Part shown: piece by piece, positions 1-64,000 of the stretch
Numbering within the stretch: the stretch's first letter is position 1
How the letters are laid out: every line of letters begins with the position of its first letter
Assembly (NCBI GenBank): GCA_000004985.1
Contig: GG738900.1
From: Naegleria gruberi
Taxonomy: Eukaryota
DNA length: 64,000 nucleotides
Direction: 5' to 3' (one strand)
The notes under the pieces: generated by a model
The model's input: only the letters and a program-made list of their open reading frames with translations
Database searches by the model: none
What the model was told of the DNA's origin: nothing
Position numbers and translations under genes: made by a program

Positions 1-2517
1 CAGTAAGACATCCAATCAATGCCTTTCTCAGTGGTGAATCAACATTGAAGGAGCATTTGGTGGCGTTGAGCAAAATCTTTAAAACAAGCTCATGCATCTC
101 ACCACTCAACTTTTCATTATCGAAAACAGACTTGACCAAATTGATGATGGTTGAACTGAAGGATTCCAACATTAAGCTAATAATTGTATTATGTCCAAAA
201 TCTTCTTCAATGATGAATGGTTCTGATGTGTACTTTTTCATGGACTTTATAATTCCTTGCTCTACAGCATCAATTTCAGCATCTGCCTCATCAAATATGG
301 CCAAAGTATCTTCACTTAATTTGATTTCATTATCTTGCAAGTTTTTGTAAACTCTTTCCTGATATTCTCTGCTAATGCAACTAGCATCAGTGAGACTATT
401 TCTCTCAACGAACGACTCTACAGTAGAATTACAAAGGGCCTTCATGGCAGCATTGTGTATTTCTGTATTGAGCATGACTACAGAAATGGTAAACACAAAG
501 CAAGCTGATGGATTTTTAAATTCAGTTTCCAGCAAATCTGGGTTATCATTCTGATACTTTTCAGCAAAACATTCAATTACTCTGTTAATTTCTTGACTTT
601 CCTTTGGAAGCATGAATAGATCAAGAGTTTTTCTGAGAGCCTTTTCAAATAAAATTCCAGAAAATGATTGCATATCAATGTACTTTTTCAAAACACCAAA
701 ATTCTTTGGAGAAGCAAAATATTCACCAACTTTGTGTTTAGAAAATCCTGGTATAGTATTGAACAATGTTGCAAGTTCCAATTCATATTGAGTGATATCC
801 AATGACTTGTCTGGTAGGCGCCCAATCTGGTGGAAATATTCCAATCCCTTCTTGAGATTTTCATTGAATAATTCAACACCCCTTTTGAGCTTTTTTCTTT
901 CTGTAAGTGTTGTGTTTGGTTTGATGTTTTCTTTTTCTTTAACATTAACCAAAGAGCCAAGCATGGAATTGAAAATGGTCAAGGCAGATTTTTTGATAGC
1001 CATAGTTTGATTGACATCGTTTTGAATGGTATATTCTTGAACCATCCAAACAAGGGCATTCATTAATCTTTCCAAAATATTTCTCTTTTCAACCTTACAA
1101 TCAAAATTTACATATAATCTCATAATCAATTCGCCATTTGAGGTAATATTCTTCAAGAATGAAAGTACAAGATTCTTGAATGTTGGACTGAGGGTCTTAC
1201 TCTTGATCATTCTAATCAAATTGAAGAAGAGAATGTAAATTTCATATTGCATTTCTGCGAGGAAATTTTCCATTAATAATTGATAGAGACCCAATGCTGA
1301 AAGTACTATTTGAGTAGATTTACAATGCACCAAGTTAATTAATAATGTTTGGCAAACAATGGATTTGACTTGTTCAAAAACTCTTTGATGAGAGAGTAAC
1401 TTTCTTCCACAATTCTTAAAGACATCTGTTAATAAGTCAATATAGGTCAATTTTGCCTTTTCATCAAATGGGCTATTCCATCATAAATTAAAGTATTAGA
1501 TTTGATATTATTGAAATAAAAAACTCACCCATTTGTAAAATCTTTAGAAACTGATGCAGAAAGATATTTAAAAACAAGAATGGCATCTCTTTGTTTTTGA
1601 GTAAGTTCAGTCAATTCCTTATGAGTGTGACGATCTTCATCCTTTACATCTGAACCAGTTTCATTGGCAAATTCCAAAAGCATTGCATCAACCAAATCAC
1701 TGATATGAGCAATTGGATTCTCAGCTCCTTCATCCATTCTATTAATCACCATATGAAGTACTTGTTTCAAAACAGAGAAGGTATTAGTTTCATTCTTTGA
1801 AACAAAGTGAACACTCAAACAAACTTTAACTCCAATCAACAAACTCTTTCCACTCAAATGACATGAACTAATTGCAGTAAGAATAGTTTTCAAAAATTGC
1901 AATTGCAAACTTTCATCCTGATTAGAAATATCAACACATTCAGAGAGAGTTCTCATCATGACATCGGTAATCAACAAGTTTTCATCAAATTTTGTATAAA
2001 AATTGATATAATTCTTTTCCATGAATTGTTGTAATAAATCCAAGGCAATCATGATAATATTTGCTTGTTTTGTTTTACAACTCAAATTCAATACTTTAAA
2101 GTACATGTTCGGATTTTGAATTAAATCTCGTTCTACTTCAAAGTTATTCTCACAAACTTTCAAATGTTCTATTAATTTTCAATATTCCATATTCATTGTT
2201 ATTGTTGATGATGGTAATGATGATTTGAAATTCCGTAATATATTAAATAAATGATTATTTAAATATAATATTATTAATCAATGAAGATATAATAAATACA
2301 AACCAACTACTAATACACAAGCATCCTTCAACTCGATCAATTTCCGATTATTACCAACAAATTGCAAAATATTCTCAAATGATTGACGAATCGTTCCCTG
2401 TGGAGAGGAAACAGAGTTTGGAGAGGACATTAAACCTGAAAGTCTATTACTACTACCTCCTAAGGAAGTGGGACTGTTGATGGTGTTGGACACCATTGCA
2501 CGAAAGCTGGTGAACAT
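1..2517 (-). CDS. Sec7-domain Arf guanine-nucleotide exchange factor (BIG/GBF-like); 3' end runs off the window start
   Basis: Minus-strand translation of 1..1472 is open to the window edge, which is why no ATG-to-stop ORF is listed there. It encodes a full Sec7 domain (…KKGLEYFHQIGRL…FMLPKESQEINRVIECFAEKYQNDNP…FVFTISVVMLNTEIHN). It joins ORF 1529..2163 through a 56-nt AT-rich intron (GTGAGT…AATAG, 1473..1528; phase 2 checked). ORF 2163 starts at TTG, so a further 5' exon is needed. ORF 2278..2517 (true ATG at 2517) joins in phase 1 through a 135-nt intron (GTTTGT…TAATAG, 2169..2303). Model: complement(join(1..1472,1529..2168,2304..2517)). Confidence 0.7.
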
Positions 2518-2754
2518 TTTTTAATTAAAGAATTTCTTCCTTTTGATTATTATTTGAAAATTATCTGTTACGATGATGCGAATAATGATGAGGATGCAAT
2601 CTCGGAGTTTTAATATTTCCTCTATGATGAAAAATCTTCATGACATGGAAAGTGCGTCATCAAATGAAATTGTAATAAAATTTTAAAAAAATATTACCGT
2701 TAAGCTTGTTGATGATTTGATTAAGATAAATAGAAAAATAATATTTTGAAGAAG

Positions 2755-4422
2755 ATGAAGGAACCTTTTGATGCGATTTTGCCAGAGTTGTGGGAAGAAA
2801 TTTATCACTTTCTAGATGATGACAATGGCTTGGAATGTGATTGTAGTAAATTTGAAAGGGTTTGTCTCTCATTCCGAGAGCTTTGTATTCGGATGGAGAA
2901 GAGAAAGATTAGAGAACAATTAGAGTTGGAATCTAAATATTTGAAACATCCTTTATTCTTGTCCTCATCATCTTCACAGGGTGTCAGAGAGGAAGATATT
3001 CAGTTGGTAGAGGAGAGAATGGGCCAGAAATTTCCTTTTCATTTACGAGAATTTATCAAGATTATTGATGGAAGACCTGCCCATTCACAAGATTTGACAA
3101 ATTTACATTATACAAATTCATTGAGACCATTCAAATCGTGGAGTCTTGGTCTTTTTGGAAAAGTAATTATTGGTGGAGTCTTCGATGATTATGAGCCAAC
3201 ACAAATTTACATAAATTTGGAACAGGGTTGGATGGCTATGGATATTTCAACCTATGGAACTACTGATACGATAGATGGAGGATGGAAGGGCTATTTGAAA
3301 ATGACTAGCAACATGTATGAATCCTATAATCCATTCGACATGGAAAAATTGAGTGAGAATTTTTCTGACCTAGTGAAAATCTCCAGATATCATAGCGATA
3401 TTCTTTCGTGCTTACCTGATAAATTCAAGAATGATTTGGAATTGATGAAAAAGCTTGTTGTTGCCAATCCTGAAGCATTTGGATATATGCCTGAGATTAT
3501 ACGTGATGATATTAATTTTATCAGAGAACTAATCATGAGGAGACCACGTATTTACAGAAGTGTGTCTGATCGTTTGAAAAAAGATAAGGAATTATTTGAT
3601 TTGGCATGTTCGTTGGATATTACCAATTTTTATCATGCGCATCACTCTTTAAAAGATAAAGAGCTGGCTTTGAAATATTGCAAACTCTCACGATATCTTA
3701 GCGCAAATGATTTTCCAGACGAGCTAGTTGATAGCGAATTAGTTCATTATTTCAAACATTTTTGGAATGTGCCAGAAGAATTGAGAACACCAGAGCTTGC
3801 CATCCATTTTCTCGAAAATAATTATGATGTTAAACAAGAAATTAAGGGAGATTCCAATCTACAGACTCCACAAGTTCTCGAAGCCATCTTTCGGCTATGT
3901 CCAGCATTTTTATTTAATTTGAAAAAGGAACACCTTTTCACATTTGATTCGAAGGAGGTAGCTTTGAAGCTATTCAATGGACACCAAATTGACGCTTTAA
4001 AGGCCTTTAATGTGCTTCCAGAACACTTGAAAAAAGATATAGATGTAATCAAGGCTGCTATTAAAAAGAGATTTAACATTTTCAAGATTTTGAGTGAGGA
4101 ATTGAAACAAGATAGGGATTTTATATTATACTGCTGGAAGGAATCAGAATCAACAAATTTCATCTTGGATTCAGACTTTTCTCCCTATAACCAAGATTTG
4201 GAGTTTTTGGAAATTGCTTGTAATAACACCCCTGGGTTAGTTTTCTCATTAGACAGAGAATTAGTAACTGAGGACTTTTTAAACTCATTACAACGTTATT
4301 TCTATAAGGGATCCCTTGTTGGTGATTTGCTGAATATGACAAGATTTGAACATTATCAAAATTATAAAGAGAAGGAACGAGATGGGTTCAATGAGAATAT
4401 ATATTACGGAGAAACCGATTAA
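2755..4422 (+). CDS. F-box-like protein with SMI1/KNR4 (SUKH)-like segment and DUF4116-type repeats
   Basis: ORF 2746..4422; the listed start is TTG and the first ATG is at 2755. The N-terminus AILPELWEEIYHFLD…CSKFERVCLSFRELC fits an F-box. GQKFPFHLREFIKIIDG resembles SMI1/KNR4. The C-terminal half has repeated …DKELFDLA / …DKELALKY units typical of DUF4116. Domain calls are from memory of family motifs. Confidence 0.55.
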   Translation: MKEPFDAILPELWEEIYHFLDDDNGLECDCSKFERVCLSFRELCIRMEKRKIREQLELESKYLKHPLFLSSSSSQGVREEDIQLVEERMGQKFPFHLREFIKIIDGRPAHSQDLTNLHYTNSLRPFKSWSLGLFGKVIIGGVFDDYEPTQIYINLEQGWMAMDISTYGTTDTIDGGWKGYLKMTSNMYESYNPFDMEKLSENFSDLVKISRYHSDILSCLPDKFKNDLELMKKLVVANPEAFGYMPEIIRDDINFIRELIMRRPRIYRSVSDRLKKDKELFDLACSLDITNFYHAHHSLKDKELALKYCKLSRYLSANDFPDELVDSELVHYFKHFWNVPEELRTPELAIHFLENNYDVKQEIKGDSNLQTPQVLEAIFRLCPAFLFNLKKEHLFTFDSKEVALKLFNGHQIDALKAFNVLPEHLKKDIDVIKAAIKKRFNIFKILSEELKQDRDFILYCWKESESTNFILDSDFSPYNQDLEFLEIACNNTPGLVFSLDRELVTEDFLNSLQRYFYKGSLVGDLLNMTRFEHYQNYKEKERDGFNENIYYGETD

Positions 4423-4430
4423 TAAGTTAA

Positions 4431-5702
4431 TCAGTACCTGTCATAGGACCTTCGCTGATAAACAATTTCACCTGTTTTCTTGGTATATTTTATGGCATCA
4501 ATGTACGAAGAGGATGGTGCAATAATGTACAAGTACTTTAAATTATTTAAAACTTCACTTTCAGCAATTGCCTGTCTTCCTTCATATCCAAACAAATTAC
4601 AAGATACATCCAGATAGGTCAGATTTGTCATATTTTGACTTTTGGCAAGTGAATTGATACCTCGAAATCCTAAACAATTTACAGATAGGTCAAGAAATGT
4701 CAAATTTTTCACATAAGAGGAAGAACTCAACTCTATTAGGTCCTCTTCCTTCACTCCTGAAGAACTCAAATTCAAATAGGTCAAATTCTTCATTGAAGAG
4801 CTATTGGATATTGCTTTCAAAATTCTGGTTAGCATTGTTTTGTTGTTGGCAAAGTTCAAACTTGTTAATTTGGCCAAACATGCAACGAATTTTGCAACAT
4901 CACTGGAGAGATTAACATCAGTTGGATTAGTGCAATACATCCACTTTAAGGTGAGGTGAGTAAGATTTGTAAATCTGCTTAGTAATTTCAAAACTGGACC
5001 AGAAAATTCACTTCCAGAAAGATTTAACTTTCTCAAACTGTGATTCAAGGTTTCATTGGCTGCTATTAATTCAACATGCTGCAAACTAAAGCTATTCATT
5101 GATAAATCCAAACATGTCAATTGTGATTTACATTCCGATATTTGTTGAATGATGGAAGGTGAATGTAAATTGTTGCATCTCAAATGTAATTCCTTTAATT
5201 TTGTAAAATATTCCAACTCTAACATTTCAATATCATTGTCATTTAAGTTCAACACTCTAATCTTTTTTTCATGACCTTTCAGAAAAGATGTTGATCTAAT
5301 ATTTTGTGATTCCAAGTGCCATTCTTCCACATTCTCAAAAGCTCCACAGTTAAATAATGCAGCAACACCTTCAGAATTTAATCTCTCTTGGGAAGGTAGC
5401 TCCTGTCCATATAATTTTACAATTTTCAAATTTTCAAAAGGTTTTGTAATTTTTTGTAAAGCTACTCCAACTCTATTTGATGTATAACCACACACCAATG
5501 AATGTGATGATGATAAACATGTATTAAACCATCGTCTGCATTCCATCCACCGATCGATCATTAATCTGGAGCTAAACTTTAACTGTCTCACCTCTATGCA
5601 TTCATGCCAACATCTACAGACCGCTGTAAAGTGAATAATTTCATACTGATCACAAAATTCCATGATCAGATTGATGAGCTCTGCTGGGAGATGTTGTGCC
5701 AT
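4431..5702 (-). CDS. F-box / leucine-rich-repeat protein
   Basis: ORF 4431..5702 with ATG at 5702. N-terminal F-box (MAQHLPAELINLIMEFCDQYEIIHFTAVCRCWHE) is followed by about 10 LRRs (…LNLSGS…LTHLTLK…LTYLNLSSS…LTFLDLSVNCLG…). Confidence 0.7.
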   Translation of the reverse strand: MAQHLPAELINLIMEFCDQYEIIHFTAVCRCWHECIEVRQLKFSSRLMIDRWMECRRWFNTCLSSSHSLVCGYTSNRVGVALQKITKPFENLKIVKLYGQELPSQERLNSEGVAALFNCGAFENVEEWHLESQNIRSTSFLKGHEKKIRVLNLNDNDIEMLELEYFTKLKELHLRCNNLHSPSIIQQISECKSQLTCLDLSMNSFSLQHVELIAANETLNHSLRKLNLSGSEFSGPVLKLLSRFTNLTHLTLKWMYCTNPTDVNLSSDVAKFVACLAKLTSLNFANNKTMLTRILKAISNSSSMKNLTYLNLSSSGVKEEDLIELSSSSYVKNLTFLDLSVNCLGFRGINSLAKSQNMTNLTYLDVSCNLFGYEGRQAIAESEVLNNLKYLYIIAPSSSYIDAIKYTKKTGEIVYQRRSYDRY

Positions 5703-5761
5703 TTTTTTTTGTCTTCAAATTGAAGTGCAAGTTCCGAGTTTCATTTGTTTATTTTTCAACT

Positions 5762-7441
5762 TTACAATAGCAAACATGTGTTGGATTTGTTTGTTGGGGT
5801 ATTAGATTTTGTCAATATTTTGTCAATTTCTTTTGAACTGGAACTGGAATCTGAAACAACAAGCTTTACAATCTTGTAATCTCTATTTTCAAATTTGAGA
5901 AATTTCTGCACAGCAAGTTTTGTAAAATTATTGCCAGTAATGGAAAGTTGAATTTCTGTTGTGAATTTTGATTTATACTTTGCAGCAGTTGAGATAAATT
6001 CTGAAATTGCATAATCACCAATTTCACAATTATTTGCCAGTAATTCTGTTAATTGTTTCAACAATGGAAAATGAGAAAATCCATCACCAATTGGATTGTC
6101 TGAAATATGCAAAATTTTCACATGTGAAGAAAGTTGGCAAAACTCAATGACCGCTTGGGCATTGATATGATTCGCACAAATAGAGAGCCGATCCAAGGAT
6201 TCACAAGCAGAGAGGTATTTCAACCCGTTTCTAATATTATTACCATTCAAATTGAGAATTCTTAATTTACGTAAAGTTCCATAATTTTTCAAACCTTCCT
6301 CTCCAATTAAATTATACGAAAGAATTAACTGTTCAATATTGATATTAGATGATAGATAATTAGCACCAATATTGCCAATATTGTTACCATTCAAATCCAA
6401 GTATGTTAGATTGATGAGCTTGTTGAAATCCATTAAGAAACTATCACCAATTGAATTATTCGAAAGATTCAAGTATTTCAAAGTTGTAATTGAGCTCAAA
6501 TAACATCCACCATCGAAAATATCATTATCACTCAAAATTAAACTTGTCAGATTTTTCAAATTCCCCAGCCGATCCAACTCTCCTTTTATATTATTATGTC
6601 TAACAGACAAATATTCCAATTTTGGTAAATGTACATCAATTTCCTCAATTGAGCGACCATGTACACCATGTAATGTTAATCTCTTCAATGCACCAATTTT
6701 GAAGAGTTCCTTCAATCCCTGTTCAATCTCCACAGCACCACATTCCAATTCAATCAAAGATTCCAAATTTCCAAATAATTCCAAAACTGAATTTTCAATT
6801 TTTGTTTTTGAAGGGACAAGTCTTAAACTCTTCAAAGTTTTAGAAAATTTGCTATTCAATATTGAAATCCATGAATCAAAACTGAGGCCACCAATTACCA
6901 ATCTTTCCAATGGCCAATCAACATTAAAATTCAATTCACCTCGATAATCTCTAAAGGAAATGGTGAATGATTTGATTTTTGATTGACAGCATTTCATAAA
7001 TTCAACCACCTGAGTATATTCTAAACATTGTAGGTCAACAATTTCTAAAGTTTTCATATTAGAAAAGTAACTAATCAAAGATTTTTCAGAAAAATCTGCT
7101 AATATCAATTCTTTCAAGTTGGTCAATCTAGAAATAAATTGACTTTCTATTTCTAAATAATTAGGAGAAAGCTTTCTCTTGATTACATGTGGAATGTAGA
7201 ATAAACTCGTTATTTTATCTAGCTCTTCGGAATGATCATTTAATATTAATTCTAAACCTTTCGAATCTCCTGTATATTTGATCGGAAAGTGAAATGTTTT
7301 AATTGACTTGTAATTTAAATTCCAATATTTGCAAACTAATCTTGCCGTGTTCAATACCCATTTATATTCGAAATATGGAAGAATTTGATGAAAAATAACT
7401 TCGTTGGGAAGATGTGAAAGGCAAATAGTTTGGTCCTGCAT
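5762..7441 (-). CDS. F-box / leucine-rich-repeat protein (paralog-like neighbour of 4431..5702)
   Basis: ORF 5762..7441 with ATG at 7441. F-box-like N-terminus (LPNEVIFHQILPYFEYKWVLNTARLVCKYWN) then many LRRs (LNLSNNSIGD…LDLNGNNIGN…LILSYNLIGEEG…LNLNGNNI…). Confidence 0.7.
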   Translation of the reverse strand: MQDQTICLSHLPNEVIFHQILPYFEYKWVLNTARLVCKYWNLNYKSIKTFHFPIKYTGDSKGLELILNDHSEELDKITSLFYIPHVIKRKLSPNYLEIESQFISRLTNLKELILADFSEKSLISYFSNMKTLEIVDLQCLEYTQVVEFMKCCQSKIKSFTISFRDYRGELNFNVDWPLERLVIGGLSFDSWISILNSKFSKTLKSLRLVPSKTKIENSVLELFGNLESLIELECGAVEIEQGLKELFKIGALKRLTLHGVHGRSIEEIDVHLPKLEYLSVRHNNIKGELDRLGNLKNLTSLILSDNDIFDGGCYLSSITTLKYLNLSNNSIGDSFLMDFNKLINLTYLDLNGNNIGNIGANYLSSNINIEQLILSYNLIGEEGLKNYGTLRKLRILNLNGNNIRNGLKYLSACESLDRLSICANHINAQAVIEFCQLSSHVKILHISDNPIGDGFSHFPLLKQLTELLANNCEIGDYAISEFISTAAKYKSKFTTEIQLSITGNNFTKLAVQKFLKFENRDYKIVKLVVSDSSSSSKEIDKILTKSNTPTNKSNTCLLL

Positions 7442-7621
7442 TTAGTTTCGTTTAAAATGTGAAGGAATTTTTTTAATATTGATATTTATTGAGATGGCTC
7501 GTGAGATAACCTTTTTTAAAATAAGGCCCTGATCATTGTAAGATTCCCATGTAATCCAATACATATATTGGCACAAATATCAAGGGAATTGAAAGAAATT
7601 TCACATTTTGCAATAGTTAAT

Positions 7622-7740
7622 GGCTACGGCCATATCACGATTCATGCACCTCATCCCGTCCGATTTGAGAAGTTAAGTATCGTCGAGCCACATCAGTACT
7701 GAGGTTGGAGACAACTTGGGAACCTGTGGTGCTGTAGTCT
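7622..7740 (+). rRNA. 5S ribosomal RNA gene
   Basis: GGCTACGGCCATATCACGATTCATGCACCTCATCCCGTCCGATTTGAGAAGTTAAGTATCGTCGAGCCACATCAGTACTGAGGTTGGAGACAACTTGGGAACCTGTGGTGCTGTAGTCT matches the eukaryotic 5S consensus. Conserved blocks include CGGCCATA, CATCCCGTCCGAT, AAGTTAAG and GGTTGGAGACAAC…GGGAAC…GTGCTGTAG. Helix I pairs 5' GGCUACGGC with 3' GCUGUAGUC. The gene is about 119 nt and is followed immediately by a T5 Pol III terminator. Confidence 0.9.
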
Positions 7741-7745
7741 TTTTA
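7741..7745 (+). terminator. Pol III oligo-T terminator downstream of 5S rRNA
   Basis: TTTTT run directly after the 5S 3' end. Confidence 0.5.
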
Positions 7746-8000
7746 TTTCACTTACCCAATGGAGGATTGTTATACAACCTCTTTATGGAGTCCCCTAGAG
7801 GATGCAATATTACTATTAACTCAATTTTTTGTAGGGTCCAGAGTTGTGCTTAATTGCACACTTTTGTTAGTTTCAATCTGACATTGCACTGTCCGTCAGA
7901 AATGGAGCTATCCCACTTCATTGAAAAGTGAAAAATTACAAGAGTCTCTTATTATTTCAATCCAGTAAGATTATTGTGAAATAATTGAATGAAAATGAAA

Positions 8001-8074
8001 GCAGCGATAGATCAGTTGGTTAGATCGTAAGCCTAACACGCTTAAGGTCGCGGGTTCAAGCCCCGCTCGCTGTA
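8001..8074 (+). tRNA. tRNA-Val (anticodon AAC)
   Basis: GCAGCGA TA GATC AGTTGGTTA GATC G TAAGC CTAACAC GCTTA AGGTC GCGGG TTCAAGC CCCGC TCGCTGT A folds as a cloverleaf. It has a 7-bp acceptor stem (G1·U72 wobble), a 4-bp D stem, a 5-bp anticodon stem, the loop C-U33-AAC-A37-C and a GTTCAAGCC T-loop. It is followed by TTTT at 8077..8080. There is no intron and no encoded CCA. Confidence 0.85.
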
Positions 8075-8324
8075 ACCTTTTATATTCTTTAAGAAGCATA
8101 TGATTTTAAGGAAAAAAAATTACAAGATGTACATCACGTTCCATCCAATTCAACATTTCATCGCGTTGTTTGAGATGGATTGAATTTTTTAAACTAATTA
8201 AAATCTAAAATTAGGAACAATTAAAAAATAGGTCAACTTTCTTCAAAGAATTATTACATCAATAGAAACAAAAGAAACCGATTTCAATTTTGTTCGATTT
8301 TTATCAACTTTTAACCGATAAAAG

Positions 8325-10157
8325 ATGTTCCGAGCACACGATGAAGAAGAAACACCATCACCATCATTATCAAATATTATTATTGTTACCGATCAACAAC
8401 AACAACAAACAAGGCTCTATCCTAACTTGAATTTGGAATCAACTGTGAATGCTATGGCTACTAATAACTTGGGTGCCAGTGTATTGTTGATTCGTGATGA
8501 GGGATTTCATCCAGTAATTATGGAAGACAATGATGAAGAAGAGGAAGAAGAAGAATTGACACTTGGTCAACAATCATCTCCGAAACTTGTTGATCAACAA
8601 GCAATTCATACTACTGGTTTTCAATCACCTATTGTGGAAAGAATACAAGGTTTTAGTACTGGAACTCCTACTAGTAATCAGAATCTGGATGGATTGAATG
8701 AGGTTGTGCTCACACCTCGATCATCAGCTCATGGTTATTCATCGAATAGATCCAGTCGATCCAATAGTAATGTCTCAACAAATAAGAGAATAGTTAGCAC
8801 TGGATACTATTATGGTTCATCACCTAATGAAGATGCATTGTCTGGATTGACTACTCCTCGTTGGAATTTGAATGGGGAGGATGATATTGATATTGAATAT
8901 GCAACAGGTGGCGGTGGCAGTAGCTCATTTGAATATAATAACCAGAATCACCACCTATTTAATAATGAATATAATGAACATAGAGATCATGATTTTGAAG
9001 AATTTGAACTTGGAGTTGCTGCTTGTAGAGAAGAGATCACCTCTTGGCAAAGGTTCATAGAGTTGAGAGTGTTACTTGCTGAGGTCCCAATACTCAACAG
9101 GGTTATTTCATTTGTATATTATCCAAACTTGTTAAATACCACTAATGATATGAAAACTAACGATATTGCTAACATGCTAAAATCAATTTTGAGATTGAGA
9201 CTTGTAAATAAGAAATGGAAACAATCAATTGATAATCCAACAGGAGTTCTCTATCACTATTTGTTAGAGTATTCATCGATTCAAAAATCTATTTCTCTGA
9301 AAAATCTCAAACTGGCTCATTCAGAATTTAACTTTTTCTCAATTCCTGGCATATACATGGTTGGTATTGGTAAAATTATTGGACAGACCTCGTTGATCCC
9401 TCTCGAAATGGGAACCAGAGCCTACACCAAGATGGAACAAGATTATGGCAGTGCAACTGCTAACACTATTTTGGCCCTTGGCGCTGGAATTACAATTGCA
9501 TCAGGTAGTTTTGCTCTGTTCATGCTTTCTGGCGCCTTTTACCTGATGCCTATTGCAGCAGGAGGTTATGTCCTCGACAAGGCAATAGAATTTGGTCTGG
9601 ATTATTCCAATAAGAAAAGTGCAGAGAAGGAAATTATTCAAACTGTAGAAGAGAAGGAGAAGGCACTTGATTCTTTCAGAATGAAAATGAGGAAAATAAC
9701 CCAATTTGAAAATATGGTTATTGAGAAGTATGAAGGTATTCAAGCGCAAGGTAATGATGCCTCCTGGACTGGTTATATTTTTTCTTTTGCCTCAATGGAA
9801 AACAAGCACTCTGTCTATTATTTGATTGATATTACCATGAAGATTGAAGAATCTACATATACCTACACACTCAAGAAGAGATATTCCCAATTTGAAAAGC
9901 TTTTCCAGAGAATGTGTGCTGTTAGAAAGACTGATAAGATTGTGGGTAAAAATGGTGAAGTTTTAATATTTCCATACAAGGAAATAATTGATTCACTGTT
10001 AGGAACTAGAAGTAAGGACATTATTGAGAAAAGAAAAGAATTGTTTAATAAGATTCTTTTTGAACTTGTAAATAATTTGGACGAATATAAGGATGATGAA
10101 GAGATTATGGTCTTTTTCACTGACTCTGAACAATACAATAGTAGTAGCAGTAAATAA
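8325..10157 (+). CDS. PX-domain membrane protein
   Basis: ORF 8325..10157 with an ATG start. The C-terminal region …YTLKKRYSQFEKLFQRM…IFPYKEII…RSKDIIEKRKELFNKILFELV matches PX-domain signatures (R-R/K-Y-S-x-F, P-x-x-P-x-K, R-R). The central hydrophobic, glycine-rich segment (LALGAGITIASGSFALFMLSGAFYLMPIAAGG) is a probable TM hairpin. The N-terminus is acidic and low-complexity. Confidence 0.6.
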   Translation: MFRAHDEEETPSPSLSNIIIVTDQQQQQTRLYPNLNLESTVNAMATNNLGASVLLIRDEGFHPVIMEDNDEEEEEEELTLGQQSSPKLVDQQAIHTTGFQSPIVERIQGFSTGTPTSNQNLDGLNEVVLTPRSSAHGYSSNRSSRSNSNVSTNKRIVSTGYYYGSSPNEDALSGLTTPRWNLNGEDDIDIEYATGGGGSSSFEYNNQNHHLFNNEYNEHRDHDFEEFELGVAACREEITSWQRFIELRVLLAEVPILNRVISFVYYPNLLNTTNDMKTNDIANMLKSILRLRLVNKKWKQSIDNPTGVLYHYLLEYSSIQKSISLKNLKLAHSEFNFFSIPGIYMVGIGKIIGQTSLIPLEMGTRAYTKMEQDYGSATANTILALGAGITIASGSFALFMLSGAFYLMPIAAGGYVLDKAIEFGLDYSNKKSAEKEIIQTVEEKEKALDSFRMKMRKITQFENMVIEKYEGIQAQGNDASWTGYIFSFASMENKHSVYYLIDITMKIEESTYTYTLKKRYSQFEKLFQRMCAVRKTDKIVGKNGEVLIFPYKEIIDSLLGTRSKDIIEKRKELFNKILFELVNNLDEYKDDEEIMVFFTDSEQYNSSSSK

Positions 10158-10512
10158 TTCTTCATATTCATGAATTACAATTATATTCTGCATTGATTAT
10201 CTAGCGCTGCTGTAGATCTGATGTCACTAGCTACTTAAATGTGTTCCAACTTCATTTTTACATGTATTACTATTAACTATTAATATCCTTGTTGGGAATT
10301 GGAATTTTAATATTTAATTAATATTTTAATAACTGTATGTGCCCACCAGTACATAGGTGGTGACCTCCACCAATGATCAAAATGATCTCATGTGAAATCT
10401 CTGTTCCAAGTTTTCATCGACTTGGAAGCTATTTCCCACACCAAGTCAACACTCAAAATATTAATAAATATTCATTGCACATTTCTAGTAAACAAGACCA
10501 ATCAAGAAAAAA

Positions 10513-11667
10513 ATGTGTAAACATACTAATATGAGTGTTTTAATGATGATCAGCATCACTCTGATGATGGTGGTCATTTTCATGCTAATTTCATCCACTC
10601 AATGCCAAAAATCCTATTCGATTGCTTCCATTGTTTCGAATATGACATTAACCACCAACAATGATGGATGTACATCCATGAAAATTGTTGAAGATCTTGA
10701 ATATTTGTTTAATGGAAGTTTCTCAAGAGTTGGAAGAGCATTTCCATACAATGTGCTTTCCAAAATTGATTCCTCATCATGGAAAATTGAAGTTTTGAAT
10801 TCTGGCTATTCGATTTCGTCTCAATTAGAATTAGGAAGCATCTCTTCCTTTATTGTTTCTACTTTGAGTCCTGCAACACCTTCGAATAGCATTACCAAAT
10901 TATCTATTCGAATGTCATTTTCTGCATTCCCAAAACTTGAAGTGATTAATTCCAATTCCCAATTGAGATATCACTACAAAGACAATGCTCCAATCTCTTT
11001 CATTTCGACAACCATTCTATTCGATTCTTCATTTAATTCCTATCCTTTGAATTCTTCAAATGGTCAACTCTATATTCAAAATAATTCCATGCCAATTGTA
11101 ACATTTAACATGAGCAACTTGTCTCCCAATACTGAATTTCAACCAATGGTTTCTATCAACAGTTTCGTCTCAAAAGATTGTGATTCTTCTCATAATACTA
11201 ATGAGAATCAATATGACAAGATGGACTCATCATTTACATATGGAATGGTTGGTGGTATAGTGGGTTTTTTTGTTTTGTTAATTGTTGTAACGGCGGCAAG
11301 TTTAGTTTGCGTCCATTTTTGCATGAAAAAACAATTCTTTAAGGAGAAGAAAAAACCAAAAGATAGAGAAAATCCAGATGAGGTACCTGTTTCGTCTAAT
11401 AAGGAAGAAACACAAAGAAACAAACCTATCTCAGAGTCTAAACCAAAAGTCAAATACGAAAATCCAACAAGCTATATTTCCAGCTATGAAGAGCCAACCA
11501 GTACAAATTATTATTCCAGTGATATTGACTATAGTGGTGGAGGTGGTGGATGGGATTCGAATACTGGAGGTGGGTGTGATTATGGTGGAGGTGGTGGTGG
11601 TGGATGTGACTATGGTGGCGGAGGCGGTGGATGTGATTATGGAGGTAGTTCTGGATTTGCTGATTAA
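10513..11667 (+). CDS. Type-I membrane protein with Gly-rich CDYG(n) repeat cytoplasmic tail
   Basis: ORF with ATG at 10513. It has a hydrophobic signal-like N-terminus, a Ser/Asn-rich ectodomain of about 230 aa and a TM segment (MVGGIVGFFVLLIVVTAASLVCVHFCM). The tail ends in GGGGGCDYGGGGGGGCDYGGGGGGCDYGG. No family is recognised. Confidence 0.5.
   Translation: MCKHTNMSVLMMISITLMMVVIFMLISSTQCQKSYSIASIVSNMTLTTNNDGCTSMKIVEDLEYLFNGSFSRVGRAFPYNVLSKIDSSSWKIEVLNSGYSISSQLELGSISSFIVSTLSPATPSNSITKLSIRMSFSAFPKLEVINSNSQLRYHYKDNAPISFISTTILFDSSFNSYPLNSSNGQLYIQNNSMPIVTFNMSNLSPNTEFQPMVSINSFVSKDCDSSHNTNENQYDKMDSSFTYGMVGGIVGFFVLLIVVTAASLVCVHFCMKKQFFKEKKKPKDRENPDEVPVSSNKEETQRNKPISESKPKVKYENPTSYISSYEEPTSTNYYSSDIDYSGGGGGWDSNTGGGCDYGGGGGGGCDYGGGGGGCDYGGSSGFAD
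11560..11645 (+). repeat. Imperfect 24-30-bp tandem repeat (GGTGGnGGnGGATGTGAyTAT x3) encoding (G)nCDY
   Basis: Direct reading of 11560..11645 inside the 3' end of CDS 10513..11667. Confidence 0.6.
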
Positions 11668-11869
11668 GGCAATAACTTATTGAGATAATTCATCACCAAT
11701 TGATGAATATATTGTAAATAATACTTTCTCACAAAATTAGATTTGTTGAGATTTATCAATTATCTGAACTTTAATATTTAGTAAGGGAATAATTTCTTCT
11801 TTATTGAATATAATACAAATTAATAAATTAATGATTGAATGAAATTATTCCTCCATATGGATATCTACA

Positions 11870-13327
11870 TTAATTCTTATTGTTGTGATTAATTAATGGA
11901 TACTTTTCCTTCTCTTCCTCATCTTGTTGATTATCCAAATTATTAGTATTATTGCTGGTGATACCTTCATTGTCATTGTAAACAATATCATCACTCTGAT
12001 GATAAATAATTGGTTCAATAACTTCTGAAGAATCATTAATTGAAACATTCGAATGGGGTTCGCCTCCTTTCGTTTGATTCTTCTCCTCACTAACCTCATG
12101 TCTCAAGTGATTCCAGGGTAAAAACTTGGGATCCATCTCATAAAGTGGCTTTCGAGCGAATACTTCATATCCAATATTTCCCAATGTAATAATAATCAAT
12201 GAAACAATAATCCACCAAGTTGGTTGACTAGAAAATTGTCCAACTAATGGTTTAATCCAAAAGCAAACAGCAGTCAATGGATACAACAAGGCATTCAAAT
12301 TGGCCAAAACATTGGATCCAAACTTTTCAATCAGATAAGATCCACTCACGAAATAAACATAGTATCCAGCCACGAATATACATGTCCACAATGTGGCTTG
12401 CCAACCACCACAACATGAAGACACATCATAATTCCCAAAAAAGCATTGGAATGCTTCTCCCTGTTGCTCAAATACCTGAGTGGCAGAACATGTGGTTGCA
12501 TTCATGGAACACATGGAGAGTGGAGTGTGAGCTGGAACATTACATGAGCCAAAGTTTGGAACCATGGTCATGAACATCCATGCAGCATAGACAATCAATG
12601 AGAATAGATTGTAATAGACCAAGACGATGAAGGTAGGTGCCTTGTAGGAATCATAGGCCACCTCTTGATAGATAGTTTCAAAAGCTGTTGGAATGGCAGA
12701 ACAAATGGAAATGATGAGCCAGAAGGCAGAGTTTGAGAAGGTGGTTTCTGAGCCAGTTCCATTCATATAGGAGTAGATGGAACCAAAGAGGAGTCCGGAG
12801 AGAATGAGCAGGAAACAGCCAATTTGACCCAAATCATATTTCTTTCTCAAAATCAATGGATACATGATCCATGTGAGAGGAGCAGAAACTTGAGTCAAAA
12901 TGGCAGTCAATTCTGGATCAACAAATGGAATGGCACTCTGTGCGAAAATTCCATTGAAAGCAGTAAAGAAACCAAGTGCCAAAACACAAATGATCAACTT
13001 CTTGTTATAGTACAAACACCATCTTTCCTTGATTTGCTTGAATGAATGTTTCTGAACAACAATGGAAAGGAAAATTTCAGTTACAATAAAGAAGGAGGTG
13101 TACATGAAGGTAGTTCCATACAATAAGAAACCAGAATTGTACAATGGCATGTAGTAGCCCATAATTTGCACTCCCAAATTATTCATCATTCCTCCCATCA
13201 AGTAAATGATGACCAAAACGATGAATAAGAGATTTCTCTTTGAGAACATGGAGTTTGCCATTTGGGAGAGTCGTTGTCTAAGACCTCGACCAGTTGCTGA
13301 ATTGTTGTTGAAAAGTTTGATTTGCAT
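11870..13327 (-). CDS. Multi-pass membrane transporter, CRT-like (chloroquine-resistance-transporter-like, DMT superfamily) candidate
   Basis: ORF 11870..13573, but the first 82 codons look non-coding. The likely start is the in-frame ATG at 13327 (MQIKLFNN…MANSMFSKRNLLFIVLVIIYLMGG…). It has about 10 hydrophobic helices and a Cys-rich extracytoplasmic loop (CNVPAHTPLSMCSMNATTC…CFFGNYDVSSCCGGW). The 485-aa size and topology fit the CRT-like family. The family call is from memory only. Confidence 0.5.
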   Translation of the reverse strand: MQIKLFNNNSATGRGLRQRLSQMANSMFSKRNLLFIVLVIIYLMGGMMNNLGVQIMGYYMPLYNSGFLLYGTTFMYTSFFIVTEIFLSIVVQKHSFKQIKERWCLYYNKKLIICVLALGFFTAFNGIFAQSAIPFVDPELTAILTQVSAPLTWIMYPLILRKKYDLGQIGCFLLILSGLLFGSIYSYMNGTGSETTFSNSAFWLIISICSAIPTAFETIYQEVAYDSYKAPTFIVLVYYNLFSLIVYAAWMFMTMVPNFGSCNVPAHTPLSMCSMNATTCSATQVFEQQGEAFQCFFGNYDVSSCCGGWQATLWTCIFVAGYYVYFVSGSYLIEKFGSNVLANLNALLYPLTAVCFWIKPLVGQFSSQPTWWIIVSLIIITLGNIGYEVFARKPLYEMDPKFLPWNHLRHEVSEEKNQTKGGEPHSNVSINDSSEVIEPIIYHQSDDIVYNDNEGITSNNTNNLDNQQDEEEKEKYPLINHNNKN

Positions 13328-13713
13328 GTTGAGTGAATATGAGCTTGTTGTTGCTATTAAGTAAAAATCTTGTGTTGATATGATAAAGAAAAATGGTTGT
13401 GATCTCTGGGATGACAGATAATAATGTGTGCTTGTGTTTGAGAATAATATAATTGAGAATACTGCTAACTTGAACAAATTCTTGAGTGAGATTAAGACTG
13501 TAGAGTTGTAAAGTGTGTGTGAAGGGCCTTTAATAGAAAATATCCAGACGCAAGAAAGTGAATATTGAAACACAACTAATAATTAACTAGTTTTTTTCTT
13601 TTAATTCAAGTGTTAATGCTGCTGCTGTTGTGCAATGATAAATATAGAAAACTTGAGAAAATCTTTCAAGAAACTTGCCTGATGATTTGCTGCACAGAAT
13701 GTTTGTGTCATCT

Positions 13714-13983
13714 CGCTTATTAAACTCTAGTTTACAATGACACTTGTGTCCGAATGAAAATATTCCAATTCCTGTACGAACAACTCCTCTAGCTCCATTT
13801 GTTTCGTCTTCCATAATAGTTCAATTGACCTTGTTCTGTTTGTGAAAGAAAGCGAAAATCTTGGGTCTCTTGAAAAACTGTTTTTTCGCGTGTTTGTCAG
13901 TTGTGATTTATTTGGTTGGATTTCTGTTTTGGTTTTTTACAGCTCCCAAGATTTTCGCTTTTGTAAACTCGAGTTTAATGAAA
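13714..13983. promoter_or_regulatory. Pair of about 28-bp direct repeats (TCGCTT…T[T/A]AAACTC[T/G]AGTTTA[C]AATGA) in a divergent promoter region
   Basis: Copies lie at 13714..13741 and 13955..13983. Each contains a palindromic core AAACTCNAGTTT. They sit between the 5' ends of the CRT-like gene (-) and the KH-domain gene (+). Confidence 0.3.
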
Positions 13984-14163
13984 TCCCCGGAAGACAAGGC
14001 TGGAAATGCACTATAGACTCTTCATGTACAGTTTGTATATTACAATATTAATCTACAGTATTAACTATTTAACCGTACATAATTAAATATTAAATACTAC
14101 ACATTCAATATTAAATTAATCAAAAAAAAATAATAAAAAAAATATTCAAATTTAAAAAAAAAT

Positions 14164-15756
14164 ATGCCAAACATACCGCCACCTTCCGGGCTCTATCGTC
14201 AGGACAATTCTTCTTCTTACAATAACAATAGAAATAACAATAATTATTCTTCATCATCATCGTCATCAACGGCATCGCGAGGAATTTCAGCCTTTCAACG
14301 ACAACATAACGCCGATCAACCTTCATCATCATACAATAATAATAATAATAGAAGAGGTGTTGGTGATAGAGGAGAGAGAGGAGATAGAGGTGGTGAAAGA
14401 GGATCTTATCAATCCTATGATTCGCATAAGAGAAATTATAATGAATATAATGATGATCATCATCAACATGATTCGTATTCTTCATCTTCGTATAAAAAGA
14501 ATAAGATGGATCATCATTATTCGTCATCTTCATATGAAAATCAATCATCACAATCATATAACAAACCAAATTCTAATGGATTTTCACTAGGCAATTCAAA
14601 TGTATCATTTCCGACTATTTTACCAAGTTTTTTGAGTAAGGATGCTATCAATGCTTTAATGGCTCGTATTCGTCTTAATGAAATTAATGAACAAGGAGTT
14701 CAAAATAATGGATTTTCCTCTCTAGAACAATATGAAAAACACAAATTATATACAGAAGTTCAAAAACTAGTTGCACTCGCAAAACTAATTAATCCTCTCT
14801 TTTCCTTTGAAAATCATTTTGTTTATGTGAAACAATTCATCTCAGAGTGTGAAATGTCAATGGCTGATTCATTGGATCAAGATGGAACTGATGGAAAACA
14901 AATTAATAGAAAGATTTACATTCCAGTAGATGAATATCCTGACTATAATTTCATTGGTTTGATTATCGGACCTGGAGGTTTAACACAAAAGAAACTTGAA
15001 AAGGAGAGTGGAGCCAAGATTGCTGTTCGTGGTAAAGGAAGTGTAAAACCAGGTAAAATACCAACAAAATCATTTGCAGATGAAGAAAACTTGCACGTTC
15101 TCATCACTGCTGATGATGAAGATTCTGTGGAAAAGGCAGCTGAAATGATCAAGAGATTATTGATTCCTGTTGAAGAAGGAAGCAATGAACTCAAGAAGGA
15201 ACAACTTAGAGAATTAGCAAGACAACGAGGTTTTACCATTGAAGGTATGAGTGATGCTGAACTAGGTGTTGTGGCAGAAGAAGGTGGTGAATCTGCTTTC
15301 CTTGCCAAACTTCAATCATATGGACTAAATCAACACATGCCAGATCAACCAACAATACCTGGTGTGACATCAAATGTTGAAATTCCAGGTATTACTGACA
15401 ATAAGAAATATAACAAGAATATGGAAAGTGCAATGGATAAACTTAAAAGAGATTTATTGGGTGGAGAGGATAATGAAAATAAGCAAGAAGAAGAAAATGA
15501 GGAAATTGTGATAGAAGCTCCAAAACTTACCACTCCTTCATCTGCTCCATTTGATGATGCCTATCAACAAACCTATGACTTGTACTATGATTATTATAAG
15601 CAATTCTTTGCAAGACAAGTTGAAACATTCCAAAAGTTTGAAGATATACTGAGAGGATATGATGGTCAGCTCCCTAAAAATGATATGAATACAGCTTTCC
15701 AAGTTGTTGTGATGGCAGTTAATGACATTGTTCCTCCAATTCCAGGAGAAAAATAA
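14164..15756 (+). CDS. KH/STAR-domain RNA-binding protein, splicing factor 1 (branchpoint-binding protein)-like
   Basis: ORF with ATG at 14164. The KH-QUA2 core (KIYIPVDEYPDYNFIGLIIGPGGLTQKKLEKESGAKIAVRGKGSVKPGK…ENLHVLITADDEDSVEKAAEMIKRLL…LRELARQRG) is very similar to SF1/BBP and Quaking-type STAR proteins. No zinc knuckle is evident. The N-terminus is low-complexity and S/N/R-rich. Confidence 0.7.
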   Translation: MPNIPPPSGLYRQDNSSSYNNNRNNNNYSSSSSSSTASRGISAFQRQHNADQPSSSYNNNNNRRGVGDRGERGDRGGERGSYQSYDSHKRNYNEYNDDHHQHDSYSSSSYKKNKMDHHYSSSSYENQSSQSYNKPNSNGFSLGNSNVSFPTILPSFLSKDAINALMARIRLNEINEQGVQNNGFSSLEQYEKHKLYTEVQKLVALAKLINPLFSFENHFVYVKQFISECEMSMADSLDQDGTDGKQINRKIYIPVDEYPDYNFIGLIIGPGGLTQKKLEKESGAKIAVRGKGSVKPGKIPTKSFADEENLHVLITADDEDSVEKAAEMIKRLLIPVEEGSNELKKEQLRELARQRGFTIEGMSDAELGVVAEEGGESAFLAKLQSYGLNQHMPDQPTIPGVTSNVEIPGITDNKKYNKNMESAMDKLKRDLLGGEDNENKQEEENEEIVIEAPKLTTPSSAPFDDAYQQTYDLYYDYYKQFFARQVETFQKFEDILRGYDGQLPKNDMNTAFQVVVMAVNDIVPPIPGEK

Positions 15757-15817
15757 TAATAATTATTTTTTTAAATTTTTTATTTTTATTTCCAAAATTA
15801 CAAAATTATTAGAGAAT

Positions 15818-16957
15818 TTACTTTTCTTCTTCTTCAATATCTTCAACAATGGTAACAGGTTCAGGTAAAGAAGTTGTCAATTTAGGATCAATATTTTCAA
15901 CAGCCTTCATGATAGTTTCAACATTTTCAGCAGCTTCTGTAGAAAAGAGAACTCTAGCCCACATTTCTCGTCCTTCTGGTGAGAAGGCTTCTTCCAAAGA
16001 TTCTAAACTAGCATAAAGAGTATGCATATCATTAGCAGCGGATTCAGTCATGTATTTAGCAAATGTTCCCTTTCCGTTTGCTTGTTCATATTCTTCAACT
16101 TGCTTTTCAAGTTGCTTTAAAGCAATCAATTCATGCATAAATGGACCAATTGGTTCAGCATCAGGGTCCAAACGAGAATCATATGTCAAACTATGGATAC
16201 TTTGGAAAGTTGTACCTTCTGGATCAATGATTCTATCAATAATTCTTGATGAGTCATCAGACATTGTTGATGTCATATCCTTTACATCGCTCTTCTTAGC
16301 TTCGGAAGCTGGAAGACTATTAGCCAAATCAGTGAAAGCAGAAGAGAAGGCCACTCGGGAATTAATTTCATCTCTTTGGGCACTTTCCAAATCATCCTTC
16401 TTGATTAAATACTTCTTATACTCTTGAATATCCTTTTGGTAATCCATATCAATTTTTTGCATTTGTTGAAGAACCTTCTTGAACATGTATTGGTTTTCAT
16501 CATCCTCTTGCAATTGTGTTAAATCTTGTTTGATTTCGCTTCTTTTAGTAGCGTATTGTGTAGGTTTAGAGAAGGTTTCAGCCTTTGGTAAATTATCATG
16601 TGAAATTTGATATAAACTCTTCTCATAGTATTTGTGAATGTGGTTATGTTTACGAGCATCCTCAATAGCACCCAAAATTTGATTTTGTAATTTCTTAATA
16701 TCAATTTGGTCCTTTCCAATCATTGGTACTTCGCTTTTATCGAGTTGTAACTTTATATCGTATTTTCCAGAGTAAAAAGCAGTTGCGGCTCCATTTCTAC
16801 CAACAGCTTCAAGAGAAGACAATTTGCTATAATAGCTAAATTGGTTCCAAACTTTAGATGGAAATCCCTTCATTTGCTCTGGGATGTTCAACATTTTGGC
16901 CACCAAATTCTTTGCCTTTCTTCCGGTTCTAATGTATGACTGTGGGACAACGTTCAT
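15818..16957 (-). CDS. Hypothetical protein (coiled-coil rich), unassigned
   Basis: ORF 15818..16957 with ATG at 16957, 379 aa, acidic C-terminus. No family recognised. Confidence 0.45.
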   Translation of the reverse strand: MNVVPQSYIRTGRKAKNLVAKMLNIPEQMKGFPSKVWNQFSYYSKLSSLEAVGRNGAATAFYSGKYDIKLQLDKSEVPMIGKDQIDIKKLQNQILGAIEDARKHNHIHKYYEKSLYQISHDNLPKAETFSKPTQYATKRSEIKQDLTQLQEDDENQYMFKKVLQQMQKIDMDYQKDIQEYKKYLIKKDDLESAQRDEINSRVAFSSAFTDLANSLPASEAKKSDVKDMTSTMSDDSSRIIDRIIDPEGTTFQSIHSLTYDSRLDPDAEPIGPFMHELIALKQLEKQVEEYEQANGKGTFAKYMTESAANDMHTLYASLESLEEAFSPEGREMWARVLFSTEAAENVETIMKAVENIDPKLTTSLPEPVTIVEDIEEEEK

Positions 16958-17330
16958 TTTTGCAATTTTTTTAAAAAAATTTCATCAAGAATTTTTAATT
17001 TTTAAATTTTCAAAAAATTATGATTGTTGGTGAAAGGGATGAAGAACAGATCTAGAACAACACTAGTAATTGGTTGAGATCATGATAACGAGTGGAGGAT
17101 ATTAAGTGATGGAAATGTAGTAGAGATTTTATTTTCTTGTTGTGTTATCTTGATGTTGTACAAATGTTTTTTAAAAACTTCAGCAAGGCTTGCCAGTAAA
17201 TTAACAAATGAAGTATAATAGGTTTAAATTCATGAAGAGTGAGGCAACGTTTCGGGAGATGAATTGAATTTGATTACGAATAACATGATAGTATTTTCAA
17301 CCACGTTGGCCGAAGGAGTTTATCACAGAT

Positions 17331-17620
17331 GAAATTGGGAAAGCAATCCTTCAGAACATTTGCAGAATAATAAAGAATTTATTCTTGAACATGTGAGGAG
17401 AGATGGAATGTTTCTTGTTAGATTTACCTCTAAGGAATTACAAGGAAACAGCGAAGTAGTTGTTGAAAGTGTTAAACAAAGAGGAATTTCATTACAATTT
17501 GCCTCAGCAGAGTTGAGAAATAACAAGTAAATTGTTAAAATTGCTATTTCACAAGCTCTGGAATATGTAAGTGATTCCATTAGAAATGATGAGGAGATTA
17601 TATTGAAAGCAGAGTAATTA
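17331..17620 (+). pseudogene. Decayed DUF4116-repeat fragment (pseudogene or relic exon)
   Basis: The plus frame reads …NKEFILEHVRRDGMFLVRFTSKELQGNSEVVVESVKQRGISLQFASAELRNNK*IVKIAISQALEYVSDSIRNDEEIILKAE*. These are 2-3 DUF4116-type repeats (LqfAsaELrnDKeiV) broken by an in-frame TAA exactly where the repeat expects DKE. There is no start codon. The fragment lies in an intergenic spacer and is related to the repeats in CDS 2755..4422. Confidence 0.4.
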
Positions 17621-18020
17621 GAAAATTTTCTGAAATTGACTGAACATTAGTCCAATAAGTATTTGATAATGGAAAGTGTTGAGTTTGCACCACAACATTG
17701 AGGACAAATTGAGCAAAGTAATGGGAACTTCTCACACAGGTTGAAGAACCTTTTACAAATTTCTTGCTCGCCTTAAAACAATAATTTTGAGTCTAAAAAT
17801 AAAAAATTTCCAATTTCCGAAACAATTCCGTGCAAATGAGGATGAACTCGTTTCTCTCTTTTCCAAAGGTTACACTCAATTATTTGTTTTTTTGCAACTG
17901 AGGACAAATCTATTTTTATATAAATAGCTCAAACTAAGCAAAATATTCTCAACAACAATTTGAAAAAAAACAATCAAAATACTAACTGTGTATTCTGTTT
18001 ACTTACTAAATAATAAGAAA

Positions 18021-19271
18021 ATGAGCTTTTTGTTTAATCCTTTGGTTTTTGAATCAACTCCAACTAGAAATAACATTCCTGTTTATGCCCAACAAGGAAC
18101 CATTCCAAGATATTTGAACCAACAAGTTTATGTTCCTACTCAAGTCACTTATCAAGAACCATCTCTTCAATTCAAAGTTTTTGCTTTCGACAAGTTGAAT
18201 GGTAATAGTAGATTGAATTTTGGTGAGGCATCAAATGTTTACAGATTCGAATTATTTCAAAATAGATCCCTTCAAGGATTTTTGAATGTTTTGAAGAGTA
18301 ATGGTATTTCTGCTCAATCTCACAAGTTTTATTATGTTGATGATGAACAAGATTTGGTTGTCTTGTCTACTGAGTATGATTTCAAGTACATGTTAAAGAT
18401 TTTAAAGGGAAATGCTATTAAGATTGTTTGTGAAAAGATTCCACAACCACAACCTGTATGCCAAAGATCTCATCCAAGAACTAATTGTGCAGCTGGATTT
18501 AGAAATCTTCCATTCTTTATGAAACCAATTTTTGAAAAGGAAGAAGAAAAAGAAGAGCATTTAATTGAACAAGCTTTGGATTCAGTTTTTTCTGGAATTT
18601 TTGAAAAGAAACAAGAAAGACCTCAACCAAATAACTCACAATTCAATACTCAAAGAGTGAGAACCATTAGATTGTCTGAGTTGTTGAAGAATGCTCAAAA
18701 GGAAAAGCAAGAAAAGAAGGAAGAAAAGCAAACAAGATCATTTGAGGATTATCTTGCTGAATTGTTTGGAAAGAAACTTGCCGAAAGAAGAAATCAAGAA
18801 GGAGAGCAAGCCAAGAAGGAAGAGTCAAAGGTTGAAGAAAAGAGTGTTCCACAACAACAACAAGAATCAACTGTTGAAGAAAAGAAAGAAGAGCTGAAGG
18901 AAGAATCTCAACCTGAAGAAAAGAAGGACACACCATTCTTGTCCACTTCACAAATTATTTCAAATTATTTAATTGAAGATGAGGAAGAAGATATTGTTAC
19001 AGATGAAGATGATTACGACTCTGATGATCAATCATCAGTTGCTTCTGAACAAGTCAACCAAACTGAAGTTCAATATCCAACTATTTCAGCAGAAGAAGAA
19101 TCATCAAATACAATTCCAGAAACTTCCAATGAAGAACAACCATCCTACGAAAATGAATTGAAATTACTCTCAGATATGGGATTCACCAATACAAGTGAAA
19201 ATCTCACATTATTGAACAAGTACTCTGGTGATGTTCAAAGAACAGTCTCTGAATTAGTTTACTACTATTAA
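18021..19271 (+). CDS. PB1-like + C-terminal UBA domain protein (ubiquitin-binding adaptor-like)
   Basis: ORF 17988..19271 starts at GTG, and the first ATG is at 18021. The N-terminal block FKVFAFDKLNGNSRLNF…FYYVDDEQDLVVLSTEYDFKYMLKILKG resembles a PB1 (ubiquitin-like) fold. The middle is charged and KE-rich. The C-terminus …YENELKLLSDMGFTNTSENLTLLNKYSGDVQRTVSELV is a good UBA match. No ZZ finger is seen. Confidence 0.5.
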   Translation: MSFLFNPLVFESTPTRNNIPVYAQQGTIPRYLNQQVYVPTQVTYQEPSLQFKVFAFDKLNGNSRLNFGEASNVYRFELFQNRSLQGFLNVLKSNGISAQSHKFYYVDDEQDLVVLSTEYDFKYMLKILKGNAIKIVCEKIPQPQPVCQRSHPRTNCAAGFRNLPFFMKPIFEKEEEKEEHLIEQALDSVFSGIFEKKQERPQPNNSQFNTQRVRTIRLSELLKNAQKEKQEKKEEKQTRSFEDYLAELFGKKLAERRNQEGEQAKKEESKVEEKSVPQQQQESTVEEKKEELKEESQPEEKKDTPFLSTSQIISNYLIEDEEEDIVTDEDDYDSDDQSSVASEQVNQTEVQYPTISAEEESSNTIPETSNEEQPSYENELKLLSDMGFTNTSENLTLLNKYSGDVQRTVSELVYYY

Positions 19272-19397
19272 TCTCAATAACCTTAAACATGCACTCTGTA
19301 AATATGTAAATAATAAATGAAAAAGCTCAGAAAGTCATTGAAATCCAATATCTATTATTTTTGGCGCCAAATATTTAATCAATTTTTTAATTAAAAA

Positions 19398-21656
19398 ATG
19401 TACAACGCTCAAGGTGGTGGAAATCATTCAACCGCCTCATCCACACCATCAACACAACAACAACCAACATCGGGTGGTGGTATTGGTGGACAACAGCAGC
19501 CTCTCTATTATGGATCGCCTTCTTTTAGTGCTGTGTCCTCTGGTAACCAGGGAATGACTTCACCAAGTAAAGGAATTTCATCGAATAGCACTGCCTTCTA
19601 TCCAAAGTTTTTCAATCCGTCCTCCTCTTCTCCCAATATGAATAATACCAACATCACCAATAATAATAATAGCAGTGTTGTTGCTAATAATAATATCGCT
19701 GCTAATAACAATAATAATACTACTATTCAATCATCACCTAAATTATCTTCATCATCATTTGTTTTTCAACCTAAGGGACAGAATTATAATGAAAATAGTG
19801 GACAACAAATTAATTTATCTTCCAATTCAACAACACCATCCTTTACTGCTGTACATGTAAGTGTAAATATGTGATCGATAATATTATAATGGCGATCAAC
19901 AAACAATAATATTTTGATTAACTTTGCTCTTTAACAATCAAATCTACTTTCATCACAATAATAACAGCAACAAAATCAACAGACATTCAATAACAAAAAG
20001 CTCCAATCCAAGTTACAATATGATCTCTACCAACAACATCTCCAACATAAAAGAAATACTCCTGTAACATCATCACCACATTATCATCATCATAATAATG
20101 TTAATGATAATAACAATAACGGATCATATATTTTCACACCTGCTGACATGTCAACCGATCCAAAATCTGCTTATCGTGGTATTCACAACTTTTTTGTTAA
20201 TGATTCACTGAGGAACATTTTGTTAAATAGAGGACTCATGAATTATGTACAAAGTTTGGATGATATTGATGAAGAAACTATGAATCAAGGAGATATTGCT
20301 GAGAGAATTTCACAAATTCCAAGATATATCGATCAATATCACTCATTCTATCCATTAGATCAAAACTTTTGGAGCGACAATAGTATCCAAGAAATTGATT
20401 TTGCCTTTGGTCAATCATTTAGAGTAATAGACTCTGCTAGTGCTTCCCCATGTTGTTTGAGACGTATTAGTGAACATCAAATTCTTTCAATTGAACAAGC
20501 TTTGACTAGTGCCGATCCATGGTTCAAGATCAAACATCCAAATATTGTCTCTTTGAAACAAGTCATCTCTACTGATCAATTCGGAAATGATAATGATTTA
20601 TTGTTTATTTATGACTATAGTCCTGGAGCAGAAACTTTGGAAGAACACTTCTTTATTGAGACCTCTAGAGCTCCTGCAGAATCTACATTGTGGAGTCTTA
20701 TTTGCCAATGTCTCAGTGCTCTAAGAGAAATTCACTCTAAGAATTTGGCCTACAGAACCTTTTACACCAACAAGATTATTATTCTTCCAGGGTTAACAAA
20801 CAAGAGATTCAAGTTGAATTGTTCTGGTATGCTTGATATTTTGGAAAATACTGAAGAGGCTGATATTGCTGCACAACAAAAGGAAGATTTTAAACATTTT
20901 GGTATTTTACTTGTAGAATTAATGTGCACATTTAGAGAATTGAGCGATGCTCCACATGCTTTGTCAGTTTTGAACAATAGTGAGGTAGGTTTTTTATTTT
21001 AAAATTTCTAATTAATTTAAATTATTTATATTAATATATTAATTTATAATTAATAATATTCTTATTTACTATTATATTAAATAATTTGAAATTACAGAGT
21101 ATTTCTTGTAAATACTCTACAGAACTTGTTGACTTTGTAAAGACCCTCCTCCAAGATGACATTGACTTGAACAAACTCATCTCAAACATTGCTTTGAGAT
21201 ATGTCGATGAATTGTCTACCATGTACAATTATGTAGATACTATTGAAAATGAATTAGCTAAGGAATTAGAAAATGGACGTTTGTTTAGATTGTTGGTCAA
21301 ATTGAACTTTGTTGCCCAACACGAAGAGTAAGTATTTCTCACATGTTTCCATTATTTAATTTACATTTTCACATAACAGCTTTGAATTTAGCACCAAAAA
21401 CAAGCAAGGAGTAACAGATAGACAAATGCTCAAACTCTTCTGTGATTATTTATTCGTTCAAGTCTCAGATACCAATCAATGCATTCTTGATTTTGGACAT
21501 ATTGTTGAAACTTTGAACAAACTAGATGCTGGAACCAATGAAAAGGTACTACTTATGAGCAGAGATGAACAATCGCTCATCGTAGTGACCTACAAGGATT
21601 TGAAGAATTCCATCAAGACTCAATTCGCCAATCTCCTTCGTAAAAATAAAGTATAA
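19398..21656 (+). CDS. PAN3: PAN3 (PAN2-PAN3 deadenylase regulatory subunit; pseudokinase + C-terminal knob), 4 exons
   Basis: Model join(19398..19856,19968..20984,21098..21327,21380..21656). Introns are 111, 113 and 52 nt (GTAAGT…ACAG, GTAGGT…ACAG, GTAAGT…ACAG), all phase-checked, and the total is 1983 nt. Exon 1 is S/N/Q-rich low complexity. Exons 2-4 match the PAN3 pseudokinase and C-terminus (…QYHSFYPLDQNFW…CCLRRISEH…KHPNIVSLKQV…LLFIYDYSPGAETLEEHF…ENGRLFRLLVKLNFVAQHE-D-FEF…KLFCDYLFVQVSD…LNKLDAGTNEKVLLMSRDEQSLIVVTYKDLK). Confidence 0.75.
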
Positions 21657-21671
21657 AAAAACAATTAAAAA

Positions 21672-24239
21672 TTAAACTCCCTTTCTTGGTTTTAATGTGA
21701 ACTTTAAGGCAATGTAAGCAATGATTCTCATTCCAACTGAGATACCCAAAACTATTCCCAAATTAACCCAAGTATTCATCAGGCCATTGTTCATTCCATA
21801 ATAATCGAGAATAAAGTCGAGATTTGGATATGGACACGATTCGTCTTGATCAGTTGGACAGTCTATTGTTCTTCCACCAAATTCATTTACAATGAGAGCT
21901 TTAAATCCATAATTGAATGGTGAAAAGTAGGTGAACCAAGCCAAGTAAACTGGAATTTGATCGATATTTCTATAAAATCCAGAAAAGACATGGAAAGTTG
22001 TTGAAATGGGAGGTAAAAGCATGGTGGCAATTTCTACACGCCTCACTAGAATGGCCAAAACCATTCCAAAACTATGAGCTGCCTGTGAAAGTACCAAAAT
22101 AATCAAAATGAACATTAAAAATCTATCAATAGTTAAGGTCAATCCTGCCAACAAGTAAACTATCGTTCCAAAAAACACTGGATGAGGAATAATCAACAAC
22201 ATATCCGCAAAGAACTTTCCAAAATAATAACTACTTATTGAAAAACATTTAGCACCTCGTTCTCTTAAAAAGTACAATCTCTCTCCTCTGAAAATTGAGA
22301 TTGGAGTACCAAATGAATTCGACCACTGATTAGTAACCACAAAGAAGAGCAAACCAAGCTTATTCTGAACTGAATTTTGATCATTCTTTGTCTGAAAGTA
22401 AATAAATCCAACTAAAATTGCATAAATAATTTGTTGAATAACTCGAATTTTTGTAAATTTGAAATCTCTGTACTGATTGAGGAAACTTCTTAAAAACATG
22501 ACAAGGAATTGAGTCCACCATGTTGATTTCTCCACTTTTGGTAAAGTACATTCTCGTAATTCGAAAGTGTCATGCACAGATGGAATAATCTGTTGCTTAA
22601 TCTTTTCAAAACTGTCAACAATCTTATTAATCCTTTCCATTTCACTTTCATGTGTCTTTTCATGAGCAAATATAGCATGTGAATCCTCTGTTATCATATC
22701 CATCACAAAATCTGCTGGATTGTAATTGTCATTCATTGCAAAACCAATCTTTTTAAAATACTTTACAACTTTGCTAGTTGATCCAAAGTATGCAATTTTA
22801 CCACTTGCTAACAGGAGTAAATTATCCAGATAATCCAAAATATCAGATCTAGGTTGGTGAATTGTCATAATCACTGTAATATTATGAGTTTTGGCAACGT
22901 GTGAAATTGTTTGAACCACGTCGAGGGCTGTCTTTGAATCAAGGGATGTACTTGGTTCGTCTAGAATCAAAATTGGAGGATTGGTGAGTAGAGCAATCGC
23001 AATGCCCAATCTCTTTCTTTCACCTCCACTAATTCCTTTGGAAAGTCCAACTTCACCAATTAAGGTATCAGCACACTTTTCCAATTTGAGTAATTGAAGA
23101 ACGTAATCAACTTTTTTCATCTTTTCTTGATAAGAAGTCGTTGAAGGAAGTTTCAACATGGCAGAATATCGTAAAGTTTCTCTAACTGTCAAATTTCCCA
23201 TCAATAAATCATCTTGATAGACATATCCCACTAATGATTTCAATCTATTTTTCACAACCATTCCATTTATAATAATTTCACCACTCGTACATTTCGTCTG
23301 TCCAGCTAAAATATTTAAAAGTGAAGTTTTTCCTGCTCCACTAGGTGCCTAAATTAATTTCCAAAATTGGTAATATAACATTTACACTCTCTCCAACAAT
23401 TCAAATCATTTCCAACTTACCATGATAGCCAATATCGATCCTGGATATGCAATACCATCAATTCCATTCAAAATTTGAATAAATTTACTTGGTTTTTCCA
23501 TTTTTGAATCGCCTTCCTTTTTTAAACTTTTTGAAATGATATCATTGAGGAAACTAGTTTCTCTTTTGACCTGATAACAAATATTTCTCCATGAAATAAT
23601 TGCTCCAGTTTCATGTTTTTCATTTTTCCAATCTTGGAATTGATCCAGATAAATTTCACTATACGAAACTACGTCCGATTTACGAAATGAACCTTTTGTG
23701 GGAGAAACTAGCTTTTTCACAACATCTACTAAAGTTTCTGTTGGAGTTTTTGCGGAATCTTTTGAATTCATCTTTCGAATAGAATAAGACGAACCAGTTT
23801 TCTTCATTGAATGTTCCTCAATTTGTTTTTCATGTGTTCGAATGATTTTTGACAAATCCAGAGATATGTTATAATCATCTTCCACTAGAATGTGAGTTTC
23901 GTCTGAAGAAGTTGAAGAATTCGGTGAAGGAATCTCAATATTCGAAAGACTATTCGAATAGTAAACTTTGTGATGATTATCAACATTATTATCAATGGCA
24001 TATAATAAATTTGGCGTATTCGGTGATATTTCATAAATTTCTGGCGTTCCAAAATTTACAGTTTTCGTCTTGGTATGCTCCCGAGCTGTTGTTGGTATTT
24101 CTAATGTTTGTTTAGTTTCGTTTTGTTTCGTTTCATCCAATATGATGATGTTTTCTTCGTCTGCATGTACGATTGCTGTACGTCGACGAGTCATGGATGA
24201 TTGCTCCACATCTCGCCTTGTATTTGAAGATTCGTCCAT
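21672..24239 (-). CDS. ABCG-family half ABC transporter (NBD-TMD), 2 exons
   Basis: Model complement(join(21672..23348,23421..24239)). The 72-nt intron is GTAAGT…TTTAG, both sides phase 0, and the total is 2496 nt. Exon 1 ends …ILNGIDGIAYPGSILAIM. Exon 2 begins APSGAGKTSLLNILAG (Walker A), then Q-loop YVYQDD, the ABC signature LSKGISGGERKRLGIA, Walker B ILILDEPSTSLD, the H-loop TIHQP, and about 6 TM helices. This arrangement is typical of ABCG. Confidence 0.8.
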
Positions 24240-25134
24240 ATTATTTCAGTTTCTAATAGAGACGATTTTTTTAAAGTTTGTAATACACTTACATTTTCAT
24301 TAGAATAGCATGCAAATGCTCCCAAAAGTGCATCCACAAGAACATTTTCTCTGACAGTAACGTTTTTTACCTCATGATAGGAACCTTTAATGTCAACTGT
24401 CAAGCCATTTTCTTTCATTTTTGCCAAGTTGCAATGTAATTGGATATAATGCCGCACCATACAACAGGAAATGAACAAACATTAATAAAATTTACCTTAC
24501 ATTCATGAAAGTCACATTAGAAATCATTAGTTTACTTTAGTTTTGCAAGTAAAAGAAAAGTTTACAAAAAATTTTACAATTTATTAAAGTACATTCAAGG
24601 CAATAAACTCTTAAATAATTCGTTGCATTGGCCAAATACATAAACAACCCGGTTTTGACCTTTCGTCAGTGAAAAAACTCTTTCTTGACTATGAATCGTC
24701 CACTTTCTAATTTTCATTCGAATAGCCTTCATTGGAAAGCAATCGAATTTGATGAGAAATGCATTTTACAATTTTCGCAGTATTTCAACTACAGTTTTTG
24801 AAAGGTCCTGAAAAAAATACAAACTCTCAAAAAGAGAAAGATAATTCACCAAATAGAAATTTTTTTTTTATTTCTTTATTTGGTAACATTAGGTATGTGG
24901 ATAATGAATTTATTCTAAACTTGTCGAATATTCATCAATTCTTTAATAATTTTTGAAATTCCATTTTCGAATCAAAAATGATTCATCAAATCAGAAAAGT
25001 ATATCGGGCGGAAAAGTAACACTGAACAACTGGTTGTAGTTACGGCTGCACTTGTAGACAACTCGAATATTCATCAATTTTACGCAAAATTATTTGCGTC
25101 CTTATTAAAGCAAGCAAAAGCAAGGGAAGAAGAT

Positions 25135-26277
25135 TTGGATTTTGGCGGGAAAAATGTGGTTTGCTCACCTGTTTCTGTGGTTGTGGCCCTTTCGATGGTT
25201 TTGGTGGGTGCGAGTGGAAAAACATTTATAGAGATGGTGAGAGGCATGTTTGGAAGTGAATTGGAAGAGCAGGGATTGGATTACTTTGGAATCATTGAGA
25301 AAGATGTCAAGCCAATGATGGAACAAATGATGAAGAGTTTCAATATTGAGAATGATGATGATTGTGGAACGACCCTTAGTATGGTGAATTCTATTTTCCT
25401 ATCTGATCAATTTACGTTGTTAGAGAGCTATCACTCATTGGTCAATCAAACGTTTAATGCTAAAGTTGATTCGTGTGATTTTGTGAATAATCAAGAAGGA
25501 GAAATTGCAAAGATTAATAAGTTTGTTTCAGATTTTACAAAGGGAATGATTCAAAACATTGTAGATTGTAATTTCATTCAGAAAACAACTCGAATTGTTT
25601 CACTGAATGGGATTTATTTTGCAGCTCAATGGAAAGATCAGTTTGATCCATCCGAAACTAAAAAGAAACCATTCTTCACTTGTGATGGCTCAGATTCCGT
25701 TTCAATAGAAATGATGATCAAGAAGGATACAAGAGTTCTCTACGGTAATGATGATCCTGATGAGGATGAAAATCCTCAATATCACTGGATTAAACTTCCC
25801 TACAGAAGTGAACATTCAATGATAATCATCATGCCAATGGACAAAACTGAAGAAAATGATGTGTTTGACAAGTGGATTGTGGAAAAATTGGAAAGAATGT
25901 ATTACTTCTCAACTGAAAGTATTACCATGGACAGACTTTCACTTCCCAAAATGAAAATCAAGGAAAAGGTCAACCTGAACGATGTCTTTAAATCTGAACC
26001 ATTCAATATGAAAAGCATGTTTTCAGAGAATGCCAACTTTGAAAGAATGATTCAAAATGATCATCTTCCAATCACTGATATTTTCCACGAATGTGTTATT
26101 GAAATCAATGAAGAGGGAACCAAAGCGTCTGCCATCACTATCAAAGGAAGAGGAAAATCAGCTAAAAGCAAATTCTACTTTGATGTGAATCGACCTTTTG
26201 TAATGCTCATTACAGAAAATTGCACTCAACAAGTTCTATTCATATCGAAAATTAACAATCTTTCCAGTAGTGAATAA
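25135..26277 (+). CDS. Serpin (serine protease inhibitor), 5' end unresolved
   Basis: ORF 25135..26277 starts at TTG. The frame is open back to 24982 with no in-frame ATG, so an upstream exon is likely. Serpin motifs include NVVCSPVSVVVALSMVLVGASGKT, a hinge/RCL region …EEGTKASAITIKGRGKSAKSKFYFDVNRPFVMLITEN, and the preceding helix-A-like NSNIHQFYAKLFASL. A possible exon 1 is 24759..24804 (MHFTIFAVFQLQFLK, phase 1) joined at 25040, but this needs a weak GTCCTG donor and is low confidence. Confidence 0.6.
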   Translation: MDFGGKNVVCSPVSVVVALSMVLVGASGKTFIEMVRGMFGSELEEQGLDYFGIIEKDVKPMMEQMMKSFNIENDDDCGTTLSMVNSIFLSDQFTLLESYHSLVNQTFNAKVDSCDFVNNQEGEIAKINKFVSDFTKGMIQNIVDCNFIQKTTRIVSLNGIYFAAQWKDQFDPSETKKKPFFTCDGSDSVSIEMMIKKDTRVLYGNDDPDEDENPQYHWIKLPYRSEHSMIIIMPMDKTEENDVFDKWIVEKLERMYYFSTESITMDRLSLPKMKIKEKVNLNDVFKSEPFNMKSMFSENANFERMIQNDHLPITDIFHECVIEINEEGTKASAITIKGRGKSAKSKFYFDVNRPFVMLITENCTQQVLFISKINNLSSSE

Positions 26278-26559
26278 TAACTAACACCAACAATTTTATT
26301 AATTGTTTCTTCAATTTTGTAACGATTACCAAGTTCCAAAAAATGTTAACAAATCATCAGGCAAAAAGTTAGTTTTCTTCAATGTTGCGAATTTTTATAA
26401 GAATAATAATAATTGCTTGTTTATGATCATTACCATCATCATGATGAACGAATACTGATACTAATAATAATAATAATAATAATTTAATTTTTATATTACT
26501 GAATTGATTGATGAACAATTGATGAATAATTAATTATAGGGAAGGGAGAAAATAATTCC

Positions 26560-27915
26560 TTGTGCAACCGATCAAGATCGGGTCGTGAATTTGAAGGTTG
26601 TACAGTGAATCGTATCTTTGCAAGCTTTTCTCATACATTTTCCAGTACAAATCCAAAGTTTCAAGACAATTATACTCCTCTCGATCATAGTAAATATGAA
26701 TTATACGAGTGGAAAATGTCGACCAATCAGCCACAAATTGTCATTAAGGAAGTTAGTACTGGAAAGGACTATATGACATTATTAACCATGGATGGTCGAT
26801 TGTTGTTTATGGGACAAAATACATTTGCATTGGGTTCTGTATTGAGTGGAGAAAAGCTTCCTGATTATGTAACATGTCTGGAGGAGGCTTGTGTAAAGGT
26901 AGTCAGTGGGAGAGGTGATAATGGTGTAGGAGAAACCTTTTTAGAATTGGGTAAGAAGGAGACGAGGAATTTTCTTCATGTTGGAAGTGGAATGTACTTT
27001 ATGGTAGTTCTTACGTCAGATTATAGATTGATTTCTTCTGGATCTAATGAGTGTGGACAGACAGGTGTTGGTCAAAATGCTAGTAGCATGGGAGGTTTTT
27101 CTGAATGTGTTTTCAATAAGGATTTACAAGATTCAAAGAATGAAATATTGAGAGGAATTGTTAAAATTGCATGTGGATACCAACATTGTATGATATTGAC
27201 TAGAGATGGAACAATGATTGGAACTGGGTGTTCCTACCAACGTCAATTAGGTCCAATTGAAAATGATATATCCTATGAATTTACAAAATTAGTATCTCCT
27301 GAAACGACTACTCCAATAGTAGATATTCAATGTGGATACTTTAGTAGTTCATGTATTGACGCTAATGGAATGGTATATGTAGTTGGACAAGAGAGTTACA
27401 CTCGACTCGTCGCTGCAGAGAAATGGACCAAATTACAAACTTTTATTTATGATCCAGTTCAATACATGACAATGAGTTGTTCCAATTCATTCTTTCGAAC
27501 AACAAGTGGATTAGTCTATCACAATTGGGGAAGTAATGATGACAATGAAAACAAACCATTTGAGAATTTGCAAAAATTAAGTGAGATACCTAATGTGGAA
27601 TATATATTTGGAAAGGAAAATTTCTTAGCTGTAACGGAATCTAAGGATATCTATCTCTCCACAAACTCTTCTTGTTCTGGAATTATTAAACCACCAACAT
27701 CTGATACTCGTTGGTTTGAATACAATGGCCTCAAACAACACATTCCTAAAAATGGAAGATATCAACTATTCATCGCCGATGCATTCAGCTTTTACATGTA
27801 CTTTATTCTATCCTCCAATAAGGAAGGTCACTTGAAGGATAATCTGAAAATTACACTCCAAAAAGGACAAACAGATTTTGAAAAGAATTATTTCATGGAC
27901 ATTATCATCAAGTAG
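26560..27915 (+). CDS. RCC1-like repeat protein (paralog of 60234..61655), 5' end unresolved
   Basis: ORF 26560..27915 starts at TTG and has no in-frame ATG before MSTNQ at 26716. The repeats …DGRLLFMGQNTFALG…CGYQHCMILTRDGTMIGTGCSYQRQLG…IQCGYFSSSCIDANGMVYVVGQ… carry RCC1-type GxN..GQLG motifs. It is collinear with, and about 40-45% identical to, the 60.2-kb gene. A TATAG acceptor at 26535..26539 suggests an upstream exon. Confidence 0.6.
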   Translation: MCNRSRSGREFEGCTVNRIFASFSHTFSSTNPKFQDNYTPLDHSKYELYEWKMSTNQPQIVIKEVSTGKDYMTLLTMDGRLLFMGQNTFALGSVLSGEKLPDYVTCLEEACVKVVSGRGDNGVGETFLELGKKETRNFLHVGSGMYFMVVLTSDYRLISSGSNECGQTGVGQNASSMGGFSECVFNKDLQDSKNEILRGIVKIACGYQHCMILTRDGTMIGTGCSYQRQLGPIENDISYEFTKLVSPETTTPIVDIQCGYFSSSCIDANGMVYVVGQESYTRLVAAEKWTKLQTFIYDPVQYMTMSCSNSFFRTTSGLVYHNWGSNDDNENKPFENLQKLSEIPNVEYIFGKENFLAVTESKDIYLSTNSSCSGIIKPPTSDTRWFEYNGLKQHIPKNGRYQLFIADAFSFYMYFILSSNKEGHLKDNLKITLQKGQTDFEKNYFMDIIIK

Positions 27916-28120
27916 TAATCATACGAATTATTATACTTGTAAATATTAAACTTGTTAAAGATCATCCTTCACCATATATGATTACTACTACTTCAAAACC
28001 AAGTACAGACCTCATGACCATATACCATCACATTTACAAATAAATTCAGTGAAAATCCTGCAACTGTAACTCTTTAAAAAAAAACGGCGCACTATTTTTT
28101 GTGAATATTTTAAAAAAAAA

Positions 28121-28869
28121 ATGAAAAATTCCTTTACTGCCTCCGTCGTGATGACCATTTTCATGGTTGTTGTGTTGATGAGTTTATTGGCGCTTGATGT
28201 TGTTGAAGGTATTATGGAATCTCGTGTTCGTTTAATTGACTCCAACTCACAATTAAATCGTTTCCTCTTCCGTGGTAATACTCCAATTGAACATGGAAAT
28301 TTTGCGATTGGAAAGTTGAGAGATTTAGTCAGAGAGGTTGGAAAGAATAATAATGTTCAAGTGCCTGATGAATTCTATTTGATTGATGTATCATTCTTGA
28401 ATATGTTTGAAGAAGATTTGAAGGATGAAACAGAATATTTCAAAGCTAATCCACATATTGGTGAATTGGTTCATTGGACTATTATTGGTAATCCAATCAA
28501 TGGTACTGATTTACCTGAATGGTTGAGAAAGGATCTTGCTATTTATGAAAAGAAATGGGATAGAGAAGATAAATTGATCGATAGAGTCGATCAGCTCTAT
28601 AACTGGATTCACACTCAAGATAGCATTCATAATTTGAATCAAGATGCTCAATCTGCCAAAGCTTTGGTTTTCTACATCCATTGTGAGGCTGGAATGGATA
28701 GGTATGTAGAGTTTCATATTATTTAAAGTTGTTAACAAGTGGAATAGAACTGGTGAAGTTTCAGGTTCATATTATTTAAAGTATAACAAGTGGACATATA
28801 TGCAGACTTTGGAATATGATTATCATGTCGAAAATAGACCAATTGAGTTCATGTCACAAAATGCATTGA
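28121..28869 (+). CDS. Protein-tyrosine-phosphatase-like protein (CX5R P-loop HCEAGMDR), 3' exon structure uncertain
   Basis: ORF 28121..28726 has a hydrophobic N-terminus and the PTP signature IHCEAGMDR. This is followed at once by a GTATGT donor at 28702 (phase 2), so AG+T gives Ser, then Gly, i.e. HCxAGxxRSG. A 53-bp tandem duplication (28715..28767 and 28768..28794 onward) supplies two candidate acceptors (AACAAG|TGGA). The first would give a 38-nt intron, which is too short. The second gives an 89-nt intron and the C-terminus SGHICRLWNMIIMSKIDQLSSCHKMH* ending at 28869. The gene may be disrupted by the duplication. Confidence 0.45.
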
Positions 28870-28989
28870 ACTGGTTCTGTTGGCATCAATTTTACACTCT
28901 TGGTTATCCAACTGATTGTAACTTGTCACCAAGCAGAAACAAATGAATTTAATTTTTTGTGTCAATTTTGTTTATTAATATGAGGAGGA

Positions 28990-29610
28990 TTATTCAAGAC
29001 TTTGAATCAGATCATAATGTTGTTTCTTTTCATCGTAGGATAACCAAACTTCCTTATTCACATTTTTCACATGTTCTGGATTGACTTCAATCACTTCAGA
29101 TTGAATAATCTTCCCAGAGACAATCAAAATTCTAAAGGCAACATTCGGATACACTCTACTAGCTGCCACAACACTTGTAAAATCACCAAAAGTTCCACTC
29201 TTACTCAAACTATTCAAATATTCATCAAAACTTTGTCCTTCCTCAACAAATAGAGCATGTTTCAACTCTAATCCATCAATTTTAGTTTCCAAATTATTTC
29301 GCATCCAACCAACAATTTCCTCTCTCAATTTTTGATGATTCTTTCCATTATTAATTCCTTTCGAAAGACTATCATAGAGACAATTGCCATCCGATACGGA
29401 GGGAATAATTTTGAAATGATCAGTTAGTAATTTTCCTCGGAGTGATGATGATGATGAAATATTGTTATCAGCAAAAGAAAATCTTGATGCAGAGAAATTA
29501 CGCAAATAATTAATTTTTCTATTATTACTTGAAAAATTGGTGAATTGTTTTCTGCTTATAGATTTAATCATTTTTTTTTGATTTTTAAAAATTGTAATGG
29601 AATTGAGCAT
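28990..29610 (-). CDS. OTU-domain deubiquitinase-like protein
   Basis: ORF 28990..29610 with ATG at 29610. It carries the OTU catalytic Cys motif PSVSDGNCLYDSLS and a C-terminal His region (…EKKQHYDLIQ). The N-terminal 60 aa are basic and low-complexity. Confidence 0.65.
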   Translation of the reverse strand: MLNSITIFKNQKKMIKSISRKQFTNFSSNNRKINYLRNFSASRFSFADNNISSSSSLRGKLLTDHFKIIPSVSDGNCLYDSLSKGINNGKNHQKLREEIVGWMRNNLETKIDGLELKHALFVEEGQSFDEYLNSLSKSGTFGDFTSVVAASRVYPNVAFRILIVSGKIIQSEVIEVNPEHVKNVNKEVWLSYDEKKQHYDLIQSLE

Positions 29611-29650
29611 ATTTGGTAATTGTTAATAAATTGTTAATAATAAATTCATT

Positions 29651-31150
29651 TTACTGTATTCCAGCAAGTTGTTTCAATGTAGCATCATTGATTCCCTCCT
29701 TTCGAATATCTTCTCTGCATTTCATATCGGTGGCTGATAAGTTCCATAAGGATTTGGCTGCGAATGAGCTCACTTGCTTATCCTTTCCATTGGCAAATCG
29801 AATTAGTTGTGGAACAATTGCATGAGAGAGGAGAATCTTTTGATTTTCTGCATTCTTGGTCATGTTAAATAAGGCAGCATTATACGATTCCAAATTTGGT
29901 TGTGGAATTGGACATGGAGATTTGGAAAACCATTCAGCAATGAGTTTTACAAAACCACTCTCTCTAAATGCCTCAATATTTTCTCTCATATTGGTCAATT
30001 TGACCAACAAACTTGTGGCCATATTGAAACAAGATGGTTTTTGAGAGGCAATGCTAATTTCATCTCTCAAAAAATTGGTCAAAATAATTAAACCTCCCTT
30101 AGATTGTGAAAATTCGAGGCACATTTCTGGACTAGCATAGCATAGGGAAACTACTGAGGAGAGGACATGTTCGAGAGCTGTCTTGTTTTTTGAAGAGAAC
30201 TTTTTGAAGGCCGACACCAAATTGGACATGATGAATGTGTGTTCGTGGAGTTGAGCGGAAATTTCTGGATTTTGGACAATGTTTCCAACTGCTCCTGCAG
30301 CACTTTGAGCAATTGAATCAACTGCATGAGTGAGGAAATTGCTTACCACTTTCAATGCCCTAACAAGTTGAATTTCAGAACATTGTCCCTTCTTTTCACA
30401 TACAAATGAGAGTGACATTAGACAGTTAGCAAGTCATTCATTATTTTCACTGTTTGGATTCTCTAAAACGGAAACCATCTTTTCCACAAATCCTTCCTTT
30501 ACCAATAATTTCTGAATGGAACCACTCTCATCATCACTGACAATTAAATTGTAAACACAAAAGACAGTTTTCGATCTGATTTGTTCCAATTGTGTTAAAT
30601 CTATTTGTTTCACTAAAATCCTGAGAAGTGATTGATCATTGGCTGAGTTTTGTAATTTCTGAGCCATGTATTTTCCAGTGGTTGCACTTGTAGAGCTAGT
30701 TGTGGTGGAATTTGAACTTGCTTTTACAATTTTTGTAATAAATGTTGGTTCCAAACTCAGGAATGAAATCAGTGATAACACATTTCGTTTCATTTCTTCT
30801 GTAAATTTGGCATCTTTCAATATTTCTGAAAAAACTTTGATTGAATTTTCCTGATTGACCATTTCTTTTCGTATTGAGGCATCATTATCCTCACATAAAT
30901 TAACCAATGCACCAATTCCATACTCTATAATCGCCAACTCACTTGAATGATTCTCCAAAACCTTGAAAATCATTGAAATTCCACTCTTAATTTCATTTCT
31001 ACATTTATCCAACGTTGCCAAATTCAGTAAAATTCCCAAAACATTCTTTACAATTCTCTTATCATTCTGTTGATCATTTAATAATGAAATTATTATCGGA
31101 ATCCCTCCCAATCTATGAATTTCAAACAAATTGGCATCTTCACTTGTCAT
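29651..31150 (-). CDS. Armadillo/HEAT-like repeat protein interrupted by one in-frame TGA (30434..30436)
   Basis: Minus ORFs 30434..31213 and 29651..30418 are in the same frame, separated only by TGA followed by 4 sense codons. Both halves are ARM-like helical repeats (…LVNLCEDNDASIRKEMV…; …AGAVGNIVQNPEISAQL…LWNLSATDMKCREDI…). The listed upstream start is TTG, and the first in-frame ATG is at 31150 (MTSEDANLF…). No intron removing the TGA is phase-compatible. Confidence 0.5.
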
Positions 31151-31498
31151 GTTAAAAACATCTCCAATGGCGGACAATTTAACTAACGAATTTCCTGTTT
31201 TGATCTTGTTCAATAATTGACCTAAATCTTGTGGTTGGGAAGGAGTAGCTTGTGCTGTGAAAAGTTGGTGTTGTGATCTAATAAAACCGCACAGAAAAAG
31301 TACCTACTCATGTTTGACATTTTTTTTTAATATTTATTTTGAATAGTGACATGACAACCATTACAAATCATCACATTATTGACTTCCTTTTAGAGACATT
31401 ATGCAGTAGTATTTACAGTTTTTCACCTTCACAATTCTTCATCATTTTCAACTTCCTTACAAAATTTTAAATATTGAATTTAATCTTTACAAAAAAAA

Positions 31499-32686
31499 AT
31501 GTCTCAACATCAAGATGATGAATTTACAGAACAAGATACCGTTCCGGATTGCTCTTTAGAATCCCTCTCCATTGTCTTTAATTATGATCAATTAATAAAA
31601 GATCGGAGTAAGATGCACAAAATAACCAGAAAATCAAACTCTAAATTTAATAATAATAATAATCGTGATGATCATGATGATCGTGATGATAACAATTCGA
31701 GTAATGGAGAGAATCATTCTGATGAAACGTACTATGTTGGTGCTTCCAATAATTTTGTTCGTGTTTTTACGTTGAATGGAAGAAAATACTGGATAGCCCA
31801 AGCCTTGTGTTATCATAGAGCACCCGATATGAAGATTCACTTCTCTGTAAAGAGGAAGGATGTCCCGAAGGCTTTTAATGTGATTGGAAAGTACTTTTTC
31901 GAGAGTGGTATGAAATTTGGAATGAAATCTATAATGATTGATGAAGAGACTGAGGTGAAGAGCAAGAATTCTGGAAAGTTGGATTTGAATTGGAATACGG
32001 AGGGTGGAAGAGAAGGTAATGATCGATCATTTACATTGGAATGGCCTGATTCAATGAGAGGTAGAGAGATTACAGTGTATATTTACAGATATTTTCACAT
32101 GGATCAAATGAAATCGGTTTGCGAGTATGATTGTAATGATCATGAATGGATGAAGGAATATTCAATTTTTGACAAGGGAGGAAAGTATGATTGTGATCAA
32201 TTTACAGAACTCGATTCGAAACCCTTCCAACAATTTGAATTGGTGCCAGAGATGGAAGAACCTTTGAGAATGTTTAGGAAATGGATTAGACACGTTGAAT
32301 ACTTGTTGGAGAAGGAGAATATTGAACCAAATGGATGCGCAGATGGTGATTTACCACTCGGTGGAAAGTATGCTTCATTCAGAAATGAAACATTCATTCC
32401 AATAATGAATGCACACGTAGAAGAGCCAATTTTGCATAATTCTACACAACAGAAGGAAGCTGTAACATCTAATAACGATTCGAAAAGTGTTAATGACATG
32501 TTCTTTTATCCTCCCAATTTCACAGGATGGAATGCAGCCAACAATCCACAAGCCATTACAATGTATAACAATCTCCATCTAACAAGAAATGCATCTTGGG
32601 ATCATTTCCTGGATCATCTTCCATTAATTTCCATTGTACTAGCACCAATAATTATTGGTCTATTATTCGCCAACCAGACTCCATAA
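31499..32686 (+). CDS. Hypothetical tail-anchored membrane protein
   Basis: ORF 31499..32686, 395 aa. It is acidic and Asn-rich at the N-terminus and has a single C-terminal TM (LPLISIVLAPIIIGLLFANQ). No family recognised. Confidence 0.4.
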   Translation: MSQHQDDEFTEQDTVPDCSLESLSIVFNYDQLIKDRSKMHKITRKSNSKFNNNNNRDDHDDRDDNNSSNGENHSDETYYVGASNNFVRVFTLNGRKYWIAQALCYHRAPDMKIHFSVKRKDVPKAFNVIGKYFFESGMKFGMKSIMIDEETEVKSKNSGKLDLNWNTEGGREGNDRSFTLEWPDSMRGREITVYIYRYFHMDQMKSVCEYDCNDHEWMKEYSIFDKGGKYDCDQFTELDSKPFQQFELVPEMEEPLRMFRKWIRHVEYLLEKENIEPNGCADGDLPLGGKYASFRNETFIPIMNAHVEEPILHNSTQQKEAVTSNNDSKSVNDMFFYPPNFTGWNAANNPQAITMYNNLHLTRNASWDHFLDHLPLISIVLAPIIIGLLFANQTP

Positions 32687-32945
32687 ATATATTGGATCTC
32701 AATCTCTAATTTTTTGAGAAGATATTTTTAAGGGGTATTAATCAGTTTTTTCATATTATAATAATAGTAGGACGATATTTAAATGTATTAGATATTGATT
32801 GTAATATTTCGATCAATTTTCCAATTGTTTAGCCATTAATCTTCCAACTAAAGACATTTTGAAATTTGGTCACCCAATTTGGAAGGAATCTTTGTGAGAA
32901 TTTACTTGGGTTGACCTGTCAGTGGCATTAGATAAATCAAAAAAA

Positions 32946-35011
32946 ATGGTCTTCTCATCCAAGATATCCATCACTGGTTTAGGCGCTCCATCACTCACAG
33001 AAATACCAATCAACCGATGGACGACAGAGAATGTAAAACAATGGCTTTCGGAAGAAGGTCTCGATAAGAAAGTGGTAAAAGGTAAATTAATAATTTTTAA
33101 CTATTCGAAACAATTTATTCTAATTTTAACTATTCGAAAGTATTTAAAAAGAAGAATGTTACAGGTGCCATGCTCATCGATCAAAGTCAAAGTGATTTGT
33201 CGACACTTGGCGTGCCTGACAAGTATTGTGAAGCAGTTTATCATAAAATCCAACAAGTTAAACATCGACAAGTAAAATCAGGAATTTTACTTCCACCAGA
33301 AAGTGGCATGACCATTGTACAGAAACCAACATCTTCAGAATCAAACTTTGGAGATCGATTGACCATTTCAGGAGCAAGTACTGAAATAATTATCACACCA
33401 TCATCGTCAGCTCAAGAAGTTTATGATGATGAAGGAGTAGCCAAGACACCTCCTAGAAAGACAACCACCACCAGTAGTGCCATTAATATTAATAGACAAG
33501 GGATGGCAGGAGGAGATGAACAATTGGTGGATAATACATATTTTAAGAAGAGTACATTTGATGAAATTCATTCATTTTTGCAAGAACATGATAGAGCAAG
33601 GGAGATGGAACCACTTACACCTGAAAAGAAAAAACCGATTGATGTGGTGTTTGATGAGACCAAGTTTAAAAAGGAATATTTGATTAGTGACTCGGATTTA
33701 AAGCAATTGACGTTTGGCAAGGACCAAACAGTTCAAGAAATGGAGAATGAACAAAAATTTATTCTGGATTTGGAAACTGGATTGTTAGTGTTGAAAGCTA
33801 GTAAGAAGGAAAGATGTAAAGATATTCCATTGTGGACGAATGAGTTTTCTGAAAAGCAAACCGAAAGTATGTAGTTTATTGAATTTTATTCGAAACTTGC
33901 AAGTGTTTGCATTCTGCCATAAAAAGTTGGAATTTTTAATCCCAAGAATTGGAGAGGATAAAGTGACAACCATTGTTCAAGATTTGATATTCCCTGAAAG
34001 ATTCAGATACAAGTACCTGAATCCTCTTAAAATGCAAAAAGCAAAGAGAGGATCAATCTTTGGAGAAGATCCATGCACTCTGAAAGTGAAATTGGTGATT
34101 GCAGAAATTAGTGATGGAACTGTTCATGCAAGAGTGAGAAAATTTGGTGGTGCTCATGCAGATCCAGCTCGTCAATATGGAGTTGTAAGTCTTTCTAATT
34201 TGTTTTTATTTGAAAAATGATTAATGTTTAATTGTAATTTATCATCGAAACTATTCCAATATAATAGTATTCAAGTGGATTAATGTTTGGACCTTGGTAT
34301 ATTGCATGGGATGAGAATTCAATTGCCACTGTGAGAAATGCTCTTCCAAAGGCAGCCATCTCTCTCAATCTTACTACTATAAAGGGAAAGCATAATGTTG
34401 GACATTTGCTTGGAAAATTGTGTTCTATCACTTCTCACTACAATTACTCCAAGACTTTTGATTTTAAGTCATGTAATTCTCAGACATTTGTTGAGAGTGT
34501 CATTTCATATTTGGAATTGAAGAATGAATATGAAGAATCCATACCTAAGGGACCAGTCAGAAATTTACTTGGAGTTATTAGAAAGAAGGGAGTTGCTGGA
34601 ATGCACTATTCTGTTGAACATGATGAGAAGATGCTTTTAGTTTCAACAGATTGCAATACTGATTTGAAAATGGAAGTTTTATCCAAGACGAGTATAACAT
34701 TCTCTTCACATTCAGATTTGGATGAATTTGTATTGTGTGTTAATCATGCCAATCCAGAATATTTCAAAACTGAACCAGGCTTACAAAATTTACAATTACT
34801 TTGTTTATTTGATCAATCATTCTCTGGCTCAAATGTTCACAATAGAGACAAGCCTTTTGCTTATAAGACACCTTTTGGAGAGGAAGTAAAATGTCCTTTC
34901 AGAGCTTTCGGTTTCTGCAAGCACCAATACGAAACCTTTCAACCAAAGAAGGGAATTGACTATGATTTCTACTCATTGGAGTGGCCACAACCTGTTTTCA
35001 AAAAGAAATAA
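32946..35011 (+). CDS. SAM-domain protein, multi-exon; C-terminal Cys/His-containing globular domain of unknown family
   Basis: Exon 1 is 32946..33081 (…WTTENVKQWLSEEGLDKKVVK-G) and exon 2 is 33165..33866, separated by an 83-nt intron (GTAAAT…TTACAG, phase 1). Together they rebuild a SAM domain (WLSEEGLDKKVVKGAMLIDQSQSDLSTLGVPDKYCEAVYHKI). Exon 2 ends at a GTATGT donor (33867, phase 1). The last two exons, …33xxx..34184 and 34268..35011, are joined by an 83-nt intron (GTAAGT…AATAG, phase 0). The acceptor of exon 3 is unresolved; the phase-1 candidates are at 33904, 33955, 33964 and 33982. Whether all exons are one gene is inference. Confidence 0.45.
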
Positions 35012-35023
35012 ATCATCATTTTC

Positions 35024-36523
35024 TTATTTTTCATACAGTGGAATGTTTTGGTGTTTGCTGAAATGGCCTGTTGGCTTGAATATCTTAGTTTCATGTGTTT
35101 TGCCTTCCAATTTCAATTTAGATGCTTTGGCTCTTTGAATTTCCTCAATTTCGTGTTTACAATCAAAGGCCTTATCCTTATTGTCATGTAAGATATTGTA
35201 AGTAACCTCGTGCCAAACTCTTCTTGATTCGTATTCTTTTTGTTCATGGAGTGGCTTTACTACAAGCTCATTAGAGAATGGCAATGATTTGCAAAATGCT
35301 GCCTCAAAGAATGGCAAGTCTGATTTGAAAATCAATGGCAATAAAGTGGAAGGATACAGGTCAGAGCTGTTACCTTTGGTAATATTAATCTTTCCACAAA
35401 TATTTCCTTTGAGATTGAGCAATGTTTTGCCCTTTCTATCAGTCAAGCTTCCCGACACATCATTTCCACTTCCAAAATTCAATTTGACAGTAAGGCCTGA
35501 CTTTTTACACTTCACCTTGAGATACTCTCCATTTGTAATGGTAGAAGAACCCCAGAACAGACCATTGGCATACACATGAGGCAATGTAAAGTCGTATTCT
35601 TCAGTTTCTCCATTTTTCAAATCGACTTGAAGTAAATGCTTTCCAGCAATATTCAAATCAACATAATTCATCTTGAGTTTGGCCAGAATTTGGAAAGTTG
35701 ATTTCATGGACCAACCACACTTTTCATTTTCCATCAAGAAGGCACTAATTGGAGGATGGTGCGAAACTTGTTCTGCTGTAACCTTGGTCTTGCATTCTTT
35801 GAGCATTTCTTGCATTCTTTCTTGGTCTTGTGAAGTTTGATTGGAGAGCCAATTTTCCAACCACATGGCTGTTTTCTTTTCTCCTGATTTTTCCTCTTGT
35901 TGTTGTTCATTGACTGAAGAATGCCACTCTGCATGAAACTCCTCTCCAAGAATTGGATTGTATGGTTTTAAACCTTCAAAGCTATCTCCAAAAGTATTTG
36001 AACACGAAATGAGTGAAAAGAGTAAGCAACATAACATTCTATCTAGCTCACTATCCATTTCCCTCAACACCTTCAAAGCCAGTGTTGGTTCTGTATAGTA
36101 GGTATACAATTCAAGTGTTGAAATTGGTCTCATAATGAAAATAGGTGAACACATTCTCAAAAGGTCAACCTGAGGTTGTAACTGTTTGATAAATTGCCAC
36201 AGAATTGACGAAGACGACGAATCATTACTCTTCATCTTGTGAATCATTCCCCGATGAGAAAAGTCAGGGTGATGATAAATGTCATCTTGTCGTCCCTCAA
36301 AGGAACCATCATCATCAGACGATGATACCATCGAAGATCTATCATCACCATTCGATTCTACCAATGATGAACAGGCACTTGTTCCATTATTGGTGTGTAT
36401 ACTATTAGTATTGTTGTTATTGTTGATTATCTTTTGGAGTTCCTCTTCATTAACACTACTACTATTGTTGTTGTTATTAATACTCTTATCGTCTTCCAAC
36501 ATTGTATTTGAAGCCATCATCAT
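35024..36523 (-). CDS. Oxysterol-binding protein (OSBP/ORP) family protein, short form without PH domain
   Basis: ORF 35024..36526; GTG is followed by three ATGs, so the start is taken at ATG 36523. It contains the OSBP fingerprint EQVSHHPPISAF plus surrounding ORD-domain sequence (…PILGEEFHAEW…KCKKSGLTVKLNF…). The N-terminus is N/S-rich. Confidence 0.8.
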   Translation of the reverse strand: MMMASNTMLEDDKSINNNNNSSSVNEEELQKIINNNNNTNSIHTNNGTSACSSLVESNGDDRSSMVSSSDDDGSFEGRQDDIYHHPDFSHRGMIHKMKSNDSSSSSILWQFIKQLQPQVDLLRMCSPIFIMRPISTLELYTYYTEPTLALKVLREMDSELDRMLCCLLFSLISCSNTFGDSFEGLKPYNPILGEEFHAEWHSSVNEQQQEEKSGEKKTAMWLENWLSNQTSQDQERMQEMLKECKTKVTAEQVSHHPPISAFLMENEKCGWSMKSTFQILAKLKMNYVDLNIAGKHLLQVDLKNGETEEYDFTLPHVYANGLFWGSSTITNGEYLKVKCKKSGLTVKLNFGSGNDVSGSLTDRKGKTLLNLKGNICGKINITKGNSSDLYPSTLLPLIFKSDLPFFEAAFCKSLPFSNELVVKPLHEQKEYESRRVWHEVTYNILHDNKDKAFDCKHEIEEIQRAKASKLKLEGKTHETKIFKPTGHFSKHQNIPLYEK

Positions 36524-36994
36524 CACGAAGAAGTTAAATTATTATTATTTGGGTAATATAAATTCTTCAAGTTGGAATACTGTCTGTTTTTTTCTGATTA
36601 TGTAATCACCAAGGATTTCCAACCTCAACTACTTGAGAACCACAACAAGATACCATCACAAGAATCACCTCATGACTTGAGATTTTAATGTGGACATTCG
36701 CAGTTGTCTCTCCTTGTTTTCATGTTCAAGTTGTGTAATGGATTTTTTTTAAGCTTTAAAATTTACTGGTTTTTGGGCGCCAATCGCAACAAGCGCATGA
36801 ATTTATAGTTGAGCTAAGTTGAATTTCTTTGAGATCAATTGAAAATTTGAATACAACAAAACCAAAGTGAAAGGCTTGATCTATTTGAAAAACCAAATTA
36901 AGCTTTTTTTGTTTTTCAATGAATTTCAAATTTTAAATTGCAAAATTCTCTATCAATTACCACAAGAAATTCTTCAGTAATTACAAACAAAAAA

Positions 36995-38058
36995 ATGCTC
37001 AATCAATTACCACAAGAAATTCTTCTCAAGATTTTGGAGTACGAATATGAGCAAGTTCCTTCCCGAATATTTTTGAAAACATCAAATCACAAAATAATCA
37101 AATTCCGATGGATAGGAGGAAATTATTTAATAATGTTAATTTATTTAATAATTTGGAATTTACTTGTAAATATATTAGGAATGTTGTAAATATTGATCAA
37201 GAATTTTGGAAGGAATTAGTCATGCATTTGATTGTAAATTATTTTGTGTTTGGATCAGAGTTGGATTTGATTAGGATGGAAATTCAAAAATTGATTCCGA
37301 ACAAATCAATTTCTTTCAAGAGACTATTTGCTATATTGAACATGTATAGGAAACAGATGAGAACCAAGTTTTTAAAAAGGAGCAAACAAAGTAAGAATCG
37401 AGATGTGGTCAAAACTAGGAAAATTCTATTGCTTGGTATTGGTGGTGTTGGAAAATCGACAATTTGTTTTACCTATTCACAGAGAACAACAGATCAAACA
37501 CTATTTGATCCTACAATAGAAGATGCATTTAGGAGAACTATTTCATTGAATGGAAAGCAAGTAACTATGGAGTTAATTGATGCCATGTTTGGATGTGATG
37601 ATTTTTCATTTTCAACACTGATTAAAAAACAGGCAATAATAGATGCTGATGGAATAATGCTTGTCTGCTCTGTGAATGATAGGAACAGTTTTGAATATTG
37701 TGAAACGGAATTGGATTTTATTCTTTCAGCAAAGAATTTTCTTAATATACCAATCGCGTTTGTGATAAACAAGATTGACTTGGTGAATAATAACTCAAAC
37801 AGACGAGAGGTGGCATTTAATGAATCTAAAGCCCTTTTAGAATCTAAAGGTTTTGTAAATTATTCCATCTTTGAATCAAGTGCTTTGAAATTTGTAAATA
37901 TTGATGAAGCTTTTGAGGATTTGGCAAGAAAATGTGATAGAATTACTGAAGTCGATACACTTGCTCTGGTTAGGAAGATCATCAAGAAAGATTCCAAGGT
38001 ACTGATTGAAGATTTTGAAGGTTCTGAAAGCTCTCAAAACTCTTGCAACCTAATGTAA
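36995..38058 (+). CDS. Ras-superfamily small GTPase with N-terminal F-box-like region (5' structure unresolved)
   Basis: ORF 37108..38058 carries G1 GIGGVGKST, G2 DPTIED, G4 NKID and a degenerate G3 (LIDAMFGCDD). Its N-terminal part, …LEFTCKYIRNVVNIDQEFWKEL, looks like the second half of an F-box. The first half (MLNQLPQEILLKILEYEYEQ, ATG at 36995) lies in a different frame in ORF 36938..37189. An intron or frameshift of length 2 mod 3 would be needed to join them, and none is phase-compatible by my checks. A 23-bp direct repeat (36953..36975 and 37003..37025) duplicates the start region. Confidence 0.55.
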
Positions 38059-38120
38059 ACATTATTTTCATTTATTTAGAATAAGAATGAAATACAAGGG
38101 TGTACCCCAATGGTAGAGTA

Positions 38121-39317
38121 TTAGAATAAGAATGAAATTAAAACAAGCAAGCAAACAATTAGGAAAGAAGCTTGCTTAATATTGGAGGAACCACTTGTTT
38201 TAACAGCTCTTCCACTGCATTGAGTTGCTTTTTGATTGACAACAGTCAATTCATTTCCATTTCTTGTCAAGATGAAAGGATTGTTAAAGATTATTGCACT
38301 CAAAGTGGTGTCAGAATTAATGTTTGAAACTTGAGCAGACATGCTTGTTGAAGAGCCACATTGACCATTCACTGGACCAGTCAAAAAGACAGTATTAGTG
38401 TTGGACTTGGTGACAGAAACACTTCCTGTCAAACAACAACATGAATTGACATCGCATGTGTCTTGAACTTTCCATGTGCCAACCCAAGCAGATGTATAAT
38501 CCACTGGGTTAGATCCAGTTTGAACATCAACACCACGACTTTGTGAATAGGTATTTCCACCAGTAGTGTAGGTTGCTTTCAATTTAGCTGAAACTGAGGA
38601 TGAAACTGTGATAGAATTTGAGAATGTAGCAACACCATTAGAAGTTGTTGCAGTTGTTGAACCTCCCAGTGTACCACTTCCTTCCCAACTCAAAGAAATA
38701 CTTTCTCCAGAAGTAGAAACTGTGTTTCCACTGGTGTCAAGTAATCTGACTGTTGTGGTGAAGGTTTGACCGCTGTTAACAGTTGTTGGAGCAGAAAGAT
38801 CCAAACCAACAACAGTACCTGTAGGAGTAGTACAACCATAAGAAACACTATACTTCAATGGACAACTCATGATTGCGTTGGTGCACTCAACAAAAAATTT
38901 GGCATTTTGTTGATCTAATCTGTATGTACCAGCATAAACGCAAGTAACAGAGCTTGCTGAAGAAGGACCATTGTAGTAACTGAAAGGAAGACCTTGTTTA
39001 TATTTTTCAAAATCAGCTTCAGAAACAGTGTAGTATTTGAAGGAGCTTCCATCAGTTGACTGAACATTAACGCTATAGGAAGATACAACTTGGCCGGTAG
39101 GACAGGTTAGAGAGAAACTAGTATAGGCATGGGCAGCAACACTTTGAGGACAAGTGCCACCCCCACATGTACATGCAATACATGAGCAGCTTTGTCTTGG
39201 GCTTCTGAACAAGTTTTGTTCCACAGCCTTGAGAGAAAGTTGAGAAGAAACTTGTTGAGCACAAGCCATTAATACAAAAAGCATAATAGCAGCTAGAATA
39301 GATTTGGTGTGAAACAT
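38121..39317 (-). CDS. Secreted Cys-rich, Ser/Thr-rich surface glycoprotein with hydrophobic C-terminus (GPI-anchor-like), paralog A
   Basis: ORF 38121..39338 starts at GTG, and the ATG at 39317 gives the signal peptide MFHTKSILAAIMLFVLMACAQQ. A Cys-rich N-module precedes S/T-rich stretches. The conserved C-terminal domain is …DYTSAWVGTWKVQDTCDVNSCCCLTGSVSVTKSNTN…GQCGSSTSMSAQVSNINSDTTLSAIIFNNPF…TRNGNELTVVNQ…CSGRAVKTS… followed by a hydrophobic tail. Confidence 0.6.
   Translation of the reverse strand: MFHTKSILAAIMLFVLMACAQQVSSQLSLKAVEQNLFRSPRQSCSCIACTCGGGTCPQSVAAHAYTSFSLTCPTGQVVSSYSVNVQSTDGSSFKYYTVSEADFEKYKQGLPFSYYNGPSSASSVTCVYAGTYRLDQQNAKFFVECTNAIMSCPLKYSVSYGCTTPTGTVVGLDLSAPTTVNSGQTFTTTVRLLDTSGNTVSTSGESISLSWEGSGTLGGSTTATTSNGVATFSNSITVSSSVSAKLKATYTTGGNTYSQSRGVDVQTGSNPVDYTSAWVGTWKVQDTCDVNSCCCLTGSVSVTKSNTNTVFLTGPVNGQCGSSTSMSAQVSNINSDTTLSAIIFNNPFILTRNGNELTVVNQKATQCSGRAVKTSGSSNIKQASFLIVCLLVLISFLF
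38181..38520. repeat. Near-identical (about 97%) 0.33-kb tract shared with 39681..40020 (3' coding halves of the two tandem paralogs)
   Basis: Direct comparison of the two stretches shows only scattered substitutions. This is consistent with a recent tandem duplication or gene conversion. Confidence 0.7.
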
Positions 39318-39372
39318 TTTTTTGTCAATGAGAGTCACTGTTCAGTTTTACTAGCTGTCACTTAATACCTTT

Positions 39373-39408
39373 TGGGAATTCATAACTTACAATGACAGGA
39401 CCAATCAA
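39373..39408 (-). promoter_or_regulatory. Conserved 36-bp upstream element GGGAATTCA[T/A]AA[C/G]TTACAATGACAGGACCAATCAA (plus-strand reading), copy 1
   Basis: The same element occurs at 40447..40482. Both copies lie 56-91 bp upstream of the ATGs of paralogs A and B with the same spacing. Read on the gene strand it contains TTGATTGG, a CCAAT-box complement. Confidence 0.4.
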
Positions 39409-39620
39409 ATTCAACTGACGTACCATTTACAATGAAACGCAGAGTCCAAAAAGAAGAGAAAGTGTCAATCCATTGTAAAAGCGTCCTACTCTAGAATTTC
39501 CAAATGTGTAGTTAACCAAGTTATGTACCAAAAGAATTTAGCCACATTATTGTGAGATGCATTATTTTCAAGATTCAATAGTTTTGTGAATAACTTGTCA
39601 AGCTTTTATTGTTAAACATG

Positions 39621-40391
39621 TTAAACGAAGAGGAGAGAAATCACAACAAGCAAACAAATCAAGAAGGAAGACTTTGTGGTGAGAGAAGTATCACTTGTTT
39701 TAACAGCTCTTCCACTGCATTGAGTTGCTCTTTGATTGACAACAGTCAATTCATTTCCATTTCTTGTCAAGACGAAAGGATTGTTAAAGATTATTGCACT
39801 CAAAGTAGTGTCAGAATTAATGTTTGAAACTTGAGCAGACATGCTTGTTGAAGAGCCGCATTGACCCTTCACTGGACCAGTCAAAAAGACAGCATTGGTA
39901 TTTGACTTGGTGACAGAAACACTTCCTGTCAAACAACAACATGAATTGACATCACATGTGTCTTGAACTTTCCATGTGCCAACCCAAGCAGATGTATAAT
40001 CACCTGATGGATTATTAGAACCAATTTGGACATCAACACTGAGAGATTGTGAATAGGTTGATCCACCAGAAGTATAGGTTGCTTTCAACATGCCAGAAGT
40101 AGCAGCTGAAACTGTGATGGAAACTGAGAAGGCAGCAACACCATTAGAGAATGAAGCAACCGTTGAGCCACCCAAAGTACCACTTCCTTCCCAACTCAAA
40201 ACAACAGAACCAGAAGCTGCCATGGTGTTTCCACTAGAATCTAACATTTTGGCACTTGCAGAGAAAGTTTGGCCACTAGTAACAGTGTTTGGAACTGTCA
40301 AGCTCAAAAAAGCCAATGTGGCAGCTTGGCAGGTGCCAACAAAAGCGAGCAATGCGAGTATGACAACAAGGAATTGTTTAGTATTGAACAT
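39621..40391 (-). CDS. Secreted Ser/Thr-rich surface glycoprotein, paralog B (shorter; lacks N-terminal Cys module)
   Basis: ORF 39621..40391 with ATG at 40391 and signal peptide MFNTKQFLVVILALLAFVGTCQA. It has the same C-terminal domain as paralog A; DNA is about 97% identical over roughly 330 bp. It also ends in a hydrophobic tail. Confidence 0.6.
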   Translation of the reverse strand: MFNTKQFLVVILALLAFVGTCQAATLAFLSLTVPNTVTSGQTFSASAKMLDSSGNTMAASGSVVLSWEGSGTLGGSTVASFSNGVAAFSVSITVSAATSGMLKATYTSGGSTYSQSLSVDVQIGSNNPSGDYTSAWVGTWKVQDTCDVNSCCCLTGSVSVTKSNTNAVFLTGPVKGQCGSSTSMSAQVSNINSDTTLSAIIFNNPFVLTRNGNELTVVNQRATQCSGRAVKTSDTSLTTKSSFLICLLVVISLLFV

Positions 40392-40446
40392 TTTTTTGAA
40401 TGATAATTAGAATTAGTTACATTCGTCAATGACGTTTCATACACGA

Positions 40447-40482
40447 AGGGAATTCAAAAGTTACAATGACAGGACCAATCAA
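40447..40482 (-). promoter_or_regulatory. Conserved 36-bp upstream element, copy 2 (see 39373..39408)
   Basis: Identical to copy 1 over 34 of 36 positions, with the same distance to the start codon. Confidence 0.4.
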
Positions 40483-41390
40483 GTGCTACCATTTGTGTAT
40501 TTTACAATAGAAGAGGTAGAAAGGTATCCTCCTAGCCAGCTGAAGGTAGTCACCAGTTTTTAATTGTTTCGACCTAACGATTTTGTTTACTGTAATCATT
40601 TTCTGATGTTATATTATATTCAAGTTAACCATAAACAATGAAGTTAACTAATTCCGAAAGAAACTAGATCATACGACTCATCTGCAAATATTCAATTTTT
40701 CGTTATTAAGGGAGGTTTTATTGTTGAGCCTTTCGCCTCCCTTATTGCTTAAATCTTTCCTTTTATGAATTGTAAACGGAGAGGATTAATAATATGGCAA
40801 TAGATTGTGCTCATGGGTCTTCGTAAAAACAACCCTCCACTACAACTATTATCTAAACACTACCAATGCAAATCAGTCAAATCAATCTCAGTGAGATACC
40901 CTTTTTGCAAGTTTATATTAAAAAACAAGAAAAGCGAAGCAATATGAATATTATATCTGTTCTAAATTTGTTTGTTGTGTTCATTGTGTTTGACTACCTG
41001 TCCATCATGCTCAACATGAACCTCTGCATCTGAGAGCGTTTCTTGATGATTTACAAACAGAGTATAATAAATTAACTTTCTGTTGATTGTTGTAGAAAGA
41101 TCCCAACCATGACCACTGTTTGGAATTCTTCCATCTAACAAAGAATTGGTGGCAACAACAACTAACGGAGCTACCCTTTCTGGATTTGGTTGTGGAACAA
41201 ACTTATTGCGTTAACTCTACATAATATTAGTATTTACATGTAGACAAGTTATAATTATGTTTTTGTAATAAGTACTGAACCACTTTTCCAGCCAATATCG
41301 TACACAAGTTTCACTAGACTTGTTTGGCAACAATATCGGAATAAACCTGTCCTCTCTCCAACGAATATGTCACTAGTCATTTGAAAAAAA

Positions 41391-44300
41391 ATGACACAAT
41401 CACCTTCATCAAATCAGGGTGGTAATGACAAGAGCAAAAACTTTCCCAGCCGTATCAAAAGCTTTTTCATCAAGTCATCTTCTCCAACTAGTCCCAACAA
41501 TTCCTTACAACCGAGAATTTCATCACCCAACTCTCCAAATCTTCCCAAAACTGCAAGTTCCAACACTCTTCCTATTCATATTCATAATAATAACAATAAT
41601 ATCGAGAACTCTCCATCATTCACCAGAAAGAGTAGTGCTAGCAATGAAATATCATCAGTATTATCTTCCTCTCCACTTGTTAATTCCCCATCATTAAATT
41701 CATCGTCGAATATCAATAATATTCGGCATAGTAACAATCAATTTTTGATGGTTTCTCCATCATTGAATAATAATAATAATATTTCTCCACCTAATAATAA
41801 TAATAATTCTAATAATTATTATTCAACAACAACGGGAACAACAACTTCAAACACTACATCATCTAACGAGGCAATTTCCCCAAATACCAATAATGGTGGT
41901 AGTGCTGCTGCTACTAGTGGAGGAGGACAACAACAAAACGACAACAACAACAACAATATTCAGCAGCATCAACTCGAGCCAATTGTTTTTGATTCGCCAA
42001 ACTCACCTCCAAATCACAGTAAAAACAACGGGTCGTTTTTGGCGGGAGAATTTGATAAGAAAAAAAATCATCATGAGCCTACAGTTTCATCCTCATCCAA
42101 TTATACGACCACTTCGACATCAAATTCTATCGGAAGTGGTGGAGGTGGTAGTAGAAGAATGGATAGTACAGTATCGGATATTGTTGTTGGAGGACATATT
42201 TTGTCAAGTTCAGTGATGAATAGTGATTTGATGCAATATGATTTGAATTTTAATGAGGGAGGATCAAGAAAAACATTTGATTTTCATAACATGACAGCAA
42301 ATTCGACACTGGGTAGCCTTCCTCCTGGAGGATTTTTACATGGTGCTTCGAATAGTCAAACTAATTTTGGAAGTGTAAGAGATTCTAATGCAATACTTTC
42401 GGAGAGTATGTTGGATAGACATCTATTGGATGTCCATCATCAAGATGGTATGTTCATCAATTATCTTACTTGATAATAATTGATTAACTCATTTATATTC
42501 TAATAGATTCTATTTCTCAATCATCAATGGACTCAGCGAGGTCAACTCCTCATGTTAATATTGCCCGTTTGGGTCATCATCAAAAAGATACACATTCACA
42601 ATTTAATGACATCACAGTTTCGGATGAAGGAACAACAGCTGAGGATACCTTGTCTGTTAATGGAGTTCCAATGAATGTAGATGAAATATTTCATGTTTAT
42701 TCTGTAGAAAATAATCCAACCATATCCATGACAGGTTATGCTGACACTTACATGTCATCTTTTTCTAACATTAAAAATTCAACGAGTGAAGATAAGAATT
42801 TATTTGGATTACAATGTTTACCAAATATTTTCCAACCACTTTACTACAAAGATAATGATAATTCAGCCTATGGATTTTCAGAAATCAAGAAAGTTCCTCT
42901 ATTGTCTCAACTGTCAGAACAGGAAGTTTCAGACTTGCCTGTACATGCACGCAAGACAATCAAAAACAAATATGAATCACCATTCCTTGTACTTTTATCA
43001 AATTCTAAGAAACAACATCATCTCTCTAGGAGCACTCTCAAAAAATTCTCTGTCAGTCAAACTAAAAAGCAATTAATTGAGGATACTAAATGGAGAATGT
43101 TTGAAGATGCCATGCTTTCAAAGGAAGTTAGATTTCACAATGATCCTAACACTTCATCCAGTAATCCAGTTTCGGATTACATTTTACCATCTGGAAAGAA
43201 CGACAAAACCAGAAACAGGTCAGACTCTGGAGGCTTACTGACATTGAAAACACTTTCGGATTTTGGTGGGAAACCTTCAACCAGTCCATCAACCAGTCCG
43301 ACCGTTGGAAGTCCTCTAACACTCGAATCCATGTTTAAAAGAAAACAATCAGATTATGCAAGCTCACCAAATACTGATGATACATCTAGCCTTTCTTCAA
43401 TGAAAGGGTACGATTCCAGTTCTGAGGAGGAAGAAAGCTTTCAAATTGCCAATTTTTCTCCTAGAATAATTCAAGAAATACCACATGGTTTCTTGGCTAC
43501 TAGATTGGACCTACTTAAAGATTATATGAAAGAATCATGTGAGGAAAACACTAATGTTTCACTGAAGAAGAATGTTGCTGAATACAAAGTTTGGAAGAAG
43601 GAACATTCTCTCCTCGAATTTTTATCTGACGATTTGATGAATACACACGAACTGAAAACAAAACTGTTTCCATTCATGTATGCACCAAACGAAAATCTGA
43701 AGGATGGATCATCTGACATTTTACTTCAAAACTTTTATGTCAACAAGCAAGACGTTGATAATAGAGCCAAACTAATTATTGATATAGAAAAATTCAAGCT
43801 GGATTTTGTTGAAGAGCACTTGAATGGAGTACCATTGGAGAATTTTTATGCCAGTTTAACCTTGTACTCTGTCAAGCTAACAGAATCTCAAAATCCATCC
43901 ATCTCTGCAGTTAAAAGATATAGCGAAACATTTTCCTTCAATCTTTCGTCTTCATCCAATAATAGTAAGAGAGCTCTCTTCTACTTGTCAAGCCAAAATT
44001 TGCCTAACAGCACAGCACCAAACACTGAAAAGGTGTTTGTCTTGGTGAGAATATTTAGAAACTTTAAGGGAACTTATGCGGAACACTTTAACGAGCTCTA
44101 TATCAAAGGAAAAAATACGCCAAAGAGTTCCTCTGATAAACCATTCAATGTCAATGACTCTAAAGATTACAAGGCAATCAAGGCTGTTAAACCAGCATTC
44201 TTTGAGTCTCTTAAGGATGTTTACTCTGCTTTTGCATGGTCTATTGTAGAACTCAATCCAATGCTCAACAGTCTTCCTGCTCTCCAATTCCCTAGTTTGT

Positions 44301-47300
44301 ACATGAATGGTGAAGGACTTTCAAACGATTTTTATGTGAAGAATATTTATTGTATACCAGACAAACTGGTTGGAAACGTTTCAGATGACAAGCTTTTCGA
44401 AGTTTATTTTGCCAATGGATTGAATCTCATCCCTAACGTTGCCGAAGTATCTGCAGGAGAAAGTGGAATTTCTGGAGGTCTTTCAACAAGCGAAAAAACC
44501 CTTGTTGTCAACAGTGGTAAGGATATCATCAAACAGCTGTCGAAGACAATGCTTAGAAGTATTCCTAGCAAGCTTACCTTCAAACTAATGCTGTTGCCTC
44601 CATCAAAATCTAATCAAACTCTTAGAGCTTCCCTATTTGAAAATGAAAAGCAATATCAATATGTACAGAGAAAATACTTACCGGAAAATAATATGTTAGT
44701 CATTCAAAAGGAATCTGTCACCGATCAAGTTGAAAAGAAAAAGAAGAATAGAGATGATAGCAAGGAGACCTTGCAGGCTGATTTACCTGTTACTGAAATG
44801 GAACAGTTCTATTCTTCCAATACCATGCCAGAATCTACTACAAGACAAACAAATTTGAGAAATGAGCTTTACATTTATCCACAAAGTGCCAACTTTTCCA
44901 AATTTGCAGTCAAAAATAAGAATATTCAAATAACAGTGTCTTACAATGATACAGACCAAAACTTCTCACTCAATAATATGGAACAAAGAAACAAAGGACT
45001 TTTCTACAAACCTTTCACTAGTAATAATTCAAGTGACCGTATTAATGAGGGTGAATGTGTTAGTGTAGCTTTGAAGAACGAGAAACCAGAATTTAGTGAT
45101 GAAATCAAATGTATTATTCCGTGCCGTTATCCAACTGAGGATGAAGATTGTAGACAACACTTAGTTTTCAAGTTTTACAATGTTTCACACAAAGAGACAA
45201 TTCAAAAGAAAGCTAGTGATGTAGAACTTTCTCAATCTAGAACTCTTATTGGTGTATCATTTTTGAAAGTATACAAGAAGGTAACAACAACAATTGATAA
45301 GAGAAAAATCATCCTCAAAGATCTAATTAATGGAGATTTTGAGTTGCCAGTTTATCCAGTTCTTAACATTCCAAACGCAAACTATTTGAGATTATGCGAC
45401 CAAATTATGGATCCTTCTCTAGTACATATCAAACCATCGGCTACTTTTAAAGTTAAAATTATTCCATATAGCTTTATTTTACCAAATATTGCTCTCACTT
45501 TCCCATACTCAACCTCCAACATTATCAATTTGTTCCTTCTCAAGTTTTTCAGATTGGTTAACAATACAGTTTCTGTCACTCCAACATTTGAAGAAATTGC
45601 AGATGTTTACAAGACTTTGATTCAAACTTACGAGTATGAAAAACAAGTTGTATCCAACACCATTTGGTTTGAAATGCATGCTTTATATTTACCAATGATA
45701 TTGAACACTTGTTTTGACTGGATTATTGACACCTTTGGTAAAGACAAGAATTACACAACAGAATTATGGAAAATTATCCTCTTCTTCATTGAAAAGTATA
45801 ACCAACATTCGGCATCTTCTTCAACTGTTCTCAAAATCTACCAAAAATATCATTTCAGATTCTCCAAGAGTGGGGATGATGTTATTTTCAAGTTGATCTC
45901 ATCATTTATTGACTCAATCAAAATTGAGAATTCCAAACTGAGTCCTAAAGGAAACGTATTTGAGGAACTCTTCTTGAGAAACAACCAAACAATATTTGGG
46001 TTATTTTTGAAGAGTATTGTTTGTTCAATGAGTTATAATACTGTGGAACCATTCCAAGTCGATAATGAGTTTGATAATCTTCATATTATGACTAAGTCAA
46101 GTTTGAACGCCATAGAACAATTTACTGTAATGGTTTTGGAAATGGTGGAAAGAGTTTCATTCAAGAATGAAAAGCATACAATCCTCAAATCATTCTTGAA
46201 GAGTTTTGCTGCTTTTTATTCCCATCTAATTGCTATTTATTCGATAAAGGCAGAAAAGCGGTTTGAACTTGCAGGACTCATCTCCAAACAAGAAATTATC
46301 CAATACCTCCTTAAATTTATAGAGTCGATGGGTTATTTACCTTCTCTATACAAGTTGAAGAATAATGATAACGACTCTAAGAAATCCAAGGAAATCTCTA
46401 CACTGGTATCAGAATCACAATTATTGATGATTAGTGAACTTTTACTTCATTTCCCTTCATTTGAACTTTCTCTACCTCCACCAATTTCTCTCCTTGATAG
46501 TATCATTGCTCAAAGTCAAAATGCAGAAGCACCAATATCAAACTTTAGAGATATTCATCACTTTGTTTTCTCTTCATTTGCCGAATATTTCGTAAGAACA
46601 ATTTACTTGGCTGAAGAGAAAGAAGTTAGACTTAAGGCAATTTTACTATTCAAAGAATATGTAGAAAAGATCAGTAGAGAAAGTAGTACTGTTCAATTAT
46701 CAGAAGAAAGTCAACCTGATGAACAAAAGGCCGAAGTTCGATCTAGAATATTCACTTCCCAATTACTTCTTGAATTCTTTGCCAAACATATGATTGAGAT
46801 TTTCCCAGAGTGGAAGAGAAACGCAGAGTCTAATCAAAAGAAAATTACAACTGCTATTGAGGAGTTGAGAAGAAAAATATCACAAGTGGAAAGAGATATT
46901 CTTGCAGCCCAAGACAGTCTTAACCAGGCAAAGCAAAATAAGACAAAGAAGTCAACGGAACCAGAAAAGAAGTTGAACCACTTGGATGTTCAATTAACAA
47001 CTTTGAAACAGTTATTGCTTACAAAAGAAAAGCAATTATTGGAGGAATTTGAAACAACCAAAACTGAAAAACGTATGCTTCTTTCTGTGTTTGTCCAAAT
47101 AACAACAAATTGTGATGAGAACTCGCTTAGATCTCTATGGAAGATTAAACCAGCTTCAGAAGATTCTAACATGTATCACGATGACGGTCTTCATTTCAGT
47201 TCTAAACTCTTGATGATATTCCAAATGTGTGTACAGAGTTTTGAGTATGGCGGCTATTCTCCTTTATATCACTACTTTGATAGACTCTACCAAAAGCTTC

Positions 47301-50300
47301 CACAGAATCAAACTGTGAAACACTCCACACCTCTCAATGAAAAATTCTCTCCAGCTAAATCAAACCCTTCAATTTCTAGGTCAGCAAGTGACAGGAAGAA
47401 AGGTGACGATAAACCACTCACCAAAATGAGTTTAGATGGACCTATGGATGTTGATTCTCCAGTGAGATCTTCTCCTAGCCAAGGAGCAAACAGTGGAATT
47501 TCTAAATCTGATTATATTGAGAAAAAGATAACCATTGAGAGATTGATTTCCAACGAGACAAGTTCAACCATTTTTCAACTCTTCTTAAAATTCATGGAAG
47601 ACAATGCCGAGTTTATTCAAAATATTGTTCGTCCAGGAGCATACATTGATCCAAAACATTTACCACCGATTTTGGAAAATATTGTCAGAACACTTTTGAA
47701 TTTATTGAGATCAAACCTAAGCGAATGCTTGACAATATCCGTATTGTTGTATTTGAGACATGTTTTATCTCAACATCCTTTCACTGCCATATTCTATAAT
47801 CCACAATCAGAATATGGTTTGCTATTCTCTGAAGAACTACTTCGTTTGAGTCACTCCAAGCTTGGTTCGATTAGAAAACACGCTGCTGCCTGTTTCTACT
47901 TGTGGATTCGTTTTTGCTTTGAAGAAAACAAAGGTATGACTGTTCCACAAATAATGGTAACTCTCTCCCTTTCAAGAAGATTGCAAAGTTATACCAAAAT
48001 TACCCACAACTTTTTATCAGACAATACTATAGGTGATGAATCGTTTGATGATTCTGAAGGTATTAATGCTCTGGCTCACATTGAAGAATGTATTAAATTG
48101 TTGCCTTACTTTGCCATCAAGGATGAGGCAGCTCCAGGTTCAAAATTCTTCAAAATTAGAAACAAGTACGGAGCTCAAAAGGGTGATGTTACGGATAGAG
48201 AAGTCCAAGCCGAAGATAATAATGGAAAACAGAAAGGAGAAAGATTCCACACTGCTATGGTGTTCTTTAAAAAGATTGAAAACAAGGCAGATCAAAAGAA
48301 ATTTGGACAGAAAGTTCTCGAAGTGTTAGACCAATTCCACGATTTATTGTCTGATCTTTCTAAAAAGTTACTCAGTCTTGTTCAAGATACCATGTCAATT
48401 AGGGCCACAATGATCAAGCGAAAGCAAAGTGAAACTAGCACTGTAACTTATGATCCATTCAAAACTGAAGAATTATTGTATAGAATATCTGACAATTATT
48501 CAAAACTTCCTGAACTCAGACTTGCATGGCTGGAACAACTTGCCTCCTATCACAAAGGATTGGCCCAATATGAGGAGTCTGCACATTGCTATTTGAGAAT
48601 TCTCTCTCTAGTATTCGATTATTTGGATCATCAAGCTACAAAGAAATTCACTCCCAACAGTATCAAAACGGAAACGTCTGTATTGGAAATTCTTCCACTC
48701 TCTCAATTCTACAGCATTTCTCCAATGTTGATAGAATTCAAGGTGAATCAAACAGGCATTCAAACTCAATCACTTTTAGGAGGAGGAAATTCCAAGTATG
48801 ATTACATGTCCGATCAGTCCATTGTGAATTACATACTCAAAACTATTGACTCTTTAGAGTTGGCTGAATGTTTCGAACACTGTATCATGTTATACAAGCT
48901 ACTGATTCCTATTTTCGAATCTAAATATGCTAACTTTACACAATTGCATATTATTTACGACAGATTGACACAACTCTATAAGAAATGCTCCTCCTTCCAA
49001 TCAACATCTAATAGCAAAGTTCCAACCTCTCCTAGTGATAATGAAACTACTAATGCCCTATCCCTCTCCAATATCTCTTCACTCTCAGCTTCAAAGACAA
49101 CAGAAAACGAAACCGACAGTAGAGTATATAGCTTTTATTATCGTGTCAAATTTGTTGGAAGAGCATTTGGTGAATTGGATGGCAAAGTTTACATTTACAA
49201 AATGCCAAAACTATTCAAACTTTTTAAGATGAAGAACAAAATGTTGGAAATTTATGGAAAGGATGTAGAAGTTGTTTCTAAAGATGAAGCTGGAGTAGTT
49301 ACCGCTGATGATGAGCTTTCAACTGGTTCTGAATCAAATAAGAAGGTCATTCAAATTAACCATGTCAAGCCATTCCTTCCAACTGTAGATCAAATGAAAA
49401 TTTTAAGAAAGAAATTTGATGATCTCAATAGATTGAGTAATATTAGTACAAGTGTTAATAGTGCTCCTAGTACGAGAGGATCCGATAGAAATTACAAGAC
49501 TATTCTCAAAAAGAGTCCAATGACCTCCAGTACTAGCAAATTACCAACAATGAGCAGTGATAGTCTCAGTCCTAGAAATCGTTCTAATTCAAACTCTCAA
49601 CCTCCTCTTCCAACTCTCAGATCAAATATCAAATTCAAGAGTGACGAGAATTTGTCAGTTTACAATATGGAAGGAGTTGCTTCACCACTATCACCAAGAG
49701 ATGGCATCCTATCGCCAAGTTCTCCTTCTAAAGTTTCCATTCCAAAACTTAATCTATCCAAGAATAAGAAGGAAAATTCAGGTAACCAAAGTGAATCCAA
49801 CCAAAATGCCTTCCAAGATATGGAACGATTTTTATATGATAAGATTTTATCACTCAACTACTTTATTACCAGAGACTCTGAATTCCAAAGAAATATGAAC
49901 CTCAACCATTTCTTTTATGAATATTCTGTTGCTGCCAAAGGAGCAGACATTACTCAAACTTACAAGAAGAAGATTTTAATCACCACTGAAGAGTACTTCC
50001 CTAATGTCATGACTCGTTTGGAAGTAGCTGAGGAAAAGGAATTTACACTCTCTCCAATTGAAAATTCAATTGAAATGATTGATACACAAGTTAAAAAATT
50101 AGAGACTGCCATGAATTCAGTATTATCAACAGCTCTGGGTGACGTGGCGAATTATAGCGTTCTTGGAAATATGTTCAATCACTCTGTCCACACATCTAGT
50201 CACAGCAATAATACTGGAACACCTGGCTACAACAAACGTCACTCCATCAAAGGTGGTTCCAATTTGGTGATCAATTTGAACATGACCAATTCTCTAGGTA

Positions 50301-51088
50301 CTGTTCCATACTTTAACGATCTGAACATTAATCCTCACACTGTCTCCACTCTACAAATGATCTTGCAAGGAAGCGTTCAAGCAAGGGTTGGTGAAGGACC
50401 TAAAAAAGTTGTGGAAATCTTTTTAAATAGAGAATTCAGAGAAAGATGGAAAGTTCAACAAGGAAACTCTGACCTTATCACCAAGCTTAATGAGAGATGT
50501 TTCAGATTTTTGTTATTGTGTGATAGAGGAGTCAAGTTGCATTCTCTCATAATCCACTCTCAAACACCAACAGCTACCAACAATAAGGATAGAATTTTAC
50601 ATGCAGAATTGGAGAAGGGTTTCCATGAAGTCAAGTCATTATTCGAAGCCTACCTAGAAATTCCAACTGTGAGAACCTTTGTACCAGTTGTTAATGGATC
50701 TATTGTACCAGAGAGAGTAACCAACATGAAGAAGGGACAAGAAACTGTAGAAACATTTATTACTGTCACTGTTCAAGATGTTTTGAATTATCCAGATTTA
50801 TTCTACAAGCACAATAATATTTCTTACAATACTCTGCAAAATCTTAAACTTGGCAAACAACAATTAACCGACCCATTCAAACAAATTTCAACACCATCAG
50901 AATCGCCAAGAAATGCAGACCTCCTCAATGCAATCAGAAACAACAATAGACTTTCAATTCCATCAACTAAAATGAAGGAATATTTGGAACAATTAAGTAT
51001 TCCCTCAGGAAGATCTCTCAACTTGGATTCTGATAACCATCTAGTTCACGACTTACTCCTTCGTCAGTCCTCAGCTGATCTTCAATAA
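41391..51088 (+). CDS. DOCK-family (DOCK/zizimin-like) Rho/Rac guanine-nucleotide exchange factor, about 3200 aa, 2 exons
   Basis: ORF 42527..51088 (2853 aa) contains DOCK DHR-2-region hallmarks: LPELRLAWLEQLASYHKGLAQYEESAHCYLRILSLVFDYL, YSFYYRVKFVGRAFGELDGKVYIYKMPKLFKL, VIQINHVKPF and a C2-like DHR-1 region upstream. The preceding ORF 41391..42473 (S/N-rich) ends in phase 1 at a GTATGT donor (42448). It joins exon 2 at 42507 through a 59-nt AT-rich intron ending TAATAG, in frame with the 42527 ATG. Model join(41391..42447,42507..51088). Confidence 0.75.
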
Positions 51089-51330
51089 TAAAAACCATGT
51101 ATGTCCATATATTAGTATTATTAGTGATAAACCCAATTCACACACACTAATGGCTCAAAGTTTCACTTTAGGTACCCACCAGCGTTACAAAAGGGAAACG
51201 TACTCCTCAAATTAGGTCATCAGAGAATCCATATCGATTGTTATCGTCATTAAAGAGAATATTTTTCCACACAACAGCCAACTACTCAATAGAATATCCA
51301 TCATCAAAACACACATCTCTCTTTAAAAAA

Positions 51331-53185
51331 ATGCACCGTACACAGATCGAGCAACAATACGGCATTAGCTTTCATGTTCCTGAGCGGTATCAGGATTTGA
51401 ATGTTATTGGTAAAGGTAAGAAGAAGAAGATTGGTAGATTGTATTTATGCTAATAATATCCGATCATATGATGATTTTTAAAATTTTGTATTTTTGAATA
51501 ATCAACTGATTTTATGTAATCTATTGTACATTGTTGAAACTATTTGATAATGGATATATTTCTTCATCATGATTAATCAAATTAACATTTCATTAATAAC
51601 AACAACAACAAAATCTATTACGATCATCATCAAATTTTATATTCTCTCCACTTCTTGTATTACTAATACAATAATAATTTTAGGATCATATGGTATTGTT
51701 TGTGCTGCAAAGGATACATTAACCAATTCCAAAGTAGCCATCAAGAAAGTCATCCGATGTTTTGATCATCATGTTTTTGCTGTTAGATTATTAAGAGAAG
51801 TTAAAATTCTTGGCTTTTTAAATCATCCAAACGTTATTGATTTAAAGCATGTACAATTACCATTCCCCGATAGAGATAATTTTACAGAATTATACATGTA
51901 TACAGATTTGATGGATACGGACTTGAAAACTATTATACAATCATCTCAAGAATTGACTAATGACCATATCCAATTCTTCATGTATCAAATACTTAAAGCT
52001 GTACATTATATACATAGTGGAAATGTTATTCACAGAGATTTGGTAAGTGTTTTTCTTATTATTTGAATATTAAATGTTTATGAATAATAATATATCTTTA
52101 ATAACATCATCATAACAATATCATTTGATTAATAACAACAACAACAACAACAGAAACCTAGTAATATACTTATTAATAGTGATTGTAATATTAAAATTTG
52201 TGATTTAGGATTGGCTAGAGGATACAATGATGGAACAAATGCTAACGAGTCAGTACTTAAAGGATTATTAAAAGGACAAAAACAAATGAAGCCAAAACTT
52301 ACTGAATACGTAGTGACACGTTGGTATAGAGCTCCAGAGTTACTTCTTCAATCGAATGCCTATGGTAAACAAGTGGACGTGTGGAGTGTTGGATGTATAT
52401 TTGCAGAATTGTTAGGAAGAGAACCACTGTTTAGAGGAAGTTCACATTATGATCAACTTGTTAAAATTTTTGATGTTATTGGAACTCCAAAGGATAAGAC
52501 AGACTTTGAAGGAATTGAATTGACAGATTCTAGTTACAATATCCTTCAACAGATTAAAGTGAAACCTAAACGAGATTTTACCAGCATTTTCCCTAATGCT
52601 ACAAATGATGCTGTTGATTTACTAGAAAAATTACTTTGTTTTTCACCAAAGCAAAGAATTAGTGCTTCTGAAGCTCTAGAACATCCATATTTTGAAGATA
52701 TCCATACATTTAATGATTATGATTTTGCTTCATCATCATTTGACTATAGTTTTGAAGCTGATGCAACTAGTATTCCAGCAATAAGGCACATGCTCTATGA
52801 CGAAATTGCTAGAAAGTATGACCACTCAAATGATAGAGAAGATGTCATGACTAGATATGAATTACAGACCTCTATGAAACCTCCAGTTTCAACTGCTGTA
52901 CAGCAAAATAATGTACAACAAACCACAAACAATTATCAACCTCAATCTCAACATTACAATCATCAACAACAACAATATGATGAGGATGACGAGAGTGATG
53001 AAGGGGACGATGAGGAAGTAGAAGATATGGACTTTGTGGGCGATAAAAAGTCAGAACAACAACATCAACAACAATACCACCATCAAATGCATCACAGAAA
53101 TCTCAGTAATGCCGGTGATGATAGCATCCTCACCACCGATGAAGCATCAGATTATATGGAAGAATCAGATTCTGATTTTCTTTAA
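51331..53185 (+). CDS. ERK-family MAP kinase (TEY activation loop; ErkA/ERK1-like), 3 exons
   Basis: Model join(51331..51415,51684..52042,52154..53185), total 1476 nt. Exon 1 is MHRTQIEQQYGISFHVPERYQDLNVIGKG with a GTAAGA donor. Exon 2 begins (G)SYGIVCAAKD…VAIKKV…HRDL with a GTAAGT donor at 52043. Exon 3 is KPSNILINSDCNIKICDLGLARG…LTEYVVTRWYRAPELLL…SVGCIF…YFE…, followed by a Q/acidic C-terminal tail. The introns are 268 and 111 nt. Confidence 0.85.
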
Positions 53186-53320
53186 TTAAATATTTCGAGT
53201 TTCTGAAATAATTTTGGAATTTAATCTAGTTCAGTTTTCTGTGGATCTATCTTTTTTGAAGCTGTGGCTCTCCTTCATTTGTAGTTCTAATATTGATTTC
53301 TGGCAAATAGGTCAAACAAA

Positions 53321-55437
53321 TCAATCAAAAACCAAACACCGTTTCAAATCAAATTTAGAACATGGCTTGGTTAAAATACCATCTATTATTCCAATTTCAT
53401 CCAGTTCAGTAAGGGAGATTGTAACGTTTCCTGTTAAGAGGTATATTTGGAATGCCTGTCCATATTTTTGTCTCAATTCTTTAGCTGCTTCTAATCCATT
53501 CAATTCTGGCATATTCTTTAAATAAGATTAGTTTACGAGTATTAGAATTTAAAAACTTACCATATCAGTAATTACAACTTTGTGAATATCTGGATTAAAT
53601 TTCTCTACCAATTCCTTTCCATCGCAAACATAATCTGTTTCATACCCCAAACTGTTAATCATTTTGATGAGAACCTTTCGATTGATTGGATTATCCTCAG
53701 CAATAATGATTTTTGCCTTCATTGTTGTTTGTTGCGGCTCTTCCTCCTTTTTCTCTGCTCGTTCATAATTGGACATCATGGAAAGATAATCCTTGTGAAC
53801 ATTCAAGTGCAGTTTCTCTTATCTTCTCCCTCAACTTTCTCTGACTGGGCAGGTACTTCATCATGAACCAATTTAAATGGTAAATCAACAGTGAATGTAC
53901 TGCCTTTTCCAAGTTGTGATTCAACATTGATTGTACCTTCGAGTGACTTGATTAAATGAGAGACGGTTGTCAAACCAAGTCCTGTGCTGGGAACTTTGGA
54001 TTGTGAATTATTTTGCAATTGGACAAATGGTTCAAAAATGGAAGGAATCAAATGTTGTGGAATTCCACAACCAAAATCTTGACAAACAAATCTAATATTT
54101 GCTTTTTCACCAGTCTCCTCCAACACTTCACATTTCAGTCTAACTTCACCATCTTGTTTTGATGCCTTTACTGCGTTGGTCATTAAATTGGACAATATTT
54201 GATGAAGCTTGGAAGAATCAGATCTTACAATCATTTGCTTAATTCTCTCATCAATATTGAAATTCAAATTAACCTTAAAATTAGATGCGTATCCTTGAAT
54301 GATTCCTTTCATTGATTTTAGAGATTCGAACAAGTTAAAGGTTTTCAAATTTGAATCCTCCTTCTTTTGTTCCTTATTATTGTGCTCCAACTTTACAATT
54401 TGAAGAATATCTTCAATTAACAAGAGGAGAATCCCATTTGATGATACAATGGTATCAACCAAATCATTTTGCTTATCATTCAGTTCAGTCTCCTTCAATA
54501 ATTCTAAACAACCTAAACTAGACATGATTGGACATCTAAACTCGTGTGAAACATGGGCCATGAATCTGGATCTGGCTTCGATTGCTGTCTCTAGCTGTTT
54601 CCTGGTTTCTTGTAATTTGTCCACTTTGTGTTTTAAAAAACCAGTCACATTGATCCAATAATAAGAAAACATCCAAATGCAAGCCAAAAGCACACAATGC
54701 TCTATGAGAATATCCAATAGTTTTACGTTGTATCCATTTGCCATATATTCAAAATATCCAAGATAACCAATCGTTCCAATATAAAGACATGACATGTAAT
54801 AGGTTGGCAACAGTCCCATAAATGTGGAATAATGATATAGCTTATTAGAGCCTGCAAACCACATAAATGTTACGGGAAGGAACAATATTTTGTGATGTGG
54901 AATAAGCAAATACCTAGTTGTGTAAAGTAGTATTGAAACCAATGCCCTTTTTCTTTCATTACCATCAAGCTTACGAAAGGCATCTCCATAGGACATGGCC
55001 AAATCAATATTTCGTCTATTATTTATCATTTGAGCCAAGAAGAGAACAATATTAAGAACATTCTCCCCCCACGACATGGTCTCAAAACAGTACAATGTAC
55101 CAAGCAAGTACAATCCCCCAATAACCATCATGACATTCATTCGATTAGCCACCAAGTACAACATTCCCCTCTCTAAATCATTATTGCAGTAAATGTCCAG
55201 TTTTGCCTCCATAGCCAAAACCTCATTGAGTGAGGAGCTCTTCTTCAAACGGAAAGACAATGAGGGTGAAGAAGATGTCTTGATAAATGATCGAGGTGGT
55301 GGAGGTAGGTTCCGTTGTTTCGGTGGTGATTCCTGTTGTTGATTTGGTGTATCGTTTTCTTCTTCTCCCGATGAGAGGCAAAGAGAGGACAGTCTCTTCT
55401 TTCCTTCATGTTGTTGTTGTTGAGGTTGGAAAGTCAT
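53321..55437 (-). CDS. Hybrid histidine kinase (multi-TM N-terminus, HisKA, HATPase_c, C-terminal receiver domain)
   Basis: ORF 53803..55437 with ATG at 55437. It has 5-6 TM helices, the H-box FMAHVSHEFRCPI, the N-box LMTNAVKAS, G1 FVCQDFGCGIP and G2 GLGLTTVSHLI. The receiver domain spans ORFs 53549..53806 and 53321..53512 (…KIIIAEDNPINRKV…VVITDM | NMPELNGLEAAKELR…ILTKP…), joined by a 45-nt GTAAGT…TTAAAG intron (53516..53560). The kinase and receiver ORFs are in different frames. A 44-nt (53792..53835) or 65-nt (53792..53856) GT…AG intron would fuse them in frame, but both are only about 59% AT and so atypical. Confidence 0.75.
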
Positions 55438-56063
55438 CTTTGTAAGGTGTTTTTTTTTGATGTGTTGTGATGCGGAACTTTCCTCTCAACAGACAATTCA
55501 ACGTCCTTTTTGAGAATTGAATATTGACTTTTCGAGCATTAAGGAAAATTATGAAGTTGTAAGGGACCAAAATTCTAAGATCTCTCAACCTCAAGGATCG
55601 ATAAGAATACAAGTATGGACAATTTATGTTTTAATAGAAGTTTATTCGGCAGAATTTTTTTGAGATAGGCTTACATAAATATCGTTGGGTCTTCTTAATC
55701 GAGTGCTGTTCCTCTTTTTGATCATCAGTGTTCATTGCAATAGAATTAAAAGATTTTTTCAATGAATAACTCTGAGGAGGAGAAGGAGGAGCTTAATAAT
55801 TAATGATGTGAAATTAAGGTTTGCAGGTTGCACCATGAGTTCACCTACAAGTGTAAGAAACTACAAAATGTTCCAACCACAACAATCTAACAATCTGTTA
55901 TTAGAAACTCACAGTAAATTTGAAATTGTCAGTTATGGATATTTTAGTCACAATATTTCAAAACAAGCCATCTTAATCTTAGGATTTTATTAGATTACGA
56001 TATTTCAGAAACGTCACGTCAAATGTCTTATCACGTTTTCTCATTGATCAACACAAGAAAAAA

Positions 56064-58237
56064 GTGACCATGCACACATTCGTTTCCTTCTTGGTTTTGT
56101 TTCTGTTGCTTGTTATTCATCAACATGTGCAAGCCAGTTATTTAGATCTAGTTGTTTCGTCTCCTTTACTTTCGAATATTAAATCAAATGACGAAATTGT
56201 TGGTGTGAAAACATTTCTCACACTCTTTGCCATCAAGAATGAAAAGAGCAAACTGGCGAATTATCTGACAGAACTTTCTAATAATTCTTCTTTCACATCT
56301 AATTTTGCTCATGATTCGAATAGAAAATTATTAATGGAATGGCTCAAGACAAATTACATTTCAATTGGTGTAATGTCAAACCAAGTAAATTATTTAACTT
56401 CCACATTTTCACAATTCAACGTTTCCATCTATGAAGGTACAACAGTTTCGAATAATTCTCCACTGACATCTAATCATATATTTTAAAATATTTCCATCTT
56501 TCGATTCATGTCAGAAGCGAAATTACTTGGAGAAATACGATGCTGTCTTGTTAGATCCGTATGCATTTGCGTTCTTTGTGAGGTTTTACAGAGATTCGTC
56601 TAGTTTAGGTTCTTCAATGATGCAAAGTAAGAATTTTGAACCAATTCCATTGATTCCATACGAAGTGTACACTAGGAGAATGATGGAAGCAAATCCATCA
56701 GAACCAATGCAGGAATTGTTTGGTTATCAAAAATTATTGACATGTGAAAATCAACCAGATGTGTCAGATGCTCAATATTTTAGATTGCTGACAGGATACT
56801 CTAATTATTCATCCCTATATGTTGCAATTATTGAAAGAATTACTGGAAAATCATCATTATTAGCTAATTACACACTCATCAATTCGAATATTCCAGCAAT
56901 ACTTTCGTACTTTGGATAATCCGAAACTAATGGATTTTCTTCATCTTCTCTGGAAACTGTTTTACTCTCATCATCATGCTACATGTGCAAAACTTCCACA
57001 TGCGCAGGAGAAAACTTTGATCCAACCTTAGATTTTTGGATAATCCCTCAATTCGTCATTATTTTCGGCTACTTTATACTATTGTTCTCTTTTGGATTAT
57101 TCAAAAAACCATCCATGAGAAGAAGAATTGCCCTTCCCTACTGCCCAATTCTCATTCTAACCATCATGGTCATGTTCACATCTCTCTCAAGAATTTGTGT
57201 TTGCATATTTTACAATATTTCAACTTTTGTAATGATTTGGTGGGTCTTTATTTATTCAGCCACAGTGATTAGATTCTATTTCTTGAGAAATTTATATTCC
57301 CTGATTACTAGATTCCCTACTCGTGAGAAATTGATGAAAATTCTGGCATCTGAAAAGAGTGGTTTCGTTCTGACAGTTGTCTTGACATTTTTATTGGCAT
57401 TGACATTCAATTCGGCTGGAATTTACTTCTTTTTTTTAGAGAATAAGTCCACTATTGATATTTACAGAGCTGCATGGATTGTTGGTTTTATTATTTTGGG
57501 TGGATTGTTAGGTTTTCGTTGCAGTTTTGTGGGATATGATAATCCATGGAAAAACTATTCGAAAGTTTGGACTGAAACGATTCTTCTTTTTCGATGATCC
57601 ATTGTATGTTAGAGTAGACATGTTACTTTTACTCTTTCCCATTGTTATTTGCATTCTAGTTGCTGTTGGAACTGCCTCGCTCGACGTTCAACAAAAAGAA
57701 TATCAAAATGTTGGTGGAATTTTCAACACAATTTTGTGTTTCGTATTTTTGACAATGAATGGAGGAGGTGTAGTGCTGATTGAAATATACAAAAGAATTA
57801 GGTATGCAAAATCTCAAAAGACCAATTCAGCAGATGATTTGGAAAATATTTTGAAAAACGAAGATTTGTTCAATTTATTTAGAGAATATTCTGAAAAGGA
57901 GTTTAGTTTGGAGAATATTGAATTCTATTCAGTCATGTTGAAATTGAAAGTGCAGAAAGTGGTGAGTGAGAAAGAGTTGGATGAAATTGATGATACTTTC
58001 ATTAAGAATTATTCGAAATATGAAGTGAACTTACCTTCAAGTTGTAAACGAGAATTTTACAAACTCAAAGAACAAGCACAAGAGAAAACACACCAAGTTG
58101 AATACTCTGCCTTGTGGCAAGTTTTTGGAAATGATTTGGTGTTGAACATGATGGATACCTTCAGAAGATTGCAAGAAACTTCAAACTATAGTCAATGGGA
58201 ATCCGTTTCTAAATATCAGAAACACATTCATCCTTAA
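56064..58237 (+). CDS. Receptor-like protein: signal peptide + ectodomain + 7 TM helices + C-terminal RGS domain (7TM-RGS), reading frame broken into 4 ORFs
   Basis: ORF 56064..56486 has a signal peptide MTMHTFVSFLVLFLLLVIHQHVQA. ORF 56527..56919 continues the ectodomain. ORF 56983..57597 has 5 TM helices. ORF 57527..58237 has 2 more TM helices and an RGS domain (…EDLFNLFREYSEKEFSLENIEFYSVMLKLK…). A 130-nt intron (GTAAAT at 56385 to CAG at 56514) joins pieces 1 and 2 in frame. Pieces 2 and 3 share a frame but are separated by a single TAA (56917..56919). Pieces 3 and 4 differ by +1 frame between TM5 and TM6. No canonical AT-rich intron explains either break. Confidence 0.55.
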
Positions 58238-58312
58238 ATTAACTTGTATAAATTAATATTTAATTGTAATATTCGTTTGACTCATATATATATGTACAAA
58301 ATTTCATATCCA

Positions 58313-58651
58313 CTAAGCTAAATAACTTGCTTCTGCTTCGTTTTCACACGGAGTACTTTCATTTGCAGATTCTTTACAGTCACAAGCAACTTGACAACCA
58401 TTTTCATCTACCTTGTATCCGTGTGGACATGCTACAAGACAATTGTATACTCTACATGGTGCTGGATTGCAATCACAAGCTATTTGGCAACCGAATCGAT
58501 CAACCTTGTATCCATATCTACAAGGAATGAGGCAGTAAATATTTCTACACGAGCTTGTTCTATGATTTGGTGGTTTGATTGGAAAGGCAGATATCTGATG
58601 AAACCAAACAGAAAGAATGCACAGTATGAGGAGGGTTTGAAAGATTTTCAT
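58313..58651 (-). CDS. Small secreted Cys-rich protein with two antistasin-like repeats
   Basis: ORF with ATG at 58651 and signal peptide MKIFQTLLILCILSVWFHQISA. Two repeats, CLIPCRYGYKVDRFGCQIACDC and CLVACPHGYKVDENGCQVACDC, fit the antistasin-type pattern C-x3-C-x2-G-x3-D-x2-GC-x3-C-x-C. The C-terminus is acidic. Confidence 0.5.
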   Translation of the reverse strand: MKIFQTLLILCILSVWFHQISAFPIKPPNHRTSSCRNIYCLIPCRYGYKVDRFGCQIACDCNPAPCRVYNCLVACPHGYKVDENGCQVACDCKESANESTPCENEAEASYLA

Positions 58652-58764
58652 TTTGTTTAGTGCTGTGGAGAAACAGTTGAGTATTATTTGTTACAACAAG
58701 TGTATTTCCTAGTTTGGTGCCTTTCTTGGAGTGTCAACAGTACATATTTAGAAATGGGATAGAA

Positions 58765-59739
58765 TTAGTGTTGGGGAGAAGAAATAACGTCAGAAAATCC
58801 TCGTTGTTCCTTCATTTGCCTCATATGTTTAAAGAATTTGAGATTAGATTTCTTCATTATTATACATCTTTCCAAATCAAAGTTCTTAATCATTTGGTGC
58901 AGGTTGGTGAACTGCAATCTTTCAGCTGCCTGTTCAGAATTCAACATAATTCTCTGTCTGACAATTCCACTATATTCTGAAACCATTATTACATCATCAC
59001 TGAATAGACAATCAATCTTTTTACAAGCTCCACATTCCAATAGAATCCTTGCAATTTGACATTTTCCTTTCAAACAAGCAATGAATAATGGTGTTCGATT
59101 CTGTTAGAATTCAAGAGTTAAAAAGAATTAATAATATGAATGACAACTTACTCCTGGTGAACCAAATCCATCAACATTGCATCTCAATCTATACAATAAC
59201 CAATAAACTAAATCAACTTGTCCCTTTGCAACAGCAACATGTAAAGCAGAAACATTTCCATTTGGTGTATTCGTATTGATAAACTCTTTAATCTTGAGTG
59301 TCATCCAATCTCTCATTGTCTGATAACAACTATTACTCTGAACTTCTAGCAAACATTTGTAATTATTGACAAGTAAATGTGGAAGTGGATGAAAATCACC
59401 ATACTGATTCTCTATCATGGTTTGTAAATGCTCTTGAATCCATTTAGAAACAGTCTGATAAGAAGCACATTGATCATTCTTTGGAAATTCAATCCAGTAC
59501 AATCTATTGAGGTATTGCTCCAATAATTGAGTTAAACTTTTGAAAAGATTTGAATCGAATCTAATCATGGAAACTTCATCCATTGAATGTTGTTGTTGTT
59601 CTGCTTGCTGTTCCTTACTCTCAATTGCTTCTTCTTCCTCTTTCAAATCTTGAATAATGGAAATGAAATGTTTGTTGTATTCCCTCAGCAAACTTGATCG
59701 AGTTGTGATGGTATTTGGATGAATGAGTTGTAGGGCCAT
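58765..59739 (-). CDS. Ankyrin-repeat protein, 2 exons
   Basis: Model complement(join(58765..59100,59152..59739)) with a 51-nt intron (GTAAGT…CTAACAG, phase 0) lying inside an ankyrin repeat. Across the junction it reads …TPNGNVSALHVAVAKGQVDLVYWLLYRLRCNVDGFGSPG | NRTPLFIACLKGKCQIARILLECGA…. ATG is at 59739. Confidence 0.65.
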
Positions 59740-60233
59740 TTCGTGTATTTGTTCTTCTTTTTCTTTTTTGAAAATTTATGTAACATCATCTTCCAATGAG
59801 AGATTTTAAATTCAACCACCGAATATTCGTGATGATTTGTAATTAAATTAGAAAAAAAGGAAATTGGATATTGGAGAGTTATCTATTGAACATGTTTGCG
59901 TAGAGTGATTGATGATGGAGATTGGTTGTGTACGTATTAATTGTTGTTCTTTTGATGCTCGTGTGGTTTTTTCGCATTCCTTGGCTTTGGTTCATCCGAA
60001 GGAAATGATGAAGGAATTTGCTTCCATTTTGTTGTTGTTTTATTTTTTTTTATGGTTGAAGTTAAATTGTTTAACGGTTTGTGGTGGCGGGAAAATTTTT
60101 GATGTTGCTTGATGTAGATTCGAACAATATTTCCAATAGGACACAAAAAGCAACCTTAGTGTTTCCTTTCCTAGACTTTCTAGATTGAATGTCGAATCAC
60201 AAAGAAAAGTTAAACAGCAAGTAAATCAAAAAA

Positions 60234-61655
60234 ATGGGCCAAAGTGGATCAAGAAAAGGTTTGTGTTTATTATTAGAAACTAAACTGATCATTCAATCGA
60301 AAAACAGCAACAAAATCAACCAACTCCGGTTATAGACCATCACGTTCTGCTCCTTCACTTCTAGGAAGACAAGAAGTACTTTTAACTTTTGATACAGAAT
60401 TTCATTCCTTCTCTCAAGATAGTTTAGAACAAGTTTCTCAACTTGATCCGAAAGATGCTGCCACTCGAATTTTTAGATTTAAACATTTAACAGACAAAAT
60501 GACGATAAAATCAGTGAGTTCCGGAAAGAGCTTTGCTGCTCTCCTTGCAAATGATGGAAGGTAAGTGACAAATTTACAAAAAACTTTGAATTTTCGAATA
60601 ACAAAAGATTATTTGTTTGTGGAAAGTGTCCATTCCCAACCACTGGACCAGAAACAACCTCCATAACCGATACAACCGATGAAAACCTTACACGTATTTC
60701 AATTGAACTTTCTAATAAGCAAGTTGTGGATAAATTTTCGAATATTGCTTGTGGAATGTATTTCATGATGGCTATGAGTGATGATCGTTCAAATATCTTC
60801 TCTGCAGGGCAGAATGAATGTGGTCAGAGAGCAATTGGTCGAGGAGGTTCTCTCAATTTTAAAGAATGTATTTTTGAGACCACTGAAATCAAAACCAAAT
60901 TACTGAGTGGATTGGAAAAGATTTCATGTGGATATCAACATGCTATTGCCTATTCGAAAGATGGAAATCTGTATGGAACTGGATGTTCCTTTCAAAATCA
61001 ATTGGGAACAATAGATAGTGGAATTTGTTACGAGTTTAGGAAAATATCGAGACCAAAAACTGATAATCAAATAATTGATGTACAAGCTGGATTTTTCTTT
61101 AGTGTTTGTTTGGATTCTGAAGGAATGGTCTATGTGACAGGAATAAGAGCTCACTCAAATATGATTGATGCTCAAGAATGGACGAAAATGAATACCTTCA
61201 TCAATCATCCAGTTTCTTCCATGTGGATTTCATGTTCCAACGCTTTCTTCCTAACTCAAGATGGACAAGTCTATCACAATTTGAATCTAACCTCAGAGAT
61301 GGCCAATGATGAAAATCTCATTACTCTTCCAATACCTTCAGTCAAATCTATTTATGGTAAAGAATCTTACATGGCAGTCGATCAGTGGAATACAATCCAT
61401 GTGTCAGCTTCGAATGGTTCTCAAGGAGTTTCAAACACATCGAAAAATTGGTTTGAACACGAAGGTATGCGAAGACTCATCGGAAGCAAGGATGAATTGC
61501 AAATTCTTGATGCCTTTACTTTTTGTATTTTCATCAAATCATCCAATGAGGGAGTATTGAAGAATAACTTGTGTACTATTCTCAAAAAACAATTCAATAG
61601 TGATTTGCATGAAAAGTCGTACTTGTATGATATCCGATTTACATCCATGCATTAA
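60234..61655 (+). CDS. RCC1-like repeat protein with N-terminal myristoylation motif (MGQSGS), 3 exons; paralog of 26560..27915
   Basis: Model join(60234..60258,60308..60560,60608..61655), total 1326 nt. The introns are 49 nt (GTTTGT…AACAG) and 47 nt (GTAAGT…CAAAAG), both phase-checked. Exon 1 encodes MGQSGSRK. The RCC1-like repeats (…DGRLFVCGK…CGYQHAIAYSKDGNLYGTGCSFQNQLG…VQAGFFFSVCLDSEGMVYVTG…) are collinear with the 26.5-kb paralog. Confidence 0.65.
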
Positions 61656-61861
61656 ATTATCGATAATAATAATTAAAATTTCATCCTTTTTAAAATAATC
61701 AAATAATATTATTATTTAAGGGGTACCTCTGGTCGTTACGACTGTTAGGAAACGCCAAAACTTTTAAATTTTTAATGTTTCTAAAAATAAAAAAAAATAT
61801 CACAACTTCCTAGGTGAATCATCATCATCATGGGCATCATCAATAAATTATTAATTTTAAT

Positions 61862-63694
61862 TCATTTTCCACCATCATCTCCTTCTTGTTCTTGTGTTAG
61901 AGTGACACAACATTTGCACATCGGATCTCCATTACATTCTGCACATACCTCAACAGTACAATAGGGACACTTTTCTAAGTGAGTAAAGTAACTTCCGCAA
62001 TTAGAACAACATTTCGTCTTCCTTGAGGTGGGAATAATGGAACCAACATAATGTGTTTTCTTCTTCTTGATGGGTATTGTGGATTGGGTAGTGTGTTGGT
62101 TTTGTTTGTTGTTACAGTTAATACATCTGCAAGCTGTAGAACACACCATCTTACTCTTCTTGCAAGCACAAGTATTTGAATCACACCCCAAACTGCAATC
62201 ACACGATAGTCCATAAGTGGCCTCGCTCTGGGGCATAGTTTGAGATAATTCCTTGAATTTCCTCTTGTTGTTAGCTTTTTGCTTTTTGGCTTCTTCAGTA
62301 TGATGATGTTTCAATACTTTAGATCTTTTTTCATTCAACTTATTCATATTGCTCTTCCATATTTCTTCTTCTGGAATATCCAATAAATCAAATAACCTTA
62401 TAATCCAAGTTTTACCTGCATTCTTATCCAAAACTGCTTGTTGAACACGAGTTCGGAAATATCTTGTCCCTTTGATATTCTTTGAGACATATTTAATTCT
62501 CATTCTGTGAAATGATTCACACGGATTTGATGAGTAATGGTGAAAAATTGCTTTTCCTTTCAGAACCAAGTTGTTTAACTTTTCTTTTAAATACTTAATC
62601 ACAAATGAATGGCGTTTTTCAGATAGCCATAGCTTATTGGGAGTTTTATGGTTTGGATCTTTAAACGGGCATCCCTGTGAGCAACCATCATGTTTGTTGC
62701 ATAAATGATTTGGAATGTTCTTTAACCAAGATTGTAATTCATCAAGAGAAGTTGCTTTAGAAATAAATTTGCTAACATATGCATTAATTCTAGGAGCCAA
62801 TCTCTTCAATAATGCTTTGTCACCACGACGAAACAAACCTGATGGTTTCATTAATGATTTGTAGAGGTTTTTTCTAATATGATTAATATCCAAATAGGAT
62901 GTTACATTCGGATATTGATCAACAATATGTTTCAATGTACTACTATCCTCATCATGAATGACACATGAGATATTAATGTTATTGCTCTTCATATCTGAAC
63001 AAAACTGTTTCACTGACTCTCCTTCCATTGTCTTTGAACTTCCATGAAACATCCCAGTTTTGCAATTAATAATATCACTTGAATCTCTACAAGAACGACA
63101 CTTCTCAATCACTTTGTAATAAACAATTTTAGAAGTAGTGGCATCAATAACAACAAGAGCACCATTTGATGATTCTCGCTTATGTCCCCATCCAAAGTCT
63201 ATCATTATTATTAATCCATTTTGTGATTTCTTTGCAGCTTCTTGCAAATCATCAGCTACCTGCTTTACGGAGAGTATTTCTATGGCAATAGAAAATGTTT
63301 CTAGGATATTGTAGAATGCAGATAATGAAAATGGTTTGATATTATTCAATAAAAGAAGTTGGCTGTATGTATCATAATTATGTCCAAGTATTAAACATGA
63401 TAAAACAAATCGGAAGGCTGTAAAATTGGGCATATTAGAAACTCCACCACTGTCCCATTTGATTTCCTTATGACAATTACTACATGTTATTGTTGCAATT
63501 AGTTGTCCACCAATAGTATGATGTGATGAAATTGTCAGTGATGATTTTGAGCAATTTGAGCAAGCAGCGTTCTCCAAAAGTAAGCTCAGATTGTTTGTAT
63601 TACATAAAAAAGCTTTTTTAAATTTAATTTTTTTTTTAGATTTTGATGACTTACAACAATCATTTGGTTGGAATTTTGCACTACTTCTCAACAC
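61862..63694 (-). CDS. Transposase-like protein: N-terminal C2C2-type zinc finger, RNase-H-like core candidate, C-terminal CXC (tesmin/TSO1-like) Cys cluster
   Basis: ORF 61862..63694 (610 aa) starts at GTG, and the true start is undetermined. The N-terminus is CSNCSKSS…(22 aa)…CSNCHKEIKW. The middle …LIIMIDFGWGHKRESSNGALVVIDATTSKIVYYKV… resembles a DDE/RNase-H-fold strand pattern. The C-terminus CDCSLGCDSNTCACKKSKMVCSTACRCINC fits a CXC domain, with further C-x2-C clusters at the very C-terminus. Such CXC clusters occur in some eukaryotic DNA transposases (KDZ/Plavaka-type) but also in host proteins. The family call is tentative. No terminal inverted repeats are visible before the window ends at 64000. 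Confidence 0.35.
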   Translation of the reverse strand: MLRSSAKFQPNDCCKSSKSKKKIKFKKAFLCNTNNLSLLLENAACSNCSKSSLTISSHHTIGGQLIATITCSNCHKEIKWDSGGVSNMPNFTAFRFVLSCLILGHNYDTYSQLLLLNNIKPFSLSAFYNILETFSIAIEILSVKQVADDLQEAAKKSQNGLIIMIDFGWGHKRESSNGALVVIDATTSKIVYYKVIEKCRSCRDSSDIINCKTGMFHGSSKTMEGESVKQFCSDMKSNNINISCVIHDEDSSTLKHIVDQYPNVTSYLDINHIRKNLYKSLMKPSGLFRRGDKALLKRLAPRINAYVSKFISKATSLDELQSWLKNIPNHLCNKHDGCSQGCPFKDPNHKTPNKLWLSEKRHSFVIKYLKEKLNNLVLKGKAIFHHYSSNPCESFHRMRIKYVSKNIKGTRYFRTRVQQAVLDKNAGKTWIIRLFDLLDIPEEEIWKSNMNKLNEKRSKVLKHHHTEEAKKQKANNKRKFKELSQTMPQSEATYGLSCDCSLGCDSNTCACKKSKMVCSTACRCINCNNKQNQHTTQSTIPIKKKKTHYVGSIIPTSRKTKCCSNCGSYFTHLEKCPYCTVEVCAECNGDPMCKCCVTLTQEQEGDDGGK

Positions 63695-64000
63695 AGTTTC
63701 ATTATTAATTATCTAATTAATCCACATACCAACAGGATATCAATTACATACGTTACAACATATCTCATAAGTAATATGTATTTACAATTATTTAACTTAC
63801 ATCTATCTGTCTTGCGTTCATTCTCTTCATCATGTTTTGACTATTGACACAGAAGTTATTAGAAAAACGAAGGTTGAACGAGAAACAATTTTGATAGTAC
63901 AAAGAAGCATCACTCTTACTAATTACCATTCTCTCGAAGTTTTGTTTATTGGAATGTCTTTCTAAACAGCAATCACAAAACTGAGACAGGTCTACTTTGC

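What the first reader, a model, noticed from the sequence alone, without database searches (positions are those of the whole stretch)
30400..30450. Armadillo-repeat gene split by a single in-frame TGA only 12 nt upstream of an in-frame ATG
Minus-strand ORFs 30434..31213 and 29651..30418 are in the same frame. Both encode ARM/HEAT-like repeats and are separated by one TGA. The apparent spacer between them is 15 nt, far too short for two independent eukaryotic genes. The only GT..AG combinations spanning the TGA are 59 or 62 nt, which are not multiples of 3, so an intron does not rescue the frame. The options are programmed readthrough, selenocysteine, a very recent nonsense mutation, a strain polymorphism, or a base-call error. 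Selenocysteine is unlikely because the 3' UTR is only about 40 bp before the OTU gene, leaving no room for a SECIS element.
Basis: seen in the sequence. Interest (0 to 1): 0.5.

Follow-up and report, generated by a model that had tools for sequence, protein, structure and literature searches.

The report
Premature stop in one Naegleria gene copy
One armadillo-repeat gene of the amoeba Naegleria gruberi is cut in two by a single TGA where a near-identical second copy in the same strain has a cysteine codon, so this is an ordinary nonsense variant (or a base-call error) that annotators recorded as two genes.

Summary
On the minus strand a single TGA (30436..30434) separates two same-frame Arm-repeat ORFs, with 15 nt (LANCL) before the next ATG.

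The window is Naegleria gruberi NEG-M. The halves are annotated as two genes, NAEGRDRAFT_72865 and NAEGRDRAFT_72864.

A second N. gruberi protein, NAEGRDRAFT_76406, lies on a 15-kb scaffold. It is 334/338 identical to the read-through product and has Cys (TGY) exactly where the window has TGA.

Six more distant relatives run continuously across the site. They carry T, T, D, L or V there.

The TGA lies inside an Arm repeat. The "start" ATG is a conserved internal hydrophobic residue.

TGA is a normal stop in this genome. No SECIS element or downstream RNA structure was found.

Best reading: a recent TGY>A nonsense change in one of two near-identical copies. I could not establish whether that copy is an allele or a very recent duplicate. 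The main rival is a base-call error. Programmed readthrough and selenocysteine are unlikely. Interest is low.

The parts
30434..30436 (-). In-frame TGA (premature stop). The aligned codon is Cys (TGT or TGC) in the second N. gruberi copy NAEGRDRAFT_76406. It is T, T, D, L or V in more distant relatives.
29651..31303 (-). The whole reconstructed Arm-repeat gene: an open frame with one internal TGA, ending at TAA 29653..29651. The 5' end is unresolved.
   Evidence: Translation. End-to-end alignment with P0003, P0004, P0005, P0017 and P0065.
30434..31150 (-). Annotated gene NAEGRDRAFT_72865 (P0001, 238 aa, XP_002672164.1), which is the N-terminal half ending at the TGA. The model starts at an internal Met and omits conserved upstream coding sequence.
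   Evidence: N-terminal conservation shown.
29651..30229 (-). Annotated gene NAEGRDRAFT_72864 (P0002, 192 aa, XP_002672163.1), which is the C-terminal part. The model starts at internal Met 30229, not at the ATG at 30418.
30419..30433 (-). The 15-nt 'spacer', CTT GCT AAC TGT CTA, encoding LANCL. It is coding sequence and forms the start of the conserved LsNC.m.LS helix found in all relatives.
30416..30418 (-). In-frame ATG. It is an ordinary internal Met, aligned to M/I/V in relatives, and not an evolved start codon.
31278..31320 (-). 5'-end anomaly. The only upstream ATGs (31320, 31311) are out of frame with the conserved N-terminal coding sequence. The frames can be reconciled by removing 26 nt (31303..31278) or by adding 1 nt, for example to the T5 run at 31299..31295.

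Best explanation
Window 29651..31303 (minus strand) is a single armadillo-repeat gene of Naegleria gruberi NEG-M. In the copy on this 312-kb scaffold, a Cys codon (TGT or TGC) has changed to TGA by one third-position transversion.

**Shown**
- The gene family is continuous across this site.
- The TGA falls inside an Arm repeat.
- A 99%-identical second copy in the same strain's assembly has Cys at this position.
- TGA is a normal stop codon in this genome.
- The two annotated genes are the two halves of one ORF.

**Inferred**
- The TGA is a real, recent, copy-specific nonsense variant. Most likely it is one haplotype of a heterozygous region, or otherwise one of two very recent duplicates.
- Translation of this copy ends at the TGA. 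That gives an N-terminal fragment of roughly 240-290 aa, or the mRNA is degraded.
- The downstream 260 codons are translated only by rare near-cognate readthrough, because the UGA CUU G context is moderately leaky.
- Full-length protein is supplied by the intact copy.
- The lesion is young: the downstream half has no further stops or frameshifts and only one amino-acid difference from the intact copy.
For: - **Second copy.** P0151 (NAEGRDRAFT_76406, on a 15,192-bp scaffold) is 334/338 identical to the read-through product. It reads ...NSENNE-C-LANCLMSLSF....
- **Continuous relatives.** N. lovaniensis P0003 aligns in one HSP over residues 18-526, with T opposite the TGA. P0004, P0005, P0017 and P0065 align without a gap, with T, D, L and V there. 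P0004 is one uninterrupted ORF at the DNA level.
- **Position inside a repeat.** A junction-spanning 86-aa segment matches ARMC9_ARM and ARM_ARMC5 profiles in single stretches across the site.
- **Standard genetic code.** TGA ends 11 of 40 long open segments, and there is none in a 2,853-codon ORF.
- **Both halves still look coding.** There are 0 in-frame stops, against 15-26 in the other frames.
- **Annotation.** The halves are annotated as two genes in N. gruberi NEG-M.
- **Heterozygosity.** N. gruberi shows mosaic heterozygosity, and Naegleria is described as a heterozygous diploid (PMC6201504 and PMC9928731, citing Fritz-Laylin 2010).
- **Real variant or error.** The two copies differ at 3 other codons in 1,014 nt. 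That exceeds the roughly 1e-4 per base I assume, from my own knowledge, for consensus error in an approximately 8x Sanger assembly. So any given difference is more likely real than an error.
Against: - No reads were available, so a base-call or consensus error at 30434 cannot be excluded.
- I could not obtain the DNA of the 15-kb scaffold. Synonymous divergence, the exact codon (TGT or TGC) and colinearity are therefore unknown.
- None of the three flanking genes tested has an annotated twin (72866, RCC1 52488 and OTU). The N-terminal half has no twin either. So allelic status is not demonstrated, and the second copy could be a partial duplicate or a fragmentary haplotig.
- Nonsense changes are rarer among real variants than among random errors, which raises the error hypothesis somewhat.
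- There are no expression data.
Confidence: 0.7

Rival explanations
1. Base-call or consensus error in the reference scaffold. The real genome has TGT or TGC (Cys) here in every copy, and the gene is intact.
For: - The difference from the intact copy is a single base.
- The rest of the ORF is undamaged: 0 in-frame stops in 260 downstream codons.
- Random errors create stops more often than surviving polymorphisms do.
- A possible second frame problem at the 5' end of the same gene could indicate a locally low-quality consensus.
Against: - The two copies also differ at three other codons. They are therefore distinct sequences, and their divergence is well above typical consensus error rates.
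- NEG-M is known to be heterozygous in a mosaic pattern (PMC6201504).
- I have no direct evidence of low quality at this site.
Confidence: 0.18
2. Programmed stop-codon readthrough. The UGA is maintained, and near-cognate tRNA decoding yields both a short N-terminal isoform and a full-length protein.
For: - The context GAA UGA CUU G matches 3 of the 4 downstream positions of the high-readthrough motif UGA CUA G (PMC12233894).
- The downstream frame is intact.
- The site is variable in the family (T/D/L/V/C), so whichever residue is inserted would probably be tolerated.
Against: - The stop is not conserved. The near-identical copy has Cys, and all six other relatives have sense codons.
- The CUU G bases simply encode Leu-Ala, as in the intact copy.
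- There is no RNA structure 3' of the stop (z = -0.23).
- The stop lies inside a structural repeat, not at a domain boundary.
Confidence: 0.04
3. Two independent genes. The split is functional, and the downstream half is expressed on its own from the ATG at 30418 or the ATG at 30229, as the public annotation implies.
For: - Both ORFs are intact and are annotated as separate genes.
- Intergenic distances in this genome can be very short, for example 40 nt to the OTU gene.
Against: - The 15 nt between them are conserved coding sequence, LANCL.
- The break is inside an Arm repeat.
- The ATG is a conserved internal hydrophobic position.
- No relative is split.
- The sister copy is continuous.
- There is no room for a terminator and a promoter.
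Confidence: 0.04
4. Selenocysteine. The UGA is decoded as Sec, and the Cys-containing copy is its Cys homologue.
For: - A TGA/Cys pair between near-identical sequences is the classic signature of a selenoprotein.
- N. gruberi has SPS2 and the Sec machinery (PMC4561486, citing da Silva 2013).
Against: - No SECIS match at E<=10 in 27500..32000, and none at gathering score in the whole window.
- My own scan gave only a weak 109-nt candidate inside the OTU coding sequence.
- Cys is not conserved at this position: relatives have T, T, D, L and V.
- The site is in an Arm helix with no redox motif.
- A Sec/Cys dimorphism within one strain would be unprecedented, to my knowledge.
Confidence: 0.01
5. 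An unrecognised intron removes the TGA, or UGA is a sense codon in this organism.
For: In-frame GT..AG pairs spanning the TGA do exist: 78-153 nt and longer. One donor, GTCAGT at 30541, scores 6.0, near the low end of real donors.
Against: - 12 clear introns in the window use GTAAGT, GTATGT or GTGAGT. The other candidate donors score -17 to +0.5, against leave-one-out scores of 6.2-13.7 for real donors.
- Any such intron would delete 26-51 codons that align residue for residue with relatives and are part of the annotated protein P0151.
- TGA terminates 11 of 40 long open segments and is absent from a 2,853-codon ORF, so it is not a sense codon.
Confidence: 0.01

Closest known systems
Heterozygous or copy-specific premature termination codon (nonsense allele, incipient pseudogene) in a heterozygous diploid or polyploid protist
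   Same: - A single-base change from a sense codon (TGY to TGA).
- An otherwise intact ORF.
- An intact near-identical second copy in the same genome.
- Relatives that are continuous across the site.
- A stop inside a structural repeat.
   Different: - Allelic status is not demonstrated. Flanking genes have no annotated twin, and read-level support was not available.
Split gene models caused by an in-frame stop (annotation artefact)
   Same: - NAEGRDRAFT_72865 and NAEGRDRAFT_72864 are the two halves of one ORF.
- Each model starts at an arbitrary internal Met.
   Different: - The cause is in the deposited sequence itself, not a gene-caller error on an intact ORF.
Eukaryotic selenoprotein genes (Sec/Cys homologue pairs with a 3'UTR SECIS)
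   Same: - An in-frame UGA is aligned to Cys in a close homologue.
- The organism has the Sec machinery.
   Different: - No SECIS was found.
- Cys is not conserved in the family.
- There is no redox motif.
- The protein is an Arm-repeat scaffold, not an oxidoreductase.
Functional translational readthrough at UGA CUA G (for example MDH1 and LDHB in mammals; peroxisomal isoforms in fungi)
   Same: - UGA is followed by C U . G.
- An open, functional frame lies downstream.
   Different: - The +6 base differs (U, not A).
- The stop is not conserved in the sister copy or in relatives.
- The 'extension' is half of a repeat domain, not a short targeting signal.

Membership tests
Armadillo-repeat protein (Pfam PF00514 Arm) | Arm repeat matches above the curated cut-off in the protein | tested here: met
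   Upstream half 31.5 bits and downstream half 24.9 bits, against a 20.6 cut-off. The family relatives are also Arm proteins (Pfam list; names).
Nonsense (premature-stop) variant of an intact gene | The stop codon is one base change from a sense codon present in a near-identical copy | tested here: met
   P0151 has Cys (TGY) where the window has TGA. The two are 334/338 identical.
Nonsense (premature-stop) variant of an intact gene | Homologues are continuous across the site, and the stop lies within a domain, not between domains | tested here: met
   Searches show ungapped alignment. One search shows single Arm-type profile stretches across the junction.
Nonsense (premature-stop) variant of an intact gene | The variant is supported by sequencing reads, and its allelic or paralogous status is known | not testable with these tools
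   No reads are available. N. gruberi scaffolds are not indexed in the look-up of encoding contigs. Flanking genes have no annotated twin.
Eukaryotic selenoprotein gene | SECIS element in the 3'UTR | tested here: not met
   Rfam gave no match at E<=10 over 27500..32000 or at gathering score over the whole window. My own scan gave only a weak, over-long candidate inside the OTU coding sequence.
Eukaryotic selenoprotein gene | UGA aligned to a conserved (catalytic) Cys across homologues | tested here: not met
   Cys occurs only in the 99%-identical copy. Other relatives have T, T, D, L and V.
Eukaryotic selenoprotein gene | The organism encodes the Sec machinery | not tested
   Literature only: SPS2 fusion genes are reported in N. 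gruberi (PMC4561486, citing da Silva et al. 2013). No Sec-tRNA gene lies in this window.
Programmed stop-codon readthrough | The stop codon is conserved at the site among orthologues or alleles | tested here: not met
   There is a sense codon in the sister copy and in all six relatives.
Programmed stop-codon readthrough | High-readthrough context (UGA CUA G) and/or a stimulatory 3' RNA structure | tested here: inconclusive
   The context UGA CUU G matches 3 of 4 motif positions (PMC12233894). There is no significant structure (z = -0.23).
Spliceosomal intron spanning the stop | Donor matching the genome's consensus, and the segment absent from homologous proteins | tested here: not met
   Real donors are GTAAGT, GTATGT or GTGAGT, with leave-one-out scores of 6.2-13.7. 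Candidates score -17 to 6.0. The segment aligns to all relatives and is included in P0151.
Variant nuclear genetic code with UGA as a sense codon | In-frame UGA frequent in conserved genes, and UGA not used as a terminator | tested here: not met
   TGA ends 11 of 40 long open segments. There is none in a 2,853-codon DOCK-family ORF. This is the only TGA-split ORF pair in the window.

The most novel reading that the evidence does not exclude
The TGA copy is maintained and is not decaying. Leaky decoding of GAA-UGA-CUU-G by near-cognate Cys, Trp or Arg tRNAs would give a fixed low ratio of full-length to N-terminal-only Arm protein. The Cys-encoding copy would supply constitutive full-length protein. 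That would be a two-copy (or two-allele) dosage and isoform system in a heterolobosean. An even less likely variant is a Sec/Cys dimorphism that uses a non-canonical SECIS.
Probability: 0.03. Interest if true: 0.5.

Novelty: new member of a known kind. Interest (0 to 1): 0.12.

Why it matters
- **Annotation fix.** NAEGRDRAFT_72865 and NAEGRDRAFT_72864 should be merged into one interrupted gene and linked to NAEGRDRAFT_76406.
- **Wider relevance.** It is a small example of copy-specific loss-of-function variation in the long-cultured axenic strain NEG-M. It also shows how in-frame stops inflate gene counts in heterozygous protist assemblies.
- **Limits.** It does not bear on recoding biology unless the unlikely readthrough reading proves true.

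Tried and rejected
**Searches that failed or gave nothing**
- Word-index homology search with the full fused product returned nothing. The Ser/Thr low-complexity tract probably saturated the candidate list. The exhaustive HMMER search and a search with P0151 worked.
- Exact-protein look-ups to fetch N. gruberi DNA failed, including the 15-kb scaffold. The genome is not indexed there.
- The N. gruberi genome paper (PMID 20211133) is not held. Heterozygosity is therefore cited second-hand.

**Tests for a twin of the locus**
- I looked for twins of three flanking genes to test for a syntenic haplotig. None is annotated, so allele versus duplicate stays open.

**Readings tested and rejected**
- An intron. 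Many in-frame GT..AG pairs exist, but the donors do not fit the consensus and the segment is conserved coding sequence.
- A UGA-sense genetic code.
- Selenocysteine (and the non-conserved Cys).
- A readthrough-stimulating RNA structure.

**Not used as evidence**
- The single-sequence AlphaFold model of P0151 had mean pLDDT 53. It is too poor to use beyond 'all-helical', so I ran no fold search.

**Control that did not work out**
- The other same-frame split, the TAA at 56917, was examined as a control. It is not explained by a splice donor and remains unresolved.

Full report
**1. The observation**

On the minus strand the sequence reads ...GAA AAT AAT GAA TGA CTT GCT AAC TGT CTA ATG TCA.... 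The TGA occupies window 30436..30434. The next in-frame ATG is at 30418..30416, and the 15 nt between them encode LANCL.

The ORFs 30434..31213 and 29651..30418 are in one frame. Both contain Arm repeats above Pfam's cut-off.

This is the only place in the 64-kb window where two long open segments in the same frame are separated by a TGA. The 260 codons after the TGA have no in-frame stop, against 15 and 16 in the other two frames. The chance expectation for that is about 1e-7.

Two details in the finding are inaccurate:
- The title says 12 nt; the gap is 15 nt.
Many in-frame pairs exist, of 78, 81, 84, 87, 96, 99, 102, 111, 114, 150 and 153 nt and longer.

**2. What genome this is, and its rules**

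The window is gene-dense and about 33% GC. It encodes typical eukaryotic proteins: DOCK, OSBP, Ras, serpin, ABCG, histidine kinase, F-box/LRR and RCC1.

Exact matches identify it as Naegleria gruberi NEG-M, on a 312,004-bp scaffold.

TGA terminates 11 of 40 long open segments and never interrupts a 2,853-codon ORF. The standard genetic code therefore applies.

Twelve unambiguous introns in the window are 45-111 nt long. Their donors are GTAAGT (9), GTATGT (2) and GTGAGT (1).

**3. One gene, not two**

The public annotation has two genes here:
- NAEGRDRAFT_72865 (P0001, 238 aa) ends at the TGA.
- NAEGRDRAFT_72864 (P0002, 192 aa) starts at an internal Met at 30229.

An exhaustive HMMER search with the read-through product found full-length relatives that align without a gap across the TGA:

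| Relative | Source | Residue opposite the TGA |
|---|---|---|
| P0003 | N. lovaniensis; one BLASTP HSP over residues 18-526 | T |
| P0004 | environmental contig; one uninterrupted ORF at L001:404-1810 | T |
| P0005 | N. gruberi paralogue NAEGRDRAFT_81203 | D |
| P0017 | Acrasis kona | L |
| P0065 | NCBI-sourced protein, organism not given | V |

Further points support a single gene:
- The five "spacer" codons and the following residues (LANCLMSLSF) form the most conserved local motif, LsNC.m.LS.
- The "start" Met aligns with M/I/V in relatives, so it is an ordinary internal residue.
- A junction-spanning 86-aa segment matches Arm-type Pfam profiles in single stretches across the site.
- The TGA therefore cuts an Arm repeat in the middle. 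There is no room or signal for a gene boundary.

**4. The decisive comparison**

The 90%-identity cluster of P0002 contains a second N. gruberi protein. This is P0151, NAEGRDRAFT_76406 (EFC35931.1), 338 aa, on a separate 15,192-bp scaffold.

P0151 is 334/338 identical to the read-through product. It reads ...ENPNSENNE-C-LANCLMSLSF....

The same strain's assembly therefore holds an intact version with Cys (TGT or TGC) where the window has TGA. That is a single third-position transversion. The other three differences are S/G, V/I and A/T. Because every relative is continuous across the site, the sense codon is ancestral and the TGA is derived.

**5. Alternatives tested**

*Intron.*
- Candidate donors upstream of the TGA score -17 to +0.5 on a matrix built from the 12 real donors. 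Real donors score 6.2-13.7 in leave-one-out tests.
- One exception, GTCAGT at 30541, scores 6.0.
- Any of these introns would delete 26-51 codons that align residue for residue with relatives and are part of P0151. An intron is rejected.

*Selenocysteine.* This deserved a real test, because Cys/TGA is the Sec signature and N. gruberi has the machinery (PMC4561486).
- There is no SECIS match at E<=10 in 27500..32000 or at gathering threshold in the window.
- My own pattern scan gave only a weak, over-long candidate inside the OTU coding sequence, with about 0.5 expected by chance.
- Cys is not conserved at this position (T, T, D, L, V).
- There is no redox motif.

*Programmed readthrough.*
- The stop is not conserved in the sister copy or in any relative.
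- No structure follows it (z = -0.23).
- The context UGA CUU G resembles the high-readthrough motif UGA CUA G (PMC12233894) at 3 of 4 positions. Those bases simply encode Leu-Ala, as in the intact copy.
- Some low-level near-cognate readthrough is plausible, but it would be incidental.

**6. What remains open**

I could not reach reads or the DNA of the 15-kb scaffold. Two questions stay open.

*(a) Real variant or base-call error?*
- The two copies differ at three other codons in about 1 kb. That divergence is far above typical consensus error, which I assume from my own knowledge to be about 1e-4 per base for an approximately 8x Sanger assembly. Any one difference is therefore more likely real.
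- Stops are enriched among errors relative to surviving polymorphisms.
- I put the error hypothesis at about 0.18.

*(b) Allele or recent duplicate?*
- N. gruberi is reported to show mosaic heterozygosity, and Naegleria is described as a heterozygous diploid (PMC6201504, PMC9928731).
- However, OTU, 72866 and the RCC1 gene have no annotated twins, and neither does the N-terminal half.
- P0151's model begins abruptly at an internal Met. The small scaffold may be fragmentary, or the duplication may be partial.

**7. Likely mechanism and consequence**

*Shown:* one ancestral Arm-repeat gene; a TGY>TGA change in this copy; an intact sister copy.

*Inferred:*
- Ribosomes terminate at the TGA and produce an N-terminal fragment that ends inside a repeat, or the mRNA is degraded.
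- Reinitiation at the ATG 15 nt downstream, after a long ORF, is expected to be inefficient (general knowledge of eukaryotic translation).
- Full-length protein comes from the intact copy.
- The absence of further lesions in the downstream 260 codons indicates that the event is very recent.

**8. Verdict**

This is an ordinary premature stop, or a sequence error, in one copy of a lineage-restricted Arm-repeat gene, mis-annotated as two genes. It is useful as an annotation correction and of low general interest.

Noticed in passing
window 31278..31320 (minus strand): The 5' end of the same Arm gene does not close. Conserved N-terminal coding sequence (DLGQLLNKIKTGNSLVKLSAIG, matching residues 4-25 of N. 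lovaniensis P0003) lies upstream of the annotated Met at 31150. That open segment has no in-frame ATG, and the only upstream ATGs (31320, 31311) are in another frame. The frames reconcile by removing 26 nt (31303..31278; poor GTACTT donor, far shorter than the 45-111-nt introns here) or by adding 1 nt, for example T5 to T6 at 31299..31295. This could be a second lesion, an indel error or a non-AUG start.
   Followed up: partly
window 56917..56919 (+ strand), region 55983..58237: A TAA separates 150 and 225 open codons in the same frame (...SYFG*SETNG...). No splice-donor motif lies at or near it. The downstream part is rich in hydrophobic, transmembrane-like segments and is followed by an ORF with an RGS domain. 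It could be an ordinary gene end with a closely spaced same-frame neighbour, a non-obvious intron, or a second in-frame stop.
   Followed up: partly
window 29651..30229 and 30434..31150 (minus strand): The public gene models NAEGRDRAFT_72864 and NAEGRDRAFT_72865 each start at an arbitrary internal Met. They leave 204 nt of conserved coding sequence (30230..30433) unannotated. They should be merged and cross-referenced to NAEGRDRAFT_76406.
   Followed up: yes
window 7622..7740 and 8001..8074 (+ strand): A 5S rRNA gene (98.6 bits) lies about 260 nt upstream of a tRNA-Val(AAC) gene. These are the only Rfam or ARAGORN hits in the window.
   Followed up: no
window 28702..28747 (+ strand): A 46-nt intron (GTATGT...TTAAC...AATAG) splits the catalytic P-loop of a dual-specificity-phosphatase-like gene. 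Removing it restores HCEAGMDR|TGEV. I used it as the first calibration intron.
   Followed up: yes
P0003 (N. lovaniensis, 2618 aa), P0017 (Acrasis kona, 848 aa), L001:404-1810: This Arm module appears with very different C-terminal contexts. It stands alone (about 440-540 aa) in N. gruberi and in an environmental contig. It carries a long coiled-coil-like tail in Acrasis. It forms the first approximately 480 aa of a 2,618-aa 'HP domain-containing' model in N. lovaniensis, which may be a real fusion or a merged gene model.
   Followed up: no
window 29267..29375 (minus strand, inside the OTU coding sequence): The only canonical ATGA...AA...GA SECIS-like pattern downstream of the TGA. It spans 109 nt, has a G.U-rich helix II and almost no helix I, and was not reported by the Rfam SECIS models. 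I judged it a chance match.
   Followed up: yes

What the first reader, a model, noticed from the sequence alone, without database searches (positions are those of the whole stretch)
36938..37200. Possible F-box–Ras-like GTPase fusion whose F-box is split across two reading frames, with a 23-bp tandem duplication over the start codon region
Frame A (ATG 36995) encodes the first half of an F-box, LPQEILLKILEYEYEQ. Frame B (ORF 37108) encodes the second half, LEFTCKYIRNVVNIDQEFWKEL, and continues directly into a small-GTPase domain. An F-box joined to a Ras-family GTPase is an unusual architecture; it might form an SCF substrate adaptor with a GTP switch. The two halves need a junction of length 2 mod 3 that I cannot place with canonical signals. 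The start region is duplicated at 36953..36975 and 37003..37025.
Basis: partly seen in the sequence, partly recalled or inferred. Interest (0 to 1): 0.5.

Follow-up and report, generated by a model that had tools for sequence, protein, structure and literature searches.

The report
Split F-box–Ras GTPase gene, Naegleria
This is a Naegleria gruberi gene for a lipid-anchored Ras-type GTPase with an F-box-like head; the head looks split only because a short intron (or, less likely, a frameshift) separates a tiny first exon from the rest, and this kind of protein is already known to be common in Naegleria.

Summary
The window is Naegleria gruberi NEG-M. ATG 36995 opens a short frame encoding MLNQLPQEILLKILEY. 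The 316-codon ORF 37108-38058 encodes the second F-box half, a helical linker, a divergent Ras-family GTPase domain and a CaaX box (CNLM).

A GT-AG intron (37039-37115, 77 nt) and a GC-AG intron with a consensus-like GCAAGT donor (37051-37115, 65 nt) both join the frames. Any join lifts Pfam F-box-like above its gathering score (25.0-31.1 bits vs 24.3). Neither half passes alone.

Homologues with the same layout (LPxEI..ILxF/Y … FW … Ras … CaaX) occur in N. gruberi, N. lovaniensis, N. fowleri and Willaertia magna. Herman et al. 2021 already report F-box–GTPase fusions as frequent in Naegleria. Their Table S8 lists this gene as "Ras", starting at ATG 37108, with no F-box.

New here are the missing first exon and the F-box-like reading of this Ras-type subfamily.

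A frameshifted relic N-terminus remains a serious rival (about 0.25). No transcript data could be reached. SCF function is inferred only.

The start-region repeat is real: 47-nt copies, 83% identical, 50 nt apart.

The parts
36929..36975 (+). Upstream copy of the duplicated start region. It is non-coding: ATT replaces ATG at 36945-36947 and a TAA follows at 36978-36980.
   Evidence: the repeat finder family D1: 47 nt, spacing 50, 83% identity. Ungapped comparison. TRF period 24 x 3.3 copies.
36979..37025 (+). Downstream copy of the duplication. It holds the A-rich leader, the start codon ATG 36995 and codons 1-10 plus the first base of codon 11 (MLNQLPQEIL-L).
   Evidence: The exact 24-nt core is 37002-37025 = 36952-36975.
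36995..37050 (+). Exon 1 under the preferred model, ending in phase 2: MLNQLPQEILLKILEYEYE. It is the first half (helix 1) of the F-box-like motif. Under the GT-donor model the exon ends at 37038 (..KILE).
   Evidence: First in-frame ATG, in the context AAAAAAATG. Frame A alone scores 15.1 bits on PF12937 positions 1-15. tblastn re-finds it. Adding it raises the family-HMM score by 9-18 bits.
37051..37115 (+). Putative 65-nt GC-AG intron, donor GCAAGT, acceptor GGATAG. The alternative is a 77-nt GT-AG intron from 37039 (donor GTACGA). A tandem acceptor GAG lies at 37116-37118.
   Evidence: Enumeration of all in-frame joins. In-phase chance per 14 slots: any GT 0.47-0.50, GT[AG]NG 0.04, GCAAGT 0.004. 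Family introns in relatives are 50-121 nt, GTNNGT...[ACT][AT]AG; one, the suspect N. lovaniensis model, starts GTCCCA. No transcript evidence is available.
37116..38058 (+). Exon 2 through the stop codon TAA (38056-38058). It encodes the second F-box half, linker helices, GTPase domain, C-terminal helices and CaaX.
   Evidence: Part of the 316-codon ORF 37108-38058. Identical to the 'Ras' model on ACER01000547.1 in Herman et al. Table S8, which starts at ATG 37108.
37153..37218 (+). Second half of the F-box-like motif: LEFTCKYIRNVVNIDQEFWKEL.
   Evidence: PF12937 aligns over profile positions 1-46 of 47 only when this is joined to exon 1. Coordinates.
37420..37935 (+). Ras-family GTPase domain. 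G1 GIGGVGKS 37435-37458; G2 DPTIED 37507-37524; aberrant G3 DAMFG 37579-37593; G4 NKID 37768-37779; G5 SSAL 37876-37887.
   Evidence: Pfam Ras PF00071, 86 bits, residues 105-276 of the ORF. AF2 model with Foldseek top hits Rap1, KRAS and R-Ras, E~1e-12. Motif coordinates.
38044..38055 (+). CaaX prenylation box CNLM. X = Met predicts farnesylation.
   Evidence: Sequence. A C-terminal Cys-x-x-[MQA] is nearly invariant in the family alignment (C325 in at least 90% of rows). The farnesyl rule is established knowledge and was not tested.

Best explanation
The locus is a two-exon Naegleria gruberi gene that is missing from the deposited protein set. A 44-56-nt first exon starts at ATG 36995. A short spliceosomal intron ending at the TAG of 37113-37115 is removed; it is most likely the 65-nt GC-AG intron from 37051 and otherwise the 77-nt GT-AG intron from 37039. 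The exon is thereby joined in frame to the long ORF.

The product is 328-332 aa. It has an N-terminal F-box-like three-helix motif, about 70 residues of helical linker, a divergent Ras-family GTPase domain, two C-terminal helices and a CaaX box (CNLM).

It belongs to a heterolobosean expansion of F-box-like/Ras/CaaX proteins.

Inferred mechanism: farnesylation tethers the protein to a membrane. The GTPase domain has intact G1, G2, G4 and G5 motifs, but its G3 is DAMFG and it has no Gln61 equivalent. It therefore probably binds nucleotide and hydrolyses it poorly. The F-box-like head would couple it to Skp1/cullin, either as a nucleotide-dependent substrate receptor or to control its own turnover.

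Shown: the sequence features, the family and the domain calls. Inferred: splicing, prenylation, Skp1 binding and nucleotide behaviour.
For: Organism: four ORFs of the window are exact N. gruberi NEG-M proteins.

Junction: only a handful of in-frame joins exist. Two share the acceptor 37115 and have plausible donors. Among 14 in-phase slots the chance of a GT[AG]NG is 0.04 and of a GCAAGT 0.004, and both are present 12 nt apart. Length, donor +5G and the ATAG acceptor match nine mapped introns of family genes in N. lovaniensis, N. fowleri and W. magna, and candidate N. gruberi introns in this window.

F-box: PF12937 scores on the first ~100 aa were GT77 27.3, GT80 31.1, GC65 27.8 and GC68 28.1 bits against a cut-off of 24.3. 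The ORF alone gave no hit and exon 1 alone gave 15.1.

Family HMM built without this gene: GC65 210.5, GT77 201.1, ORF only 192.1 bits. The aromatic residue after IL-x is present in all 13 alignment members that carry the LPxEI motif and is kept as Y by the GC model. The N-terminal family profile hits AnkB, TIR1, FBXO3, Cdc4 and cyclin F as its top five in the PDB.

GTPase.

Context: ATG 36995 sits in AAAAAAATG and is the first in-frame ATG.

Published background: F-box–GTPase fusions are frequent in Naegleria (PMC8296547 supplements).
Against: No transcript evidence could be reached. The gene is absent from the protein and contig collections, and two metagenome scans found nothing.

An in-phase GT alone is expected by chance about half the time.

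None of the five family genes whose structure I mapped has an intron in the F-box region.

The best N. lovaniensis homologue reads straight through this position with a ~25-residue insert, about as long as the proposed intron. This fits a once-continuous coding region that later suffered a frameshift.

The GT donor has A at +6, where 8 of the 9 mapped family donors have T (the exception is the suspect GTCCCA model), and it would delete the conserved aromatic. The GC donor class is rare in eukaryotes generally, and I found no report of it in Naegleria.

No T[AG]AC branch-like box lies in the last 40 nt, though most mapped family introns have one. This is my reading, not a formal test.

The unspliced frameshift join also passes Pfam (25.0 bits, in two stretches) and scores 207-208 bits on the family HMM.

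Fold search of the N-terminal model (pLDDT 69.5) gave only generic helical matches.
Confidence: 0.62

Rival explanations
1. Frameshifted relic. The ancestral gene had one continuous exon with an insert inside the F-box-like region, as its relatives do. A real 1-nt insertion or 2-nt deletion between about 37051 and 37187 broke it. The mRNA is not spliced. Translation either stops at 37187 (a 64-aa peptide) or starts at ATG 37108, giving the published 316-aa model with only half an F-box. The LPQEIL exon is then a recent, still undecayed remnant, or the whole gene is a young pseudogene.
For: Herman et al. describe birth-and-death evolution with disrupted coding sequences in these expansions.

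The closest homologue, N. lovaniensis P0007, appears frame-disrupted around its P-loop, and its annotated intron starts with an atypical GTCCCA. It translates through the homologous position.

Frame A keeps the family-typical 'ILEY' beyond the GT donor.

Frameshift joins score almost as well as the best spliced model on the family HMM (207-208 vs 210.5 bits).

No F-box intron was found in the mapped relatives.
Against: Two donor-like sites in the right phase are jointly improbable by chance (0.04 x 0.004; this is partly post hoc).

The 316-codon ORF, the CaaX box and four of five G motifs are intact.

ATG 36995 has a far better context than ATG 37108 (ccgATGg).

Exon 1 is a perfect F-box helix 1.
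Confidence: 0.25
2. Assembly or sequencing error. The true genome has one base more or fewer in a homopolymer (for example T5 at 37070-37074 or the A runs at 37076-37079 and 37091-37094). The gene would then be a single uninterrupted exon encoding an F-box-like region with a ~25-residue insert.
For: Several homopolymer runs lie in the critical 37051-37115 stretch. The resulting protein resembles the insert-bearing relatives.
Against: From my own knowledge, not checked here: the NEG-M assembly is Sanger-based with deep coverage, so indel errors should be rare. The same donor-signal coincidence argues against this as against the frameshift rival.
Confidence: 0.06
3. The join is real, but the N-terminal motif is only an F-box-derived helical extension that no longer binds Skp1. 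It would serve, for example, as a family-specific regulatory or dimerisation module. This rival concerns function, not gene structure, and can be true together with any structural model.
For: Seven N. gruberi paralogues give no F-box-like or F-box hit; the only trace is a sub-threshold F-box-like_2 match in one.

Most family members carry 10-70-residue inserts between the two halves.

This gene scores only 3-7 bits above the cut-off.

The published table assigns no F-box to any 'Ras' row that I read (parts 1-2 of 8 of Table S8).
Against: L-P, E, I/L and the helix-3 W are conserved across the family. The top five PDB profile matches are all bona fide F-box proteins, aligned at their F-boxes. 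An environmental member (P0093) passes both PF00646 and PF12937.
Confidence: 0.35

Closest known systems
Naegleria F-box–GTPase fusions and the 'Ras' entry ACER01000547.1** of Herman et al. 2021 (BMC Biol 19:142, PMC8296547; Additional files 4 and 10)
   Same: Same organism and the same gene: residues MDRRKLF...CNLM are identical to the published, newly created model. The paper states that the F-box is the most frequent extra domain on Naegleria Ras-superfamily GTPases. It also describes Rab-like subgroups with an F-box N-terminal extension, one of them with a CaaX motif, and birth-and-death evolution.
   Different: The published model starts at ATG 37108 and so lacks the LPQEILLKILE(YEYE) exon. 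It lists no additional domain. [quoted passage not shown] None of the 'Ras' rows I read carries an F-box label (parts 1-2 of 8), although many start with LPxEIL..IL.F.
TbFRP, the FYVE–F-box–Ras-like GTPase of Euglenozoa (PMC3593210)
   Same: A small GTPase domain lies C-terminal to an F-box in a member of Discoba. The authors suggest a link to ubiquitylation and rapid turnover.
   Different: TbFRP has an N-terminal FYVE domain for PI3P binding, and its GTPase is closest to Rab18. The authors found no N. gruberi orthologue. The present protein has no FYVE domain, a Ras/Rap-like GTPase and a CaaX tail.
RhoBTB atypical GTPases (cited by Herman et al.; the comparison is from my own knowledge)
   Same: A Ras-superfamily GTPase domain with non-canonical catalytic residues is fused to a cullin-adaptor module. 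It is a working analogy for 'GTPase plus E3-ligase adaptor in one chain'.
   Different: The adaptor is BTB (Cul3), not F-box (Skp1/Cul1). The order is GTPase first. The GTPase is of the Rho family. There is no homology in the adaptor part. This was not tested here.
Canonical Ras/Rap GTPases (H-Ras, K-Ras, Rap1)
   Same: Best structural matches of the GTPase domain (Foldseek E~1e-12, TM on target 0.8). G1, G2, G4 and G5 motifs and a CaaX tail are present.
   Different: G3 is D-A-M-F-G instead of DTAG, and Cys stands at the Gln61 position. The family consensus there is DTAGPEE, with Pro. A 115-aa N-terminal extension and an extra pair of C-terminal helices are present.

Membership tests
F-box / F-box-like domain (Pfam PF00646 / PF12937) | Sequence match to the curated profile above its gathering score over (nearly) the whole domain | tested here: met
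   PF12937 scored 27.3-31.1 bits (cut-off 24.3) over profile positions 1-46 of 47 for all four spliced models. The unspliced frameshift join scored 25.0 bits in two stretches. The 328-aa full-length protein scored 24.3, exactly at the cut-off. PF00646 itself scored only 13.5-15.3 bits against 20.5, so it is not met. The result depends on joining the two frames.
F-box / F-box-like domain (Pfam PF00646 / PF12937) | Three-helix F-box fold | tested here: inconclusive
F-box / F-box-like domain (Pfam PF00646 / PF12937) | Binding to Skp1 and assembly into an SCF ligase | not testable with these tools
   Needs pull-down or two-hybrid assays. L5, P6, E8, I9, L10, I13, L14 and W of helix 3 are present, but that is only consistent with binding.
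Ras family of small GTPases (Pfam PF00071) | Profile match and Ras-like fold | tested here: met
   PF00071 scored 86 bits, E=2e-24, over profile positions 1-160 of 162. Foldseek top hits were Rap1, KRAS and R-Ras. A profile search was dominated by Ras/Rap proteins. The gene is classed 'Ras' in Herman Table S8.
Ras family of small GTPases (Pfam PF00071) | Complete G1-G5 nucleotide-binding and hydrolysis motifs, including DxxG and catalytic Gln61 | tested here: not met
   G1 GIGGVGKS, G2 DPTIED, G4 NKID and G5 SSA are present. G3 is DAMFG, with one extra residue, and Cys stands at the Gln61 position. The protein is therefore an atypical Ras. GTP binding and hydrolysis were not tested.
Prenylated (CaaX) GTPases | C-terminal Cys-aliphatic-aliphatic-X tetrapeptide | tested here: met
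   CNLM lies at 38044-38055, directly before the stop. The Cys is conserved in at least 90% of family rows. Actual farnesylation was not tested.
Heterolobosean F-box-like/Ras/CaaX expansion (Naegleria, Willaertia) | Full-length collinear similarity: LPxEI..ILx[FYW], ..FW[KR].., KR linker motif, Ras domain, C-terminal 'L.K.I..D' helices, CaaX | tested here: met
   phmmer alignments cover residues 2-325 of the query in W. magna and N. gruberi members. The family HMM scored 201-210 bits.
Spliceosomal (U2-type) intron | GT/GC-AG boundaries, correct phase and a length typical of the lineage | tested here: met
   37039-37115 (GTACGA..ATAG, 77 nt) and 37051-37115 (GCAAGT..ATAG, 65 nt) qualify. Relatives' introns are 50-121 nt.
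Spliceosomal (U2-type) intron | Actually removed from the transcript | not testable with these tools
   No N. gruberi transcript data were reachable. The exact look-ups and two collection scans were empty.

The most novel reading that the evidence does not exclude
The 65-77 nt between the two halves may be a recently 'intronised' piece of what used to be coding sequence: the variable insert that relatives still translate inside their F-box-like region. A frameshift would then be rescued by two tandem, same-phase donors (GTACGA and GCAAGT, 12 nt apart) and a tandem TAG/GAG acceptor. Splicing would remove the insert and regenerate a compact, canonical-length F-box, possibly in two or more isoforms (+/-YEYE, +/-R). 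If so, this would be a natural example of intron birth from exon sequence in an intron-poor protist, and a first documented GC-AG intron in Naegleria.
Probability: 0.15. Interest if true: 0.5.

Novelty: new member of a known kind. Interest (0 to 1): 0.28.

Why it matters
The practical gain is a corrected gene model. The gene is absent from the deposited N. gruberi proteome, and the published hand-made model lacks its first exon, which hides half of an F-box-like motif.

More broadly, the large Ras-type expansion of Naegleria and Willaertia shares this N-terminal motif. Domain scans mostly miss it because of inserts between the two halves. The published idea of GTPase-dependent ubiquitination in Naegleria (Rab, Rho, Ran, G-alpha) may therefore extend to dozens of farnesylated Ras-like proteins.

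It is not a new kind of system. F-box–GTPase fusions are already described in Naegleria and in trypanosomes.

Tried and rejected
1. Exact look-ups of the ORF product and of neighbouring products for contigs with called genes. N. gruberi gene positions are not indexed, so no annotation or exon structure for this scaffold could be fetched.

2. Word-indexed homologue search with the spliced protein returned only a fungal Ras. The profile version was swamped by ordinary Ras/Rap proteins. A search with the N. lovaniensis homologue returned only itself, so no N. fowleri orthologue was found.

3. Searching for a shared intron in the F-box of relatives found none. Their introns lie in the GTPase domain at several different positions.

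4. DNA alignment of the putative intron to the N. lovaniensis insert was not significant (local score 18 vs 14.7±2.5, 12% of shuffles reach it). Homology of intron and insert remains undecided.

5. Ab initio listing of GT/GC-AG joins between long ORFs of the window gave hundreds of chance joins. It was useful only to show that a bare GT-AG is weak evidence and to pick out a few consensus-donor candidates.

6. AT-AC (U12-like) joins and the 128/140-nt joins to acceptor 37178 were rejected. They delete the second F-box half and score 14 bits or less.

7. Fold search of the N-terminal model was non-specific.

8. Scans of the metagenome collection for spliced junctions and for an orthologous P-loop stretch found nothing.

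9. A literature search for GC-AG introns or splice-site consensus in Naegleria found nothing usable.

10. Programmed ribosomal frameshifting was considered and dropped. There is no slippery heptamer at the frame overlap and no precedent in this family. This is my inspection, not a formal test.
Full report
**What the window is.** Four long ORFs of the window are letter-for-letter identical to GenBank proteins of Naegleria gruberi strain NEG-M: EFC39358, EFC39360, EFC39424 and EFC39366, all from one 312-kb scaffold. The composition fits: 32-37% G+C, dense long ORFs and few introns. The finding lies between an oxysterol-binding-protein gene on the minus strand (35024-36526, PF01237) and an unassigned Ser/Thr/Cys-rich ORF on the minus strand (38121-39338).

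**Checking the observation.**
ATG 36995, in the context AAAAAAATG, opens a frame reading MLNQLPQEILLKILEYEYEQVPS... that stops at 37187.
- ORF 37108-38058, two bases out of phase, reads MDRRKLFNNVNLFNNLEFTCKYIRNVVNIDQEFWKEL.... After about 70 more residues it runs into a Ras-family GTPase domain (PF00071, 86 bits, E=2e-24) and ends in CNLM-stop.
- The repeat is real and longer than reported. The exact core is 24 nt (36952-36975 = 37002-37025) and is found nowhere else in the window. It sits in 47-nt copies at 36929-36975 and 36979-37025, 83% identical and 50 nt apart. TRF also describes a period-24 array of 3.3 copies.
- The downstream copy contains the start codon. The upstream copy has ATT in its place and a TAA after '..QEILQ', so it is non-coding.

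**The junction.**
- Enumerating every donor/acceptor pair that gives an open reading frame into the GTPase ORF leaves few candidates.
- Two sensible donors share one acceptor: GT at 37039 (GGA|GTACGA) and GC at 37051 (TGA|GCAAGT), both in phase 2, with the acceptor at GATGGATAG|G (37115). A second AG lies three bases on (37118).
- The introns would be 77 or 65 nt (80 or 68 with the second AG), all 2 mod 3 as required.

*How much is this worth?* A bare in-phase GT is expected by chance about half the time (0.47-0.50). A GT[AG]NG is expected 4% of the time, and a GCAAGT 0.4% of the time (14 in-phase slots, frequencies taken from this window). Both are present. This is the main argument that the region carries real splice signals. 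I looked for the GC donor only after seeing the protein evidence below, so the figures should be discounted somewhat.

*Comparison with mapped introns.* I mapped nine introns exactly in family genes of N. lovaniensis, N. fowleri and Willaertia magna. They are 50-121 nt. Eight of the nine have donors of the form GT[ATG]NGT; the ninth is the suspect GTCCCA model of P0007. Their acceptors are [ACT][AT]AG. One of them even ends in the same GGATAG. Candidate N. gruberi introns in this window look alike: GTAAGT, GTGAGT or GTAGGT donors and 52-113 nt (ab initio only).

**Does joining the halves make an F-box?** Yes, and only joining does.

| Model (first ~100 residues) | PF12937 F-box-like, bits (cut-off 24.3) |
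|---|---|
| GT-77 | 27.3 |
| GT-80 | 31.1 |
| GC-65 | 27.8 |
| GC-68 | 28.1 |
| Unspliced join with an artificial frameshift | 25.0 (two pieces) |
| Exon 1 frame alone | 15.1 |
| ORF from ATG 37108 alone | no hit |

In the spliced models the match covers profile positions 1-46 of 47. The full 328-aa protein scores exactly 24.3. PF00646 proper stays below its cut-off. The call is therefore 'F-box-like, just above threshold'.

**Relatives.**
- An exhaustive phmmer search found many proteins that align over the whole length, N-terminus included. The named ones are N. lovaniensis C9374_003144 (best, 39% identity), N. gruberi 'ras family small GTPase' EFC35765/EFC40289, further N. lovaniensis proteins, N. 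fowleri FDP41_005795, and several Willaertia magna proteins. Unnamed environmental sequences also appear.
- The alignments show one layout: LPxEIxxxILx[FYW], a variable insert of 0-70 residues, L..I.K.F....FW[KR], a linker with a conserved KR, the Ras domain, two helices with L.K.I..D, and a CaaX box.
- One environmental member passes both F-box models. Two Willaertia members come close.
- A profile of the N-terminal regions, searched against all PDB sequences, gives Legionella AnkB (E=0.007), TIR1, FBXO3, Cdc4 and cyclin F as its five best hits, each aligned at its F-box.
- Seven N. gruberi paralogues taken from the literature show no F-box-like or F-box hit in Pfam, only a faint sub-threshold F-box-like_2 match in one. 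This is presumably because of their inserts.
- The fold search of my N-terminal model was non-specific.
- The family's head is thus F-box-related by sequence. Whether it still works as an F-box is open.

**Which junction model?**
- A family HMM built without this gene scores GC-65 at 210.5 bits, frameshift joins at 207-208, GC-68 at 207.9, GT-77 at 201.1, GT-80 at 198.9 and the ORF alone at 192.1.
- The 9-bit advantage of GC-65 over GT-77 comes from keeping 'ILEY'. The aromatic residue after IL-x is present in every member that has the motif (13 of 13, and also in the paralogues).
- GCAAGT is the form that GC donors usually take (general knowledge). GTACGA departs from the local consensus at +6.
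- I therefore prefer the 65-nt GC-AG intron. GT-77 is a close second, and both may be used.

**The serious rival** is that nothing is spliced and the gene carries a genuine frameshift.

*In its favour:*
- The nearest homologue, in N. lovaniensis, translates straight through this position with a ~25-residue insert, about the length of the proposed intron.
- None of the mapped relatives has an intron there.
- That homologue itself looks frame-disrupted around its P-loop.
- Herman et al. describe birth-and-death evolution with disrupted members.
- I see no clear T[AG]AC branch-like box near the 3' end.

*Against it:*
- The double donor coincidence.
- The intact 316-codon ORF, with CaaX and four G motifs.
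- The much better start context of ATG 36995.
- An undecayed helix-1 motif.

*Weighing.* I put splicing at about 0.65-0.7, a real frameshift at about 0.25 and a sequencing error at about 0.06. The DNA of the putative intron is not detectably similar to the N. lovaniensis insert. This leaves open the attractive idea that the intron arose from former coding sequence.

**What is already known.**
- Herman et al. 2021 (PMC8296547) curated the Ras superfamily of N. gruberi and N. fowleri. [quoted passage not shown] It says some Rab-like subgroups have F-box N-terminal extensions, one with a CaaX motif, and it suggests 'GTPase-dependent ubiquitination'.
- Their Table S8 lists this very gene as 'Ras'. 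It is a newly created model on contig ACER01000547.1, starting MDRRKLF (ATG 37108). It is not flagged as a pseudogene and has no additional domain.
- The string LPQEILLKILE does not occur in their files. None of the 'Ras' rows I read (parts 1-2 of 8 of the table) carries an F-box label, although many begin with LPxEIL..IL.F.
- TbFRP of trypanosomes is a FYVE–F-box–GTPase. Its authors found no Naegleria orthologue (PMC3593210).
- The architecture is therefore known. The missing exon, and the F-box-like reading of the Ras-type subfamily, are refinements.

**How it probably works (inference).**
- The CNLM tail predicts farnesylation and membrane attachment.
- The GTPase domain keeps G1 (GIGGVGKS), G2 (DPTIED), G4 (NKID) and G5 (SSA). 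Its G3 is DAMFG, with Cys at the Gln61 position, and the family consensus there is DTAGPEE. This suggests nucleotide binding with weak hydrolysis, as in other atypical GTPases.
- The F-box-like head would recruit Skp1/Cul1. The protein would then be either a membrane-bound, nucleotide-dependent substrate receptor or a GTPase whose own stability is controlled by SCF. RhoBTB (GTPase plus Cul3 adaptor) is the nearest functional analogy, from my own knowledge.
- None of this was testable here.

**The duplication.** The duplication over the start region has no evident function. The upstream copy lacks an ATG and is followed by a stop. It is most simply a slippage product in the leader or promoter.

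**Verdict.** The finding is a real, correctly observed feature with an ordinary explanation: a short 5' intron (or a young frameshift) in a member of a published Naegleria gene expansion. Interest is modest.

Noticed in passing
window 36995-38058: The gene has no counterpart in the searched protein collection, which does hold neighbouring N. gruberi proteins. It appears to be unannotated in the deposited proteome and exists only as a hand-made model in a supplementary table.
   Followed up: yes
L001:6001-7120 (N. lovaniensis PYSW02000017.1, gene C9374_003144): The closest homologue's annotated 121-nt intron starts with an atypical GTCCCA and removes the beta-1/P-loop lead-in. Another frame encodes ..EKEYRKTVILGSG, followed by a good GTTTGT...TAATAG intron that is one base out of phase. 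It looks like a pseudogene or an assembly with indel errors.
   Followed up: partly
window 37113-37118: Tandem acceptor TAG|GAG (NAGNAG type) at the end of the putative intron. Using the second AG would drop one Arg and gives the highest F-box-like score (31.1 bits).
   Followed up: partly
window 36919-36936: A five-codon upstream ORF (ATGAATTTCAAATTTTAA) lies just before the duplicated start region. It matters only if transcription starts further upstream.
   Followed up: no
window 37081-37098 and 37238-37255; 36938-36957 and 37192-37211: Two AT-rich inverted repeats (89% and 85% complementary) pair the putative intron or leader with exon 2. They are probably chance in AT-rich sequence.
   Followed up: no
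Herman et al. Table S8, N. gruberi 'Ras' rows: Many N. gruberi 'Ras' paralogues begin with LPxEIL..IL.[FY] and end in CaaX but carry no F-box label. Seven that I scanned show no Pfam F-box-like or F-box hit, probably because of long inserts between the two halves.
   Followed up: partly
window 8001-8074 (+): A tRNA-Val (anticodon AAC) gene, the only tRNA in the window.
   Followed up: no
window 42527-51088 (+) and 38121-39338 (-): An uninterrupted 2853-codon ORF, and a 405-codon Ser/Thr/Cys-rich ORF with a hydrophobic N-terminus and no Pfam hit, lie next to the gene.
   Followed up: no
window 19857, 20985, 21328 (+); 23420, 1528 (-): Consensus-type donors (GTAAGT, GTAGGT, GTGAGT) link long open frames over 52-156 nt. 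These are likely genuine N. gruberi introns and are useful as a local reference, but they were inferred ab initio only.
   Followed up: partly

What the first reader, a model, noticed from the sequence alone, without database searches (positions are those of the whole stretch)
56064..58237. 7TM-RGS receptor-like gene whose reading frame is broken three times (one plausible intron, one lone in-frame TAA, one +1 shift between TM5 and TM6)
Four consecutive same-strand ORFs together encode a signal peptide, an ectodomain, seven TM helices and a canonical RGS domain. This architecture combines a GPCR-like sensor with its own GAP and is known from plant AtRGS1-type proteins. Only the first junction can be explained by a canonical 130-nt intron (56385..56514). 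The second junction is a single TAA codon in an otherwise continuous frame (56917..56919). The third needs a +1 frame change with no AT-rich GT..AG intron available. The gene may be a recently decayed pseudogene, may use atypical splicing, or the assembly may have errors. If intact, a self-regulating 7TM-RGS module is biologically interesting in this lineage.
Basis: partly seen in the sequence, partly recalled or inferred. Interest (0 to 1): 0.6.

Follow-up and report, generated by a model that had tools for sequence, protein, structure and literature searches.

The report
Broken Naegleria 7TM-RGS receptor gene copy
This is one copy of a large, already known family of Naegleria membrane receptors that carry their own G-protein "off switch"; this copy is broken by two one-base frameshifts and a stop codon and is most likely a recently dead pseudogene.

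Summary
The window is Naegleria gruberi NEG-M. The four ORFs at 56064-58237 are real. Together they encode a signal peptide, an ectodomain, seven TM helices and an RGS domain. They align end to end with intact paralogs (45-48% identity) and with a 44-member Heterolobosea family profile.

Both of its ends are homologous to coding sequence in the paralogs, including a conserved Cys. A +1 frameshift model scores 15 bits better than the spliced model. The locus therefore carries three lesions: a 1-nt insertion near 56481-56488, TAA at 56917-19, and a 1-nt insertion at 57511-57526 inside TM5. No GT..AG intron removes the TAA or the second frameshift without deleting conserved residues.

Apart from the lesions, 57 of 62 family-conserved residues are intact, so the decay is very recent. 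GenBank annotates only the last 205 aa (NAEGRDRAFT_72875).

Best reading: a young pseudogene or null allele (about 0.7). Assembly error is the main rival (about 0.17). An independent strain contig ends exactly at the second frameshift and may lack the extra C.

7TM-RGS proteins are already known and biochemically characterised in Naegleria, so interest is low. A side result is that the family ectodomain has a periplasmic-binding-protein-like fold.

The parts
56070..56138 (+). Start codon and signal peptide (MHTFVSFLVLFLLLVIHQHVQAS)
   Evidence: Hydropathy peak at aa 4-22. Full-length relatives (P0180, P0028, P0029, P0031 and others) start with similar signal peptides.
56139..56976 (+). Ectodomain, interrupted by fs1 and the TAA. 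It is homologous to the periplasmic-binding-protein-like ectodomain of the family.
56385..56514 (+).
   Evidence: GTAAAT...TGTCAG is present. Both ends are homologous to paralog coding sequence. The spliced model scores 10-15 bits below the frameshift model. Two inferred introns in the window have GTAAGT donors.
56467..56486 (+). Frameshift 1 (frame 0 to frame 1). The best placement is one extra base in TTTTAAAA (56481-56488). The frame-0 stop TAA is at 56484-86.
   Evidence: Frame 1 is open only from 56467 and frame 0 stops at 56484-86. Skipping T56484 gives 'SNHIFKIFPSFDSC', which aligns without a gap to P0180 'SSSYFSIYPQVDMC'. There is no AG acceptor between 56446 and 56512 (reading).
56917..56919 (+). 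In-frame TAA nonsense codon in a variable ectodomain loop
   Evidence: The paralogs are colinear on both sides. Every in-phase GT/GC..AG candidate that removes it also deletes the conserved CxxC motif and/or TM1.
56977..57003 (+). Conserved Cys-rich juxtamembrane motif CYMCKTSTC
   Evidence: These Cys columns are conserved in 34-40 of 44 family members and kept here.
57040..57787 (+). Seven-TM domain (TM1 57040-57096 through TM7 57731-57787), with frameshift 2 inside TM5
57511..57526 (+). Frameshift 2 (frame 1 to frame 2), a one-base insertion within GGTTTTCGTTGCAGTT. C57517 is the candidate extra base.
   Evidence: Frame 2 has TAG at 57509-11. Homology in frame 2 starts at 57515 and homology in frame 1 ends by 57531. 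Removing one base gives 'GGLLGFVAVLWD', with a TM5 as long as in P0001. The independent strain contig L001 reads TT-GTTGCAG at its end where the window reads TTTTCGTTGCAG.
57595..57597 (+). Premature TGA that ends the out-of-frame tail of ORF3
57620..58237 (+). The only annotated gene model at the locus: NAEGRDRAFT_72875 / XP_002672115.1 / D2VV33, 205 aa (TM6, TM7 and RGS)
   Evidence: P0040 is identical to the window translation from ATG 57620.
57839..58225 (+). RGS domain

Best explanation
The locus is a recently inactivated paralog (a pseudogene, or a null allele in the sequenced NEG-M clone) of a Heterolobosea-specific receptor family. The family architecture is: signal peptide, solute-binding-protein-like ectodomain, Cys-rich stalk, GPCR-fold 7TM domain and cytoplasmic RGS domain. 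By analogy with characterised Naegleria and plant 7TM-RGS proteins, an intact member would sit in the plasma membrane, sense an extracellular small molecule through the ectodomain, and tune the GTPase-accelerating activity or location of its RGS domain towards Galpha subunits. That functional step is inferred, not shown. In this copy three independent mutations destroy the reading frame: a 1-nt insertion in TTTTAAAA at 56481-56488, a nonsense TAA at 56917-19, and a 1-nt insertion at 57511-57526 within TM5. Translation from the first ATG would stop after 138 residues of ectodomain. The rest of the sequence is still as well conserved as in working paralogs, so inactivation is very young, roughly 1% neutral divergence by my estimate.
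For: The organism and locus are identified by exact matches to N. gruberi NEG-M proteins. The family HMM matches four frame segments colinearly. The lesion-corrected 721-aa protein aligns end to end with NAEGRDRAFT_73295 (45.4%), 70688 (48.3%) and XP_002678468 (47.4%). The frameshift model beats the intron model, 640.7 against 625.3 bits. No in-phase GT/GC..AG intron removes the TAA or fs2 without deleting residues that are colinear and conserved in paralogs. 57 of 62 family-conserved positions are kept, within the 53-61 range of full-length intact paralog models. The annotators could only build a 205-aa model from the last ORF. Elsewhere in the window 44.6 kb lies in 29 uninterrupted ORFs of at least 250 aa, one of them 8.6 kb long, so the assembly is not generally error-prone. 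Against a 98.6%-identical independent strain, the neighbouring genes show 10 synonymous to 2 nonsynonymous changes plus one change in a terminal stop codon, whereas the RGS ORF shows 1 to 2. The family is large, so loss of one copy is cheap (244 phmmer hits, 44 at E<=1e-30; 229 RGS proteins in N. gruberi, PMC3971589).
Against: No read-level or transcript data could be reached, so the lesions rest on one 2010 Sanger assembly. Near-perfect conservation apart from the lesions is also what an assembly artefact would look like. The only independent sequence (L001) ends exactly at frameshift 2. Its last two bases fit a version without C57517, which would mean either a strain difference or an error in the NEG-M consensus. 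The 1:2 synonymous to nonsynonymous count is not significant (my hypergeometric calculation, p about 0.15).
Confidence: 0.7

Rival explanations
1. Assembly or base-calling artefact: the real NEG-M gene is intact, and the three lesions are consensus errors in a locally poorly covered or haplotype-mixed stretch of the Sanger assembly.
For: Apart from the lesions the sequence is as conserved as functional paralogs. Both frameshifts lie at or next to T runs. The independent strain contig L001 reads TT before GTTGCAG where the window has TC, as expected if C57517 is spurious.
Against: It needs three separate errors 433 and 600 nt apart. Meanwhile 44.6 kb of long ORFs in the same window, including one of 8.6 kb, show none. 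One lesion is a substitution to a stop codon and one is a C inserted outside a homopolymer, neither of which is a typical Sanger homopolymer error. The L001 comparison shows indels only in non-coding DNA, so coding consensus quality appears high. T runs are everywhere in this locus (28 runs of at least 4 T in 2.2 kb), so adjacency to one means little.
Confidence: 0.17
2. One reading: 56385-56514 is a real 130-nt spliceosomal intron, and only the TAA and the second frameshift are lesions. The intron may have been recruited after the frameshift arose.
For: GTAAAT...TGTCAG is in phase and joins the two ORFs cleanly. The length is similar to the two introns inferred in the window, about 70-110 nt. 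The annotated model of paralog 70688 starts just after the equivalent position, which could reflect an intron there.
Against: Both ends of the segment are homologous to coding sequence of full-length relatives, and the segment encodes a Cys conserved in 39 of 44 members. The spliced product scores 10-15 bits lower against two family HMMs. The donor lacks the +5 G seen in both inferred local introns. In-phase GT..AG pairs are abundant by chance in this AT-rich DNA, with dozens found at the other junction.
Confidence: 0.1
3. Recoding: the gene is functional and is read through by two programmed +1 ribosomal frameshifts and stop-codon readthrough.
For: Both shifts are +1 and can be written as a P-site TTT that re-pairs one base downstream: ATA TTT|T AAA with a TAA in the A site, and GGT TTT|C GTT. 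Conservation is otherwise intact.
Against: It needs three independent recoding events in one gene. The intact paralogs need none. The second site has no stop or rare codon in the A site (CGT is the second most used Arg codon, 12%). T runs are ubiquitous in the locus. TAA is the normal stop in this window (9 of 12 sampled genes).
Confidence: 0.02
4. Only the annotated 205-aa product (TM6, TM7 and RGS, from ATG 57620) is made, and it works as a short membrane-anchored RGS protein. The upstream part is dead.
For: This ORF is the one in GenBank. It keeps an RGS domain scoring above the Pfam threshold with the contact motifs. RGS proteins with fewer TM helices exist in many lineages (PMC3971589).
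Against: The model is an unnamed 'predicted protein' with no accessible transcript support. There is no separate promoter evidence. The ORF is simply the tail of a colinear 7TM-RGS gene. The two nonsynonymous changes out of three differences from the sister strain do not suggest strong constraint.
Confidence: 0.06

Closest known systems
NAEGRDRAFT_73295 (683 aa), NAEGRDRAFT_70688 (561 aa) and XP_002678468 (499 aa), N. gruberi 'RGS domain-containing proteins'
   Same: They are colinear over the whole length at 45-48% identity. They share the ectodomain motifs (IVGV.., YDA.LLDPY.F..YVRFYRD, PLIPYEVY), the CYMCxTxxC stalk, seven TM helices, the FFFFDDPxYxRxD loop and the RGS domain.
   Different: Those gene models have open reading frames, whereas this copy has two frameshifts and a nonsense codon. 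Two of the three models lack the N-terminus, probably through mis-annotation.
Naegleria fowleri 7TM RGS proteins (Bosch et al. 2022, J Biol Chem, PMC9283941)
   Same: Same genus-level system: a 7TM domain with a C-terminal RGS. Recombinant RGS domains from three of these proteins act as GAPs on Galpha subunits, including self-activating ones. N. fowleri has 28 such genes.
   Different: The ectodomains described there are EGF-like, lectin and GPS. The family here has a periplasmic-binding-protein-like ectodomain. Orthology to any of the four proteins tested there was not examined. This copy is disrupted.
Arabidopsis AtRGS1
   Same: Overall logic: a 7TM sensor fused to a cytoplasmic RGS GAP that regulates Galpha (established knowledge; PMC9283941, PMC8584482).
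   Different: To my knowledge AtRGS1 has no signal peptide or large ectodomain. Homology of the 7TM parts was not tested because the AFDB library was unavailable. The resemblance is architectural, and common descent was not shown.
Class C GPCRs (mGluR, CaSR, TAS1R, GABA-B)

Membership tests
7TM-RGS receptor-GAPs (AtRGS1-type architecture; Naegleria 7TM RGS) | C-terminal RGS domain above the family threshold | tested here: met
   Pfam PF00615 at 34.8 bits against a cut-off of 23.9, E 2.4e-8.
7TM-RGS receptor-GAPs (AtRGS1-type architecture; Naegleria 7TM RGS) | Galpha-contact motifs of the RGS fold (EFSxEN in helix 3/4; the Asn of 'EVN'; D..R in the last helices) | tested here: met
   The alignment to human RGS10 shows KEFSLENIEFY against KEFSEENVLFW and YEVNL against SQVNV. 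DTFRRL is retained. The assignment of these as contact residues rests on my knowledge of RGS4-Galpha structures.
7TM-RGS receptor-GAPs (AtRGS1-type architecture; Naegleria 7TM RGS) | Seven TM helices upstream of the RGS, with topology N-out / RGS-in | tested here: met
   [not shown]
7TM-RGS receptor-GAPs (AtRGS1-type architecture; Naegleria 7TM RGS) | One continuous reading frame able to produce the fused protein | tested here: not met
   Two +1 frameshifts and one TAA. No intron solution exists for the second and third breaks.
7TM-RGS receptor-GAPs (AtRGS1-type architecture; Naegleria 7TM RGS) | GAP activity on a cognate Galpha | not testable with these tools
   This needs biochemistry. It was shown for RGS domains of three N. 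fowleri 7TM RGS proteins (PMC9283941).
7TM-RGS receptor-GAPs (AtRGS1-type architecture; Naegleria 7TM RGS) | Homology of the 7TM region to that of AtRGS1 | not tested
   The AFDB fold library was unavailable, and no AtRGS1 sequence was at hand.
Heterolobosean PBP-like / 7TM / RGS family (NAEGRDRAFT_73295 group) | Colinear full-length match to a family profile built without this locus | tested here: met
   HMM positions 7-102, 120-264, 270-473 and 468-707 are matched in order. The corrected protein scores 640.7 bits.
Heterolobosean PBP-like / 7TM / RGS family (NAEGRDRAFT_73295 group) | Family-conserved residues retained | tested here: met
   57 of 62 columns with at least 75% conservation are retained, against 53-61 in full-length intact paralog models.
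Heterolobosean PBP-like / 7TM / RGS family (NAEGRDRAFT_73295 group) | Ectodomain with a type II periplasmic-binding-protein fold | tested here: inconclusive
   [not shown]
Pseudogene | Frame-disrupting lesions relative to intact homologs | tested here: met
   Three lesions.
Pseudogene | Lesions present in independent reads of the same strain | not testable with these tools
   No read archive was accessible. Exact-protein look-ups of all ORF variants found nothing.
Pseudogene | Relaxed selective constraint | tested here: inconclusive
   1 synonymous to 2 nonsynonymous changes here, against 10 to 2 plus one stop-codon change in the neighbours. There are too few sites.
Spliceosomal intron (56385-56514) | GT..AG borders in the right phase | tested here: met
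   GTAAAT...CAG, 130 nt, joining frame 0 to frame 1.
Spliceosomal intron (56385-56514) | Not homologous to coding sequence of relatives; removal improves or preserves the fit to the family | tested here: not met
   Both ends align to paralog coding sequence, and removal costs 10-15 bits.
Programmed +1 ribosomal frameshift | Slippery P-site codon plus a slow A-site codon or stimulator, conserved in homologs | tested here: not met
   Site 1 has TTT-TAA, but site 2 has a common A-site codon (CGT, 12% of Arg codons). The homologs are encoded in one frame.

The most novel reading that the evidence does not exclude
The gene is not dead. A full-length receptor would be made by two programmed +1 ribosomal frameshifts at U-UUU-N sites (ATA TTT|T AAA at a TAA stop, and GGT TTT|C GTT) plus readthrough of the TAA at 56917. 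That would be the first recoded gene of this kind in a heterolobosean. A milder but likelier variant (about 0.3): the lesions are private to the axenic laboratory clone NEG-M, and wild strains keep a working receptor whose solute-binding-protein-type ectodomain controls an RGS GAP, a 7TM-RGS subtype I did not find described in the papers read.
Probability: 0.02. Interest if true: 0.75.

Novelty: new member of a known kind. Interest (0 to 1): 0.17.

Why it matters
It matters little for biology at large. It adds one decayed copy to a very large, already characterised receptor family. Three practical points follow. (1) The GenBank model NAEGRDRAFT_72875 (205 aa) is the tail of a disrupted 721-codon gene and should be flagged as a pseudogene fragment. 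(2) It is a warning that an in-phase GT..AG pair in AT-rich DNA is not evidence of an intron when paralogs show the segment is coding. (3) If the lesions prove specific to the axenic NEG-M clone, the locus would be a small example of sensory-receptor loss during laboratory domestication. The periplasmic-binding-protein-like ectodomain of this subfamily suggests small-molecule ligands for some Naegleria 7TM-RGS receptors, which could guide de-orphanisation of intact paralogs.

Tried and rejected
1. I enumerated every GT/GC..AG pair that could bridge the TAA (length divisible by 3) or the second frame change (length 3n+1). All of them delete paralog-conserved residues, except implausibly short 13-40-nt candidates that shorten TM5. 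Rejected.

2. An alternative 94-nt intron (56421-56514, donor GTTTCC) scores 6 bits below the frameshift model in the larger HMM and removes the conserved Cys. Rejected.

3. I considered an alternative genetic code (TAA as sense). It is rejected because TAA ends 9 of 12 sampled genes in the window, and this gene itself ends with TAA.

4. I searched for independent sequence over the lesions.
- Exact-protein look-ups of ORF1-4 with several start choices found nothing.
- The histidine kinase neighbour has no near-identical ENA variant.
- A peptide-pattern scan of JGI metagenomes found no relative.
- Only L001 was recovered, and it stops at 57516.

5. The search for homologous proteins gave one hit in the first search and never returned the identical 205-aa model P0040. 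Absences from that tool were therefore not used as evidence.

6. The gene-position index does not seem to hold the N. gruberi NCBI record, so the paralog DNA and its exon structure could not be examined.

7. The AFDB fold library was unavailable, so there is no structural comparison with AtRGS1.

8. A profile search of the ectodomain against PDB sequences found nothing meaningful. Only the fold comparison was informative.
Full report
**Where the window comes from.**
Six long ORFs of the window are letter-for-letter identical to GenBank proteins of Naegleria gruberi strain NEG-M on a 312,004-bp scaffold. Examples are XP_002672102 and XP_002672160. The DNA is 32-38% G+C and has no N. Genes are dense, and 44.6 kb of the 64 kb lies in 29 uninterrupted ORFs of at least 250 aa, one of them 8.6 kb long. 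Two introns inferred from conserved protein motifs, in a MAP kinase gene and an ABC transporter gene, are about 70-110 nt long and both start with GTAAGT.

**The observation.**
The four same-strand ORFs exist as described:
- 56064-56486, frame 0
- 56527-56919, frame 1
- 56983-57597, frame 1
- 57527-58237, frame 2

The other stated features also hold. GTAAAT lies at 56385 and CAG ends at 56514. A lone TAA sits at 56917-19. ORF3 stops at TGA 57595-97, and the gene ends with TAA at 58235-37. The last ORF carries a Pfam RGS domain (34.8 bits, cut-off 23.9).

**What the locus is.**
A phmmer search with the closest intact relative against 1.84 billion representative proteins found 244 relatives, 44 of them at E<=1e-30. 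Many are 700-790 aa long. The named ones come from N. gruberi (several paralogs), N. lovaniensis and Willaertia magna. The rest come from environmental assemblies.

I built a profile from 37 long members, none from this locus, and ran it against the three forward frames of the region. It hits four segments in strict order:

| Frame | Window coordinates | HMM positions | E-value |
|---|---|---|---|
| 0 | 56082-56414 | 7-102 | 7.7e-8 |
| 1 | 56500-56910 | 120-264 | 2.1e-19 |
| 1 | 56926-57531 | 270-473 | 1.3e-55 |
| 2 | 57515-58225 | 468-707 | 5e-83 |

The locus is therefore one gene of this family read in three frames.

**The first junction is not an intron.**
The frame-0 match runs 30 nt past the proposed donor, and the frame-1 match starts 15 nt before the proposed acceptor. 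The full-length N. gruberi paralog NAEGRDRAFT_73295 (683 aa) reads '...TIGTIRDYTPFLSNYFKYSNLSLSHGLSNSILSSSYFSIYPQVDMCQRRDYFTRYDAFLLDPY'. The window reads '...SIGVMSNQVNYLTSTFSQFNVSIYEGTTVSNNSPLTSNHIF' in frame 0, followed by 'KIFPSFDSCQKRNYLEKYDAVLLDPY' in frame 1. Skipping one base in TTTTAAAA (56481-88) joins the two without a gap around the switch point.

The Cys in 'FDSC' is conserved in 39 of 44 relatives. Against two family HMMs the three models score as follows:

| Model | 44-member HMM (bits) | 37-member HMM (bits) |
|---|---|---|
| Frameshift-corrected | 640.7 | 570.8 |
| 130-nt intron | 625.3 | 560.3 |
| 94-nt intron | 634.4 | 570.2 |

There is no AG between 56446 and 56512, so no shorter intron can keep 'FPSFDSC' (reading). 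I conclude that junction 1 is a +1 frameshift. A cryptic splice of the 130 nt cannot be excluded without RNA data, and I give it about 0.1. It would not rescue the gene in any case.

**The second and third junctions.**
The paralogs are colinear across both. The TAA lies in a variable loop of the ectodomain. Every in-phase GT/GC..AG candidate that removes it also removes the conserved CYMCxTxxC motif and/or TM1.

The frame-1 to frame-2 switch must lie between the frame-2 TAG (57509-11) and 'VLWDMI' (from 57524). Removing one base, for example C57517, gives 'AAWIVGFIILGGLLGFVAVLWD', the same length as TM5 of NAEGRDRAFT_70688. The only intron candidates that keep the conserved loop are 13-40 nt long and shorten TM5.

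**The corrected product.**
The lesion-corrected CDS encodes 721 aa. It joins 56070-56483, 56485-56916, the TAA, 56920-57516 and 57518-58237. The product is 45.4%, 48.3% and 47.4% identical to the three closest N. gruberi paralogs.

Its features, in order:
- a signal peptide
- an ectodomain of about 280 aa with six N-glycosylation sequons
- the Cys-rich stalk
- seven hydrophobic segments, with 5, 5 and 6 K/R in the three cytoplasmic loops against 1 and 1 in the two resolved extracellular loops
- the RGS domain

It keeps 57 of 62 family-conserved positions. Full-length intact paralog models keep 53-61. The RGS domain keeps the EFSxEN and EVN motifs.

**Structure of the family.**

**How an intact member would work (inferred).**
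By analogy with AtRGS1 and with the N. fowleri 7TM RGS proteins, ligand binding outside would change the access or activity of the RGS towards Galpha-GTP. Isolated RGS domains from three of the N. fowleri proteins accelerate GTP hydrolysis on Galpha subunits, including self-activating ones (PMC9283941). In this copy translation from the first ATG ends at 56484-86 after 138 residues, so none of that machinery can be made as one protein.

**Real lesions or artefact?**

In favour of real lesions:
- There are three events 433 and 600 nt apart in one gene, while the rest of the window has long intact ORFs.
- One is a nonsense substitution, and one is a C inserted outside a homopolymer.
- An independent ENA contig (L001, assembly ERZ929261) is 98.6% identical to window 57518-61710. 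All 9 of its indels fall in non-coding DNA. The coding differences in the three neighbouring genes are 10 synonymous, 2 nonsynonymous and 1 in a terminal stop codon. So both assemblies appear accurate in genes.
- The family is very large, so one copy is dispensable (PMC3971589).

In favour of an artefact or a strain-specific change:
- Conservation is otherwise perfect.
- L001 ends exactly at the second frameshift. Its last bases read TT-GTTGCAG where the window has TTTTC-GTTGCAG. This is either loss of C57517, which restores the frame (GGT TTT GTT GCA = G F V A), or a C>T change. Two bases cannot decide between them.

In the RGS ORF the two strains differ by 1 synonymous and 2 nonsynonymous changes. 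That hints at relaxed constraint but is not significant. With one nonsense and two indels in 2.2 kb, my rough estimate of neutral divergence since inactivation is about 1%. That is the same order as the divergence between the two strains, so the lesions may well be polymorphic. I put real lesions at about 0.7, an artefact at about 0.17, and the rest on minor alternatives.

**Annotation status.**
GenBank holds only a 205-aa 'predicted protein' for this locus: NAEGRDRAFT_72875, XP_002672115.1, D2VV33. It starts at ATG 57620 and is identical to the window. It is the tail (TM6, TM7 and RGS) of the disrupted gene.

**Comparison with what is known, and novelty.**
7TM-RGS proteins are known from plants, Trichomonas, many other protists and Naegleria itself. 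N. gruberi has 229 RGS-domain proteins (PMC3971589). N. fowleri has 28 7TM RGS proteins, four of which were taken into RGS-domain GAP and binding assays (PMC9283941).

The locus meets the sequence criteria of the family but fails the criterion of an intact frame. I file it as a disrupted new member of a known kind. The binding-protein-like ectodomain is not among the ectodomains listed in PMC9283941 (EGF-like, lectin, GPS). It may be an undescribed subtype, but I could search only open-access papers.

**Verdict.**
This is most likely an ordinary young pseudogene in a huge receptor family, so interest is low.

Noticed in passing
window 58313-58651 (-): A small secreted Cys-rich protein (NAEGRDRAFT_72876, 112 aa) with two Antistasin-family repeats (Pfam PF02822, E 5.7e-13). 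To my knowledge this domain is mainly known from leeches and other animals, so finding it in an amoeboflagellate is mildly unexpected.
   Followed up: partly
L001 1-4335 (= window 57516-61850, reverse orientation): A contig of an ENA 'metagenome' assembly (ERZ929261, run ERR1078381, PRJEB11402) is 98.6% identical to N. gruberi NEG-M, so that sample contains a close Naegleria strain. All 9 indels are in non-coding DNA. The contig ends exactly at the second frameshift of the target gene, and its terminal two bases differ from the window (TT against TC).
   Followed up: partly
P0001 (NAEGRDRAFT_70688) and P0026 (XP_002678468), not in the window: The two closest paralog models lack the signal peptide and the first 110-190 aa that NAEGRDRAFT_73295 and other family members have. 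Model 70688 starts right after the position equivalent to frameshift 1. These are either truncated gene models or further damaged copies. Their DNA could not be fetched.
   Followed up: no
[not shown]
   Followed up: partly
window 38121-39338 (-) and 39621-40391 (-): Two adjacent genes encode secreted Ser/Thr-rich proteins whose C-terminal stretch of about 200 aa is nearly identical (…DYTSAWVGTWKVQDTCDVNSCCCLTGSVSVTKSNTN…). This looks like a recent tandem duplication. There is no Pfam match for the longer one.
   Followed up: no
window 26560-27915 (+) and 60726-61655 (+): Two RCC1-repeat genes in the same window share long similar stretches, so they are dispersed paralogs about 33 kb apart.
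   Followed up: no
window 61862-63694 (-): A 610-aa ORF, Cys-rich at both ends (many CxxC pairs), has no Pfam match at E<=0.001. Its function is unknown, and it might be a mobile-element-derived gene.
   Followed up: no
tool behaviour (against 25, 28): The word-indexed protein search never returned the 205-aa GenBank protein that is identical to part of the query. The exhaustive phmmer search did return it. The first search, whose query contained an X, returned a single hit.
   Followed up: partly

Follow-up and report, generated by a model that had tools for sequence, protein, structure and literature searches.

What kind of gene runs off the end of this 64,000-nucleotide stretch of Naegleria gruberi DNA (here called the window), and does the GC-rich segment just 3' of it have anything to do with the gene? 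The sequence-only reading had likened the encoded protein to transposases and suggested that the segment might be the end of an element. We conclude, at a probability of about 0.87, that the gene encodes a Kolobok transposase and that positions 61720..64000 span at least the 3' two-thirds of a protein-coding DNA transposon of the Kolobok superfamily. It is a real but ordinary mobile element of the cut-and-paste kind, whose transposase bears an unusual CXC zinc-cluster domain.

The 610-amino-acid open reading frame on which the reading was based is present on the minus strand at 61862..63694. It matches, at 100% identity, a 523-amino-acid annotated protein, "predicted protein [Naegleria gruberi]," that starts at M88. 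The first codon of the longer frame is GTG, and there is no in-frame ATG before M88. A zinc ribbon upstream of M88 is nevertheless conserved in relatives and in L002, a metagenome contig carrying a related element, and the reading frame upstream of a GTAAGT donor is open. On these grounds we placed a putative 88-nt, phase 0 intron (GTAAGT...TTAG) at 63713..63800 on the minus strand. It would separate the last exon at 61862..63712, which comprises the 610-amino-acid frame plus six codons upstream to the putative splice acceptor and has its stop codon at 61862..61864, from an upstream coding exon at 63801..64000 that is open to the window edge and has candidate start ATGs at 63929, 63833, and 63830. 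The true start is probably supplied by this upstream exon and the intron, judging from the frame and its conservation, in which case the transposase would be longer than 610 amino acids and would run off the window. Comparison of the upstream exon with the N terminus of one relative, P0008, revealed no significant shared motif or similarity.

Mapping of the cysteine positions bore out the earlier description of a protein with an N-terminal C2C2 finger, an RNase-H-like pattern, and a cysteine-rich C terminus. The finger is a zinc ribbon (C45-x2-C48...C71-x2-C74; 63473..63562, minus strand) that aligns with, and is conserved in, the relatives P0004, P0008, and P0009. It is followed by a DDE catalytic core with an alpha-helical insertion (62480..63217, minus strand) that holds D166, D248 (with D250), and E393, the motif D269-I-N-H272, and a zinc finger made up of H330, H335, C338, and C342. 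In an alignment of 60 homologues, column 269 of the D269xxH272 motif is D in 56 and C in 4, and column 272 is invariably H. Within the zinc finger that precedes E393, H330 is likewise found in all 60 sequences, H335 in 56, and C338 in 59, followed by C342. A second zinc finger, after the first catalytic D, has the order C-C-C-H. Every conserved residue is present in the intact open reading frame, and an accessory nuclease or helicase is absent. Beyond the core lie a single CXC zinc-cluster domain (62108..62215, minus strand) and a tail with 10 cysteines at residues 562 to 596 (61907..62011, minus strand). The tail is probably another zinc-binding module, and its cysteine pattern is kept in P0002, the protein from L002.

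A single-sequence AlphaFold prediction of the window protein was unusable (pLDDT 38). Prediction with the homologue alignment gave a model with a pLDDT of 80.6 and a pTM of 0.70, in which the zinc ribbon contains three beta strands (residues 53 to 81) and the C-terminal tail is of low confidence. The RNase-H-like DDE fold is supported by the homologues, by this confident model, and by a fold search, and the resemblance to transposases that had been noticed from the letters is thereby upheld; the superfamily had not been named.

The assignment to Kolobok came from the homologues and from direct comparison with published cores. Pfam and NCBIfam searches with the window protein itself yielded nothing useful, and two word-index searches for homologues recovered little besides the N. 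gruberi protein. The window protein nevertheless has 403 homologues at E ≤ 1e-3. The Pfam search that had been proposed for the protein was informative through its relatives: 45 of the 60 aligned homologues carry PF20700 ("Mutator-like transposase"), and the closest of these, P0004, matches the query at an E value of 1.7e-41. We took 12 Kolobok transposase cores from Data S5 of PMC9587614. The family profile matched all 12, with E values from 1e-17 to 1e-54, and the window protein alone matched 5 of the 12 at E ≤ 1e-4 (best, 7e-8; Z set to 1e6); 12 shuffled controls in the same comparison gave no match. The marks of Kolobok transposases are a C/DxxH motif and, between it and the catalytic E, a zinc finger whose third Cys is highly conserved (PMC9587614). 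Kolobok elements (Kapitonov and Jurka) have 5'-RR..YY-3' termini and a TTAA target (PMC9587614). The window element shares the DDE transposase with C/DxxH and the zinc finger before E, the TTAA, the RR..YY ends, and significant similarity in the core. It differs in its second zinc finger, described as CCHC in Kolobok (PMC9587614) but C-C-C-H here, and in carrying an extra tesmin-type CXC cluster and cysteine-rich tail after the core. Kolobok has already been recorded in this species, as Kolobok-1_NaeGru and Kolobok-2_NaeGru (PMC9587614). The similarity of the window protein to Kolobok-1_NaeGru is distant (36 bits), and the window element is therefore a different family within the N. gruberi genome. 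At least in this branch, PF20700 corresponds to Kolobok, despite its name.

We then turned to the 206-nt spacer between the transposase gene and a convergent RCC1-like gene. The 37-nt GC-rich string was found exactly as quoted and is single copy in the window, but it occupies 61720..61756 rather than 61718..61755. Its GC content is 57%, against 16% in the rest of the spacer, and only 0.5% of 37-nt windows across the 64 kb reach this value. It lies 64 nt downstream of the RCC1-like gene. The element ends at G61720, reading ...ACCAGAGGTACCCC-3' in gene orientation and adjoining a TTAA at 61716..61719, so that the boundary reads TTAA/GGGG. We take this TTAA to be one copy, the only one in view, of a presumed 4-bp target-site duplication. 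GGGG on the plus strand is ...CCCC-3' in gene orientation, and the visible terminus is therefore of the RR..YY type, as Kolobok requires. The terminal 14 nt (61720..61733, minus strand; GGGGTACCTCTGGT on the plus strand) are the 3' end in gene orientation and a candidate terminal inverted-repeat arm, and the GC-rich segment as a whole consists of the terminus and a variable subterminal stretch. The near-palindrome GTCGTTACGAC to which attention had been drawn is present at 61732..61742 but is not conserved in L002, and the segment folds no more stably than expected (z about −0.4 and −0.55); the palindrome itself is irrelevant. Next to the GC-rich segment is a 20-nt subterminal block, ATTAAAAATTTAAAAGTTTT in gene orientation (61757..61776, minus strand), that is identical in the window and in L002.

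Two independent boundaries coincide to the nucleotide at TTAA/GGGG, and it is this coincidence that identifies the GC-rich segment as an element terminus, as had been suspected. One boundary comes from L001, a metagenome contig and the only one found in a search with the neighboring 112-amino-acid gene. L001 is 98.7% identical to the flank over 4.2 kb, stays collinear with it as far as ...TTATTTAA, and departs from it exactly at 61720. This "empty site," for which the evidence is one metagenome contig, has a single TTAA at the junction, followed by unrelated sequence. The flank beyond the junction (TCCAATCAATAGAAACC...) is only ~119 nt long; its last ~40 nt are palindromic and a possible assembly artifact, and the unaligned end had no match within the window. 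The other boundary comes from L002, from another sample, which has 71 to 77% coding identity to the window and is a decayed copy, internally deleted at a CTTGGA microhomology and with an in-frame stop. The 142-nt 3' noncoding subterminal region of the window (61720..61861, minus strand) can be aligned with L002 over its whole length, stop codon to terminus, the terminal 14 nt being identical, and similarity ends at CCCC/TTAA (ACCAGAGGTACCCC/TTAA). Beyond the TTAA, L002 continues into an unrelated flank that resembles the 3' part of a tRNA gene, and ARAGORN called no tRNA on this contig.

The element of a relative, on contig L009, is bounded by a 12-nt terminal inverted repeat, GGAGCAATTTTA, flanked at each end by TTAA, and its termini read GGAG...CTCC; TTAA next to 5'-GG..CC-3' termini is the hallmark of Kolobok. 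TTAA thus adjoins all four termini that we examined: those of the window and L002 and both ends of L009. No terminal inverted repeats were found in L003 or L010. A metagenome scan for GTNGTAACNACCAGAGGTACCCC gave 0 matches, a protein-guided metagenome scan gave five distant loci with no usable ends, and scans of viral contigs with the protein and the terminal 18-mer gave nothing.

Could the gene instead be a host gene, domesticated from a transposase, single copy, and no longer mobile, with the GC-rich segment forming part of its 3' untranslated region or of intergenic DNA? Such a gene would fit the single matching annotated N. gruberi protein, the lack of a second copy in the window, the intact open reading frame with all its conserved residues, and a far end that lies outside the window. 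We consider it very unlikely all the same, since the 98.7% identical strain lacks, at this site, everything from 61720 on, with the break exactly at TTAA/GGGG; a decayed, internally deleted copy with the identical terminal 14 nt sits beside different DNA; and, in the noncoding 3' region, conservation reaches the terminus and stops there. We give still less credence to the GC-rich segment being an independent functional element (for example, a small RNA, hairpin, or transcription terminator) with no relation to transposition. Its position between two convergent genes, the sharpness of the GC island in a 16%-GC spacer, and the presence of a 5+5 palindrome are what one might expect of such an element, but it had no Rfam match at E ≤ 1 and no tRNA, its folding energies are unremarkable (z −0.44 and −0.55), conservation in L002 extends to the terminal 14 nt and not to the palindrome, and the segment is absent from the spacer of the related strain. 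We regard this explanation as scarcely credible.

The superfamily itself invites a different challenge. A Mutator-like element (MULE, MuDR superfamily), which by definition makes 8- to 11-bp target-site duplications (PMC6446971), is suggested by the name of the Pfam family found in 45 of the 60 relatives, by ISCth4, a transposase of the IS256/Mutator family, as the top structural match, and by an earlier report of a MuDR-type element, MuDRF, in N. gruberi (PMC3164196). Set against this are the TTAA at all four termini, which speaks for a 4-bp TTAA duplication and is unlike an 8- to 11-bp one, and the zinc finger between C/DxxH and E, which MuDR, P, and hAT transposases do not have (PMC9587614). 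The window protein has no Pfam match, none of the 60 relatives matches MULE or Transposase_mut at E ≤ 0.01, their transposase matches being to PF20700 only, and the relatives P0004 and P0005 carry a DEDDh exonuclease typical of the KolobokD lineage. The matches to published Kolobok cores, by contrast, are strong and direct. ISCth4 (PDB 6xg8) is only 12% identical to the window protein, and the window element differs from it and from eukaryotic MULEs in its TTAA target and its extra internal zinc finger. We had filed the element under MULEs from the Pfam name and the ISCth4 match and dropped this filing after seeing the TTAA/RR-YY ends and making the direct Kolobok comparison; a MULE now seems to us most improbable. 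Another superfamily with a TTAA target is piggyBac, whose ends read CCC...GGG. These ends are not RR..YY (PMC9587614), whereas those of the window element are GGGG...CCCC, and the combination of a piggyBac-type DDD transposase with piggyBac-type termini was not found here. We therefore set piggyBac aside.

As a Kolobok element, the transposon would move much as others of its superfamily do. Its transposase would excise it after binding to its terminal and subterminal sequences, and reinsertion would take place at a TTAA, which would be duplicated in the process. The GC-rich island would be the conserved element end, embedded in AT-rich intergenic DNA, and the far end, beyond 64000, would carry GGGGTACCTCTGG in inverted orientation and then TTAA. 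Only one end lies within the window and the other is past 64000, so for this copy both the terminal inverted repeats and the duplicated TTAA are putative. The window has no inverted copy of the terminal 14-mer, and the gene and the terminal motif each occur once in the 64 kb. A single annotated N. gruberi protein of this type turned up, so the copy number may be one. The sequence-only reading had left open whether the element is active or domesticated. Its absence at the same site in L001 and the decayed derivative at another locus favor a true transposon over a domesticated gene. An intact open reading frame, together with an empty site in a closely related strain, suggests recent mobility, and the element may be active at present. 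What was annotated in N. gruberi as a "predicted protein" now belongs to a defined Kolobok transposon whose end and target site are placed to the nucleotide. That near-identical strains differ in having the element hints that it moved recently, and such an element could serve as a genetic tool in Naegleria. Our general understanding of transposons is unchanged by these findings.

The CXC domain is the unusual part of this transposase. Zinc clusters of this type are more familiar from LIN54, tesmin, MSL2, and EZH2. The pattern CxCx3Cx4CxCx6Cx3CxCx2C is present exactly as first quoted, from C498 to C527 (C498 x C500 x3 C504 x4 C509 x C511 x6 C518 x3 C522 x C524 x2 C527), and Y494, the nine cysteines, and N529 are invariant in 11 members of a clade of relatives. 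The nine-cysteine spacing is identical to that of the Tesmin/TSO1/LIN54 and MSL2 CXC domains (PF03638 and PF16682). A profile of the clade CXC segments matched the LIN54 CXC at an E value of 1e-4, and PF03638 matched 9 of 11 clade segments at E ≤ 1 (best, 1.9e-6). The description of the cluster as tesmin/TSO1 type is therefore supported by profile comparison at the level of the family, but the window segment on its own scored 18 bits (E = 0.0036) against PF03638, under the Pfam gathering threshold of 23.5 bits.

LIN54 has a tandem pair of CXC units, whereas the window transposase has a single one. In LIN54, a tyrosine at the YCxC position (Y536/Y610) inserts into the DNA minor groove (PMC4974476). 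The corresponding residue is T508 in the window protein and mostly R or K in the clade. Since the minor-groove tyrosine is replaced, the TTYRAA specificity of LIN54 cannot be transferred to the window CXC. We likewise rejected, as unsupported, the idea that the domain reads TTAA or TTTAAA in the manner of LIN54; the reading tyrosine is absent.

A CXC domain on these transposases, common to a clade of relatives, appears to be undescribed so far. PMC9587614 makes no mention of a CXC cluster and cysteine-rich tail after the core, and in the literature that we searched, no paper mentioning Kolobok also mentions CXC or tesmin. We tentatively propose, as one combined and rather doubtful picture, that a Kolobok clade (at least 10 of the 60 relatives, including exonuclease-bearing, KolobokD-like ones) recruited a single tesmin/LIN54-type CXC unit for DNA binding, that this unit recognizes a GTACCAGAG-like terminal or subterminal motif, and that the N. 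gruberi copy is currently active and polymorphic between strains. The outermost stretch of the Naegleria element is a GTACCAGAG-like motif, which is also amplified to ~68 tandem copies within the element of a relative. With CXC fused to the transposase across the whole clade, these proteins offer a simple system for asking what a single CXC unit binds. Candidate DNA targets of the CXC domain or of the zinc ribbon are the terminal 14-mer, the ATTAAAAATTTAAAAGTTTT block, and a GTACCAGAGT repeat.

In this window of Naegleria gruberi DNA, the 610-aa transposase ORF (61862..63694, minus strand) converges on an RCC1-like gene (plus strand, ending at 61655), and the 206-nt spacer between them contains a GC-rich string of 37 nt. 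The sequence-only reading had proposed that this segment, which encloses a near-palindrome, was an element terminus; its sequence was exactly as reported there, but it lies at 61720..61756 rather than 61718..61755. The segment was 57% GC, compared with 16% for the remainder of the spacer, and only 0.5% of 37-nt windows across the 64 kb were equally GC-rich. Its folding energy was ordinary, and an Rfam search with it gave no match.

We compared the region with L001, a 4335-bp ENA metagenome contig retrieved via the neighboring 112-aa gene. L001 was 98.7% identical to 57518..61707 and, in the orientation of the window, remained collinear with it across the RCC1-like gene and on through the spacer as far as ...TTATTTAA, switching to unrelated TCCAATCAATAG... 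precisely where the window reads GGGGTACC (61720). This unrelated end had no match anywhere in the window. The element is absent from the equivalent site in this near-identical strain. The closest protein relative of the transposase (P0002, 58% identical) is encoded on a 979-bp Logan contig, L002, which showed 71 to 77% nucleotide identity to 63646..63383 and 62409..61715. The L002 copy carries a stop codon in its N-terminal part and has lost the whole catalytic core through an internal deletion with its junction at a shared CTTGGA. Its similarity to the window spans the 142-nt noncoding 3′ region and stops after 14 identical nucleotides (ACCAGAGGTACCCC) that abut TTAA, past which the contig runs into different DNA. 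L002 is a decayed deletion derivative located elsewhere. Two independent boundaries thus agree to the nucleotide at TTAA|GGGG, bearing out the proposal that the GC-rich segment is a terminus. The near-palindrome itself is not kept in L002. Within the window, only this one end is seen, at 61720 adjoining TTAA; the other end falls outside it.

Three other features of these flanks were recorded. The end of L001 (positions 1-41) forms a 17+17-nt palindrome (GAAACTTTAATTTTTTT ... AAAAAAATTAAAGTTTC) that may be an assembler artifact rather than genomic sequence; it leaves the junction itself untouched. Just outside the element, at 61701-61719, an ATT-rich run is longer by ATTAT in the window than in the L001 strain (AATAATATTATTATTTAA versus AATAATTATTTAA), a difference that either simple repeat variation or a repair footprint could explain. 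On L002, a sequence resembling a tRNA 3′ end followed by a T-run (929-979; reverse complement ...GGGTTCGAGCCCCACGTGGGGCG) lies about 21 nt from the end of the deleted copy. ARAGORN called no tRNA on L002, which holds only part of the tRNA-like sequence, and we do not claim tRNA targeting from this single case.

The HMMER and Pfam searches that the sequence-only reading had suggested differed in outcome: Pfam gave no match to the window protein alone, whereas an exhaustive HMMER search found 403 relatives, 82 of them at an E value of ≤1e-10. Among 60 aligned relatives, D166, W169, E224, D248, D250, D269, H272, H330, H335, C338, E393, and K405 are invariant or nearly so, and the window gene keeps the conserved residues intact. 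PF20700 ("Mutator-like transposase") is present in 45 of the 60 and a DEDDh (RNase_T) exonuclease in 9; the relative P0004, for example, matches the query at 1.7e-41 and PF20700 at 5e-26. An AlphaFold model built with the 60-relative alignment had a pLDDT of 80.6 and a pTM of 0.70, with pLDDT mostly >90 over residues 90 to 480. Given the relatives, the conserved residues, and the confident model, the earlier call of a transposase with an RNase H-like DDE core is sound.

We initially read the element as a MULE. That reading was dropped because of the ends, which adjoin TTAA and read GG...CC, the presence of Kolobok-defining features, and the match to published Kolobok cores. Kolobok elements duplicate a 4-bp TTAA, have 5′-RR..YY-3′ termini, and are defined by a C/DxxH motif followed by a zinc finger that precedes the catalytic E; MuDR, P, and hAT transposases lack this finger (PMC9587614). 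In the alignment of 60, the first position of D269xxH272 is D in 56 and C in 4, and the H is present in all 60; H330, H335, C338 (59 of 60 relatives), and C342 precede E393. The family profile matched all 12 published Kolobok transposase cores taken from Data S5 of PMC9587614 (E values of 1e-17 to 1e-54) and none of 12 shuffled controls. Judged by these ends, motifs, and matches, the element is a Kolobok. The earlier observation of a transposase-like gene with a GC-rich 3′ flank is confirmed, and its interpretation is supported and can be made more specific: a Kolobok transposon whose 3′ end is placed to the nucleotide. Naegleria is already listed as a Kolobok host (PMC9587614). The score against Kolobok-1_NaeGru is weak (36 bits), so the window element represents a family distinct from the two Naegleria families in the Data S5 alignment. 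Some Kolobok lineages carry accessory nucleases, including a DEDDh exonuclease in KolobokD (PMC9587614), as do several of the PF20700 relatives, and the profile matches Kolobok at up to 1e-54. We infer that PF20700, at least in this branch, covers Kolobok transposases and that its Pfam name appears to denote the wrong superfamily.

All of the cysteine patterns described from the sequence were found at the spacing given: C45xxC48...C71xxC74 at the N terminus, a cluster of nine cysteines from C498 to C527 (CxCx3Cx4CxCx6Cx3CxCx2C), and a C-terminal tail of 10 cysteines (residues 562 to 596). Immediately after the transposase core, 10 of the 60 relatives, the closest ones included, have 9 or 10 cysteines that align with the CXC region, and in the 11-member alignment Y494, all nine cysteines, and N529 are invariant. 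The tesmin/TSO1-type assignment is supported at the level of this clade, where PF03638 matches 9 of 11 segments (best, 1.9e-6) and the segment profile matches the LIN54 CXC domain at 1e-4 and EZH2 weakly; the window segment alone scores 18 bits, under the 23.5-bit cutoff. The window CXC is a single unit. In LIN54, a tyrosine reads TT/AA steps (PMC4974476); its counterpart here is T508, mostly R/K in the clade, and the sequence specificity of LIN54 therefore cannot be assumed. The CXC domain is not mentioned in PMC9587614, and a limited literature search found no paper linking Kolobok with it, an absence that is no proof of novelty. Only the CXC-bearing clade and the strain polymorphism are even mildly novel.

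A single annotated copy of the transposase was found among Naegleria gruberi proteins, a 523-aa "predicted protein [Naegleria gruberi]" that is 100% identical to the ORF and starts at M88. The ORF listing had been made with bacterial start codons. No in-frame ATG precedes M88 in the ORF, the zinc ribbon N-terminal to it is kept in relatives, and upstream the reading frame stays open between the window edge and a GTAAGT donor at 63800, with an AG acceptor at 63713 restoring it. These features make an 88-nt intron and an upstream exon likely, with the gene extending past the window edge. The public model, which omits the conserved ribbon and probably also this exon and intron, looks truncated.

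The transposase would bind two conserved sequences, the terminal 14-mer and a subterminal block (61757..61776), perhaps by means of the zinc ribbon, the CXC unit, or both. It would then excise the element and insert it at a TTAA, which would be duplicated. On this scheme, the element would have inserted here 64 nt past the stop codon of the RCC1-like gene.

Terminal motif scans of the metagenome and viral collections found nothing; protein-guided scans found five distant loci in the metagenome collection and none in the viral one. On the contig encoding P0004 (L009), a more distant CXC-bearing relative, the gene lies between perfectly matching 12-nt terminal inverted repeats (GGAGCAATTTTA), each bordered by TTAA (312-327 and 4242-4257); a candidate end on L010 reads ...CGCCACC|TTAA. 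In L009, a 10-nt unit (GTACCAGAGT / GTACCAGTAG) recurs in tandem about 68 times between the stop codon and the 3′ repeat (3483-4167). The unit is closely similar to ACCAGAGGTACC, which is terminal in both the window element and L002; its copies may be amplified transposase-binding sites, and a gene caller had reported the array as a spurious 230-aa ORF. A distant relative's contig, L005, carries inverted and direct copies of a unit of about 19 nt (GTCGCCCATTATCGGCGAC-like) over 680-6145 (680-739, 1473-1514, 2951-2995, 3522-3566, and 6105-6145), which may represent another type of terminal or subterminal repeat organization.

The neighboring genes, an RCC1/WD40_RLD-like gene (60726-61655, plus strand) and one for a 112-aa secreted cysteine-rich protein with a weak antistasin-like match (58313-58651, minus strand), are both kept on L001 at 98.7% nucleotide identity. 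The window also contains a tRNA-Val(AAC) gene at 8001..8074.
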